Below, in pieces: positions 1 through 64,000 of a DNA stretch of 64,000 nt. The notes under the pieces were generated by a model. That model saw only the letters and a list, made by a program, of their open reading frames with translations, was not told the DNA's origin and ran no database searches. Position 1 is the stretch's first letter. Each line of letters starts with the position of its first letter. Source of the stretch: Octopus sinensis (lineage: Eukaryota); assembly GCF_006345805.1 (NCBI RefSeq), contig NC_043026.1:6324001-6388000 (forward strand). The letters run 5' to 3'. The translations under genes were made by a program, and so were the position numbers.

Positions 1-299
1 GATTGGACCACATTTACAGCTTATTTCTAAGAAATTAAATCCATTAGATTTCAACTGGACTATTTATTAGGTGACCGGTAATAAAGACACAGGAAAAAAA
101 GTCACAATTAATTTATGGGAACTGGACAAATCCGCCCCTTAGGACAAAACCCAACCGGACAAAAACCCCCGTGACTTTTTTTTTGTGACTTACAAAGAAC
201 AAGTCCTGAGGAAGGGAGGTCGATTTGTTCAACCAAAGGCGGTGCTCCAGCATGGCCACAGTGAAATGACTGAAAGAAAATAAAAAGAAAAGTGCTTAC

Positions 300-470
300 C
301 TTCTCAATGTGAGTTTGCATTTCAAAAGGAGTATCAAACTGCTTGTAGCAATGTTTACACTGGGTGAGGTCACTGAGGTCAAGATTCTGTTGCTTCTCGC
401 TGTCAATGTGACCCTGCATGTGCATCATTGTGCGCACGTTGTTGTACAACATCTTGGAACAATACCAACA
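300..470 (-). CDS. POGZ/ZNF280: Coding exon 7, two C2H2 zinc fingers (CWYC...HMQGH; CKHC...THIEK)
   Basis: Acceptor ctcgttctcttctgttgcag|, donor AAG|gtaagc, 171 nt = 57 codons. Confidence 0.95.
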
Positions 471-3400
471 CTGCAACAGAAGAGAACGAGTGAGAGCCAT
501 GGAGATAGAAAAAGAGCGGGGTGGGTGCTTTTCACAAGGTGCTAACCCCAGCGAAGTTTTCTGTAGCTTGATGGCCTTCCTAATGCTGATCCCTTTACAG
601 TGAGGACCGAGTGCCTCTGATGTGGCATCGGTGTGACAAAGGTTCCTCAAGTGAGAGGAGGTGTGCTACTGAATGAGGGGGCTTTGTGACAGGTGACCAG
701 AGGTTAAAGCAGGGGTGGGGAAACGCCCACCTACAGGCACAATTGTGCCTGCGAGCACATTTTATTGCACCCACAGGCTGGTATATTCGTATGTACAAAA
801 TATAGTAAATTTTCCAATAATAAAATTTATACGATACTCGTATGTCTCTTTGCGACATAGGTCGCGTTTCCACTACGACATAAAACGGTTAGACTCAAAC
901 AGAAAATCGTCCGGCAATTGCCATTTGAATGGAAATTTTGCTTTCACTATAAAACACATATCGCTAGGTTTGTACCACCCCCTTGAGTCCCAACTACACC
1001 CTAGCTGAAAAATATAGAATACCTCATAATTAATATAAATGTCCTAAATTCCAGATTAATAATAATAATAATAATAAAATAATAATAATAATAAAAAAAT
1101 AATAATAATAAAAATAATAATAATAATAATAGTCCTTTTTACTATAGGCACAAGGCCTGAAATTTGGGGCAAGGGGACTAGTTGATTATATCGACACCAG
1201 TGCATAACTGGTACTTAATTTATTGACCCTGAAAGGATGAAAGGCAAAGTCGACTTTGGCAGAATTTTAACTCAGAAAGTTAACCCGGGCAAAACCCCAT
1301 TTTGCATTTTGCCCACTATGTTAAAGATTCTGCTCCCTTAACAATAAAAAAAAAAAAGCCTACCTTAAATCTGTGTTCTCCTTTCTCTTCCCAATAATTT
1401 GGGTCACCTTCCATTTTGCCATAATAATATTCGTCCAGAGGGACCCAGTTTCCTGAAAGAAGAAGGTAAAAAAAAAACACAAAATAAGACTGAAGTCTCG
1501 CAAACAACAGGGACACAGGTTCAATCCTCAGATGTGATGCACACACAGCATTTTAACCCTTAGTATTTAAAGTGGCCAGATCTGGTTCAAAAATTCTAGG
1601 TTTTATGTTAAACCTGGCCAGATCCAGCTTATCACACTTACCTTACAATGTCATTCTAAAAACAAGCAATTACATCATCAAAATCTCAAAGCTATGAGAT
1701 AATTCAGGATTAATACAAAATGATATGAATATATAAGCATTGTGGAGGCGCAATGGCCCAGTGGTTAGGGCAGCGGACTCGCGGTCGTAGGATCGCGGTT
1801 TCGATTCCCAGACCGGGCGTTGTGAGTGTTTATTGAGCGAAAACACCTAAAAGCTCCACGAAGCTCCGGCAGGGGGTGGTGATCCCTGCTGTACTCTTTC
1901 ACCACTTTCTTCCACTCTTTCTTCTGTTGGCCTGCTCGCTTAGCCAGCGGGGTGGCGTCATTTGAAGGCTAAAACAATGCAAAGCACATTGTGACCAGCG
2001 ATGTGTAACTACATCTGATGGTCTGGTCGGTCACGTGATCACGTGATATAAGCATTACATTTTGATGGAGTAATCTGAATGCTAAAAAAGGGTTAAAATA
2101 GGGACCACATGAACCACTTGACCTTACACAATTTAACAGCCAAATGTCCCCAGGTATCGGGGTTTATGGCATATGGAAATTGAACACTGCAAGTAGATAT
2201 GAATGACACATTCAATAGTGTAGTATGAGGTAGACTTAGGATGAATGGGAGACAGGGTTGTCCCAGATGAAAATACTTTTAACCCCCTTTGGCATTCAGG
2301 TTACTTTGTCAAATGTAAAACCCTTTAAAGTGAGTGCCCCAGCATGGCCACAGTCAAATGACAGAAGCAAGTGAAAGTCGTGGCTGTGTGGTAAGAAGCT
2401 TGCTTCCCAACCACATGGTTCTGGGTTCAGTCCCATTGCATGGCACCTTGGGCCAGTGTCTTCTACTATAGCCTCAGGTCGCCCATAGTCTTGTGAGTGG
2501 ATTTGATAGATGGAAACTGAAAGAAGCCTGTCGTATATGTGTGTGTGTGTGTTTGTCCCCCAACCCCACCATCGTTATGTCTCCATAACCTAGCAGTTTG
2601 GCAAAAGAGACCAACAGAATAAATACTAGCTTTACAAACAATAAGTCTTGGTGCCGATTTCTTCGACTAAAACCCTTTAAGGTGGTGCTCCAGCATGGCC
2701 ACAGTCATATGACTGAAACAAGTAAAAGAATGAAGGAGTACATGACAGGCTTCTTTCAGTTTCCATCTACAAGGCTTTGGTCAAGCCCAAAGCTGTAGCG
2801 GAAGACCACTTTACCCTGGAGTGCTGCGCAGTGGGACCAAACCGGAGACCACCTAGTTGGCAAGGAAGCTTCTCCACCGCACAGCCACAACTGCACCCAT
2901 TCACAATCTCTTTCACTCTTTCACTTGTTTCAGTCATTTGACTGCGGCCATGCTGGAGCACTGCCTTAATCGAGCAAATCGACCCCGGGACTTATTCTTT
3001 GTAAGCCCAGTACTTATCCTATCAGTCTCTTTTGCCGAACCACTAAGTGACGGGGACGTAAACACACCAGCATCGGTTGTCAAGCAATGCTAGGGGCACA
3101 AACACAGACACACAAACACACACATATATATATACATATATACGACAGGCTTCTTTCAGTTTCCATCTACCAAATCCACTCACAAGGCATTGGTTTGGCC
3201 CGGGGCTATAGCAGAAGACACTTGCCCAAGGTGCCACGCAGTGGGACTGAACCCGGAACCATGTGGTTGGTTAGCAAGCTACTTACCACTCAGCCACTCC
3301 TGCGCCTACAACATTTACATTTCATGATGACAATGACGACAAAACCAGAACATCAAACCCCCACCCCGTCCCCACCCCCGCCCCGAACAACTACTGCCAC

Positions 3401-6400
3401 TGTTGACCAAAGGGAAGAAACTGACCGGCAGAGGAATCTGTTGAAGTTTTTCGCTGCACCTTCTTTTTGGGTGGGGACTGGGCTGAATCTGTGTCCGCTG
3501 ACCGTTTCAGTGTTGTCGAGGCTGTGTCCAAGGGATCGGTTTTCTTGAAGCCATAGCCGATCGTGTTAGCACTGGTGGTCCCTTGTTCGCTTTGGCTGAG
3601 GCTGTTGTTGTTGTTGTTGTTGCTGTTGTTTCCACTTCCAACTTGTCTGTGATTGGCAGCGGAGAGCAAAGAAGAGATAGCCTTTGGTAAAATCAGGGAG
3701 TGTTGCTGTGATAGGGAACTGTTTTCGCCTGTGAGAGAGAGAAAAAGGTCAGAGGTTAGAGGAGACAACGGAAAGGGCCGAGAGGTCAAGTGACTGGTCA
3801 GAGGCTGGGAAAAGCGAGGTGAAAGGGTCAAGTGATGATATGGTTAGCAGTCAAAGGAGAGAGAGGTCCAGCGGAGAGCAAAGAAGAGATAGCCTTTGGT
3901 AAAATCAGGGAGTGTTGCTGTGATAGGGAACTGTTTTCGCCTGTGAGAGAGAGAAAAAGGTCAGGGGTTAGAGGAGACAACGGAAAGGGCCGAGAGGTCA
4001 AGTGACTAGTCAGAGGCTGGGAAAAGCGAGGTGAAAGGGTCAAGTGATGATAAGGTTAGCAGTCAAAGGAGAGAGAGGTCATGTAAACAGGTGAGATGAG
4101 TAGGGTTAGGGTTAAGGTTAGGGTCAGACCTATTTCTCATGACTGGTTTAGATTAATGAATAAAGATATGGCAAGTCAGAGTCAATATAGTTTTACTGAC
4201 TCTGACTCCAGCTACCCCTAAACTGTTTCCGACTCCACAGCCCTGGTGTCATCAACACCTTGGATGGTAGAAGTGAAATAGGGCAGATCTAAATGAAGAG
4301 GGGGAAAATGACAAAGAAGGAGGGAGGGAGGGAAAGAGGATGTAGGCAAGGGAGATGGACAGAAAGACAGAGAGAGAGAGGTGGAGGAAGAGGGAATAAA
4401 TACGGAGCTAAAAAGACGGAGAGAAAGATAAATTGAGTGAGAGAAAAATAGAGAGTTACAGGAGAAAGACAGATGTACAAGAGAGAGAGATGGATAACTA
4501 GATAGACAGACAGGTAGCTAACGAGGTAGGCAGGCAGAGAGCCAGACACACAGACAGCTAACTAGACACATGGACACATGGCTAACTAGTTAGACAGACA
4601 GACAGCTAGTCAAACAACTTGCTTGTTAGACTGACAGACAGCTAGACAGACAGACAGACAGAAAGTTAGCTAGACAGACAGACAGACAGAAAGTTAGCTA
4701 GACAGATAGACAGACAGCTAGCTAGGCAGACAGACAGACAGACAGCTAGACAGACAGACAGACAGCTAGCTAGACAGATAGCTAGACAGCTAGCTAGACA
4801 GACAGACAGCTAGCTAGACAGATAGCTAGACAGATAGACAGACAGCTAGCTAGACAGATAGACAGACAGCTAGCTAGGCAGACAGACAGACAGCTAGCTA
4901 GGCAGACAGACAGACAGCTAGCTAGACAGACAGACAGACAGCAGCTAGCTAGACAGATAGACAGCTAGCTAGACAGATAGCTAGACAGATAGACAGACAG
5001 CTAGCTAGACAGATAGACAGACGACAGACAGCTAGCTAGACAGACATACAGACAGCTAGCTAGACAGACAGACAGACAGACAGCTACTAGACAGATAGCT
5101 AGACAGATAGACAGACAGCTAGCTAGACAGATAGACAGACAGACAGACAGCTAGCTAGGCAGACAGACAGACAGCTAGCTAGACAGACAGACAGACAGCT
5201 AGCTAGACAGATAGACAGACAGCTAGCTAGACAGACAGACAGCTACTAGACAGATAGCTAGACAGATAGACAGACAGCTAGCTAGACAGATAGACAGACA
5301 GACAGACAGCAGCTAGCTAGACAGCAGACAGACAGCTAGCTAGACAGATAGCTAGACAGATAGACAGACAGCTAGCTAGACAGACAGACAGATAGCTAGA
5401 CAGATAGACAGACAGCTAGCTAGGCAGACAGACAGACAGCTAGCTAGACAGACATACAGACAGACAGACAGCTAGCTAGACAGCTAGACAGACAGACACA
5501 CAGGCAGCTAGCTAGGCAGACAGACAGATAGCTAGACAGACAGACAGACAGAGCTAGACAGACAGACAGACAGCTAGCTAGACAGATAGCTAGACAGCTA
5601 GCTAGACAGACAGACAGCTAGCTAGACAGATAGCTAGACAGCTAGCTAGACAGATAGACAGACAGCTAGCTAGGCAGACAGACAGACAGCTAGCTAGGCA
5701 GACAGACAGACAGCTAGCTAGACAGCTAGCTAGACAGATAGCTAGACAGATAGACAGACAGCTAGCTAGACAGATAGACAGACAGACAGACAGCTAGCTA
5801 GGCAGACAGACAGACAGCTAGCTAGACAGACAGACAGACAGACAGCTAGCTAGACAGATAGCTAGACAGATAGACAGACAGCTAGCTAGACAGATAGACA
5901 GACAGACAGACAGCTAGCTAGGCAGACAGACAGACAGCTAGCTAGACAGACAGACAGACAGCTAGCTAGACAGATAGACAGACAGCTAGCTAGACAGACA
6001 GACAGCTAGCTAGACAGATAGCTAGACAGATAGACAGACAGCTAGCTAGACAGATAGACAGACAGACAGACAGCTAGCTAGGCAGACAGACAGACAGCTA
6101 GCTAGACAGATAGCTAGACAGATAGACAGACAGCTAGCTAGACAGACAGACAGATAGCTAGACAGATAGACAGACAGCTAGCTAGGCAGACAGACAGACA
6201 GCTAGCTAGACAGACATACAGACAGACAGACAGCTAGCTAGACAGACAGACAGCTAGCTAGACAGACAGACACACAGGCAGCTAGCTAGGCAGACAGACA
6301 GATAGCTAGACAGACAGACAGACAGAGCTAGACAGACAGAAGACAGCTAGCTAGACAGATAGCTAGACAGCTAGCTAGCAGACAGACAGCTAGCTAGACA

Positions 6401-9400
6401 GATAGCTAGACAGATAGACAGACAGCTAGCTAGACAGATAGACAGACAGCTAGCTAGGCAGACAGACAGACAGCTAGCTAGACAGACATACAGACAGCTA
6501 GCTAGCAGACAGACAGACAGCTAGCTAGACAGACAGAAGACAGCTAGCTAGACAGATAGCTAGACAGATAGACAGACAGCTAGCTAGACAGATAGACAGA
6601 CAGACAGACAGCTAGCTAGGCAGACAGACAGACAGCTAGCTAGACAGACAGACAGACAGACAGCTAGCTAGACAGATAGCTAGACAGATAGACAGACAGC
6701 TAGCTAGACAGATAGACAGACAGACAGACAGCTAGCTAGGCAGACAGACAGACAGCTAGCTAGACAGACAGACAGACAGCTAGCTAGACAGATAGCTAGA
6801 CAGATAGACAGACAGACAGCTAGCTAGACAGATAGCTAGACAGATAGACAGACAGCTAGCTAGACAGATAGACAGACAGACAGACAGCTAGCTAGGCAGA
6901 GACAGACAGCTAGCTAGACAGATAGCTAGACAGATAGACAGACAGCTAGCTAGACAGACAGACAGATAGCTAGACAGATAGACAGACAGCTAGCTAGGCA
7001 GACAGACAGACAGCTAGCTAGACAGACATACAGACAGACAGACAGCTAGCTAGACAGACAGACACACAGGCAGCTAGCTAGGCAGACAGACAGATAGCTA
7101 GACAGACAGACAGACAGCTAGCTAGACAGATAGACAGACAGACAGACAGCTATCTAGGCAGACAGACAGACAGCTAGCTAGGCAGACAGACAGACAGCTA
7201 GCTAGGCAGACAGACAGACAGCTAGCTAGACAGATAGACAGACAGCTAGCTAGGCAGACAGACAGACAGCTAGAAAGACAGACTGACAGACAGCTAGACA
7301 GACAAATAAGACAAACAGACAGACGAAACAGGAAGATTAGACAAAAGGAGAATTTTAGATGAAAAACAAATTCTTTTTAAATGAAGGCAAAGCCTTAATA
7401 AAATAAAAAAAAACATCAATCAATAAACTTACCAGGTTTTCGCATTTGTCCCTGGACTTTGCCGAGGGACATGTTTCCCGCAAGGTTTTTGTTGAGGGTG
7501 TTGGCAGTGAGCATGGAGTTTGAAAGAGAAGAGCGCTGTAATTGGTTGGCATGGAGTTGGGACTGGAAGGAAAAGAAGGAGGAGAACAATAGTTTAAGAT
7601 CGACTCCACTAAATAAAGGGACACGAAGGGATTCAGGAGTTCAGTTAACATTCTCTTTACTCTTTTACTTGTTTCAGTCATTTGACTGCGGCCATGCTGG
7701 AGCACCGCCTTTAATCGAGCAACTCGACCCCGGGACTTATTCTTTTGTAAGCCCAGTACTTATTCTATCGGTCTCTTTTGCCGAACCGCTAAGTAACGGG
7801 GACATAAACACACCAGCATCGGTTGTCAAGCAATGCTAGGGGGACAAACACAGACACACAAACACACGTATATACATATATACGACAGGCTTCTTTCAGT
7901 TTCCGTCTACCAAATCTACTCACAAGGCTTCGGTCGGCCCGAGTCTATAGTAGAAGACACTTGCCGAAGGTGCCACGCAGTAGGACTGAACCCGGAACCA
8001 TGTGGTTGGTAAACAAGCTACTTACCACACAACCACTCCTGCGCCTATATTCAACTCTTTTAGCATTCGGATTACTCTGCCAAACACAATGTAACACCCG
8101 CAATAGTTGGAGGATTATTCTCTCTGGGTGTGTGTGTGTGTGTGTAATTATATCGACCCCAGTGCGTAACTGGTACTTTATTTATCGACCCCCGAAAGGA
8201 TGAAAGGCAAAGTCGACCTCGGCAGAATTTGAACTCAGAACACAACAGCAGACGAAATACTGCTAAGCATTTCGCCCGGCGTGCTAATATTTCTGCCAGC
8301 TCGCCGCCTTCAATAAAGCAGCCTTTCTGATAGACAGTGACCTCGTTAGAGGTTTTGTTATTTGGCTTCTTTCAGTTTCCGTCTACAAAATCCACTCACA
8401 AGGCTTTGGGTTTGTTTGAGGCTATCGTAGAAGACACTTGCCCAAGGTGCCACACAGCGGGACTGAACCGAGAACCATGTGGTTGGGAAGCAACCTTCTT
8501 ACCACACAGCCACAAAAGTGAAAAGCACACACACACCACACACATTTTCACTTACACACACACACAATGACACCCCCCACACACATTTTCACTTACACAC
8601 ACATACAATGACTCCCCACACACAACATTTTCACTTACACACATACACACATTTTCACTTACACACACACACACATTTTCACTTACACACACAATGACAC
8701 CCCCCACACACACATTTTCACTTACACACACATACAATGACTCCCCACACACACACACATTTTTACTCACACACACACACATACATTTTCACTCACATAC
8801 ACACACACACACACACATTTTCACTCACACACACACACACACACATTTTCACTCACACACATATTTTCACTCACACGCACCCACACACACAATGACCCCC
8901 CCCCTCACACACACACACCCACACACTTACCTTCAGAAGCTGTGTCGAACCCATTCTCGATTGCTGAACCTGGTTTGGAACTCGGGTCGCTGGCGTCTCA
9001 CCAACAATGATCACATCAGGGGATTTACTCCTAGGAAGGGCTGAAAGATAACAACACAAAACAGTTACCCTCAGGGCAGACTTCTGGGTGATGAGTAGTT
9101 TGCACACCCCGGGGGCTAGATATTGCAATGTTCCACGGTCAATAATGGACAGAGAATAAAGCAACTTTTCTTATTTCTTTACTACCCACAAGGGGCTAAA
9201 CACAGAGGGGACAAACAAGGACAGACAAACGGATTAAGTCGATTATATCGACCCCAGTGCGTAACTGGTACTTAATTTATCGACCCCGAAAGGATGAAAG
9301 CCAAAGTCGACCTCTACCTGGTCACTAGATTTACTAGAAATAACAACCAGAGTAAATTTCCTGGGGTTAATCTGTTTCTTTACTACCCACAAGGGGCTAA

Positions 9401-11332
9401 ATACAGAGAGGACAAACAAGGACAGACAAACGGATTAAGTTGATTATATTGACCCCAGTGTGTAACTGGTACTTTAATTGACCCCAAAAGGATGAAAGGC
9501 AAAGTCGACCTCAGCAGAATTTGAACTCAGAACACAACGGCAGACGAAATACTGCTAAGCATTTCGCCCGGTGTGCTAATATTTCTGCCAGCTCACTACC
9601 TTCAATAAAGCAACCTTTCTAACAGACAGTGACCTCGTTAGGGGTTTTGTTATTTGGCTAAAAACAGCATTAACTTAGAAAAGGGTTTGAACAGGGTGAA
9701 GAGGGAGAGACTGGCAACTTACAAGCTGGGGTGGTAACAGACGATGCTTTCTGTTGTATCATTTGACGGGCTTTTGCAGCTTTGATACGTTGGACTGCTT
9801 TCTCGTAGTCATCCAGGGCCCGACGGGAAGCTTCGATTTGCCACGGGGACAAATCATCTTCCTCACATTCCATCATGAGCTCCAGGGAGCTCTGGTTGGA
9901 TCGCCGAAGCGAGTACGGTCCTTTTATCTTCGCCATTATCTGTGGAAGAGAAAAGAAAGGTAAGTAAGATTAAGTCAGCAAAAGAATACCTATTTCTTTA
10001 CTGCCCACACGGGGCTAAACACAGAGGGGACAAACAAGGACAGACGAATGGATTAAGTCAATTACATGGACCCCCAGTGTGTAACTGGTACTTCATTTAT
10101 CGACCCCGAAAGGATGACAGGCAAAGTCGACCCCGGTGGAATTTGAACTCAGAACGTAGCGGCAGACGAAATACCTATTTCTTTACTACTCACAAGGGGC
10201 TTACTAAACACAGAGGGGACAAACGGATTAAGTCGATTACATGGACCCCTAGTGTGTAACTGGTACATAATTTATCGACCCCGAAAGGATGACAGGCAAA
10301 GTCGACCCCGGTGGAATTTGAACTCAGAACATAGCGGCAGACGAAATACCTATTTCTTTACTACCCACAAGGGGCTAAACACAGAGGGGACAAACGGATT
10401 AAGTGGATTACATGGACCCCCAGTGCGTAACTGGTACTTAATTTATCGACCCCAAAAGGATGAAAGGCAAAGTCGACCTCGGCGGAATTTGAACTCAGAA
10501 CATAACGGCAGACGAAATACGGCTATGCATTTTGCCCGGCGTGCTAACGATTCTGCCAGCACGCGGCAAAAGAATACAGTGTCTTCACTGCTGCACAGAG
10601 GGCATGCCCTCGCTCCACAATGTGCCCTCATTCCCCATGGGCACCCTCACACACCCACACTATGGCACAACACATTCTCACTACACAAACACCATCGCTA
10701 ACAAACAAAATAATCCAAACATTTAAAATAAAAACACACGGACAAATACATATCTTTTATCTTTTACTTGTTTCAATCATTGGATTGCAGCCAAGATGGA
10801 GCACCACCTTGGAGTATTTTAGTTCAAGAAATCACCCCTAGTCATCACTATTATTTAGCATGGGCGGGACGGTTTCACAGGCAGAAAACTCCACCAGACT
10901 TCTCTGACTGTTTAAGCAGGATTTTTACAGCTGGATGCCCTTCCTAACACCAACCACTCCAAGAGTGCAGTAGATGCTTTTACGTGTCACCGGCACGAGG
11001 GCCAGTCAAGCGCTTCTGGCAACGACCACGTTGTTTTTACATGCTATCTGTACGGGAGCCAGTTTTGCGGCACTGGCAACAACAACGCTCAAATGTTGTT
11101 TTCCACGTGCCACCGGTATATGTGCCAGTAAGGCGATGCTGGCAACAATCATGCTCGAATGGTGCTTTTCACATGTCACTGGCACAGGAACCAATCTGTG
11201 GCCCTGGCAACGACCACGCTCGGACGTTCTTTTAACATTCAACTGATACGAGTGCCAATCAGGCAGTACTGTCATCGGCCACGTCAGTGATTTTGATTTG
11301 TTTACATTTGCCTCAATATGTGTGTGTGTGTA

Positions 11333-11371
<39 letters not shown>

Positions 11372-14320
11372 TCATCATCATCATTTAGCGTCCGCTTTCC
11401 ATGCTAGCATCGGTTGGACGGTTCAACTGGGGTCTGTGAAGCCAGAAGGCTGCATCAGGCTCAGTCTGATCTGGCAGTGTTTCTACGGCTGGATGCCCTT
11501 CCTAACGCCAACCACTCCGTGAGTGTAGTGGGTGCTTTTTATGTGCCACCCGCACAGGTGCTAGACAGAGCTGGCAAACGGCCACGGTCGGATGATGCTT
11601 AAACGAACATAGCCAATAAGATCCATGGTGATAGAGTCCCAAAAGGGCATCCAGCTGTAAAAACCCTGCCAAAACAGACACAGGTGTGGGGCAGTCTTCA
11701 GCCTGGTCAGCTCCTGTCCAACTGTCCAATCTATGCCAGCATGGAAGGCAGATGTTAAGTGATGACGATGACGATAATCGTAAGATACTATGGATATATT
11801 TCCATGGTGTGAAGGCGCGTGGCTCAGTGGTTAGAGCATCGAGCTTACGATCGTGAGGTTGTGAGCTCGAATCCTGGACTGGGCTGCGTGTTGTGTTCTT
11901 GAGCAAGACACTTTATTTTACGTTGCTCCAGTTCACTCAGCTGTAGAAATGAGTTGTGATGTCACAGGTGCCAAGCTGTATCGGCCCCTTTGCCTTTCCC
12001 TTGGACAACATCGGTGACGTGGAGGGGAAGGCCGGTATGCATGGGCGACTACTGGTCTTCCATAAAACAACCTTGCCCAGACTTGTGCTTCAGAGGGTAA
12101 CTCTCTAGGTGCAAACCCATGGTCAGTGTCTGACCGAAGGGGGTCACCATTTCCATGGTGAACTTTCTCCACAGTGAATTGATGGCAGTGAACTGACCTG
12201 TAGTGGACCTCAGCAGGACTTGAGTGGAGTTTGCAAAACAGCTGTGGCTAAAATACAACTACGTATTTATATTTGCCATTCCAGTGGGTCTGCCAGCCCC
12301 AGGGGGACATGAGGTACAAGACCAAGGCCTTCCCATGGCTCAGGCCTAGGTTCAATGAAGCAGAACAAAACAAAGTTCTGGCCATTCCATATGACAAGTT
12401 GTGATGGGAAGGAACGGCAGAAATAAAGACGAGGGGTGTTGCAGAGGTAAGGATGTGTCGTGGTGGAAAAACAGTGGTGGAAGGGTGCGGGTATGGTCAA
12501 GGGCAATCGAATAAGGATTTCTAACATAGCTACAAGGGGGCGTCGTCATCGTCTTAATTTAATGCCTGGAGGTGATGAGAAGTGACCGGGCCCTTTGGGG
12601 ATATGCTGTGCTAGAGAAGACTCGTCAAATCAAGTGAAATTGTGGTCATGGTCGTTGCAGATGTCATGTAAGTGGCACCCGTAAAATTGTAGTTGTGGCC
12701 CTTGCCGGTGTTGTGTAAATGGCACTTGTGCTGGTGGCACATAAAAGGCACCTGTTATCCTCTCAGAGTGGTTGGTGTTCGGAAGGGCATCCAGCCGTAG
12801 AAACCATGCCAAATCTGACCTAGTGTAGCTCTCTGGCTGACCAGTTTTCAGTCAAACTGTCCAACCCATGCCAGCATGGAAAGTGGATGTTAAATGATGG
12901 TGGTGGTGATGATGATGATGATGATGACCCATGTTGGCATGTGGGAGAGGCGGGTAGTTTGACAGGATCTGACCGGGGCCCATACTTCAATGCCCGGATG
13001 CTGTTTCCCTTTCCCACCCACCCACCCCTGCCCCCATTTTCCAATGCCAACCCCTTTTGCAGAGAGTATAGGGTGGCAACCCATCACGTTGACCTCCACC
13101 TCCACCTCTGGGGTTAATTCATTTTGCAGATACAAGAAGCTTGATAAACGATGGTTCCAGAAAAGATAAACAAAAAAAAAAAAAAGAAATTTAAAAAGAA
13201 AAAGAAAAAAAAAGAAGCAAAACAACATGAATATGATAAACAAAAATAAATAAAAAATTTTAAATAAAATAAATAAAACAAGAATTGGCAGGGAAATAGC
13301 AGAAGTGGTTTAAGTGTGTAGAAGGGGTCAGAGCTGCTCATGTTTGGACAAAGGGGGTGTTGAAAGATTTTGAATGCGGTGGGGGTGAAAGAGAGAGAGA
13401 GAGAGATAAAGACTGTGAGTGACACAGCATGAGGTGATGATGTTGGTGTTGGTAGTAGTGGTGGTGGTGGTGGTGGTAGTAGTAGTAGTAATTTGACCCC
13501 ACAAGGTCAGCCTTGACTGAGCAGATAGGGAACCTATCATCAAAGAAGGCGGGCACTCCAGGCACGACCATCCTGTCTCTTTTGTCGACACGCTGCTCTG
13601 TGCTGCGGGAGCCCCAGACAACATTATATGGCGCAACACTCTCGAAGGCGGCACGGTGTCATTCAAGAGAGATTTAGCTGCTATTTCATGCAGACCGTGT
13701 GAACATAGAGAGCAGTCGTGGGCAAACCGTGGCCCGGGTCACATCTCATGCGACCCAGCTCATGGTGAAGAAAGTCTGTCCAAATCTGGTGTAAAGGATT
13801 TCTCACCGGCTTCCCCCTCGTCTCCCAACGGTCAAAGTAGTGAGTGGTGGGGGGTGGGGGGGGTGATGGTGGTGGTTGGTGGAGATGGCATGGATGGGAC
13901 GAGAATACTTACTGTATTGCTGTCGACTTTTCCCTTGGCTGGGCTGCGCTCCTCCTCGGTCCCTGGGGACTGGTTCTCCCTCTCTGCGGGTAAGCTGGTC
14001 GGCAATTCAAACTGCGAGTCGAGGAACTCCTTACGCTTTTGACCCCTAATTTTCTCACGCTTGCTGTACTTCCTTGATGCCGATCTCCTAACGTAATCCA
14101 ACAGTTTCCGCCGTTCAGCAGTGTCGTGTTCGCTCCTCGCGTCTCGGTACAGCGACAGTATCCACCTGGCGGACTGCAGACACGAGACGTTGAGTCTCTT
14201 TGCATATTTCAAAATCTCAAAGACGAGGCCGACCTTCACCTTGTCGGGAGGGGTCAACGTGCCCGACTGCAAAGACTCTGGGGTCAGACCAACTTCAGCA
14301 GCATATGGTCCAAGTTCCAT
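300..14320 (-). CDS. POGZ/ZNF280: POGZ/ZNF280-family C2H2 zinc-finger protein, 7 coding exons in window (476 codons), 3' part lies beyond position 1
   Basis: All six introns are GT-AG with matching phases (0,1,0,1,1,0). The spliced protein has LELMMECEEDDLSPWQ (family N-terminal MECEEEELEPWQ motif), SPDVIIVGE (like the family's IFVGE motif), DEYYYGKMEG...RFKCWYCSKMLYNNVRTMMHMQGH and CKHCYKQFDTPFEMQTHIEK, matching the YYG..FKC..C.K.L.NN.RFM.HM.HH / CQHCY.QF.TPF.LQ.H zinc-finger cluster of POGZ/ZNF280. The paralogue cannot be resolved by eye. Confidence 0.9.
710..1040 (+). mobile_element. hAT-like DNA transposon / MITE 5' end fragment
   Basis: Starts CAGGGGTGGGGAAAC followed by the palindrome caggcacaattgtgcctg, an end structure typical of hAT elements. 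No partner end found. Confidence 0.4.
1140..1290 (-). mobile_element. SINE family B fragment (long-tail variant) next to a (TAA)n tract
   Basis: Contains the reverse complement of the family core tttgcctttcatccttt..gggtc.ataaattaagtaccag. (TAA)n at about 1056-1130. Confidence 0.8.
1364..1452 (-). CDS. POGZ/ZNF280: Coding exon 6 (NWVPLDEYYYGKMEG...EHRFK)
   Basis: Acceptor ttaccttcttctttcag|, donor AAG|gtaggc, 89 nt (phase 1 to 0). Contains the YYG motif that precedes the zinc fingers in this family. Confidence 0.92.
1557..2092. mobile_element. piggyBac-like MITE (family F) interrupted by a SINE
   Basis: TTAA|CCCTT...AAGGG|TTAA ends (TTAA at 1553-1556 and 2093-2096). Internal sequence matches copies at 25 kb, 31.5 kb and 52-53 kb. 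Confidence 0.8.
1741..2045 (+). mobile_element. tRNA-derived SINE family E, full length, nested in the MITE
   Basis: A box TGGCCCAGTGG, B box-like GGTTTCGATTCCC. Target-site duplication ATATAAGCAT at 1731-1740 and 2046-2055. A partial 3' copy lies at about 26140-26235. Confidence 0.85.
2377..2745 (+). mobile_element. tRNA-derived SINE family A, diverged copy
   Basis: Head GTGGCTGTGTGGTAAG...GGTTCAGTCCC, central (TG)n, 3' end GAAACAAGTAAAAG. About 25 full or partial copies in the window. Confidence 0.85.
2925..3305 (-). mobile_element. SINE family A, young full-length copy
   Basis: Near-identical to the copies at 7655-8048, 17521-17965, 25648-26045, 29575-29952, 37132-37528 and 39522-39930. 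Confidence 0.9.
3426..3728 (-). CDS. POGZ/ZNF280: Coding exon 5 (ENSSLSQQH...poly-N...PPKKKVQRK...DSSA)
   Basis: Acceptor ctttttctctctctcacag|GC, donor GCCG|gtcagt, 303 nt (phase 1 to 1). Contains an SV40-like basic NLS candidate PPKKKVQRK. Confidence 0.85.
3657..4080. repeat. Direct tandem duplication, 212-bp unit x2, spanning the exon-5 acceptor
   Basis: 3657-3868 and 3869-4080 align with only a few substitutions (e.g. gactggtca/gactagtca, gatatgg/gataagg). Confidence 0.95.
4170..4245 (-). mobile_element. Fragment of GGAGTC-repeat hAT-like MITE
   Basis: Ends GACTCCACAGCCCTG, the reverse complement of the 5' end of the element at 54807. Confidence 0.6.
4495..7325. repeat. About 2.8-kb complex tetranucleotide satellite (GACA/GCTA/GATA) in intron 4
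   Basis: Mosaic of tetramers. The rare landmark CACACAGGCAGCTA recurs at about 5497, 6271 and 7063. Confidence 0.95.
7433..7562 (-). CDS. POGZ/ZNF280: Coding exon 4 (SQLHANQLQRSS...GQMRKP)
   Basis: Acceptor ctccttcttttccttccag|, donor CCTG|gtaagt, 130 nt (phase 0 to 1), open frame. This frame differs from the one shown in the ORF track. Confidence 0.85.
7655..8048 (-). mobile_element. SINE family A, young full-length copy
   Basis: Same consensus as 2925-3305. Confidence 0.9.
8520..8925. repeat. (CA)n-based compound minisatellite (acacattttcacttacac... units)
   Basis: Repeated ACATTTTCACT motif embedded in CA runs, directly after the exon-3 donor. Confidence 0.85.
8931..9040 (-). CDS. POGZ/ZNF280: Coding exon 3 (LPRSKSPDVIIVGE...STQLLK)
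   Basis: Acceptor gttgttatctttcag|, donor AAG|gtaagt, 110 nt (phase 1 to 0). Confidence 0.9.
9180..9600 (-). mobile_element. Two SINE family B segments
   Basis: Family B core and 3' end (ctttactacccacaaggggctaaa) seen twice. Confidence 0.8.
9723..9939 (-). CDS. POGZ/ZNF280: Coding exon 2 (IMAKIKG...LELMMECEEDDLSPWQ...TTPA)
   Basis: Acceptor ctttcttttctcttccacag|ATAATG, donor GCTT|gtaagt, 217 nt (phase 0 to 1). Carries the MECEE motif. Confidence 0.92.
9985..10560 (-). mobile_element. Head-to-tail trimer of SINE family B (about 175-185-bp units)
   Basis: Junction GACGAAATAC|CTATTTC at about 10175 and 10350. Only the rightmost unit keeps the tRNA-like head. Confidence 0.9.
10850..11770. mobile_element. 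Cluster of SINE-like family C copies, (GAT)n tail with internal ~60-bp subrepeats
   Basis: Core GGAAGGGCATCCAGCTGTAGAAA and tail CATGCTAGCATGGAAA.CGGACGTTAAACGATGAT in both orientations. About 20 copies in the window. Confidence 0.8.
11807..12148 (+). mobile_element. tRNA-derived SINE family D with CORE-like domain
   Basis: A box TGGCTCAGTGG, B box GCTCGAATCC, then CTTGAGCAAGACACTT...CTCAGCTGTAGAAATG. An inverse partial copy lies at 46901-47160. Confidence 0.8.
13913..14320 (-). CDS. POGZ/ZNF280: Coding exon 1 (MELGPYAAEVG...GKVDSNT, 136 aa), unrecognised helical domain
   Basis: ATG at 14320 in aaaatcATGG context with an in-frame TAA 9 nt upstream. Acceptor ttttgcctccaag| at 14344 implies an upstream non-coding exon. 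Donor ACA|gtaagt at 13912 is phase 0 and matches exon 2. Confidence 0.8.
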
Positions 14321-14828
14321 GATTTTTTAATTGTCTTTGTAAACTTGGAGGCAAAATAAATAAAAAGGAAAATAAAAATAAAAGAAAATAATAAATAAAA
14401 AGAAACAAAGAAAAAATAATAAATAAATGGAAAAAAAACAAAAAAAATAATCACGTTTTTCTTCTTTTTTTTTCTTAAACTGCTACAAGGGTAACAAATG
14501 ATGGAACTTCACAAAGACGGAATAGGAAACGTGAAGAGGAAGGGCACACAGGAATCGGAGAAGCACGGAAGAGGGAAAGCAAAAAAAAAAAAAAAAGGTA
14601 TCTTTTACTTGAGCCAGACATTAGACTGCGGCCATGCTGGGGCACCACCTTAAAGAATTTTAGTCCATTGAATTGACAACCAGCACTTTAAAAAAAAAAA
14701 AAAAAGCCTAGTACATATTTACAGGTATCTTTTGATGAGCTGCTAAGTCACGGAGACATAAACACGCCAAAAGCAGTTTTCAGGCAAAGATGGGAGACAA
14801 ACATAGACACAAAGACACACACACACAA

Positions 14829-14867
<39 letters not shown>

Positions 14868-14879
14868 ACCAATCCTATG

Positions 14880-15295
14880 ACTGGCACCTGGCAGATGCCA
14901 GGACCCCTGGTACGTAAAAAGCACTATCCAAATCGTGGGTGATGCCAGCGCCGCCTCGACTGGCTTCCGTGTCGGTGTCACGTAAAAAGCACCATCCGAA
15001 TCGTGGCCGAAGCCAGTGCCGCCTTGAATGGCTTCCGTGCCAGTGGCACGTAAAATGCACCAATCCGATTGTGGCCGTTGCCAGCCTCGCCTGGCACCTG
15101 TGCCGGTGGCACGTAAAAAGCACCCACTACACTCACGGAGTGGTTGGCGTTAGGAAGGGCATCCAGCTGTAGAAACTCTGCCAGATCAGACTGGAGCCTG
15201 GTGCAGCCTTCTGGCTTCCCAGATCCCCAGTCGAACCGTCCAACCCATGCTAGCATGGAGAACGGACGTTAAACGATGATGATGATCATGATGAT
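14880..15295 (+). mobile_element. SINE-like family C copy with three ~60-bp internal subrepeats
   Basis: AAAAAGCACCATCCGA..GTGGCC..TGCCAG subrepeats followed by the conserved tail and (GAT)n. Confidence 0.85.
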
Positions 15296-15550
15296 ATATA
15301 ATGAGCTTCTTTCAGTTTCCATCTACCAAATCCACCCACAAGGCTTTTTTGATTGGCCTGAGACTACAATAGAAGACATTAGTCCTATGTGCCACGCAGT
15401 AGGACTGAACCTGGAACCTTCTGGTTGCAAACCAAACCTCTTACTCACAAATATATAGTGAGCATTAAACAAGGAACTCCACAGGTTTAAGATTTAGCCC
15501 AAGGGCTTCAAGAAGGGCACAAAGCAACAAACTTTGGGGAAGGAACCCAG

Positions 15551-15665
15551 TGAATTATACAGAGGTCAAATGCTAAGGACAGAGGTCAAATGCTAAAGGA
15601 TAGTGAATGATACAGAGGTCAAATGCTAACGATAGTGAATCATACAGAGGTCAAATGCCAAGGAC
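15551..15665. repeat. Short tandem repeat, ACAGAGGTCAAATGC core x4
   Basis: AGGTCA at 15563, 15583, 15616 and 15648. Confidence 0.85.
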
Positions 15666-15974
15666 AGGGTGTGACAAAAACTCCTCTTGCCTTGCATACA
15701 TGTGGCTGTGTGGTAAGAGGCTTGTGTCCCAACCATGTGGCACCTTGACCAAGTGTCTACAACAGCATCAGGCCAGCCAAAGCTTTGCGAGTGGATTTGA
15801 CAGACAGAAACTGAAAGAAGCCCATCATGTGTGTGCATTTGTCCGCCGCTACTTTCTGAAAACCGGTGCTGGTTTGTTTACACTCCCTATAACTTAGCAG
15901 TTTGGCAAAAGGGATGAATAGAATAACCACCAGGCTTGAAAACAAAAGAACAGTACTGGGGTTAATTCATTTGC

Positions 15975-16315
15975 GTCTGCCAGCCTCGTCTGGCACCTGT
16001 GTCGGTGGCACATAAAAACACCATCCGAGCGTGGCCGTCTGCCAGCCTCGTCTGGCACCTGTGTCGGTGGCACATAAAAACACCATCCGAGCGTGGCCGT
16101 TCGCCAGCCTCGTCTGGCACCTGTGTCGGTGGCACATAAAATCACCCACTACACTCTCGGAGTGGTTGGCGTTAGGGAGGGCATCCAGCTGTAGAAACAC
16201 TGCCAGATCTGACTGGCCTGGTGCAGCCTTCGGGCTTCCCAGACCCCAGTTGAACCGTCCAACCCATGCTAGCATGGAAAGCAGACGTTAAACGATGATG
16301 ATGATGATGATGAAA
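15975..16315 (+). mobile_element. SINE-like family C copy
   Basis: Subrepeats near-identical to each other, conserved tail, (GAT)n. Confidence 0.85.
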
Positions 16316-17023
16316 GAAACTCTTTGAGGTGCTGCCCCAGCATGGCCACAGTCTAATGACAAGAACAAGAGGAAAGATGAAGTATCTATAATATGGGTGG
16401 GGTTTTTTTTTAGCACCCTGTACTCAACTGGTACTTTATGTCATGAGTCATCAAAAAATGGAAAGAATAATGAAAGGCCGAGTCGACTTTGGAAGGATTT
16501 GAACTCAGATTGTAAAGCAGACACGACTAAACACTTCATGCTATTTTCTCCCAATGCTCTACAAATTTCAGCAATCCACCAGTCTAACAATAATAATAAT
16601 AATAACAACAACAACCTTTCCTAGTGTAAACACAAGTCCTGAAGATCGTAAGAGGAGGTGGGGTAGTCAATTGCACCCGGCACCCAGTGCACGGCAGGTA
16701 CTTATGGACGAGAACTTGGCAAGCATATTGTCCGCCAAGCTAATGATTCTGCCAGCTTACTGCCTTAACAATGACAACAACAGCAACAATAATAATGGTT
16801 TTGAATTTTGGCATGGAACCAACAATTTGTGGGGTAGGGGCTAAGTCAATTAGATCAACCCCAGCGTTCAACTGGTGCTTGTTATATGGATCCCAAAAGT
16901 ATGAAAGACTAAGTCTACCTTGGCAGAATTTGGACACAATACCCAAGGAAGTGTCACGAAGCATTTTACCTGTTATGCTAACAATTCAGCCAGCTCACCA
17001 ACTAGTATAATAATAATAATAAC

Positions 17024-17212
17024 AAAAACACCAGGACTTACAAACACATATAACATACAGAAAATTGCACTACTAGGCACTGCACACATCCTACGCAAAA
17101 CACTTTCCATACAATAACCATCAGAGCATCACAACAAATCACAGCACATACCCAAGGGACACAGAGCTGCGCTCGGTAGTGAAGTGAAAGCACGATATAA
17201 AAAATATACTAC
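17024..17212 (+). mobile_element. 3' end of an R4/Dong-type non-LTR retrotransposon inserted in (TAA)n
   Basis: Translates ...NIQKIALLGTAHILRKTLSIQ*, resembling the C-terminal IQK..LLGTA.ILRK.L motif of restriction-like-endonuclease LINEs. (TAA)n on both sides, the known Dong target. Confidence 0.7.
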
Positions 17213-17224
17213 TAAATAATAATA

Positions 17225-17255
<31 letters not shown>

Positions 17256-17520
17256 TGATAATAATAATAATAATAATCCTTTCTACAGGACGAACAAGGC
17301 CTCGAATTTGTGAGGAAGGGGGATAGTCGATTATATCGACCCCAGTGTATAACTGGTTCTTAATTTATTAACCTTGAAAGGATGAAATGCAAAGCTGACC
17401 TTGCCGGAATTTGAACTCAGAATGCAGCGACAGACAAAATACCACTAAGCATTTCGTCCAGTGTGCTAACGATTCTGCCAACTCACCATCTTCTATTATA
17501 ATAATAATAATAATAATAAT

Positions 17521-17965
17521 AGGCGCAACAGTGGCTGTGTAGTAAGTAGCTTGTCTACCAACCACATGGTTGCGGGTTCAGTCCCACTGCGTGGCATCTT
17601 GGGCAAGTGTCTTCTGCTATAGCTCCGGGCCAACCAATGCCTTGTGAGTGGATTTGGTAGACGGAAACTGAAAGAAGCCTGTCGTATATATGTATGTGTG
17701 TGTATATGTTTGTCCCCCAAGCATGTCGTATATATATATATGTATGTGCGTGTATGTTTGTGTGTCTGTGTTTGTCCCCCTAGCATTGCTTGACAACCAA
17801 TGCTGGTGTGTTTACGTCCCCGTCACTTAGCGGTTCGGCAAAAGAAACCGATAGAATAAGTACTGGGCTTACAAAGAATAAGTCCCGGGGTCGAGTTGCT
17901 CGATTAAAGGCGGTGCTCCAGCATGGCCGCAGTCAAATGACTGAAACAAGTAAAAGAGAAAAGAA
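17521..17965 (+). mobile_element. SINE family A, young full-length copy
   Basis: Complete head, middle, microsatellite spacer and 3' half. Confidence 0.9.
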
Positions 17966-18469
17966 AAGAGAGTAATCCTTTCTAGTAAAGGCACAAGGGT
18001 CTGAAATTTTGGGAGATGGAGATTTAGTCGATTACATTGACCCCAGTACTTGACAGGTACCCAGAAAGGATGAAAGGCAAAGTAGACCTCGGCAGAATTT
18101 GAACTCAGAACGTGAAGACAGACTGAACACCACTCAGCATTTTGCCCAGACGTGCTAACGACTCTGCCAGCTCCCCCTACCTTAATAATAATAATAATAA
18201 TAATAATAGCAATAATAGTAATAATAATATGACAGAGGGCCTGAGATTCCACACAGGCAAATGTAAACACACAAAACCAAGTACTTGGGAATACATAAAC
18301 ACACACACAGAAACAAAGGCACAGAAGTAAATACGTACACATATGCACACATATACAGGAAGATGGTCAAACACAAGCATACAGACACACACAGAGAAAA
18401 AGGCACATACACACATACATATACCAAAACACATATACACACAGGCGTACATACACACACAAAAAAACT

Positions 18470-18870
18470 GACATGCACACACACACAGAAACTGGCATGC
18501 ACACACACGCAGAAACTGACACACACACACACACACAGAAACTAGCACACACACACACACACAGAAACTGGCATGCACACACACACACACACAGAAACTG
18601 GCATGCACACACACACACACACACAAAAACTGGCATGCACACACACACACAGAAACTGGCATACACACACACACACACTGAAACTGGCATACACACACAC
18701 ACACACAGAAACTGGCATACACACACACACACACAGAAACTGGCATACACACACACACACACACAGAAACTGGCATGCACACACACACACACACACAGAA
18801 ACTGGCATGCACACACACACACACACAGAAACTAGCATACACACACACACACAGAAACTGGCATACAGAG
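18470..18870. repeat. Compound minisatellite AGAAACTGGCAT(G/A)C(AC)n, about 13 units
   Basis: Direct reading. It explains the HT/CV-rich ORFs in the track. Confidence 0.9.
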
Positions 18871-19094
18871 AGAGAGAGAGAGAGAGAAAGAGAATTAGTG
18901 CACGCGTACGCACACACAAAAAACATACATGGGCATACACACACACACACATACAAGACAGATAGTTCGGTGGGGGGGGGGGAGACCTTGAAATGAAGTG
19001 GAATTCAACAAGATTGTGTGTGCGGTTGTGTGTGCTGCAACTACTGCAGTGAGTCAGAGAGGGAAGTCTGAGCTGATCTGACAGCTGGAATGTG

Positions 19095-19143
<49 letters not shown>

Positions 19144-20222
19144 GAGAGAGAGAGAGTAGCAAGGGAGGGGGAGAGGGGAGAGGAGAGGAGGGAAAACACA
19201 GACAGCTGCAATGTAGGCGAGAGAGGTGGGGAGAGGAGAAGGGCAAGAGAGAGAAAAAGTAAGGAGAGAAAGAGAGAGGGAGAGGAAGGCGAGTACAGCC
19301 TGCAATGGTAAAAGAGGAAGTCCCTTTTTATAAAAGGGAACCAGATTTGTCAAAAAGCACTTAAAGAGATGGGAACTGGGGAATTTTAATACAATATGGA
19401 GTTGATTGATAGACAAAACCAGAGGGAGAGGGAGAGAGGGGGAGAGAGAGAGAGGGAGAGAGGAAGAGAGAGGGAGAGGGAGAGAGAGGAGTGCAGCTTT
19501 GGCAGACACATTATTCAAATGGCTGAATAAAACAGATGAAAGCTTTTTTAACAATTACACAGACACATATGTATATATGCATATATATACACACATATAT
19601 ACACATACATACACACACACATAGACACAGACACATATATATACACACACATATATACACACACACATATAGATACACACATATACACACACACACATAT
19701 ATATATACACACACACACATATATATACACACAAATATACACACACACACATACATAGACACACACACACACATAGATATATACACATACACACATGCAT
19801 ATAATATACATACATGTATATGTATTATGTATGTCTGTGTTTGAGCTCCACCGACGCTTGACATTCAGTGATGGTGTTTACACTCCTGTAACTTAGCGGT
19901 TCAGCAAAAAGTACACCAACAGAATAAGTACTACTAGGCTTGCAAAAAAATAAGTCCTGGGGTCCATTTGTTCGACTAAAAGGCACTGCTCCAGCATGGC
20001 CAGTCAAATGATGGAAACAAGTAAAATATACACACACACACATAGATAGACACACAAACATATATACACACACACTTAAACACACACACACATATATGCA
20101 TTTGTATGGAAAGAATTATAACTAACACAGTGTTAATATTTATAAGCGTAATGTGTTTTCTATACTATAATAAAACGTGTAACGCGGAATGAAAAATGTA
20201 CAAAACTTAGCCATCTTTATAT

Positions 20223-20548
20223 ACATTATAAGCGGAAAGTGTAACCTCTCGAAAGAGCTGTTCTTCACTCCTGCTCCAGAGCGTCGGCTGCGGGGTCACT
20301 CCGAAAAGCTCTATCTGCGACGATTTCATCTCAATCAAAGGAGAGGGGCTTTCTCCGTCCGGGCTGCGGATCTGTGGAATAAGCTGCCCGACGAGATGGT
20401 GGAGATGCCGACGATCGCTCGGTTCAAAGTCTCCCTTGACCACAAGTGGCCTGAACTCTTTACATGAACACCACCCTGTACATTACTCCATGTCCCCCTA
20501 CATGGCCTTGCTTTTTGAGCCAAAAAATTAACTAACTAACTAACTAAC
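20223..20548 (+). mobile_element. CR1-type LINE 3' fragment with (TAAC)n tail
   Basis: Encodes ...LRGHSEKLYLRRFHLNQRRGAFSVRAADLWNKLP...KWPELFT*. Closely matches 49141-49467. Confidence 0.85.
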
Positions 20549-20566
20549 ATATACACACACAAGTTT

Positions 20567-20599
<33 letters not shown>

Positions 20600-21185
20600 A
20601 ACATACAAATGTATGCCCACACACAAAGATACATACATTTACACATATATAAGTATACGTATATAAACACACAGATGCATTTGTAAGTAAATATGTGTGT
20701 GTATGTGCAGATACATACACACACACAGATGATACTGAAGCACCCAAATGTGAGTGCATTGCACCTTGCAGCAGAAACAGCTTTAAGCTAATGTATGGTT
20801 CATAACAAAATTGTTCGTTCCCTTTGTCGTCCCAGGTTTTTACATATGTAAATAATATATATATAGGTGCAGGAGTGGCTGTGCGGTAAGAAGCTTGCTT
20901 CCCAAACAGATGGTTCTAGGTTCAGTCCCACTGCGTGACACCTTGGGCAAGTGTCTTCTGCTATAGCCTCAGGCAGACCAAAGCCTTGAGAGTGGATTTG
21001 GTTGACGGAAACTGAAAGAAGCCTGTCGTATATATGTGTCATCATCATCAACGTTTAACGTCCGTTTTTCCATGCTAGCATGGGTTGGACAGTTCGACCG
21101 GGGTCTGGGAAGCCAGGAGGCTGCACCAGGCTCCAGTCTGATCTGGCAGTGTTTCTACAGCTGGATGCCCTTCCTAATGCCAACC

Positions 21186-21304
21186 ACTCATGCTTTTTAC
21201 TTAAAGAAAATAACAAGCTACATAATGCAAAATTTTTACTTTCCAAAAATTCCAATTCTAAAGGGTCGAAACAAACCCGAGCAACACCGGGCGATTCTGC
21301 TAGT
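21186..21304 (-). mobile_element. Helitron-like non-autonomous element 5' fragment
   Basis: Reverse complement of the ACTAGCAG.ATCGCCCGG..TTGCTCGGG start of the element at 46524. Confidence 0.6.
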
Positions 21305-21615
21305 TCTTCATCATTTTCAAAACTGTATTTTAACATGTGTAAGGAAGCCATTTTTTTTTTTTGTCAAAAATTAGGTCTAAAAAATATGGGAGTTTTTTAT
21401 ACCTAGATAGTATGATAATCCCTTATAAAAACCCTTTTTCCAAATATTAAGCCCCAAAAATTAGGGGGTTCCTTATTCACATTAAAATACGGTAATTGAA
21501 ACAAAGGCAGTGGGTTTCAAGAGAAATATGGTAACAAAAGGGTTAAAGTGATCTAAATGAAACCCTTTAATTTATGTTCCAAACACCAGATTAACTAATG
21601 ACAAAGTTATTCTAC

Positions 21616-22060
21616 GAATAGAAATATTAAAATTACTAAGTCTCTCTAAAGGAGATTACGGCAGTGTTACTGGATATTAATAGTTATCACCATACTAATA
21701 TGGCAGTCTATAAATATAAGACTAAAGCTTTAGAGAGACTTAGTAATTTTAATATTTCTATTATTGAAAACAAGTGGATGTATTCCACTGAAATTAGGTA
21801 AATAAAATCTTCGAACAGACGGTCGGTAGCGACACCTGCTGGGTCTGACTACTCTGCATTGATAAAGGGCAACTACCCTGAAACATGTCTGCAGATGTCT
21901 GACCAGTAAGGTGAAGCGGCTGACCTCCCCTGTTCGAAGGTTATAATGGACGCAGGTTCGTGTGTCATATAGCTAGCTAGAGGCGATGGCCTCTTGGAGC
22001 TAATCAGCGACAGCTTTAGTCTTATATTTATAGACTGCCATATTAGTTTGGCGATAACTA
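21616..22060 (+). mobile_element. 445-bp non-coding insertion with 9-bp TSD, nested inverted repeats and a hammerhead motif (Penelope-like / retrozyme-like)
   Basis: TSD TTATTCTAC at 21607-21615 and 22061-22069. The host repeat is rejoined when the insert is removed (compare 33751-33830 and 34231-34290). Inverted repeats 21617-21651/21728-21762 and 21679-21729/22012-22062. Confidence 0.8.
21853..21895 (+). ncRNA. Minimal type I hammerhead ribozyme, U3-A8 variant
   Basis: TCTGCA (stem I 5') TTGATAA (core) AGGG-caacta-CCCT (stem II) GAAAC-AT-GTC (palindromic stem III and GUC site) TGCAGA (stem I 3'). Confidence 0.75.
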
Positions 22061-22547
22061 TTATTCTACTAAATTCTTCGTTATTTTCAAAAATTAATTA
22101 AAACAAAAGCAGTGGATTTTAACAGAGAAAAGGCAATGAAATGTTTAAATAGGTTTTTGCAGGGTACTGGAAATGGACAACAACACTGCTTATATAACAG
22201 TGACACTCGTTTACAACATCAAGACAAAGATACATACAAACAGACACACATGCACATAAAGTGGGCTTCGTTCAGTTTCTACCCACCAAATTAACTCACA
22301 AGGCTTTGATCAGCCTAGGCTGTAATCGAAAACACGGGCCCAGGATAAAATACAGAGGGATTGGACCTAAAAACAGTTAAGGTTGGGAAACAATATACAT
22401 ATATTGTAAAAAAAAAAAAAAAAAAGAAACCCTTCTTTGTGTTGACAAAGTGAAACTTTCAGTTTCTATAACAAAAAATACTTAACAAATACATATTATA
22501 TATATACCATCATTTTTTGTTTTTCATTTTGAGCATTTTACACAAAA

Positions 22548-22584
<37 letters not shown>

Positions 22585-22822
22585 CACACATACATATACA
22601 AACATACACACACACATATAAGTAGGTTTTGTAATACAAAGAGAACTCAAAACATAAGTGAGAGTATAAATCTATTTTCTTATTAATTGGCAGAAGCTGG
22701 AGAGTGAGTCAAAGACCAAAAATTTCATGCATCATCAAGGTTGATAAGCGCCAAAATATGAAACTCTCGGCCTTCGAGTCACTGCATAACTTCTTATCCG
22801 AGTTCCGGATGCCGAGGTGGAA

Positions 22823-22914
22823 ATCCATGCCGCCATCTCTTCAGTTATCCAGCCATCGGATTTTCATAGCATTTTTCCGATGGCCGGATAACTGAAGAGA
22901 TGGCAAGCGTGGAT
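22823..22914. other. Near-perfect hairpin, 29-bp stem and 15-nt loop
   Basis: 22832-22860 vs 22876-22904 with one mismatch (a G-U pair on the minus strand). Extends imperfectly to 22823/22914. Confidence 0.9.
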
Positions 22915-22952
22915 ATCATGGCTACCGAATAATTGTCTCATATTACATTTAT

Positions 22953-22984
<32 letters not shown>

Positions 22985-23012
<28 letters not shown>

Positions 23013-23175
23013 TCTCTCCTTGTTTTTTTCTGTGTATCTTTCTGTCAAAGAGCATAGGCTCGAAACGTAAAGGACTTGTTCTATTTCTATTCCTGAGCGC
23101 CATACAAATACATTTGTTTGTTTGTACTCCACCTGCCTTCGTCTTTTGTTTATTTTCGTAAACCTTCCCGTTTTA
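22985..23175 (+). mobile_element. Penelope-like terminal-repeat-derived element in (TA)n, with degenerate hammerhead motif
   Basis: Inverse homolog at 47970-48170, both flanked by (TA)n. Motif TCTTT-CTGTCAA-A-GAGC-ATAG-GCTC-GAAAC-GTA-AAGGA at 23037-23074. Confidence 0.55.
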
Positions 23176-23295
23176 TATATATATATATATATTTCTTTAT
23201 ATAGAATTAAGGATAAAATCACTTTAATAATTTTGTCAAGTGGCCAGTGTGAAATGAAAACCTTGTAGAATAATAATAATAATAATAATAATAAT

Positions 23296-23459
23296 AAGGG
23301 TGTGAATTGACCACACCAACATGCTAGAAATAGATGCCAAATGGCTCTGAAAACCACATCAGTACTCCATTAGCACATGGGCTAAGGGAGTACTGAGGTG
23401 CTTTTTAGAGCCATTTGGCATCTATTTCTAGCATGTTGGTGTGGTCAATCTGCACCCTT
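23296..23459. repeat. Foldback inverted repeat, about 80-bp arms, 6-nt loop
   Basis: Perfect 43-bp match between 23306-23348 and the reverse complement of 23407-23449, plus imperfect inner and outer extensions. Confidence 0.92.
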
Positions 23460-23481
23460 TAATATAATTATATATATAATT

Positions 23482-23512
<31 letters not shown>

Positions 23513-25089
23513 TACATATGTAAGCATGTGTGTGCATGTGTGTATGTACGAATACAAAAAGAAGAAGGAAAAAGTCAGAGAACTCACTGTCCAAATGTAA
23601 AAGACACTCTCTCTGCCAGGAAGTGAATCCCTACCAAACCACTGATGACACAAGTCTTAGTGTCACACAACAACAGTGACCTGATCTGGAATAGCAGAGA
23701 CAGAGAGAGGGGGAAGTGGGGAGGTCATTATTAAGGATTTATTACATAGAAACACAAATATTGATATAAACATGTAGGCAATACCAACAAGGAAGACACG
23801 CATTAATTGCATTGCATTTACACGCATACAAAAACAGGGTAATACAAAAGGAATGGTACAAAAAATAAGATTTTGTCTATTCAAGCACTCAATACTCTTC
23901 CTCTCTTGCTGAAGCTGTCATCTCGAATAACAGCACCTCTTTTGAGCAATTTGGAAAAGGCAAGGCCATCAGCGTTGCCAAACAGAACTTGCAGAGGTTA
24001 CCTTTCTTGTTACATCTAGATTTTTTCATGCCAGTGCCGCCCCAACAGGCCTCGTGCCGGTGGCACGTAAAAAGCACCATCCGTTCGTGGCCATTGCCAG
24101 CCTCGCATGGCCCGCGTGCCGGTGGCACATAAAATGCACCCACTACACTCACGGAGTGGTTGGCGTTAGGAAGGGCATCCAGCCATAGAAACACTGCCAG
24201 ACCCCAGTTGAATCGTCCAACCCATGCTAGCATGGAGAGTGGAGGCTAAACGATGATGATGATGATGATTCATTACAATAGTCACATGCTGGGGCACTGC
24301 CTTAATGGATCTTTAGTCAAATGAATCAATCTCAGTACTTATTTTCATTCTCATACTTTGGTTAAGCCTGGTGCTTATTTTATCGATCTCTTTTGGCAAA
24401 CCAGTAAGTTATAGGAACATAAACACACCAACACCAGTTGTCAAGCAGTAGAGGGAGACAAATACCTGATCTCTCTCTCTCTCTCACACTCAAACACACA
24501 CATATATACAATGGGCTTCTTTCAGTTTCTGTCTACCAAATTCACTCACAAGGCTTTGGTTGACCCAAGGTTATAGCAGAAGACACTTGCCCAAGGTGCC
24601 ACACAGTGGGACTGAACCCAGAACCATGTGGTTGGAAATCAAACTTCTTACCACACAGCCACTCCTATATGTATATATATATATACATAGATAGCTATCC
24701 ATGTGCACATACACACACACTATTTAGAATGGTTATGTACAGTTTTTAAAGCATATATATATGCAATATTTAAACCAGTGATTTTCAACCAGGGTCCTTA
24801 TGACCTTTAAGGGTCCAAATAAAGTTTTGTTGTTAAAATCTATCTACAATAAATTGGTTATAATTCTACAAAATGTTTTAATTTTTTTTTCATATAGGCA
24901 TGGTAAGACGTTAAACTTCCCAAACACATGGCTCCAAAGTCTTGTACTATAGCCTCAGGCCAACCAGAGCCCCATGATGGGACTTGGTAGACAGAAACTG
25001 AAAGGAGTTAAGTCAGTCAGTCACATGTGCGTGCGTGTGTGCACATGTGCACAACAGAGCCCCGAGCAAGCACAGAAAGTGCACATTAA

Positions 25090-25569
25090 CCCTTTAGGTT
25101 TCAGGTTACCCTGTCAAATGTAAACCTCATTTATTGACATTGTTTTCAATTAATCACAATTTTATCTCATAGCTTTGAGATTTTGATGATTGTTTATTTT
25201 TAGAATGACATTGTAGGGTAGGTGTGAGAGGCTGGATCTGGCCAGTTTGGACATAAAACAAGTTGAAAATTTGGAACCCTGAATGTTAGAGGGTTAAAGA
25301 GAGTAGGGAGTTTACTGAGGGGAGATTTGGCTGTTACATTGTGTAGGGTCAAGTGACTACATAGAAGCTCCCTCATTGGTTCACGTGGTCCCTATTTTAA
25401 CCCTTTAACAATCAGATTATTCTGTATAAAGTAATGCTTATTTATTCACATTGTTTACAATTAATCCTGGATTATCTCACAGCTCTCAATGATATGATTG
25501 CATGTTTTTGGAATGACATTGTAGGGCAGGTGTGAGAGGCCAGATTTGGCTGGTTTAATTGCTAAAGGG
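25090..25569. mobile_element. Two piggyBac-like MITE (F) copies separated by a 100-bp spacer
   Basis: TTAA at 25086, 25294 and 25397. The spacer equals the reverse complement of the 52-53 kb spacers. Confidence 0.8.
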
Positions 25570-25647
25570 CTAAGTCTGGTGCTCATTCCATTGGTCTCCT
25601 TTTGCTGAACTGCTAAGTCACAGGAATGTAAAAAAACCAACACCAAT

Positions 25648-26045
25648 AGGCGCAGGAGTGGCTGTGTGGTAAGTAGCTTGCTAACCAACCACATGGTTGC
25701 GGGTTCAGTCCCACTGCGTGGCATCTTGGGCAAGTGTATTCTACTATAGCCTTGGGCCGACCAAAGCCTTGTGAGTGGATTTGGTAGACAGAAACTGAAA
25801 GCCTGTCGTATATATGTATATATGTGTGTGTATGCGTTTGTGTGTCTGTGTTTGTCCCCCTAGCATTGCTTGACAACCGATGCTGGTGTGTTTACGTTCC
25901 CGTCACGTAGCGGTTCGGCAAAAGAGACCGATAGAATAAGTACTGGGCTTACAAAAGAATAAGTCCTGGGGTCGATTTGCTCGACTAAAGGCGGTGCTCC
26001 AGCATGGCCGCAGTCAAATGACTGAAACGAGTAAAAGAGTAAAGA
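25648..26045 (+). mobile_element. SINE family A, young full-length copy
   Basis: Starts GGCGCAGGAGTGGCTGTGTGG, ends GAAACGAGTAAAAGAGT. Confidence 0.9.
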
Positions 26046-26277
26046 GTAAATGGTGGTAGGGGACAAACACGCATCGATGTATCCTTTGTTTCCTTTTACT
26101 TGTTTCAGTTGTTTGACTGCAGCCATGCTGGGGGCCGTTGGCCAGCTCCCTTGGCCAGCAGGATGGCATCATTCAAAAGCTAAAACGAAGTGAAGTACAT
26201 TGTGACCAGCGATGTATAACCACATCTAATAGTCTGGTCAACACTGATGCCATCATATAACAAAACAGAAAGTTAAG

Positions 26278-26510
26278 GCGGCGAGCTGGCAGAAATGTTA
26301 GCACGCCGGGCAGAATACCTAGCAGTATTTCGTCTGTCTCTACATTCTGAGTTCAAATTCCACCGAGGTCGATTTTGCCTTTCATCCTTTCGGGGTCGAT
26401 TAAATAAGTACCAGTTACGCACTGGCGGTTGATATAATCAACTTAATCCGTTTGTCTGTCCTTGTTCGTCCCCTCTGTGTGTAGCCCCTTGTAGGCAGTA
26501 AAGAAATAAG
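26278..26510 (+). mobile_element. SINE family B, full-length monomer
   Basis: GGCGAGCTGGCAGAA...GAGTTCAAATTCC (B box-like)...GCCTTTCATCCTTTCGGGGTCGATTAAATAAGTACCAG...GTAAAGAAATA. The central domain resembles a conserved SINE central domain (Meta-like; not verified). Confidence 0.85.
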
Positions 26511-26949
26511 AAAGTTTTGATATTATCTGATTCAGTCTGAAGAATTACTGATAGGAAATTTCTTACATGTTTATCCAACATGTACAATTTTTGTAGTTCC
26601 TATTAGCAAATGAAACATGTGTAATGGTGAATAAATGCAAAAACAATTTTCTAACTTCTTGTTTTGTTATAGCAATATTTCGACAACTTTTGCTACTAAT
26701 GTATACCTTACATAAATATAACAACAACCACATACTGGATAGTTATACAGGACATCGTCAACTTACGACCAATCAACTTCACGATGATTGGCGTGCCAGC
26801 CCCCCCCCCCCCGTAGCAATAACAAATAGTCCAGTTGAAATCTAATGGGTTTAATTTTTTAGAAATTAATCCGTCTATGGTGGGTGGACAAACACAGACA
26901 CCCGGAGCCTTGTAGCTAGAAACAAGCTTATATATATATATATATACAT

Positions 26950-26994
<45 letters not shown>

Positions 26995-26998
<4 letters not shown>

Positions 26999-27395
26999 CG
27001 TAGGAGTGGTTATGTGGTAAGTAGCTTGCTTACCAACCACATGGTTCTGGGTTTCAGTCCCACTGCGTGGTACCTTGGGCAAGTGTCTTCTACTATAGCC
27101 TCAGGCTGACCAAAGCCTTGTGTGTGGATTTGGTAGATGGAAACTGAAAGAAGCCTGTCATATATGTGTGTGTATATATATGTGTGTGTGTCTGTGTTTG
27201 TGCCCCCCAACATCGCTTGACAACCGATGCTGGTGTGTTTACATCCCTGTAACTTAGCAGTTCGGCAAAACAGACCAATAGAATGAGTACTAGGCTTCCA
27301 AAGAATAAGTCCTGGGGTCGATTTGCTCAACTGAAGGCGGTGCTCCAGCATGGCCGCCGTCAAATGACTGAAGCAAGTAAAAGAATAAAAGAATA
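26995..27395 (+). mobile_element. SINE family A copy
   Basis: Full consensus, more diverged subfamily. Confidence 0.85.
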
Positions 27396-28099
27396 TATTC
27401 GGCGGGCTTCTTCAGTTTCCGTCAACCAACTCCACTTGCCCAAGGTGTCACACAGTAGGACACACATCCATGACTATCACCTTGAGCAAGTGTCTTTCTT
27501 TTGAAAACAACCGGAGCGGAATGAGGGAGGAAAAGAGCCAAAACAAAGGACGAGTAAGAACACCTGTGTAAGAAGACTTCAAAGATATTGGGGTACAATG
27601 GAGGAGGAGGAGGAGTGAGGTTTGGTAGATGACTGGGAGAGAGAGGGGGATGGAGGGAAAGTGAGAGTAAGAGCGGGGAGGAAACAAAGACAGGAGATGT
27701 GTTGAATCAAAGCAGAAGGAAGTCACGGAGGGGGAAGGAGGTGTGAGTGCGAGTGAAAGTGAAGGTGGACTGAAGTGAGTGAGAGTGTGAGAACGTGTGT
27801 GTGTACGTAAGCGTGTGCGGATGTATGTAAGTGTATGTGCGACAATGTGTGTCAAGAGAACGTGTATATGAGTGTATGTGTGTGTGTATATGTGAAAGAT
27901 TGTACGTGTGTATGTAAAATTTCGAGTGTGTGTGAAAAGGGAAAGGGTGTGGGTACTACATGAGAACAGTCCCGGGGGTCGAGTTGCTCGACTAAAAGGC
28001 GGTGCTCCAGCATGGCCGCAGTCAAATGACTGAAACAAGTAAAAGAGTAAAAGCGAGAGAGAGAGAGAGAGAGAGAGAGTATGTGTAAAATTCCGCGAG

Positions 28100-29350
28100 T
28101 GTGTGTGTGTGTGTGTTTCGTTTAATAGGTGTGTGTACCTGGAAGACCGCCGTGAGTGCAGGCGAAACACTAAAATACGAAGCGGAAGGCTGTGTGTGTG
28201 TCTGTGAAATGTGAAGAAGTTCCATGAGTCACCACATACAGAGGGTTAAGTGTCTTGAGAGAGAGAGAGAGAGAGAGAGAGTGCGCGCGCGGTGGAGTGT
28301 GAGTGAGTGTGTTCGAGAGGAGGAAGGGGTTGGTTGTAGCTGTGTTGTAGCCATTGGAGACGAGACCACCTCGCCAAAATCTCTTCCTATCACTCAAGCC
28401 CTTCCTTCCCCGCCCTCCCCCCACGATGCCCCCCCCCCACCCGCCTTCGTTTTTTCTTCCAATTTGCAAAGAAGCCAAATAAATAAAAATAAAAAATCAC
28501 AAACACACACCAAAGTCTTGAATTAAGACCAAAAAAAAACCAAGGCACATTAAATTAATGTAGTCCTAGATACACCTAAATCACAGATCTAAACCACGCA
28601 CACACACACACACACACACAGACAGACACAAGCGCACGCGCAGGCATGATGGTCACGGCGAGAACCTGCAAAAAAAAAAAAAACTACTACTCGTCCCCCC
28701 CCACCTCGTCTCCATCTCCACCACCTCCACCGCCTTCGCCGCCGCTGCAGTAATGAAGCCGACCTCATCACAATAACGCTATGCCTCCTCCTCCTTCTAC
28801 CACCACAGCCTCTTGCCTCCTCCTCCCACTACTATCGGCTTCAGCTCATCTTTCAACCACTGCTGTCTTCTGCCTCTTCCTACCACCACAACCACCACCA
28901 CCACCACCATACTAACCCCCGCCCCGTCTTCCTCTCGCGTTCACTATGTTATTCCCCCTTCCTTCAGTCAACAATGCCAACCTCTCACTCTTCCCCCTCT
29001 AGTAAGCCAAAATAAGAGAGGGGAAAAAGAGAGAGAAAGAGAGAGAGAAAGTAATATAGCAGCAGCAGCAGCGAAGGTTGGCAGAGGTGAGGTTCATTGG
29101 AAGGGGAGGAGAGAAAAAGAGACAGAGCGAGGGAGAGAGGGGGGTGGAAGTAAAAGTCATGCAGGCAGACAGACATACAGACCGATGGGAGACACACACA
29201 ACAGGGAACCAATCAGAGAGCGGCGAAAGAGGATCGTAAACCGGACCTGCTAGAAATGGCAGCCGCCGGATCACGGCACACAAGAAATGCATTCGAGAAT
29301 ATCTGGGTCAGAAAGTGTGAGTGGTGGTGGTGGGGTGGGGCAGCGAGTAA
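28100..29350. promoter_or_regulatory. CpG-enriched unique island, candidate (bidirectional) promoter
   Basis: CpG density visibly above surroundings, SINE-free. CCAAT at about 29209, AAATGGC at 29254, followed by a plus-strand ATG-donor unit. Lies upstream of the zinc-finger gene's first acceptor. Confidence 0.45.
29256..29316 (+). CDS. Candidate first coding exon MAAAGSRHTRNAFENIWVRK (unidentified gene)
   Basis: gaaATGG context, donor T|gtgagt at 29317. No family recognised and no convincing downstream exon. Confidence 0.3.
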
Positions 29351-29574
29351 CAACAAGACTGTGGTGGGCTGGGGGGTGAGAACGGTTTCTCAGCGTTCAA
29401 GCCTTTATCATATACATGGACCAGCCAGTTCTCCTGCGGGGACTAGACAACCAAGAGGCACTGACGTTATAGCCTGGGGAACATGGATTCGTACCAACCC
29501 CTCACAAGGACCTAACCGCATTCGGCAAGGATGGATACATTAGATAATGTAGTCCCAGATACACTCTCTCTCTC

Positions 29575-29952
29575 TTTTACTCTTTTACTTGTTTCAGTCA
29601 TTTGACTGTGGCCATGCTGGAGCACCGCTTTTAGTCGAGCAAATCGACCCCGGGACTTATTCTTTGTAAGCCCAGTACTTATTCTATCGGTCTCTTTTGC
29701 AGAACCGCTAAGTGACGGGGACGTAAACACACCAGCATCGGTTGTCAAGCAATGCTAGGGGGACAAACACAGACACACGAACACACACACATATATACGA
29801 CAGGCTTCTTTCAGTTTCCGTCTACCAAATCCATTCACAAGGCATTGGTCGGCCCGGGGCTATAGCAGCAGACACTTGCCCAAGGTGCCACGCAGTGGGA
29901 TTGAACCCGGAACCATGTGGTTGGTTAGCAAGCTACTTACCACACAGCCACT
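29575..29952 (-). mobile_element. SINE family A, young full-length copy
   Basis: Matches the consensus. Confidence 0.9.
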
Positions 29953-30576
29953 GTGTCTAATTAAAAGATAGGATGGGATGATCAACGCTGGAAGACCTTT
30001 CGTTCATAGGCTTGCTGGATCAACACTGACCGAGGGTTAAACACCAACAAGGAAGGACACAAATAATTTTTTTTATTGCCCACTGGGGGCTAAACACAGA
30101 GGGGACAAACAAGGACAAAGGGATTAAGTCGATTATATCGACCCCAGTGCATAACTGGTACTTAATTTATCGACCCCAAAAGGATGAAAAGGCAAAGTCG
30201 ACCTCAGTGGAATTCTCCTTCCATACATGCACAGGTAGGATGGTTGACAGGAGGCAGCCAGGTAGAAAACTACCCTAGGTCACTGAGTCTGTTTTGGCAG
30301 GGTTTTTACGGCTGGATGCCCTTCCTAACACCAACCACTCCGCAGAGTGGACTCGGTGCTTTTTATGTGGTCCTAGCACAAGTGAGGTGAGTTTTGGCCC
30401 TTCCAAATGCCAACCACCATACAGTGTGGACTGGATGCTTTTTACGTGGCACCAGCACTGGTAGGCTCACCGAGTAACTTGCAAGACAAGGAAATCATGA
30501 GAGGGGCAGAGGCATTTGAGGAGGGGAACGTGTGTCACAGGATGAAAGGTTACAGCGTGCCAGAGAGTCAGAAATA

Positions 30577-30995
30577 GGCGGCGAGCTGGCAGAAACGTTA
30601 GTACGCCGGGTGAAATACTTAGCCGTATTTCGCCTGCCATTACGTACAGAGTTCAAATTCCACCGAGGTCGACTTTGTCTTCCATCCTTTCAGGGTCGAT
30701 TAAATAAGTACCAGTTACGCACTGGGGTCGATATAATCGTCTTAATACGTTTGTCTGTCCTTGTTTGTCCTTTCTGTGTTTAGCCCCTTGTGGGTAGCAA
30801 AGAAATAGGTATTTTGTCTGCTGTTATGTTCTGAGTTCAAATTCCACCAAGGTCGATTTTGCCTTTCATCCTTTTGATGTCAATAAATTAAGTACCAGTT
30901 GTGCACTGGGGGTCGATGTAATCGACTTAATCCCTTTGTCTGTCTTTGTTTATCCTCTCTATGTTTAGCCCCTTGTGGGCAATAAAGAAATAAGA
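30577..30995 (+). mobile_element. SINE family B head-to-tail dimer
   Basis: Junction AAAGAAATAG|GTATTT at about 30808, the same junction as in the 10-kb trimer. Confidence 0.85.
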
Positions 30996-31150
30996 AACAG
31001 GTGTTTTGCTATAGAGGAGGTACATGGGGAGAGAGGGAGAGAGAAAGAGAAGGAGAAGAGAAAGGAGAGAGAGAGAGGTACAAGAGAAAGCACAGAAACA
31101 GGTGTGCCGATGTAAAGGAGATATTTGATGACTGAGTCAGAGGGAAAACG

Positions 31151-31181
<31 letters not shown>

Positions 31182-31535
31182 TAAAAGCAAAAAGTATTGT
31201 GGATTTCCAATTTACTATTTTGTTGCAAGGACCCCAAAAATCTTATATGGACCCTCGGGGCCCATAATGGACTCTGGTTGAGAACCACTCATCTAGACTG
31301 ATGTATCATGTGACGTCTGGCTGCTGATTGGCCGACAACTCAGCCTCTCACATGAACAATCCATTGTTGTGTCATGACAAGTCTCACTACACCACCATTG
31401 TTCCCCAAGTGGCAACATAGGATACGAGTGACATACAAACTCTGTTCTCTGGGAGTGAACAAGGACACTTAGACCATACAACTATTTGTTTCGGCCGAGC
31501 ATCTGGTCCATTGCCTGTGCTGGTGTCGCATTTAA

Positions 31536-31754
31536 CCCTTTAGTGTTCATATTATTCTATCAAACATAATGCCTATTGATTCCCATTGATTTGAATTAAT
31601 CATGCATTATCTCATATCTTCAAGATCTTGATGGTGTAATTACTTAATGTAGAATAACATTGTAGGGTAGGTGTGAGAGCCTGGATCTGGTCAGTTTGAA
31701 CATAAAACAGATTAACTATTTTGGCCGGATATGGCCGGTTTAAATACTAAAGGG
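31536..31754. mobile_element. piggyBac-like MITE (F), clean solo copy
   Basis: TTAA (31532-31535) CCCTTTAGTGTT ... AATACTAAAGGG TTAA (31755-31758). Confidence 0.85.
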
Positions 31755-32214
31755 TTAAACCTCCTTCCCCAAAACACTCTGTAGAATGGTTGGAATTTGG
31801 AAGGGCACCCAGCGATAGTAACCATGCCAAAACAGACAACAGGAGCTTAGTGCAGCTCTCCAGCCATGCCAACTCCTGTCAAACAATCCAACCTGTACCA
31901 ACCATGGAAAACAGACATATGATGGTGGTGATGATGATGATGATAATGAGGAAAGTGGACTTCCCAACCACGACCACCACCACTGCCCCCCTCTTGGTTC
32001 AATAACCTCTCATCTGTTATCTTTCCCTCGTTCCAGTCACTGGACTGCAGCCGTGTTGGGGCACCACTTCCAAAGGTTTTAGCCAAACAAATTCAGAGTA
32101 TATAATTTTTTGAAGCCTGGTACTTAATCTGTTGGTCTCCCATTTGCTGAACCGCTAAGTTAAGGTGACGTAAAACAAACCACCACCATCCAGAGAGGGA
32201 TTGCTCAGTCCCTA

Positions 32215-32620
32215 AAACATCGAGCAAAGAATATAGTAGCGATCCTGATACACACCACAAAGAAATGATCAAGCTCAGTAACAATCTATTAAGCAACAAC
32301 TACCCCCACCCAAAACATACTATCCACTCCAATTAGAAAGAGGAGGGAGGATGAGGCCAATAAACTGTCCACAGTCTGTCTACCCTATGTGAAAGGCCTC
32401 TCGGAAAAAGTACAAAAGATATGTGGCCCATATGACATCAGGATGGTATTCAAGAGTAATACAACACTTCACAAATATCTCCTTCGAGTAAAACCATCAA
32501 TAGAAGAGAATATGACCAAAAGACTGCGTGTACTCCATCCCATGCAGATGTGGGAGGTTATACAAAGGTGAAACATGCTGCCCCCTGAAAATAAGGGTGG
32601 AGGAACATAAAAAAAAAATT
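32215..32620 (+). pseudogene. Penelope-like element fragment (RT C-terminus plus GIY-YIG endonuclease start), frameshifted
   Basis: Reads HRAKN..SDP...LLSNNYP...VCLPYVKGLSEKVQKICGPYDIRMVFKSNTTL... then, in shifted frame, CVYSIPCRCGRLYKGET..PLKIRVEEH, the PLE VY.IPC..C...YIGET...L..R..EH motif. Confidence 0.85.
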
Positions 32621-32744
32621 CAAACCATCTAACCTTCCTGTGTAGATGTAGAAATCACCACCACCAGCTGCCAAGTGGTAGTAAAGAACATATATATATG
32701 TAGGTATGTATGCTTCAACTTGTCAATGAAATCCATCTGCCGAG

Positions 32745-32895
32745 AGAGGGACAAATCCTGCCGAGAGTGGGACAATTCCTGCCGAGAGAGGGACAATTCC
32801 TGCCGAGAGAGGGACAATTCCTGCCAAGAGAGGGACAATTCCTGTCGAGAGTGGGACAATTCCTGCCGAGAGAGGGACAATTCCTGCCGAGAGAG
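32745..32895. repeat. 21-bp minisatellite (AGAGGGACAATTCCTGCCGAG), about 7 copies
   Basis: Direct reading. Same unit as 34626-35070. Confidence 0.95.
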
Positions 32896-33699
32896 GAAGA
32901 AACTTTGCCAAGGTGCCATGCAGTGGGATTGAACCCGGAATCATGTGGTTGGGAAGGAAACTTCTTACCACACAGCCACACTTATGCCTGTTTTGTCCAT
33001 AACCAACCACACATCTCACCAACACAAAAAATGCGTCACTTTATGGCACTTGTCTTAGAATAGGCTATTGTTTAGAGCCGAGGCTTTTAGACTGTGCCTC
33101 TTTAAGTGCATCACAAAATCAATTTGAATGTGACTCATTTAACCTGCCCTCTTTCTCCCCCACCCCTTCTCTCTGGCTGGGTAACCACGTACCTCCCCAA
33201 CAGCAAAACACCTGTTTGTCTCACTTTACCCTTTCATCATCTGACACAAGATCCCTTCTTCCAATGGCCCCATCCCCTCTCAAAGGATCTTTATCTTGCC
33301 AGTTACTTGGTGACCCTGTCAGTGCAGGTGCCACTTAAAAAGCACCCAGTCCACACTACAAAGTGGTTGGCATTTGGAAGGACATCCAGCTGTAAAAACC
33401 ATGCCGAAACTGACCTCGCCTGTATTGATGCCACTTAAAAAGCACTCAGCCCACTCTATGATGAACACACACAGACACAAACACGATGGGCTTCTTTCAG
33501 TTTCCGTCTACCAAATCCACTCACATGGCTTTGGTCAGCCTGTGGCTATAGTAGAAGACACTTGCCCAATGTGCCACACAGTGGGACTGAACCTGGAACC
33601 GTGTGGTTGAGAATCAAGCTTCTTACCACACAGCCACTCCTGTTCCCACTGGCTTGCGGACACCACCCCTAGTTCTAGAACACAAATTTCCTGTTTTAA

Positions 33700-33912
33700 C
33701 ATGAATGAACTTAAAACCTTCATCAAAATTCCATGCCAATTCATGTCCCAAACACCAGATTAATAATGACAAAGTCAGTTTAATAATTTCTTCGTTATTT
33801 CCAAAATGAATTGAAACAAAGTTGGAGGATTTCAACACAAATAGGGTAACAAAAGGGTTAAAGTGATCTAAGCTAAAAACCTTCTCTCAAAATTCCAAAC
33901 ACCAGATTAATA
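33700..33912. repeat. About 145-bp dispersed/tandem repeat (family H)
   Basis: CCAAACACCAGATTAATAAT at about 33750 and 33895. Homologs at 21493-21615, 22070-22150 and 34230-34310. Confidence 0.7.
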
Positions 33913-34625
33913 ATTCATCATCATCATCATCATCGTTTAACGTCCGTTCTCCATGCTAGCATGGGTTGGACGGTTCGACCGGGAATCTGGGAAGCCAGAA
34001 GGCTGCACCAGGCTCCAGTCTTATCTGGCAATGTTTCTACAGCTGGATGCCCTTCCTAACGCCAACCACTCCGTGAGTGTAGTGGGTGCTTTTTACGAGC
34101 CACCCGCACAGGTGCCAGACGAGGCTGGCAAACGGCCACAATCGGATGGTGCTTTTTATGTGCCACCGGCACGGGGGCCAGGCAGGGCTGGCAACGGCCA
34201 CGATCGGATGAAACGGCGACGATCGGATGTAACAAAGTTATTTTACTAAACACTTCGTTGTTTTCAAAATTAATTAAAACAAAGGCAGGGGTTTTTTCAA
34301 CAGAAATATGGAAATGTAAGTGTTAAGGACATTGAGGTAACTGGTCCCTAAAGGCCTGCAGGGGTCATTGGCACTGCCCTTTTCTTCCAGGCTCAACAAG
34401 CAAAAATTACAAAAAGAAAAAGGATTAATATATGTTAGAATCAGTAGAGAATTGGACAAAATGATTTGCCAGCACCAGTATGGTTGAGTATTCTGAAGAA
34501 GTCAGCTGTGCTAATACGGGGTCTCTGGTTCAATTCCTCTGCAGGAAACCTTGGAAGGAAAAAATGCCATTTACCAAAACTTTGGAATTAGAATGTGGCA
34601 GGTAGAAACTTTGTGAAAGCCTCCC

Positions 34626-35070
34626 GACAGAGGGATAATTCTTGCCAAAAGAGGGACAATTCTTGCCAAGAGAGGGACAATTCTTGTCGAGAGAGGGACA
34701 ATTCCTGCCGAGAGAGGGACAATTCCTGCCAAGAGAGGGACAATTCCTGCCGAGAGAGGGACAATTCCTGCCGAGAGAGGGACAATTCCTGCCGAGAGAG
34801 GGACAATTCCTGCCAAGAGAGGGACAATTCCTGCCGAGAGAGGGACAATTCCTGCCAAGAGAGGGGCAATTCCTGCCAAGAGAGGGGCAATTCCTGCCAA
34901 GAGAGGGACAATTCCTGCCAGAGAGGGGACAATTCCTGCAAGAGAGGGACAATTCCTGCCGAGAGAGAGGGACAATTCCTGCCAAGAGAGAGGGACAATT
35001 CCTGCCAAGAGAGGGGCAATTCCTGCCAAGAGAGGGACAATTCCTGCCAAGAGAGGGACAATACCTGCTG
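34626..35070. repeat. 21-bp minisatellite, about 21 copies
   Basis: Direct reading. Degenerate units at both edges. Confidence 0.95.
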
Positions 35071-37131
35071 AGAGAGGAACCATTATGGCAGACAGAGCAA
35101 TCATTCCTATTAACAAAGGGACCATTCCTCTTCACAGAGGGACAAGTTCCCCATGGTTACCTTCACTGGATGTTCAATTTTGTTTCATCCCTCAAACATG
35201 AAGGCCTCTTTTATGATCCTGGTGGCCTTCCATACTCTTTATGCCTCAGTGCCATAAGTTACCTACATCTATGATCTGTGCACAGTCTGTGGCATTGTGA
35301 AATGCATTGTTTCCTTTTATATAGCTTAAAGGGCTGTGGAAAGGAGAGTTCAAAGAGAGGGCCCAGACTGGGTTGGCATGACAATCTATAACACTATGTG
35401 ACCAGTCTAGTTTTTATTCCTTTATCCAGGAGTGACCATCCCATATTTTATACAGACAGTGACCATTGATTGGAATCAGAAATTGATTGTTACCAGGGCC
35501 GCTTACCGGCTCCCGTATTAGTGGCATGGCACGTAAAAAGTATCATTTGAGTGTCATCGTTGCCAGCGGTCCTTACCGGCACGTGAAAAACAACATTCGA
35601 GCGTGGTCGTTGCCAGTGCCACTGGACTGGCTCCCATGCAGGTGGCACATAAAAAAACCTTTTGCCAGTACCGCCTGACTGGCCCTCGTGCCGGTGCACA
35701 TAAAAGCATCCACTACACTCTCAAAGTGGTTGGCGTTAGGAAGGGCATCCAGCTATAGAAACTCTGCCAGATCAAGATTGGAGCCTGGTGCAGCCCTCTG
35801 GTTCGCCAGTCCTCAGTCAAACTGTCCAACCCATGCCAGCATGGAAAGCGGATGTTAAACTACTATGATGACAGTTTACCAGGACTACAGTATCTAACGA
35901 GTCCTTCCATTTTCCGTTTCTTTCTAATTCAACCATAGGTCAGCCTCGATCCAGCCAGAAGAGAATCAAAGATGTACTAGCCATACCCATCCTACCCGTT
36001 TGGCAATCTGACCCCGACTCCTCAATCATCTTCCCATGCAAGCTTGCAAACTACCCACCTGGACACTTTACCACATCATTTTCTCTTTTCTCTCCTTTCC
36101 TTTTTCCTCTACAAGAAGTGAGTAGCTACGCAGATCCCTCTGCTAGAATCCACTCTGTCCCACCTCCTTGACCCCTAGCATGAACCTGGCCCTCCACCTA
36201 TGAACTGCACGGTGCCTGCAATAGTTGCAGATGGTATGACAAAAGCACCCAGTACACTCTGTAAAGTGGTTGGCATAAGGAAGGGCATCCAGCCATAAAA
36301 ACCATGCAAAAACACTTCATTCGTACTGGTGCCATGTAAAAAGCACCCAGTACAATTTGTAATGTGGTTGGCATCAGGAAGGGCAACCAGCTGTAAAAAC
36401 CCTGCCAAAACATTGGAGCTTGATGCCATCTTTGGACCCCTATGTCAAACCGCCCAACCCATGCCAGCCAGGGACAGGGACATTGAATGATGATGTCTCT
36501 AGAACTATGTTATTTATTAAGGCCATTGTTGTTGTTTTTTTTCAATTTAACCCCAGGTCAGGCTTGATCCAGTAGATTAATGATCAAAGATGTACCATCC
36601 AACTGCATCAATACATAACACTGTTGTCCCTCCTGGAGGAAAGCAGGCACTGGAGAGAGGGGGAAGGGGAGAGAGGGGGGGGGGTGGGAGGGTCTCCCCT
36701 GGATCCATCTGTAAGTTACTAACAACTAGTTTCCAACACCACTACACACAGTCAGCAACAAGAGATACAAATGAGAAAACTGCAGCCCCACCCCACAGGC
36801 TCAAGCAGCTACAGAGAAACAGAGGGACAGCTATCTCTTTATATCTAGCCATCTGTTTAACGGGGCTATTTATATCATTGTTTCACAACCAGGATGTTTC
36901 CATATGGCCCCCCCCCCCCCCCGCTATTTATATCATTGTTTCACAACCAGGATGTTTCCATATGGCCCCCCCCCCCCTCGCAGGGAGCCAGATAAGACTT
37001 TATCTGTAATAAATTGGTCAAACTTTTACAATACACAAAATGTATCCCAGTAATATTTACTTCTAAAAACAAAGGGATTTTTTAAACATCAAAAAAGAGG
37101 GTTCAAAGACAAAAAAATAGTCACAAAACAC

Positions 37132-37528
37132 TCTTTTACTTGTTTCAGTCATTTGACTGCGGCCATGCTGGAGCACCGCCTTTTAGTCGAGCAAATCGAC
37201 CCCGGGACTTATTCTTTGTAAGCCCACTACTTATTCTATCGGTCTCTTTTGCCGAACCGCTAAGTGACGGGGACGTAAACACACCAGCATCGGTTGTCAA
37301 GTAATGCTAGTGGGACAAACAGACACACAAACACACACACACATATATATATATACATATATACGACAGGTTTCTTTCAGTTTCCGTCTACCAAATCCAC
37401 TCACAAGGCATTGGTCGGCCCAAGGCTATAGCAGAAGACACTTGCCCAAGGTGCCACACAGTGGGACTGAACCCGGAACCATGTGGTTGGTTAGCAAGCT
37501 ACTTACCACACAGCCACTCCTGCGCCTA
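37132..37528 (-). mobile_element. SINE family A, young full-length copy
   Basis: Matches the consensus. Confidence 0.9.
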
Positions 37529-37849
37529 TAACATCCATTTATATCTATCAATCTATCCATCCACCCAGCTGTTTATTCAGCCATCCAGGTACCTATCTAC
37601 TCCTCTATCTGTTTTCACATCTATTTATCCATCCATATCTTTATCTGTAGAGGTCTCTCTTACTAGCCCCGTCGAAAATTATACAACTGTTCCCTTCTGC
37701 AATAAATTGGTCATAACCCTTATGATGCACAATATATTGCTAAAAGATATAATAGGACTTTTGGAACCTCGACTGCCTTGGCGGATCCATCAGCGAAAAA
37801 TAGAAACCAAAGGAAGTCCGCAGGTAAAAAACGATTGAGAAACACTGAA

Positions 37850-38319
37850 ATGCATCCATTTATTTATATCCACCTACCTATCTACCTCCAACTAGATCTA
37901 CCTATCTATTTTCAACTATATCAGTCTACCTACATATCTATCTTCAACTATATCTATCTATCTATCTATCTACCTATCCATCTATCTACCTATCTGTCTA
38001 TTTATCTATCTATCTACCTATCTATCTATCCATCCATCTATCTACCTATCTATCTTTCTATCCATCTATCTACCTATCTATCTTTCTATCCATCTATCTA
38101 TCTTTCTATCCATCTATCCATCCATCTATCTTTCTATCCATCTATCCATCCATCTATCTTTCTATCCATCTATCCATCCATCTATCTTTCTATCCATCTA
38201 TCCATCCATCTATCTTTCTATCCATCTATCCATCCATCTATCTTTCTATCCATCTATCCATCCATCTATCTTTCTATCCATCTATCCATCCATCTATCTT
38301 TCTATCCATCTATCCATCC

Positions 38320-38350
<31 letters not shown>

Positions 38351-38870
38351 CATCTATCTATCTTTCTATCCATCTATCTACCTATCTATCCATCTATCTA
38401 CCTATCTACCCCTTTTACGATCCCTTTTGATCGAAAACCTACGCCACCTTTTTTTTTTCTCCCCCAAAAGAAAAGCTCTACCTTGTAACTTGTCCCATCT
38501 GTGTGCAGCCCTGTGTGGCCAATAAAGAAACTTATCTACCTATCTACCCATCTATTCATCCATCTACCTATCTATCCACCTATGTATCTATCTACCTACC
38601 TATCTATCTACCTATCTATCCATCCATCTATCTATCTACCTACCTATCTATCTCCATCTATCTCTAACTATATCTCTAACTATATCTATCTATCTCACTA
38701 GCTAGCTATCCACCTACCCATCTATCTGTCTGCCTGTCTATCTATCTATAGCTATATCTGTCTGTCTGTTTGTCTACATCCATCCATCCATCCAGCTGTT
38801 TACTCATTCATTCAAGTATATTCATCCATCCAGCCCCCTGTTAATGCATTTATTTATCCATCCATCTCTA
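37850..38870. repeat. Complex (ATCT/ATCC/ACCT)n satellite with an internal 28-bp higher-order unit
   Basis: CTATCTTTCTATCCATCTATCCATCCAT repeated about 7 times at 38097-38300. Confidence 0.9.
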
Positions 38871-39319
38871 TCTTTCTCTCTCTCTCTTACTAGTCCCCCA
38901 AAAATATACAACTACCCCTTCGATTCTAAGGGATTCTAACCCTCAAAAAACCAAAGCAATCCGATATACTGAGACAGAAAGAGAAAGAGAGAGAGAGAGA
39001 GAAAAATTAACAAAGACAGGGTTTTTTTTTTCTTCTCTCCCTTAGATATCTGTCTGTGTGTCACACAAACAAACAGGCTTCCCTCTGCCCCTATCCCTCA
39101 GAGCTAGCAACAAGAGATACAAGGGCAAACTAATGAATGAATCAATCAATGGAGGCAGGCGGTGAAAGGAGGGCTGGGGGTGGGGCTGGGGGTGGGGCTG
39201 GAGCGAGTGAGTCATTTTTTTTTTCTTTTTCTTTTTCAATGCATTACAAGCTTGAGTGAAGGCTGAGTGGAGTGGAGTGGAGTGGAGTGGAAGCTGAGTG
39301 GAGTGGAGTGGAATCATTC

Positions 39320-39735
39320 TTTTACTCCTTTCAGTTCGACTGCAGCCATGCTGATGAAGCACTGCCTTTAGCCGAACACATCCACATCGACCCCAGGACT
39401 TACTCTTTGCAAGCCTGGTACGTATTCTCTCGGTCTCTTTTTGCCGAACCGCTAAGTCACAGGGATGCATTGGTTGTCAAGCGATGGTGTGGAGACAAAC
39501 ACAGACACACAAACATATATACTCTTTTACTTGTTTCAGTCATTTTGACTGCGGCCATGCTGGAGCACCGCCTTTAATCGAGCAAATCGACCCCGGGACT
39601 TATTCTTTTTGTAAGCCCAGTACTTATTCTATCGGTCTCTTTTGCCGAACCGCTAAGTGACGGGGACGTAAACACACCAGCATCAGTTGTCAAGCAATGC
39701 CAGGGGGACAAACACAGACACACAAACATACACAC

Positions 39736-39777
<42 letters not shown>

Positions 39778-39930
39778 GACAGGCTTCTTTCAGTTTCCGT
39801 CTACCAAATCCACTCACAAGGCATTGGTCGGCCCGGGGCGGGCTATAGCAGAAGACACTTGCCCAAGATGCACACAGTGGGGACTGACCCGGCACCATGT
39901 GGTTGGTTAGCACACAGCCACTCCTGCGCC
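39320..39930 (-). mobile_element. Two adjacent SINE family A copies (old partial plus young full-length)
   Basis: The consensus 3' half appears twice. Confidence 0.85.
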
Positions 39931-39934
39931 TATA

Positions 39935-40474
39935 TATATTATAATAGATAGATAGATATATATTATATATATATATATATAGATAGATAGATATATATAT
40001 ATATATATATATATATAGATAGATAGATATATATATATATATATATATATAGATAGATAGATATATATATAGTATATATATATATATAGATAATATATAT
40101 ATATATATATATATATATAGATATATATATATATATATATATAGATATATATATAATATATAATATATATAATATATAGATATATATATAATATAGATAT
40201 TATATATATAATATATATATAGATAGATATATATATATATATATACTATATATATAGATATATATATATATAATATATAGATAATAATATATATAATATA
40301 TATAATATAGATAGATTATAATATATATAATATATATATAGAATAGATATATATATTATATATATATATATATAGATAGATATATATATATATATATATT
40401 AGATAGATAATATATATATATATATTATAAGATAGATATATTATATATAATATATATATATATATAGATAGATG

Positions 40475-40505
<31 letters not shown>

Positions 40506-40586
40506 GATAGATATATATATATATATATATAATAGATATATATTATATATATATATAGATAGATAGATAGATATATATATATATAT

Positions 40587-40620
<34 letters not shown>

Positions 40621-40776
40621 GATAGATATATAATATATATATAGATAGATATATATATATATATATATAGATAGATATATATATATATATATATCTATCT
40701 ATATATAGATAGATATATATATATATCTATATATATATATATATATATAATAGATATATATAATATATATATAGAT

Positions 40777-40819
<43 letters not shown>

Positions 40820-40971
40820 TAATATATATATATATATATATATATAGATAGATAGATATATATATATATATATATATATATAGATAGATATATAATATAT
40901 ATATATATATATTGATAGATATATTATATATATTATATAGATATATATAGATAGATAGATAATATATATAT

Positions 40972-41004
<33 letters not shown>

Positions 41005-41027
41005 TATATTATATATATTATATATAG

Positions 41028-41075
<48 letters not shown>
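39935..41075. repeat. About 1.1-kb (TA)n/(TAGA)n tract
   Basis: Direct reading. Confidence 0.97.
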
Positions 41076-41078
<3 letters not shown>

Positions 41079-41667
41079 CATATATATCCAGTGCCATAGT
41101 CAGAATGTTACAACCCACCAGGTCAATCCTCACCCTGATCCATTATACTTCGAATTGAAGACATTCCATCTGCGACCACCCCAAAGTTTATTTAATTTTT
41201 CAGTCATTAGCAGTATGGTAACAATGATGATAACAGTGTTGGTGGTCGTGCGAGAGGGGGGTGGCGGTTGGCTGCTTAACCTCAGGCCAATCCTCATCGA
41301 GTAGACCTCAAAATCAACAACAATTCCATCCATGACCACTACCCTGAGAATTTCTTTTTTCAGGCATTACCTATCTTAATGTCACATTATCAAATGCGGC
41401 AGTGATTAGATGTGGCAATGGTGGTGCTGGTGGTCGCAGTGATGGCCTCATTGAGGCTACAAGAGATTGTTCTTGGTTCAATCCCACCTTGGACAAGTGT
41501 CTTTTACTATAGCCCTGGGCCAACCAAAAACTTATGAATGGATTCAGTAGACGGAAGCTGAAAGAAGCCGACTAGGTGTCTGTGTTGGTCTCCAACTACC
41601 GCTTGACAACTGGTGTAGGTTTGTTTACATCCCCTTAACTTAGCAGACCATACATATATACAGAGAT

Positions 41668-42310
41668 TAAGACATTAGGGTGTGACTTGAGGGAGATTTG
41701 GCTACTATTTCTACCAGGTCTAGCTGCCATGCAGAGGTCTCCTTCATTGGCTCATACATACATATATACATAGATAAGACAGCAGGGTGTGATTTGAGGA
41801 AGATTTGGCTGCTATTTCTACCAGGTCTAGCTACCATGTAGAGGTCTCCCTCATTGGCTCATACATACATATATACATACATACATAAGACAGTAGGGTG
41901 TGATTTGAGGGAGATTTGGCTGCTATTTCTACCAGGTCTAGCTACCATGTAGAGGTCTCCCTCATTGGCTCATACATACATATATACATACATACATAAG
42001 ACAGTAGGGTGTGATTTGAGGGAGATTTGGCTGCTATTTCAACCAGGTCTAGCTGGCATGCAGAGGTCTCCCTCATTGGCTCATACATACATATATACAT
42101 ACATACATAAGACAGTAGGGTGTGATTTGAGGGAGATTTGGCTGCTTTTTCAACCAGGTCTAGCTGGCATGCAGAGGTCTCCCTCATTGGCTCATAAATG
42201 CATATACATACATATATATATATACAGTTAACAGCAGGGATTGAATCAATAGGAAATTTGGCTGCTATTTCTTCCCGGTTCGGCTACCATGTAGAGGCTT
42301 CCCCTCATTG
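41668..42310. repeat. 111-bp minisatellite, about 6 copies
   Basis: GAGATTTGGCT at about 41693, 41800, 41911, 42022, 42133 and 42253. 37-aa periodicity in the ORF track. Confidence 0.92.
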
Positions 42311-42469
42311 CCTCCTGTTGGTGGTGGTGGTGGTGGTATCAGATGAAATGCAGTGATATCAAATTGTTCTGGTGACACACAGACAGAAGGCGAGGTGGGG
42401 GTCGTGGAGGTTCCCTTTCCTTCTCCCCTGCTTGACTGACATTCATGTTACTTTACAGACTCCCTTAGA

Positions 42470-42850
42470 AAACAATAGCAGTGGTGGTGGTGGTGGTGGT
42501 GGTGGTAGCAGTAGTGGCAGCAGCAGCAGCAGCAGTCTTAGTAGCTGTAGCAGAAGCAATAGAAATGGTAGTAGTAGTAGTAGCAGCAGCAGCAGTGGAA
42601 GTCACAGCAGTAGCAGTAGTAACTGCAGTTTTAGTAGTAGTAGTAGTAGTATCAGCAGCAGTAGTAAGAGTAGTAAATATTGTATTCATGGTGGTGGTGG
42701 TAGTAGTGGGGGGCGGTAGCTGCGGTCGTGGTTGTAGTAATAGTAGTAGTGGTGGTGGTGGCGATAGTAGAGGTGGTGGTAGTAGTAGTAGTGGTGGCGG
42801 CGGTAGTAGTAGTGGCTAGTAGTGGTGGTGGTGGTGGTGGCAGTAGTTGA
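42470..42850. repeat. Compound trinucleotide tract (GGT/AGT/AGC)n
   Basis: Direct reading. Confidence 0.9.
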
Positions 42851-43269
42851 GGATGGTTGCTGCATAAAGCCCCACCTCTTCCAATCCAACCAGTTCTGTC
42901 CAAGTGGGTCCCACGACCCTCAAGGCCAACAAATGCAACAATAGCAGTAGTAGTCGAGGCTGCAGTAGCCCTGACCCTCAAGGCCAACAACCAACAGAGG
43001 ACACCATGCCCCCACTGTACCACGTCACTCATCAGTCCCCATCCCTGCTTACTTGACCATGACACAACACACTATGAACAGGCTGGACGCCCTTCCCCAA
43101 CACCACCAATGTCCAGATTCCCTGCTGTTGGCTCCACAGCTGGAGCTAGATGGACAAGGTGGACTTAGCCAGAGCATAACAGTTGCTAGTCTTGACCATT
43201 TGTTGTTGGTGGTGGTGATGGTGATGCAAATATGGCTGTTCTGGGTAAGGAAGTTTGTTTTGGTGTTGG

Positions 43270-44148
43270 CCCCTTAGGCAAGTATTTTGAGAAAGAGGAT
43301 CACAAAAGTACAGATCTTAAAATTATTGCAGAGCTTAATGACCACTTTGAGAACCCAGTTTCCACAAAAACTGTTTGCCAGGAGCTGCACAAAGTCAGAT
43401 TTCACGGGAGGGCTGCAATCAGAAAAACCACTACTTTCAAAACCAAACATTGCAAAGTGTTTAGAGTGGAGTAAAAACCACAGAACGGGTCCCTAGAGCA
43501 GTGGGACGGGTCATCCTTTACCATATTTCTGACCACCGGCCGAGTATACGTGTGGAGACAGCCAAAGGAAGCATTTGACCCAGACTGCCTTCTTCCAGCT
43601 GTTAAAAAATGACGGAAATCTGTGATGATCTGGTGCTAGTGGAGGGCTATATCTTGGAAATCCACCGGTCCAATGGTTTCCCTTCATGGCAGAATTAACA
43701 GTCAAGACTATTTAAGCATTTTATCTGATCAAATTCATCCTATGGTTGCAGAACTGTTTCCAGAGTGAGAAACACAATCTTTCAGGATGATAATGCACCA
43801 ACTCACACAGCTAAAGTTGTTACTGTACTGAATGGCAACAAGAACATTCTAGTGAAGTTGAACATCTTATCTGGCACCACAGTCCCCAGATCTCAATATA
43901 TTGAAACATTTAATGGTGCATTTTAGAAAAACAAGGAGTCGATATCCTCCCCCATCATCACTACAAGAACTGGAGACTGTTTTAGCTGAAGAATGGACAA
44001 AAATTCCTTTGGAAACAATTCAAACTTTGTACGAGTTGATACCTCATAGAATTCAAGCTGTAATTACTGCCAAAGGCAGTCCTACACCATATTAACAATA
44101 AATTTCTTTGAAATTTTAAGGGGTTTCTATCATTTTGTCCAACCACTG
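43270..44148 (+). mobile_element. Tc1/mariner transposon relic, 5'-truncated, frameshifted transposase
   Basis: Fragments GRVYVWR.PKEAFDPDCL.P.VK, FQDDNAP.HTAK, SPDLNIIE, LQELETVLAEEW.KIP..TIQ.LYE.IP.RIQAVI.AKG.PTPY*. 3' TIR ends ...GTCCAACCACTG|TA. Confidence 0.9.
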
Positions 44149-45379
44149 TATATGAGTGTGTGTATGTGAATATATATATATATATATATATCCGGGTTCA
44201 GTCCCACTACGTGACATCTTGGGCAAGTGTCTTCTACTATAGCCTCAGGCCAACCAAAGCCATCAGAGTGGATTTGGTAGACAGAAACTGAAAGAAGCCT
44301 GTCGTGTGTGTGCGTATGTGTATGTGTGTGTATGTATGTGTCTGTGTTTGTCCCCCCACCATCACTTGACAACCAAAGTTGGTGTGTTTACATCCCTGTA
44401 ACTTAGCGGTTCGGCAAAAGAGTTCGACAGAATAAGTACTAGACTTACAAAGAATAAGTCCTGGAATCGATTTGTTCGACCTAAAAGTGGTGCTCCAGCA
44501 TGGCCACAGTCAAATGACTGAAACAAGTAAAACAATACACACACACACACACACACATGTATCTATACCTACAGACATACACTTTATATATATACACAAA
44601 CATACATGTATGTATACATAGACATACACTTCTGTATATACACTCACACATACACTTGTATGTTGTCGGCACTGTAATATCCTTGTGGCTGTATCCCTGC
44701 ATCTGATCTTAGATTCATCTATTGTGCTATCGCTGACAGCTCCGCAGGACAAGGACTTTGAAATGTCTACCTTGATGGTACCTTGAACACGTATATATCA
44801 TGTAACTGATACCGACAGCAACTTAGAACTCATACAATGACTACTACTACTGACCTCCTACAGTGACTTTATAGTGGCTGGGTCATACCACTTTGTCACA
44901 TGAGAAAGGGAGTACCATTTTCACTTCAACATACACACACACACACACACACAATCATTTATATGACACTACAGTTGTTGGTTCTGTTGATTTCTCTAGT
45001 CATATTTTACATGATAGAGAAGAGAGAAATACTGTAAGATATACGAGTGCACATACTAAGCTTGGTGGCAGGCAATGAGTAAAAGGAAGCTACAAACATG
45101 GACAGAGAGAGAGAATGAACCACAGAGACAAGAGGAAGGAAAAGACGTGTAATAAACTGAAAGTGTCTATGCATGTCATTGAGCAGGGGTGGTGGTAGTA
45201 GGTAAGGAGAGGTGGGCATGGATTTAGCAGGTGCTACTTAGTATTGTTGTTGTTGTAGTGAAAGAGCCATGGTTGGTGGAGGAGTGGTTGAAGTGCTGGG
45301 TGGGGGGGGGCAGAGAATAGCAGCAGAATGTAAAATATGAAGCCATCTGTATAGGAAGTAGTATGGGTTCGTGTGTGAA

Positions 45380-45815
45380 ATAGCCGTGTGTGAGATAGTT
45401 GTATGTATGTGAGACAGAGAGAGAGAGATAATTGTGTGTGTGTGGTGTGTGTGTGAGATGGTTGTTGTGTGTGTGAAATGGTTGCTGTGTGTGTGTGTAT
45501 GATGATTGCTGTAGGTGCGTGTGTGTGTGTGTGAGATAGTTACTGTGTGTGTGTGTGTAATAGCTGCTGTGTGTGTGCATGTGTGAGAGAGAGATAGTTG
45601 CTGTGTGTGTGTGTGTGTGTGTGAAATAGCTGTTGTGTGTATGTGTGTGAGATAGTTGCTGTGTGTGTGTGTAATAGCTGCTGTGTGTGTGCATGTGTGA
45701 GAGAGAGATAGTTGCTGTGTGTGTGTGAAATAGCTGTTGTGTGTATGTGTGTGAGATAGTTGCTGTGTGTGTGTGTGAGTGAGAGAGTTGTGTGTGTGTG
45801 TTGTGTGTGTGTTTG

Positions 45816-45867
<52 letters not shown>

Positions 45868-46110
45868 AAAGAGAGAAAGAGAGAGAGGAAGAGGGAGATT
45901 GTGTGCATGTCTGAAATAGTTGCTCTATGTGAGAGAGCCATGTGTGTGTGTGTGTGTGTGATGGTTGCTGTGTGTGAGTGAGTGTGAGAGGGAGAGAGAG
46001 AGAGAGTTGTAGTGTGCATAGTAGTAGTAGTAATTTTGAGTCTGCATGTATAGTAACTGTGTAGTGTGCAGTGTGTGTGCATGAGGCAGCTGTTCTGTGC
46101 ATGTGTGTGC
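45380..46110. repeat. (GT)n-based compound repeat with GAGATAGTTGCTG units
   Basis: Direct reading. Confidence 0.85.
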
Positions 46111-46523
46111 AGTGGTAGTAGGCTTACTACTACTGTACCACTAAAGTTGTGCATATGCAGTCATTAATAACCACACATGTACGTAGCAGCACCTGTCTTT
46201 CAGTGTAGTAGTAGTAGCAGCAGCAGCAGCGGCAGACCTATATGTCTATGTGGAAATAGTAGCATTTATAGCACACACAGAAAGAGGAGGAGGAATAATG
46301 ATAGAGGTGGAAGGAAGGGGAGTAGTAGTCGTAGTAGTAGTAGTAGTAGTAGTAGCAGCTATAGCAGGGCCTGATTAAGACCCATAGAGACCCTAACCAC
46401 TTAAAAGATTTCAGTGCCCCCCATATATCTGTAATTCAAAATCTAAACAATAATAAACCATTAAATAACTAACATTAACATGAAAAATAATGTTTATTTT
46501 TCTTTACTGCCATTTTATTTTCT

Positions 46524-46900
46524 ACTAGCAGTATCGCCCGGCATTGCTCGGGTTTGTTTCGACCCTTTAGAATTGGAATTCTTGAAAAGTAAAAATTCTG
46601 CATTATGTAGCTTGTTATTCTCTTTAAGTGAACATTTTTCTGGTTGAAATACACCGGAAAATGGCGACACAGCAGTAAAAAAATCGTAAAAAAATAGGGA
46701 ATTTCAGAGAAAAGAAGCACGTTTTTGATGTAAATAATTTTTGGTGTTAACATGGTCAGATTTGAATTTTTTCTTCTACGGAAGGAAGAGCAAGCTTTCT
46801 TCTATCATACTCTCAATTTTGGTCAACTTGCACCGCAGGGTCTCGGAGGAGATAGTGTTAGTTGAAGGCTACCAAACCTGCCACACACAGACAACTTCGT
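46524..46900 (+). mobile_element. Helitron-like non-autonomous element
   Basis: 5' ACTAGCAGTATCGCCCGGCATTGCTCGGG subterminal hairpin start and 3' CACACACAGACAACTTCG, the architecture of DINE/HINE-type elements. Confidence 0.6.
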
Positions 46901-47160
46901 GAAATTAACATGCAAGTGGTTGAGCACTCCACAGACACGTGTACCCTTAACTTAGTCCTCAGGGAGATTCAGCGTGACACAGAGTGTGACAAGGCTGGCC
47001 CCTTTGAAATACAGGCACAACTCATTTTTGCCAGCTGAGTAGACTGGAGCAACGTGAAATAAAGTGTCTTGCTCAAGGAGACAACACATCGCTAGGAATT
47101 GAACTCACGACCTTACAATCGTGAGCCGAATGCCCTAACCATTAAGCCACGTGCCTTCAC
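46901..47160 (-). mobile_element. SINE family D fragment
   Basis: Reverse complement of the head and CORE-like part of 11807-12148. Confidence 0.75.
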
Positions 47161-47291
47161 ATACATATATACACACATATACAAACATACATACATATGT
47201 GTGTGTGTGTGTATATGTATGTATATATATATATATATAATATATATATATATTATATATATATCGATATATATATATAGTACTTCCAAAG

Positions 47292-47465
47292 GTCTCAGTC
47301 TCGAAGAAATGACTAGAGACCAAGACCTTTGGAATTATGCTGTACGCGAGAAGACCCGGCAAGACAAGTGAGACCATAACCCGTGGCCTTTACCTGGGAT
47401 GTAGCCAGTCCACTTATGCATACCTTTCCTTCTTGGGACACAAAACTCTACTAGTGAAGACCTGT
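47292..47465 (+). mobile_element. RTE-like LINE 3' fragment
   Basis: Reads EEMTRDQDLWNYAVREKTRQDK*. A related piece lies at about 12548-12640. Confidence 0.5.
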
Positions 47466-47469
47466 TGAG

Positions 47470-47893
47470 GCAAGTGAGAATCGAAATCAAAATCAAAATC
47501 GATCAACATCAATGGAAATTGTAGCTGTGATACCAGTGCCGGTGGTACGTAATTGAACCATCCGAACATGGCCGTTGCCAGCGCTGCCCTGACTGGCCTC
47601 CATGCCGGTGGCACGTAAAAAGCACCATCCGATCATGGCCATTGCCAACCTCGCCTGGCCTCCGTGCCGGTGGCACATAAAAAGCACCATTCGATCATGG
47701 CCATTTGCCAGCCTGTCTGGCACATGAAAAGCACCCACTACACTCACGGAGTGGTTGGCGTTAGGAAGGGCATCCAGCTGTAGAAACACTGCCAGATCAG
47801 ACTGGGCCTGGTGCAGCCTCCTGGCTTCCCAGACCCCAGTTGAACCGTCCAACCCATGCTAGCATGGAGAGCGGATGTTAAACAATGATGATG

Positions 47894-47895
<2 letters not shown>
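47470..47895 (+). mobile_element. SINE-like family C copy
   Basis: Subrepeats plus conserved tail. Confidence 0.85.
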
Positions 47896-47959
<64 letters not shown>

Positions 47960-47969
47960 AATATATATA

Positions 47970-48166
47970 TAACGGGAAGGTTTACGAAAATAAACAAAAG
48001 ACGAAGGCAGGTGGAATACAAACAAACAATTGTATTAGTATGGCGCTCAGGAATAGAAATAAAACAAGTCTTTTACGTTTCGAGCCTACGCTCTTCAACA
48101 GAAAGATACACAGAAAAGAAACAGGGAGAAAAAAATTGCGTGTTGGGGCTAACGATCCAACATGGC

Positions 48167-48170
<4 letters not shown>
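47970..48170 (-). mobile_element. Penelope-like terminal-repeat-derived element in (TA)n, with degenerate hammerhead motif
   Basis: Minus strand TCTTT-CTGTTGA-A-GAGC-GTAG-GCTC-GAAAC-GTA-AAAGA at 48106-48069. Homolog of 22985-23175. Confidence 0.6.
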
Positions 48171-48225
<55 letters not shown>

Positions 48226-48444
48226 TATAATTATACACACATACATATACACACACACACACACTGGTCAAAAGCAAACAGTTATTCAATCAAGGTGACT
48301 TGCTGTGGGATTGAACCTCTAGCAACCATATGACTACAAAGCAAACACATGTGGCTGTTTGGCCTCACCTGCACCCAGAATGCATCCTCCGCACCACTTG
48401 AACCAAGCAGCTACAAAAGTGTGGGTGGGGGTAACGCTACTCAC

Positions 48445-48526
48445 AAGTACACGAGGCAGAATAGCAACGAGATACCAGAAAGAACCTTAACCCCCGCGTG
48501 CGTCCATTGTGCCTCGTTTAAGTAAT
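48445..48526 (-). CDS. Candidate internal exon YLNEAQWTHAGVKVLSGISLLFCLVY (hydrophobic, unidentified)
   Basis: Bounded by ...ataacacag| and |gtgagt, 82 nt. Only one frame is open; it is phase-compatible with the 62-kb candidate exon. No family recognised. Confidence 0.25.
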
Positions 48527-48922
48527 CTGTGTTATCAATAGCAAATTAACAAAGGTATGAGTCACACAATCGACGAAAACAGTGTAAACAAAAGAAGGAC
48601 TCCAAAGAAAATCAAAACTACACTTTGTCCACAAGCTCTGAACCCCAACCTCCACAATGTGCACCCCGCTCCCCACCGACACATCCCTCTTATCTTCTAA
48701 TCAATTGTTTCTGACACAGATTCCTCTTAATAATACAAACATTAGCTGAATATTTATCTTTAGGTGCCGGCGTGGCTGTGTGGTAGGAAGCTTGCTTTGC
48801 AAACCACATGGTTCCGAGTTCGGTCCCAATGCATGGCACCTTGGGCAAGTGTCTTCTACAATAGCCTCAGGCCGACCAAAGCCTTGTGAGTGGATTTGGA
48901 AGACGGAAACTGAAAGAAGCCC

Positions 48923-49467
48923 GCTCTATGTCACGCTGGTGAGACCCATATTGGAGTACGGGATTCAAGCCTCTTCTCCTTATCTCCTCAAAGACATACA
49001 GCATCTCAAAAGAGTCCAGAAGCTGGCTACCTGCATGGTTCTTGGCCTCAAGAATTTGTCTTATGAAGAAAGGCTGAAGACGCACAACCTTTATTCTCTA
49101 GAAAAACGCTGCCGCCGTGGTGATCTCATTCTTGCTCACAACATCATAAGCAGAAAGTGTAACCTCTCGAAGGAGCTGTTCTTCACTCCTGCTCCAGAGC
49201 GTCGGCTGCGGGGTCACTCCGAAAAGCTCTATCTTCGACGATTTCATCTCAATCGAAGGAGAGGGGCTTTCTCCGTCCGGGTTGCGGATCCGTGGAACAA
49301 GCTGCCGAACGAGATGGTGAAGATGCCGACGACTGCTCGGTTCAAAGTCTCCCTTGACCACAAGTGGCCTCAACTCTTTACATGAACACCACCCTGTACA
49401 TAACTCCATGTCCCCCTACATGGCCTTGCTTTTTGGTTTTTGAGCCAAAATTAACTAACTAACTAAC
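48923..49467 (+). mobile_element. CR1-type LINE 3' fragment, joined directly to a SINE A head
   Basis: YVTLVRPILEYG..ASSPYL.KDI..L.RVQKLAT..V.GLKNLSYEERLK...LYSLEKR..RGDLI...WNKLP...FT*; (TAAC)n tail. Follows SINE A 48768-48922. Confidence 0.9.
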
Positions 49468-50234
49468 ATGTGTATCATCATTTAACATCCGTTATCCATA
49501 CTGGAATAAGTTGGATGGTTTGACCAGGCTGGCACGCAGGAAGGCTGCACCAGACTCCAGTCAGATTTGGCATGGTTTTCTACGATTGGATGCCCTTCCT
49601 AACGCCAACCACTTGTATATATTTGTGTGTGTGTGTCTGTGTGTCTGTGCCCCCACCATCACTTGACAACTGATGCTGGTGTGTTTATGTCCCCATAACT
49701 TAGCGGTTCACAGCAAAAAAGACTAATATAAGAAGTACTAGGCCTACAAAAACAAAAGTCCTAGGGCTGATTTCTTCAACTAAAACCCTTTAACGGTGAT
49801 GCTCCAGCATGGCCACAGACAGACGACTGAAACAAGTAAAAGAATTAAAGAATGGATATATATATATTTTATTCTTTCACTTGTTTCAGTCATTTGACTG
49901 CGGCCATGCTGGAGCACTACCTTTAGTTGAACAAATTGACCCCAGGACTTATTCTTTATAAGCATAGTACTTATTCTGTCAGTTTCCTTTGCCGAATCGC
50001 TAAGTTACGGGATGTAAACATACCAACATTGGTTGTCAAACGATGTGGGAACACACACACACATATATATATACGACAGGCTTCTTTCAGTCTCCATCTA
50101 CCAGATCCACTTACAAGACTTTGGTCGCCCGAGGCTATAGTAGAAGACACTGGCCCAAGGTGCCATGCAGTGGGACTGAACCCGGAACCACGCGGTTGAG
50201 AAGCAAGCTTCTTACCACACAGCCAAGCCTGCAC

Positions 50235-50442
50235 CTACATATATATATATTATATACATATATAATATATATATTATATATATATATACATATATACATA
50301 TATAGATATATATATATATATATAATATATATACATATATATATATATACATATATCTATATATATATATTATATATATATAATATATATATATATATAC
50401 TATATATATATATATACAATATACATATATATATACATATAC

Positions 50443-50536
<94 letters not shown>

Positions 50537-50565
50537 GTATATATATATACATATATATATATATT

Positions 50566-50602
<37 letters not shown>

Positions 50603-50759
50603 TGTATATATATATACATATATGTATATATATACATATATATATATACATATATAATATGTATATATATATATATATATATACATATATGTATATATAT
50701 ATACATATATAATATACATATATATATGTATATATATATATAATATACATATATATATG

Positions 50760-50811
<52 letters not shown>

Positions 50812-51175
50812 ATATATATAATATATACATATATATATATTATATATATATATATATTATATATATATATATGTATAATATATATGTATATATATATGTA
50901 TAATATATATGTATATATATATACATATATGTATATCTATATACATATATATATTATATGTATATATATACATATATATATATACATATATATATATACA
51001 TATATATATACATATGTATATATGTATATATATATGTATATATATATATAATATGTATATATATATGTATATATATTATATATATATGTATATATATATA
51101 CATATATATATATACATATATATATAATATATACATATATACATATACATATATATATACATACACACACACACA
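50235..51175. repeat. About 0.95-kb (TA)n/(TATACA)n tract
   Basis: Direct reading. Confidence 0.97.
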
Positions 51176-51679
51176 AATTCCTACCGGGAAGCACAAGGCT
51201 TTTAATTCTGACACCACCACCAAGTATGTGAATGGTTCTTTTATTTCAAAGACACACACATCCGCCCGCAGAATAACAAGGGAAAATGAGTCAAAGTTGA
51301 CCTCAACGAGATCTGAATACAAAACCATAGTTGGCCATAAACACTGTTTTGTTCATTCGGTCAAAGCCCGTTTTTTCCAAGCTAGCATGGGCCAGAAGCA
51401 GGAGGGGGGGGTGTACGTTGTGACAGGATTTTACAGTCATGTGTACATCCGGTTGCCAACCTTTTTTCTCCCGTTTTCGAATAAGGGCTATTTTGTTTTA
51501 TTCTAGAGTCTTCGAAAGTGAATAGCAGCAACCCACCATATCAAAGGAGATATGTATGTAGTCACTTGACCTTACACAATGTCAACATTTCCACTGTTTC
51601 GCTTAACCCGTCACAGGATGGCCTGCTGTGCTAATCTTGGATCATAGAGTGACCCGCTGTTCTTGAGGAGACCTATCGA

Positions 51680-52185
51680 GTCAAGTACGTTAACACCAAC
51701 ATCAAAATGAAAATCAAATGGAAATTGTAGTTAAGATACCCGTGACGGTGACATGTTAAAAGCACCATCTGAAGTTGGCAGTTGCCAGTGCCGCCTGATT
51801 GGCGTCTGTGTTGGTGACACATAAAAGCACCAACCGATCGTGGCTGTTTGCCCGTTTCCTCTGGCCCCTGTGCCAGTGGCACGTAAAAAGCACCGTCCGA
51901 ACGTGGCAGATGCCAGCGCCGCCTGACTGGCATCCATGTCGGTGACACATAAAAGCACCAACTGATCGTGGCTGTTTGCCAGTCTCGTCTGGCCCCTGTG
52001 CCGGTGGCATGTAAAAAGCACCCACTACACTCACGGAGTGGTTGGCGTTAGGAAGGGCATCCAGCTGTAGAAACACTGCCAGATCAGACCGGAGCCTGGT
52101 GCAGCCTCCTGGCTTCCCAGACCCCAGTCGAACTGTCCAACCCATGCTAGCATGGAAAACGTACATTAAACGATGATGATGATAT
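51680..52185 (+). mobile_element. SINE-like family C copy with four subrepeats
   Basis: Consensus match. Confidence 0.85.
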
Positions 52186-52199
52186 CTGTCCCAAATTGT

Positions 52200-53310
52200 T
52201 TGTATGTTCAGAATGGCCAGAGGGGGCCTCTCGCACCTACCCTACCATGTCATTCTAAAAATAAACAATCGCACCATTGAAATCTTGAAGCTATGATATA
52301 AATGCAGCATTAATTGAAAACAATATGAAGAAATAAGCATTACATTTGGCAGATAATCTCAATGCTAAAGGATTAAAATAGGGACCACATGAACCATTGA
52401 GGCAGCTCCTACTTATCACCTGACCTTACACAACTGTATCAGCCAAATCTCCTCTCGACAGACTCCTTACTGACTTTAATCCTTTAGCATGTAAACCTGC
52501 CATATCTGAGGTCCAAAGATTCTACCTGTTTTATATTCAAACTGGCCAGATCCAGCCTCTCACACCACCCTACAATGTCATTCTAAAAATAAATGATCCC
52601 ATCACAGAAATCTCAAAGCTGTGAGATAATCCATGATTAATCCAAAACAATGTGAATAAACAAGGATTAGATTTGACAAAGTAATCTGAATGCTAAAGAG
52701 TTAAAATAGGGACCACAGGGACCAGTGAAGGAGCTTCTATGCTGTCACTTGACCTTACACAATGTAACAGCCAAATCTTCCCTCAGCAAACTCCCTACTC
52801 TCTTTAACCCCTTTAGCATTTAAACTAGCCAAACCTAGATGAAATATTCTATTTGTTTTGTGTTCAAACTGACCTGATCCGACCTCTCACACCTACCCTA
52901 CAATGTCATTCTGAAAATAAAGTCAAATCATTGAAATCTCAAAGCCGTGAGATAATGTCAGGATTAATTCAAAACAATGTCAATAAATAAGCATTGCATT
53001 TGGCAGGGGTCATCTGAAAGCAAAAGGGTTAAAATAGGGACCGTAGGAACCAGTGGACCTTACACAATGTAACAGCTAAATCTTCCCTCAACAAACTCCC
53101 TATTCTCTTTAACCAGCCATATCCAACCCAAACCTGGTTTTATGTTCAAGCAAACCATGTCCAGCCTTTCACACCTACCCTACAATGTCATTCTAAAACA
53201 TAAACAATCACATCATGGAAATCTCAAAGCTGAGATAATCCATAATTAATACAAAATGTTAATAAACAAGCATTACATTTGACAGAGTAATCTCAATGGT
53301 AAAGAATTAA
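52200..53310. repeat. Tandem array of four piggyBac-like MITEs separated by the same ~100-bp spacer (unit about 325 bp)
   Basis: TTAA junctions at about 52374, 52476, 52701, 52804, 53029, 53109 and 53307. Each spacer starts AATAGGGACC. Confidence 0.85.
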
Positions 53311-53419
53311 GCAGGCACAAAAGCCATAATTGTTAGTCTCTTGCACTGTACAATAAAAATAATCTCATCGTTGAAAAGTGCCATAAAATATTCGCATTTT
53401 GGGAACATTGATTGGTGTC

Positions 53420-53830
53420 TGTCATCATCATCATTTAACGTCCGTTTTCCATGCTAGCATGGGTTGGACAGTTCGACCGGGGTCTGGGAAGCCAGGAGGC
53501 CGCACCAGGCTCCAGTCTGATCTGGCAGTGTTTCTACAGCTGGATGCCCTTCCTAATGCCAACCATTCAGCGAGTGTGGTGGGTGCTTTTTATGTGCCAC
53601 CGGCACAGGTGCTAGGCAAGGCTGGCAACAGCCACAATCAGTTGGTGCTTTTTACGTGCCAGGCGAGGCTGGCAACGACCACGATTGGTTGGTGCTTTTT
53701 ACATGCCACCGGCATGGTAGCCAGTCAACACAGCGCTGGCATCGGCCACGTTCGGATGGTGCTTTTTACATGCACAGGCCCAGGGATCACAACTACAATT
53801 TCCATTGATTTTTGATGTTGATGTACTTGA
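53420..53830 (-). mobile_element. SINE-like family C copy
   Basis: Consensus match, (CAT)n at the left edge. Confidence 0.85.
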
Positions 53831-54806
53831 CTCAATAGGTCTCCTCAAGCACAGGGTCGATACAGTGTTTCTTTACTTGCCACCTGCACAGGAGTCAGTT
53901 AAGATTTATTTTTTACCTTTTATTGGTTTCAATCATTAGACTGCAGCCATGAAGAATTTTTAGTTGAATGAATCAAACCCAGACCCCCTTTTTTTAAGAT
54001 TGTATTTATTCTTTTGATCTCCTTTGCCGAGCTGCTAAGCAACAGGGACATAAACACACCAACATTGGTTGTCAAGTATATATACACACATAATCCTTTC
54101 TACTGTAAGCACAAGGCCTCAAATATTACCTCAACCCCAATGTATAACTGGTACTTAATTCATCAATTCCCAAATGGATGAAGGACAAAGCCAACCACGG
54201 TGGAATCTGAAGCAAGGAAGAAAGAAAAGAAAGGAAAAGACAAGCATGGTCATGTGGTTTAAGAAGTTAGCACCTCGAGATAATGTGGTCCAAGATGGAC
54301 AATGCCTGTATAAAAGATCGGATAGTCATGGTCGGATCAACTTATGGGCAGAAGAATAAAACTGGCTACATAATAAACAGGAGTTGTACCGACCCTGGGC
54401 CCTGCAATTTCTGAACAATAAAATAAAAAAATTCTTTTAAAAATAAACAATAAACAGCAAAGAACAAAAAAAAAAAAATTTCGCTTCACTTAATCAGAAG
54501 ATGGCTTATAGACCACAACTGAAGATTAGGATGATAACAGCACAAAGATAAAAATAAAAGGCCATCAGGACATGCAAAAGACAGCTTGTTGCTACACCAA
54601 GGTTCAATTCTCGGTTGATCTAAACCTCTCTCCGTGGGCCACATCCAATTCATTGTATTATTGATTTCAAATTTTGGTGCAAGGTCGAGGCCTGCAATTT
54701 CAGGGCTGGGTAAGGTGCAATGACATCGACCCCTAGAGTTCAGCTGGTGCTTATTTCATCGACCCCAGAAGGATGAAGGGTAAAGCGTTTTGTCCAACGT
54801 GCTAAC

Positions 54807-54982
54807 CAGGGCTGTGGAGTCGGAGGCATGGATTCGGGAAACAATTAAAGGGTAGCTGGAGTCGGAGTCGGTAAACTAGACCACAATCACTTAATTACAT
54901 ACAGGAGTTGGAGTCAGAGGTGCCAATAGTAGAGGAGTCAAGAGTCAAAGTTGAAGTTTCTTGTTTCGACTCCGCAGCCCTG
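54807..54982. mobile_element. hAT-like MITE with GGAGTC subterminal repeats
   Basis: TIRs CAGGGCTGTGGAGTCG / CGACTCCGCAGCCCTG. No TSD visible. Confidence 0.7.
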
Positions 54983-55356
54983 AGCACAAGGCCTGAAATT
55001 TTGGAGGAGGGGACTAGTCGATTATATATTGACCCCAGTGTTTCACTGGTACTTAATTTATCGACCCTGAAATGATGAAAAGCAAAGACAATCCTGGCGG
55101 AATTCAAATTCAGATCGTAAAAGCATTTCACCCGGTGTGCTAGCGATTTTAGCAACTCCTTGCCTTCGTTTTTGGAAACAGCAATGCTGCCATAACTTAA
55201 GTGGAAACCATGAGAGTGCTTTCAAGGGAGATAATCAGAGAAAGACTTGAAAGTGAACATAAGATTGTAATACTTCGTGTAAAGTAAATATAACAAATAA
55301 TCCAGAATCCTTGTCCGGTACCAGGTTGATCCCAAAATCTAATCAGTTTGTGCTAG

Positions 55357-55488
55357 TCACGAGGCCAAACATCTCTGAAAGTTTTCTCCAAATCCATCCA
55401 GCAGTTCTTGAGATATCTTGTCCACAGACAAAGAAACAAACGCAACTGAAAACAATACATCCGCCTTAGCGAAGGCAGAGGTAATAAT
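55357..55488 (+). mobile_element. Helitron/helentron-like 3' fragment
   Basis: Ends AAAACAATACATCCGCCTTAGCGAAGGCAGAGGTAATAAT, a terminal hairpin structure. Confidence 0.4.
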
Positions 55489-55494
55489 CCTTTC

Positions 55495-55920
55495 TACTAA
55501 AGGCACAAGGCCTGGAATTTGGGGGAGAGGGGATAAGTCGATTATATCGACCCCAGGCGAGCTGGCAGAAGCGTTAGTGCGCTGGGCGAAATGCTTAGCG
55601 GTATTTCGTCTGTCGTTACGTTCTGAGTTCAAATTCCGCCGAGGTCGACTTTGCCTTTCATCCTTTCGGGGTCGATAAATTAAGTACCAGTTACGCACTG
55701 GGGTCGAGGTAATTAACTTAATCCCTTTGTCTGTCCTTGTTTATCTCCTCTGTGTTTGGCCCCTTGTGGGCAGTAAAGAAATATATATCGACCCCAGAGT
55801 TTTGCTTGTCCTTAATCTATCGACCCCAAGAGGAGCGTAATTTGAACTCACACTGTAGCTGCAGGCAAAACACTGCTGAGCATTTCGTCCAGCATGCTAA
55901 CAATGCTGCCAGCTGGCCAC
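55495..55920. mobile_element. Nested SINE family B copies (plus-strand copy inside a minus-strand copy)
   Basis: Minus-strand B pieces at 55495-55555 and 55786-55920 flank a plus-strand copy at 55556-55782. Confidence 0.75.
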
Positions 55921-56669
55921 CTTAATAATAATAATAATAATAATAATAATTCGTTCGTCTATTGGCCACAAGGGCTGACAAAATTCAATCAAAACATAAA
56001 GGGACAAAACACAGGGTTTTGTCCGTTTGCAAAAGGCCCGTGTACAAAAGCAGGACGACAACGAAAAATAAGTAACAATTAAAACTGCCAATAGGGGGAG
56101 GCGCTTCGAAAGGGTTACTCGTGGAAAAACCCAATAAAAGCCACGATCCTTCTTCCTACCACAGGGACAAGGCCTGAAATTCAGAGGGAAGGACCAGTCA
56201 ATTTTATTGAGCCGAGTGTGTCCACTGGTATTTATCTCTTCGACCCCAAAATGACGAAAAGCAAAGTCGACCTCGGCAGAATTTGAACTCAGAAAGTAAC
56301 GATGGACAAAAACCATCACTAAGCATTCCGTCTGGTGCGCTAACGATTCTGCCAGCTCACCTGGAATTTAGGGGGCGTGAGGGGGTGGCTAGTCGATTAC
56401 ATCAGCTCCAGGGATTTTATCTCTTATTTGCTTCTATCATTGGAGTGTGGCCATGCTGGTGCACCAAATTGACAGGTTTCAAACAAATCTACCCCAGTAT
56501 TAATCTTTCTTTAAAGCCTTTTTCTATCGACCTGTTTTTGCCAACTGCCAAGTTACAGGGATATAAACAAACCAACACCGGTTGGGGTATACACACAGAT
56601 TATGCATGTGTATATATAGATATATACACACAAATTACATATATATATATGCACACTCACACACATACA

Positions 56670-57060
56670 GGAGTGGCCATGTGGTAAGTACCTTGCTTAC
56701 CAACCACATGGTTCTGGGTTCAGTCCCACTGCGTGGTACCTTGGGCAAGTATCGTCTACTATAGCCTCAGGCCAACCAAAGCCTTGTGAGTGGATCTGGT
56801 ACATGGAAACTGAAAGAAGCCAGTCGTGTATGTATATATATATGTATGTATATGTTTGTGTCTGTGCTTGTCCCCACCCTACTATTGCTTGGCAACCAAT
56901 GCTGGTGTGTTACGTCCCCTGTAACTTAGCGATTCAGTGAAAGTGATCAATAGAATAAGTACTAGGCTTACAAGAAATAAGTCCTGGGGTCAGTTTGTTC
57001 GACTAAAGGCGGTGCTCCAGCCTGGCTGCAGTCAAATGACTGAAACAAATAAAATAAAAG
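56670..57060 (+). mobile_element. SINE family A copy
   Basis: Consensus match. Confidence 0.85.
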
Positions 57061-57620
57061 AATACATACATACATACACATACATGCACAAACATACATA
57101 CATACATAAAAGCTTCTTTCAGTTTCCAGTTACCAAATCCACTTGTGTGAGTTGAGAGATTTGACTGCCATTTCTAACAGGGCCACCAACCACACAAACA
57201 GTTCAATCATCACACACACACACACATCTCATATATTCCATCTTTTGACCTTCAGGTCATCAACACATTCACAGTAGTTTCTAGGTTAATGAGACACATT
57301 ATTTAACCTAACGACAATATATATATTGTATATTTATTTCGCAACTAGTCAATCGACCAGTGTCCTTAGCTACAATGTCAACCCTTTCAATACTGACGAC
57401 CCACGTCCACCTTGGATTATCACATGAAAGCACCTCCAATTAAAATCATGCATCAATTTTATATAACACCTATTACATTCACCGTGGGTTCAATACCTGT
57501 AGTGAGCAGTACATTGTAACCTTGAGCAAGGTACTTTATCTGCTGAGAAAGAATACCAGCTGACTACTGGTGCAGCCCCTTATCTCTATGTCTAGCTGCC
57601 ACATCAACAATGCTCTACTA

Positions 57621-58776
57621 CAGTGTTTCTCAACCTTTTTACCCTTGCGTGACCCTTCAAATAAATTACATGTCTCAAGGAAACCCTACAAAAAATGGTT
57701 ATAGACCATATCTTTCTCATATTATTTTCATCATAGTTAACATGGTAAATATCATATATATATATATATATATCATCATCATCATCATTTAGCATCCGCT
57801 TTCAATGCTAGCATGGGTTGGACGGTTCAACTGGGGTCTGTGAAGCCAGAAGTCTGCATCTGGCCCAGTCTGATCTGGCAGAGTTTCTACAGCTGGATGC
57901 CCTTCCTAACGCCAACCACTCCGTGAGTGTAGTGGGTGCTTTTTACGTGCCACCCACACAGGTGCCAGACGGAGCTGGCAAACGGCCACAGACAGATGGT
58001 GCCTTTTATGTGCCACCGGCACGGGGGCCAGGCAAGGCTGGCAACAGCCACGAATGGATGGTGCTTTTACGTGCCACCGGTACGGGGGCCAGGCGAGGCT
58101 GGCAACATATATATATATACAGGGTCGAACACCGTTTTGACCCTGTGCTTGAGGAGACCTATAGAGCCAAGTACATCAACATCAAAAATCAATGGAAATT
58201 GTAGTCGTGATACCTGTGCCGGTGTCGCGTAAAAAGCACCATCCAAACGTGACCGATGCCAGCGCCACGTTGACTGGCTTCTGTGCCAGTGGCACATAAA
58301 AAGCACCAACCGATCGTGGCCATTGCCAGCCTCTCCTGGCACCTGTGCCAGTGGCACATAAAAAGCACCCACTACTCATGGAGTGGTTGGCGTTAGGAAG
58401 GGCATCCAGCTGTAGAAACTCTGCCAGATCAGACTGGAGCCTGGTGCAGCCTCCTGGCTTCCTAGATCCCAGTCGAACTGTCCAACCCATGCTAGCATGG
58501 AAAACGGACATATGATGATGATGATGATATACAAACACACACATACATATTTAGGGCATCCATAAATTACAGACCTCATTGAATATATCTCCAATGGTTG
58601 TTATATGTTTTTGATAACATAATATATTAGATAGTATAATGTCTATATGACAATGCATGTCTAGTAATTATACAATCATGAAATTAGCATTGGTTTATCT
58701 CACTCTTTCTCACAGAATCCCTAGGAACCTTCTGCAGAACCCTAGGGTTCGGGGGAACCTCGGTTGAGAAACGCTG
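57621..58776. mobile_element. hAT-like MITE interrupted by an inverted pair of family C SINEs
   Basis: TIRs CAGTGTTTCTCAACC / GGTTGAGAAACGCTG. C copies at about 57775-58105 (minus) and 58130-58530 (plus). Confidence 0.65.
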
Positions 58777-58889
58777 CTGGGTTAACAGTGTGTGACCCAA
58801 GAGGATGTGTGCGTCTGCCCGTCATTACATGGGCACCTAAAGCAAATTAGCAAAAGCATGGCCCATGCTCCCATGTGGTTCTAACTCAC

Positions 58890-59060
58890 AAGTACCAGCT
58901 ATAGCTCTTTCCTCCTGGCATGGATGGATTTGGGTTGCATCCAGCACAGCCTTTTTTGAGGGTCAGCCTCCAGAGCCCAGCATCTGTCATCCCTTATTTC
59001 CACGTCTTCCTTGGCCTGCCTCTGTTTCAACATGATCCTTCTACAGGGGTCACTTGGCAT
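58890..59060 (-). mobile_element. RTE-like LINE 3' fragment
   Basis: Minus strand GGCAGGCCAAGGAAGACGTGG (GRPRKTW) followed by degenerate C-terminal/3' UTR sequence. Confidence 0.5.
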
Positions 59061-59129
59061 TACTTGGTACCCAACAGTTGGCCACCAACCACATCACGTC
59101 TTCTTTCTAGAGAAAATGTGTAAATCATA

Positions 59130-59165
59130 AAGAGGGATCGGCTGGGCCTTCATCAGATCCCTCTT
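59130..59165 (-). other. Hammerhead relic lacking stem III
   Basis: Minus strand AAGAGGGAT-CTGATGA-A-GGC-CCA-GCC-G-ATCCCTCTT: perfect 9-bp stem I and canonical core, but the AAAC..NUH module is missing. Confidence 0.5.
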
Positions 59166-60439
59166 ATACCTAGCTATTTCTGACCTATTTCAAACAATAT
59201 ATATAGTCTGACAAACCGTCCATGGGGCTAAGCCTTTGTGGGTGTAAAGCTATTGGTCACTCTGTGACCTGACATAGACTTTACATATGTATACATATAC
59301 ACACATTGGCGTTAGGAAGGGCATCCAGCTGTAGAAACATTGCCAGATCAGACTGGGCCTGGTGCAGCCTTCTGGCTTCCCAGACTCCAGTTGAACCGTC
59401 CAACTCATGCCAGCATGGAAAGCAGATGCTAAATGATGATGATGATGATATATATATATGTCGTATATATGTATGTATATATATATGTGTGTGTGTATGT
59501 TTGTGTGTCTGTGTTTGTCCCCATAGCATTGCTTGACAACCGATGCTTGTGTGTTTACGTCCCCGTCACTTAGCGGTTCAGCAAAAGAGACCGATAGAAT
59601 AAGTACTGGGCTTACAAACAATAAGTCCTGGGGTCGAATTGCTCGACTAAAGGCGGTGCTCCAGCATGGCCGCAGTCAAATGACTGAAACAAGTAAAAGA
59701 GTAAATATATATATATATAATCTTGCTTCCTCATTTGACAGCTGCCATGCTGGAGCATGGTCTTGAAGAGTTTTAGGCGAACGAATTGACCCCAGGACTT
59801 TTTTCTTTTTTTCTTTGAATCTTGGCACTTATTTAATCGATCTCTTGTACCAAACCGCTAAGTTGCCAAGCAGTGGTGGGGGGTGGGGATAAACACAAAC
59901 ACACGGCGGGCTTCTTTCAGTTTCTGCCCAACCAAATCCACTCTCGAACTTTTAAGTCGGCCGGCCCAAGGCAGCAAATAGCATAGAGAACATCTAAGGA
60001 AAGGTGAAGCACAAGGGGACTGAACCCCCGAACCATGTGGTTGGGAAACAGACGTCTTACCACACAGCAACATTTGCATCTACATAAATACACACACACA
60101 CACACACACTTTCTCTCTCTCGCTCATATAATCTTAACCACTTTCATTCCACTAACTCCAACTGCACGTACACAATTACTCTCTCTCTTCTAGTAATATA
60201 CACACACACACTTAGATTTCTTTTCTACACTAATGTATTACCTTTTCCTTTCTTGAAATACATATATATATATATAAAGATTGAAGGCTTCGAATGATTT
60301 GTCTGTGTTCCGTGTTTGTCCCTTCCTGTATTTCACGTTCTTTATATATAAAACATTTATTCTTATATATATATATATATTGATTGATTGATTCTAGTTT
60401 CAGCTCATGAGCTGTGGCCATGCTGGGGCACCGCCATAT

Positions 60440-60486
<47 letters not shown>

Positions 60487-60599
60487 ACAAAGGGTAAAAT
60501 TAATTAATTAAGAAGTAATTAATAATTTCACCAAGTAGAATTCGGTGAACCCTTTTTTATTAGTATATATATATATATATACACACAACTATCTCGTGC

Positions 60600-61570
60600 A
60601 CATTGCAGCACTGACACTCACTCTCTCGTATCGTTTTCCTCCACTCGCACTCAAAACCTTACAAACACAACACAATTCCTTCCCCACCACCACTCTCTCT
60701 CTCTCGTGTTTCTCTCTTTCCCCGTTTCTCCTTTCCACCCCCATCTCTCTTTGTCTCTCTCAGTACACTTCTCTCACCCTCTCGCACTATATATACATAT
60801 ATCTTTCTTTCTCTCTCTCTCTCACATACACTTTCCATCTCTCCCTTTCTACTTTTCACTCTCTCTCTACCCTCTCTGCACTTCTTTCTCTCTCCGCTAT
60901 CTCTACGGCTCTCACACTCTTTTTATCTTCCTCCCTCGACCATTAACACACACACTCTCTTTCTCTCTCTCTCTCTCCCTTACCTTTTCTTTCAATCACT
61001 CTCTCAAACACACTTTCTATCCCTCTCTCCTTTTCCCTATGTACCACTTCCTCCTTTATCTATCCTTCTCCACACACACTTTCCATCTCTCCCTTTCTAC
61101 TTTTCACTCTCTCTCTCTGCTATCTCGGTGACTCTCACTTTGTTATCTCCCTCCCTCTACCATTAACGCCCTCAGTCTCTCACTCCGTTACCTTCTCTTT
61201 CAAACACTATCTCACCCCTCTCTCCTTTTCCCCATGTACCTCTTTCCTCTCTATCTCCCTTATCTTCTCTTCCTCCTTTATCTATCCTTCTCTCTTCCTT
61301 TTCCTCTCTATCTATCTCTAACTACATACACACACATATATATACACATACACATATATATACACACACAGACACATATATATATATTCTGGTCTTTGCA
61401 GTCTAATCTCTAACTACATACACACACACATATACATACACATATATATAAACATACACATATATATATATACACACACACAGACACACACATATACATA
61501 TATATATATATAAACACACACACACATATATATATATACACACACACATACATATATATATATATATTCT
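60600..61570. repeat. CT-rich and (CA/TA)n low-complexity region with internal duplications
   Basis: CACACTTTCCATCTCTCCCTTTCTACTTTTCACTCTC at about 60828 and 61075. Confidence 0.8.
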
Positions 61571-61859
61571 GGTCTTTGCAGCCTTATTATTATTACATTT
61601 CTCTTACACTTCACTCATTCTTCTCACAAACAAACCCACATCTGTCTCCGTTGTTTCTCGAACACAAACCTCACCACTCATTTATTCTCACCGCTTGCTT
61701 TTTCTACATGGAAGAACGAAAAAAAAACCCAGACAAAACCCAAAACCCAAAACACACAGACATAAATAAACCTTTAGAAGCCGACAGGGGAGAAAAAAAA
61801 ACAATAACAGAGACACAAATATAAGCTACAGAAGCGAACAACCCACAGCAACAAGAGAG

Positions 61860-62230
61860 AAATACACGGCGGCCGTTCTATTCCTCCCTTCCTCTCTCTC
61901 TATGTATATATAGAGCTGAGTGAGAGTGAGAGTGGAGGCAAACCATCAACACTCAACATCATGGCTGACAATTTTCAAGCTTCGACATAACACAACAAAC
62001 CCAGCGAAATCGTCGGGGCTGCCGAACCGGGGAAAGCACGCGCGGACCGTGAGGCCCGTCGGGTCGGACGCTCCTCTATCGATACGTGGGTGTATATGAG
62101 GGTGGACAAAAATCTACTCACCATGGGCCGCAACAGAGCAGAAATACCGAGTGCACGGGTTTCGAGCTGCTACTAATCTCCTCTCCGTCGCCATCTATGT
62201 GCATCGCTGGTCACGTGACCAAAATATCCA
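61860..62230 (-). promoter_or_regulatory. CpG-rich candidate promoter/first exon with palindromic E-box GGTCACGTGACC
   Basis: GGTCACGTGACC at 62209-62220 (CLEAR/USF/MITF-type consensus GTCACGTGAC), AGATGGCG (YY1-like) about 25 nt downstream on the minus strand, donor CATG|gtgagt at 62121. Confidence 0.55.
62122..62194 (-). CDS. Candidate first coding exon or uORF MATERRLVAARNPCTRYFCSVAAH (unidentified)
   Basis: tagATGG context, 73 nt to a strong donor (phase 1). May instead be a 5' UTR exon. Confidence 0.3.
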
Positions 62231-62951
62231 CACAAAAAAAACAAATAAAAAAAAGACAAAAACAAAAACAAGAAAAATAAATAAAAAGCCCGGTAGGAAG
62301 AATGCTTTTACTGTTTCCACATTATTATCTTTTTTTCTAATTCTCATTATTTTTCCGTAAAATACTCGGTATCCTTCATAAAAAACGTTTAAATACAATT
62401 ATTAAATAAAATACACAAAAACCATTTCGTGTTTTTTTTTATTGTTCATCTTCTTAGGTAGGAAGTCTCCTTTCTATCTAATTGTTTTCTTTAAATTGAA
62501 AGGAGAAAAAACGCATTGGTGTCGAGATTAATAAAATAACACTACTTCGTCCCTCAATGCGTGTGTATGTGTATCTGTGTGATTATATGTCTGTGTATAT
62601 GCGTGTCCGTGGCTATGTTTGGTATATGTGATTATATTTGCGTGTATGTATGCGTGTGTGTAACGGGATTTTATGCTTTAGCGTGTGTATGGCTTTATGT
62701 ATACACATGTACACATATATTACTATATATATGCATACATATACCTACACACACACACACACACATATATATGTGTGTGTGTGTGTGTGTGTATGTATAT
62801 GCGTGTGTTCAATGCATTAGCCGGTGTCGGTGAAGACCTGTTGATAATTTTCACTAATTATCTTCGAGATTGATCGTAATCACTGCAACCTGATTATTGT
62901 ATATGTGTGTGTTTATATATATATATAATATATACACAAATATATATACTG

Positions 62952-63045
<94 letters not shown>

Positions 63046-63057
63046 TACATATATATA

Positions 63058-63119
<62 letters not shown>

Positions 63120-63304
63120 TCATCATCATCGTCGTTTAACGTCCGTTTTCCATGCTAGCATGGGTTGGATGGTTCGACCGGGGTCTGGGAAGCCAGGAGG
63201 CTGCACCAGGCTCCAGTCTGATCTTGCAGTGTTTCTACAGCTGGATGCCCTTCCTAACGCCAACCACTCCGTGAGTGTAGTGGGTGCTTTTTACGTGCCA
63301 CCTG

Positions 63305-63305
<1 letters not shown>
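63120..63305 (-). mobile_element. SINE-like family C tail within (TA)n
   Basis: Consensus match. Confidence 0.85.
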
Positions 63306-63338
<33 letters not shown>

Positions 63339-63519
63339 AGTAGGTGAATGAATTATCCTATGTTTATCGTCAGCATGGATAATTCGTTTAACCGATACCT
63401 GGGTAGCGAATTCACGTCAGAAAACACGGTTGAAGCGACCTGTCAAGGGTAGAAACTCCGGTTTATATATATATATATAGATAGACTGTATATATATAAG
63501 CATACATCTTTATCTTTTA

Positions 63520-63725
63520 TTTGTTTCACTCATTAGGTTGCAGCCATGCTGGGGCACTGCCGCAAGGAACTTTCAGTCGAACGCATCAACCCCTAGTTCT
63601 TATTTTCTTTTTAAACCTGGTATTTATTCTAGCAGTCTCTTTTCGGCGAAACGCTATGGTTACGGGGACGTAAACACGCCAACACAGGTTGTCAAGCTGC
63701 GGTGGGGGACAAACACCGACACACA
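63520..63725 (-). mobile_element. SINE family A 3' half, diverged
   Basis: Consensus match. Confidence 0.7.
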
Positions 63726-63941
63726 CACACATGCATACACTAACGTAGCTAGAGGGGGTGGTCCCCTCCAGATGGCACTTTTCATTCTGTTGTAGGTTAC
63801 AAGCCAGAATAGATCATTTCGAAATAGTATGGTGTGTGATAATTCCCAATATTATATATATATAAAAAAAAACTACTGGAAATGCAGGACTTCTGGACCT
63901 GCTGTAGGCAATATGTATTTTTTATGGGGTTCTGGATTGTT

Positions 63942-63979
<38 letters not shown>

Positions 63980-64000
63980 AATATCTATATATATATATAT

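What the first reader, a model, noticed from the sequence alone, without database searches (positions are those of the whole stretch)
13913..14320. POGZ/ZNF280 homolog has an extra single-exon 136-aa N-terminal domain placed ahead of the family's usual start
Seen: this exon splices in phase 0 onto exon 2, whose first bases are ATA ATG G (an ATG in strong context) shortly before LELMMECEEDDLSPWQ. Known: in vertebrate POGZ and ZNF280 the MECEEEELEPWQ motif lies within the first residues of the protein. The added segment looks like a folded helical domain (VKVGLVFEILKYAKRL..ARWILSLY..RKLLDYVRRS..KRKEFLDSQFELP), not low-complexity linker. Inference: lineage-specific exon capture, possibly from a transposase N-terminus. 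That would parallel the pogo-transposase fusion in vertebrate POGZ. Isoforms with and without the domain are possible.
Basis: partly seen in the sequence, partly recalled or inferred. Interest (0 to 1): 0.7.

Follow-up and report, generated by a model that had tools for sequence, protein, structure and literature searches.

The report
Cephalopod-only N-terminal exon of POGZ-like gene
The 408-base stretch is a real protein-coding first exon, conserved between this cephalopod and cuttlefish, that most likely puts a 136-residue helical and basic head in front of a POGZ/ZNF280-like zinc-finger protein; no relative of the head was found anywhere else, and nothing links it to a transposase.

Summary
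On the minus strand, 14320..13913 is a 136-codon ORF. It has a strong-context ATG, an in-frame stop two codons upstream and a perfect GTAAGT donor. It is phase-0 compatible with the acceptor at 9939 (cag|ATA ATG G...MECEEDDLSPWQ).

It is a genuine exon. Cuttlefish DNA carries the same ORF (70% aa identity, pN 0.21 vs saturated pS 0.88). Conservation starts at the ATG and stops at the donor.

On a 63-kb cuttlefish-type contig the exon lies 8.4 kb upstream of the MECEE exon, on the same strand and collinear with five further exons. The deposited gene model 'POGZ [Acanthosepion pharaonis]' joins the two exons in the same phase. No RNA evidence could be reached.

The domain has no detectable relative. 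Pfam, PDB sequences, Foldseek against PDB, a HMMER search of 1.84 billion representatives and 40 non-cephalopod homologues (34 of them lophotrochozoan) all found nothing. So it is restricted to coleoid cephalopods as far as these searches can see.

Transposase capture is unsupported. The premise is only partly right: several bivalve, annelid and nemertean orthologues carry a THAP domain in the same N-terminal slot, and short isoforms start at the conserved Met. Verdict: a new variant of a known kind, of modest interest.

The parts
13913..14320 (-). Coding exon 1 (136 codons; start ATG at 14320-14318). Residues 1-60 are a conserved helical module (82% identical to cuttlefish). Residues 61-106 are a basic helix and NLS-like stretch (net +7, 70% identical). 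Residues 107-136 are a poorly conserved acidic/proline linker (43% identical).
13907..13912 (-). 5' splice donor GTAAGT directly after codon 136 (phase 0). The same hexamer sits at the same codon in the cuttlefish-type loci. Protein similarity ends here.
9940..13906 (-). Body of intron 1 (repeat-rich; with the donor hexamer at 13907-13912 the intron is about 4.0 kb). It holds no block conserved with the 8.4-kb cuttlefish-type intron.
   Evidence: blastn and tblastx of the window against L014/L015
9723..9939 (-). Exon 2. Acceptor ...ttctcttccacag|, then ATA ATG (second in-frame ATG at 9936-9934, strong context). It holds the family motif LELMMECEEDDLSPWQ and ends in phase 1 at CTT|GTAAGT.
8931..9040 (-). 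Exon 3 (SLPRSKSPDVIIVGETPATRVPNQVQQSRMGSTQLLK).
3426..3728 (-). Later exon (..LPKAISSLL..SPPKKKVQRKTSTDSSAG). One or more small exons between 8931 and 3728 were not located, because the phases do not connect directly.
1364..1452 (-). Exon encoding NWVPLDEYYYGKMEGDPNYWEEKGEHRFK, a family-conserved block.
300..470 (-). Exon encoding the first zinc fingers (CWYCSKMLYNNVRTMMHMQGHIDSEKQQNLDLSDLTQCKHCYKQFDTPFEMQTHIEK). The gene then runs off the low end of the window.
   Evidence: 97% identical to P0009 residues 417-476

Best explanation
What it is: 14320..13913 (minus strand) is the first coding exon of the cephalopod orthologue of the POGZ/ZNF280 zinc-finger chromatin-protein family.

How the long form is made: translation starts at the ATG at 14320. 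The exon is spliced in phase 0 to the acceptor at 9939. The product carries a 136-residue N-terminal extension ahead of the conserved Met/MECEE exon.

What the extension consists of:
- a conserved helical module of about 60 residues;
- a strongly basic helix resembling a nuclear-localisation signal (LLDYVRRSASRKYxKREKxRGxKRxxFLDSxFELP);
- a variable acidic linker.

Where it came from: it is an orphan module shared by this cephalopod and cuttlefish, so it arose at or before their common ancestor. It is undetectable in any other animal.

What it replaces: it occupies the slot where several other lophotrochozoan orthologues carry a THAP DNA-binding domain.

Inferred function (not shown): it acts as an alternative targeting head, giving nuclear import plus DNA, chromatin or partner binding.

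Inferred isoforms (not shown): a shorter isoform starting at the conserved exon-2 ATG is probably also made, from an alternative promoter or by skipping the exon.
For: Shown:
- ORF, start context, upstream stop, donor, acceptor and phase.
- Protein-level purifying selection against a deeply diverged cephalopod: pN/pS 0.24 overall and 0.18 for codons 1-107, with pS saturated.
- Conservation bounded exactly by the ATG and GTAAGT.
- The read-through tail after the donor is not conserved: VSILVPSMP.. in the window against VSTYSNVFL.. in cuttlefish.
- Exon-1 and exon-2 homologues lie on one ENA contig, same strand, 8.4 kb apart, followed by the later exons.
- The only conserved blocks between the window and that contig are these collinear exons.
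- The stretch from acceptor to ATG is 3 nt here (ATA) and 6 nt in the two cuttlefish-type sequences (AAAACT, AAAAGT). It is always in frame and free of stops.
- The model 'POGZ [Acanthosepion pharaonis]' reads ...EVDTDL-KT-MAKVKG...MECEEDELSPWQ and has the Pfam zf-POGZ domain.
- Absence elsewhere.
- THAP in the same slot in other orthologues, and short isoforms starting at the conserved Met.
- Helical prediction and charge profile.

Inferred: the function of the module, and the existence of two isoforms.
Against: - No transcript or junction read was available. The cuttlefish model is computational.
- The 5' end of that model is demonstrably wrong. Its first 42 residues come from AT-rich DNA just upstream of the conserved ATG, and a mini-intron skips the 38 best-conserved codons. 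It is therefore weak independent support for the join.
- Phase compatibility alone is a 1-in-3 event.
- The AF2 models are of modest confidence (mean pLDDT 62-67) and have no structural neighbour, so the function is a guess.
- Cephalopod proteins other than this one model were absent from the searchable protein sets. Absence of an annotated octopus protein with this exon therefore says nothing either way.
Confidence: 0.72

Rival explanations
1. The exon is the first coding exon of a separate, conserved neighbouring gene, or of a transcript that splices to an acceptor other than 9939. Its position upstream of the POGZ-like gene would then be conserved synteny only.
For: No RNA evidence links the two exons. 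Phase match is 1 in 3. The only model that joins them is computational and has a faulty 5' end.
Against: - No other conserved coding block exists in intron 1 or within 10 kb upstream in the cross-species comparison.
- Order, strand and phase are kept in three sequence sets, despite a 3-nt against 6-nt difference before the exon-2 ATG.
- A 136-residue peptide with a conserved donor must splice somewhere, and exon 2 is the next conserved acceptor.
Confidence: 0.13
2. One reading: the domain was captured from a transposase N-terminus (an HTH-type DNA-binding head), in parallel with the pogo fusion of vertebrate POGZ.
For: - The family has a record of transposase-derived additions: pogo/Passer at the C-terminus in vertebrates (PMC7386202), and THAP at the N-terminus in several lophotrochozoans.
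- Helices 30-43 and 47-56 could be read as helix-turn-helix.
Against: - No Pfam hit even at E<=10.
- No PDB sequence hit.
- Foldseek's best hit has E 2.3 and TM<0.4.
- hhalign against the orthologues' THAP domains gives probability 0.2%.
- HMMER over 1.84 billion representatives finds only the two cephalopod entries, so there is no multicopy family as a transposon source would leave.
- It is single-copy in the window.
Confidence: 0.05
3. The domain arose by duplication within the gene, from a cephalopod-specific C-terminal region of the same protein (P0009 residues about 950-1050: IGPLCEKLSIDTDVLEGH..ITKAVALELLYYKKRN..SVWILNIF..).
For: - BLASTP of N-terminus against C-terminus gives E 0.049 over 60 residues.
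- hhalign gives E 0.036.
- A Smith-Waterman shuffle test with the cuttlefish sequence gives 44 of 2000 shuffles reaching the observed score.
- The best local hit falls in the same place in every test.
Against: - hhalign probability is only 1.4%.
- With the window's own sequence, 330 of 2000 shuffles reach the observed score.
- The HMMER domain i-Evalue is 2.5 in a set of 44 proteins.
- The C-terminal region is known from a single computational model, which may be a fusion.
Confidence: 0.07
4. It is ancestral and simply too diverged to recognise: a remnant of an old lophotrochozoan upstream exon rather than a coleoid gain.
For: - The intron position just before the conserved Met, and the use of upstream coding exons, look old. 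Oyster isoforms join different 5' exons directly before MVFKKG/MVKKSG.
- Exon 1 evolves about three times faster than exon 2: pN 0.21 against 0.07.
Against: - None of the 40 non-cephalopod homologues scanned (34 lophotrochozoan) shows any similarity.
- Where an upstream domain exists, it is a zinc-binding THAP fold, whereas this one is all-helical with no conserved Cys or His.
Confidence: 0.1

Closest known systems
THAP-headed POGZ/ZNF280-like orthologues of other lophotrochozoans (e.g. Mytilus trossulus LOC134719102 X2, Ostrea edulis LOC125661824 X2, Capitella CAPTEDRAFT_222950, Tubulanus LOC141913879)
   Same: - Same gene family (zf-POGZ, MECEE motif, NWVPLDEYYYGK block).
- An accessory domain of about 90-140 residues is encoded upstream and joined just before the conserved Met that precedes the MECEE motif.
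- Isoforms without it start at that Met.
   Different: Their head is a C2CH zinc-binding THAP domain (Pfam E 1e-11 to 1e-15). The cephalopod head is all-helical, has no conserved Cys or His and shows no profile similarity to THAP. No THAP exon was found in the 50 kb of window upstream of exon 1.
Vertebrate POGZ (pogo/Passer transposase fusion) and ZNF280A-D
   Same: Shared N-terminal MECEE..L.PWQ motif, the YYYGK block and the atypical C2H2 cluster. Both show lineage-specific addition of an extra module to a conserved zinc-finger core (PMC7386202).
   Different: - In vertebrates the addition is C-terminal and clearly transposase-derived (HTH_Tnp_Tc5 + DDE), and the motif sits at residues 5-8.
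- Here the addition is N-terminal and of unknown origin.
- The cuttlefish orthologue shows no pogo domains in Pfam.
'POGZ [Acanthosepion pharaonis]' (P0009, deposited gene model, 1108 aa)
   Same: Orthologue. It contains residues 39-136 of the same domain, joined to the MECEE exon in the same phase. Identity across the window's exons is 43-97%.
   Different: Its first 42 residues are an annotation artefact. They are read from the AT-rich DNA just 5' of the true ATG, and a mini-intron removes the conserved MELGPYAAE...VFEIL start. In sister contigs that upstream frame is closed by stops.

Membership tests
POGZ/ZNF280 zinc-finger family | N-terminal acidic motif (L/F)MECEE..L.P.Q | tested here: met
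   LELMMECEEDDLSPWQ is in exon 2. The motif was found in 34 of the 45 homologues scanned.
POGZ/ZNF280 zinc-finger family | Conserved NWVPLDEYYYGK block followed by the atypical C2H2 cluster | tested here: met
   Window exons 1452-1364 and 470-300 are 88% and 97% identical to P0009. Homologues are named ZNF280D-like or POGZ by their sources.
POGZ/ZNF280 zinc-finger family | Pfam zf-POGZ double zinc finger (PF25429) | not testable with these tools
   That part of the gene lies beyond the low end of the window. It is present in the cuttlefish orthologue P0009 at residues 666-706, E 1.9e-14.
POGZ sensu stricto (vertebrate chimeric gene) | C-terminal pogo transposase part (HTH_Tnp_Tc5 + DDE_1) | tested here: not met
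   Neither domain was found in P0009 by Pfam. The window itself does not reach the 3' end. The gene is therefore ZNF280-like rather than POGZ proper.
THAP domain | C2CH zinc-binding signature and the AVPTIF box | tested here: not met
   No Pfam THAP hit for exon 1 or for exon 1 + exon 2. No conserved Cys or His. hhalign against the orthologues' THAP domains gives probability 0.2%.
Transposase N-terminal DNA-binding heads (HTH_psq, CENP-B_N, HTH_Tnp_Tc5 and the like) | Profile or fold similarity to a transposase HTH domain | tested here: not met
   Pfam found none at E<=10. PDB sequence search found none. Foldseek against PDB gave a best E of 2.3. Caveat: the AF2 model has only modest confidence.

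The most novel reading that the evidence does not exclude
A chromatin regulator that is otherwise highly conserved across animals acquired an N-terminal domain of about 105 residues with no detectable ancestor. The acquisition happened in the stem lineage shared by this cephalopod and cuttlefish. The origin would be de novo exonisation, or possibly duplication of a cephalopod-specific C-terminal region. The new domain functionally replaced the THAP DNA-binding head that other lophotrochozoan orthologues carry in the same slot, retargeting the protein in coleoid cephalopods.
Probability: 0.25. Interest if true: 0.45.

Novelty: new variant of a known kind. Interest (0 to 1): 0.3.

Why it matters
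POGZ/ZNF280-type proteins are conserved heterochromatin and transcription regulators, and human POGZ is a major neurodevelopmental disease gene. If the exon is used as inferred, three things follow.

- Coleoid cephalopods have kept a private, selected N-terminal module on this regulator since this cephalopod and cuttlefish diverged.
- It sits in the same slot where other lophotrochozoans carry a THAP domain.
- It would be a clean, testable example of 'head swapping' on a conserved zinc-finger core, and of an orphan domain that persists under purifying selection.

There is also a practical point. The deposited Acanthosepion pharaonis POGZ model has a wrong 5' end, and cephalopod annotations should start this gene at MELGPYAAE. 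Lineage-specific N-terminal extensions and alternative first coding exons are common, so the general surprise is limited.

Tried and rejected
1. Pfam on exon 1, on exon 2 and on the spliced 208 aa gave nothing for exon 1.
2. The word-indexed protein search with exon 1 or exon 2 returned only genomic ORF fragments from cephalopod read assemblies and no transcript-derived protein. Splicing therefore could not be verified.
3. Exact look-ups of the window's own ORFs were not on record. P0009's contig was not retrievable.
4. Two AF2 models (136 aa and a trimmed 107 aa) and two Foldseek searches of PDB gave no match with E<2. The PDB sequence search gave none.
5. Duplication from the C-terminus within the gene was attractive by eye but is statistically weak. 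It is kept only as a low-probability rival.
6. Derivation from THAP: no similarity, and no THAP exon in the window.
7. I first took the ORF at 1968..1846 (PSNDATPLAKRAG...) for an exon. It has no counterpart in the orthologue and runs into a repeat-like stretch, so I dropped it.
8. The species behind most read sets could not be identified. Only ERR12945500 was traced, to Acanthosepion esculentum. The window's own species is not established. It is a coleoid deeply diverged from cuttlefish (saturated pS), and probably an octopod.
9. The sigma-70 promoter scan and the tRNA scan are irrelevant or empty for this eukaryotic locus.


Full report
**1. The observation**

Everything here is on the minus strand.
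- 14320..13913 reads ATG plus 135 sense codons (MELGPYAAEVGLTPESLQSGTLTPPDKVKVGLVFEILKYAKRLNVSCLQSARWILSLYRDARSEHDTAERRKLLDYVRRSASRKYSKREKIRGQKRKEFLDSQFELPTSLPAERENQSPGTEEERSPAKGKVDSNT).
- The ATG has A at -3 and G at +4. An in-frame TAA lies two codons upstream.
- Codon 136 is followed directly by GTAAGT.
- At 9939 a long pyrimidine tract and cacag| precede ATA ATG GCG..., which encodes IMAKIKGPYSLRRSNQSSLELMMECEEDDLSPWQ.
- Long ORFs are common in this repeat-rich window, so ORF length is not evidence by itself.

**2. It is a real, selected exon**

- The peptide finds one cluster of homologues in 5.8 billion proteins: genomic ORFs from cephalopod read assemblies, 70% identical, E 7.6e-52.
- In a DNA alignment with the 2.2-kb contig L001 nothing aligns until the ATG. 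The 408 bases then align without gaps, and similarity stops at the shared GTAAGT.
- Differences fall 36/25/86 on codon positions 1/2/3. pN is 0.207 and pS is 0.877, which is saturated. For codons 1-107 pN/pS is 0.18.
- The read-through tails after the donor are unrelated in the two species. The unit under selection is therefore ATG to donor, not an intronless small ORF.
- Identity by segment is 82% for residues 1-60, 70% for 61-106 and 43% for 107-136.

**3. It belongs, most probably, to the POGZ/ZNF280-like gene**

- Exon 2 has homologues at 87% and 98% identity. One of the read sets behind the 87% form is Acanthosepion esculentum (ERR12945500; bioRxiv 10.1101/2025.04.22.649952).
- Cluster members revealed a 63-kb ENA contig (ERZ21867824 ctg99168l) that carries both homologues on the same strand. 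Exon 1 is 8.4 kb upstream of exon 2, and the later exons follow.
- blastn and tblastx between the window and that contig find only collinear blocks: exon 1, exon 2, exon 3 (9040-8931), 3728-3426, 1452-1364 and 470-300. Nothing else is conserved in intron 1 or in the 10 kb upstream.
- The distance from acceptor to exon-2 ATG is 3 nt here (ATA) and 6 nt in the two cuttlefish-type sequences (AAAACT, AAAAGT). All are in frame and free of stops.
- An all-against-all HMMER search with the exon-1 profile over 1.84 billion representatives returned just two proteins: the genomic ORF, and P0009, a 1108-aa protein.
- P0009 is deposited as 'POGZ [Acanthosepion pharaonis]'. It reads ...KIEVDTDL-KT-MAKVKGSYSLRRHNQSSLELMMECEEDELSPWQ..., which is the same exon-1-to-exon-2 join in the same phase. 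It carries Pfam zf-POGZ at E 1.9e-14.
- Caveat: P0009 is a computational model with a faulty 5' end. Its first 42 residues end in ..QLANSK. That sequence is the translation of the AT-rich DNA just upstream of the conserved ATG in sister contigs (CAGTTGGCAAATAGCAAG|GTGATAA), where the frame is closed by stops further up. The model then jumps by a mini-intron to an internal AAG|TATGCA and skips the 38 best-conserved codons.
- P0009 therefore supports the join only as an independent gene-finder's choice.
- No transcript-derived cephalopod protein was reachable. The splice remains inferred. I put it at about 0.8.

**4. What the module is**

- There is no Pfam family at E<=10 and no PDB sequence relative.
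- AF2 on 136 aa and on a trimmed 107 aa predicts an all-helical structure: helices 5-9, 14-19, 30-43, 47-56, 67-89 and 94-103.
- pLDDT is 70-81 over residues 1-60. The means are 62 and 67, and pTM is 0.55-0.57.
- Foldseek against PDB gives nothing better than E 2.3 and TM 0.4.
- Residues 61-106 carry 15 Lys/Arg (net +7), with an almost invariant LLDYVRRSASRKYxKREKxRGxKRxxFLDSxFELP. The last 30 residues are acidic, proline-rich and poorly conserved.
The fold is unassigned.

**5. Lineage-specific or ancestral, and is it from a transposase?**

- A search with P0009 returned 44 homologues: gastropods, bivalves, a chiton, a brachiopod, nemerteans, annelids, insects and fishes.
- A local hmmsearch with all filters off finds the module only in P0009. 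Every other homologue has E>1. Together, the domain is undetectable outside cephalopods.
- It is shared by the window's species and cuttlefish, whose synonymous sites are saturated. The gain is therefore old within coleoids.
- The window's own species was not identified. It is probably an octopod.
- There is no sign of a transposon source. The module is single-copy in the window, has no paralogous family in the libraries and has no transposase-domain similarity.
  - The motif starts within the first 18-55 residues in many orthologues, and at residue 5 in fish pogzb.
  - It starts at residue 125-201 in others.
  - Mytilus, Ostrea, Capitella and Tubulanus orthologues have a bona fide THAP domain at residues about 4-100, ahead of the motif. 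In Lingula the THAP domain lies behind it.
- Oyster isoforms join different 5' exons directly in front of the same conserved Met (..DRT|MVKKSG..LKR|MVFKKGG, against the start MVFKKG).
- An upstream coding exon spliced just before that Met, with a short isoform starting at the Met, therefore looks like an old feature of the gene in lophotrochozoans.
- Cephalopods carry a different, orphan module in that slot. hhalign against THAP gives probability 0.2%, and no THAP exon lies in the 50 kb of window upstream.

**6. A lead that did not hold**

- By eye, the module resembles a region near the C-terminus of P0009 (IGPLCEKLSIDTDVLEGH...ALELLYYKKRN...SVWILNIF).
- The statistics are weak:
  - BLASTP E 0.049;
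  - hhalign E 0.036 but probability 1.4%;
  - 44 of 2000 shuffles reach the score with the cuttlefish sequence, and 330 of 2000 with the window's sequence;
  - HMMER i-Evalue 2.5.
- I keep duplication within the gene as a low-probability rival.

**7. Mechanism, committed**

- Shown: a conserved first coding exon with start, donor, collinearity and phase.
- Inferred:
  - It is spliced to exon 2, giving a long isoform with a helical and basic N-terminal head.
  - The conserved exon-2 Met gives a short isoform from an alternative start or by exon skipping.
  - The head supplies nuclear import plus an additional DNA, chromatin or partner contact, as THAP does in other lophotrochozoan orthologues.

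**8. Comparison and verdict**

- The gene meets the family features that can be tested in the window: the MECEE motif, the YYYGK block and the first fingers.
- Judged from the cuttlefish orthologue, it lacks the vertebrate pogo part (PMC7386202). It is ZNF280-like rather than POGZ proper.
- The finding is a new variant of a known kind: a known gene family and a known habit of swapping N-terminal heads, with a head that has no known relatives.
- Interest is modest, at 0.3.

Noticed in passing
window 3657-4080 (minus-strand gene): A 212-bp tandem duplication (3657-3868 and 3869-4080, 99% identical). It copies the acceptor and the first 72 nt of the exon that starts at 3728. The upstream copy would read into a stop, so it is probably a pseudo-acceptor inside the intron.
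   Followed up: partly
P0009 ('POGZ [Acanthosepion pharaonis]') residues 1-42; L001 about 590-635; L014 about 9950-10000: The deposited cuttlefish gene model has a spurious 5' end. It translates AT-rich DNA just upstream of the true ATG (..QLANSK|GTGATAA) and skips the conserved first 38 codons through a mini-intron.
   Followed up: yes
Orthologues P0023, P0024, P0028, P0040, P0041 (N-terminal) and P0034 (internal): POGZ/ZNF280-like orthologues of bivalves, an annelid, a nemertean and a brachiopod carry a THAP domain (Pfam E 1e-11 to 1e-18). The Pomacea isoform X5 starts with what looks like only the tail of one (..KLTEGAVPSIQ). Alternative 5' coding exons seem to be the rule for this gene in lophotrochozoans.
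   Followed up: partly
P0009 residues about 800-1108: The C-terminal 300 residues of the cuttlefish model are not covered by any non-cephalopod orthologue (query coverage 55-59%) and have no Pfam match. This is either a second cephalopod-specific region or a model fusion. It shows weak, non-significant similarity to the exon-1 module.
   Followed up: partly
window 8931-3728 (minus strand): Exon 3 ends in phase 0, but the exon at 3728 needs phase 1. At least one small exon is missing from my model. The cuttlefish contig has one at L015 12270-12353 (VPTSMLTAINNPHT..), which tblastn did not find in the window.
   Followed up: no
whole window, e.g. 15268-14981, 24245-23892, 47858-47496, 52241-51759, 58550-58070: Many copies, in both orientations, of a repeat whose translation contains ..[27 protein letters not shown].., together with long (TA/CA)n and TC-rich microsatellites. 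These account for most long ORFs in the window and for intron 1.
   Followed up: no
window 13913-14320 against the whole window: Exon 1 is GC-rich relative to its surroundings (54% GC, GC3 65%, against 42% for the window). The cuttlefish copy has GC3 49% in a contig of 30% GC. pS of 0.88, above the 0.75 expected at random, suggests a codon-usage shift between the lineages.
   Followed up: partly
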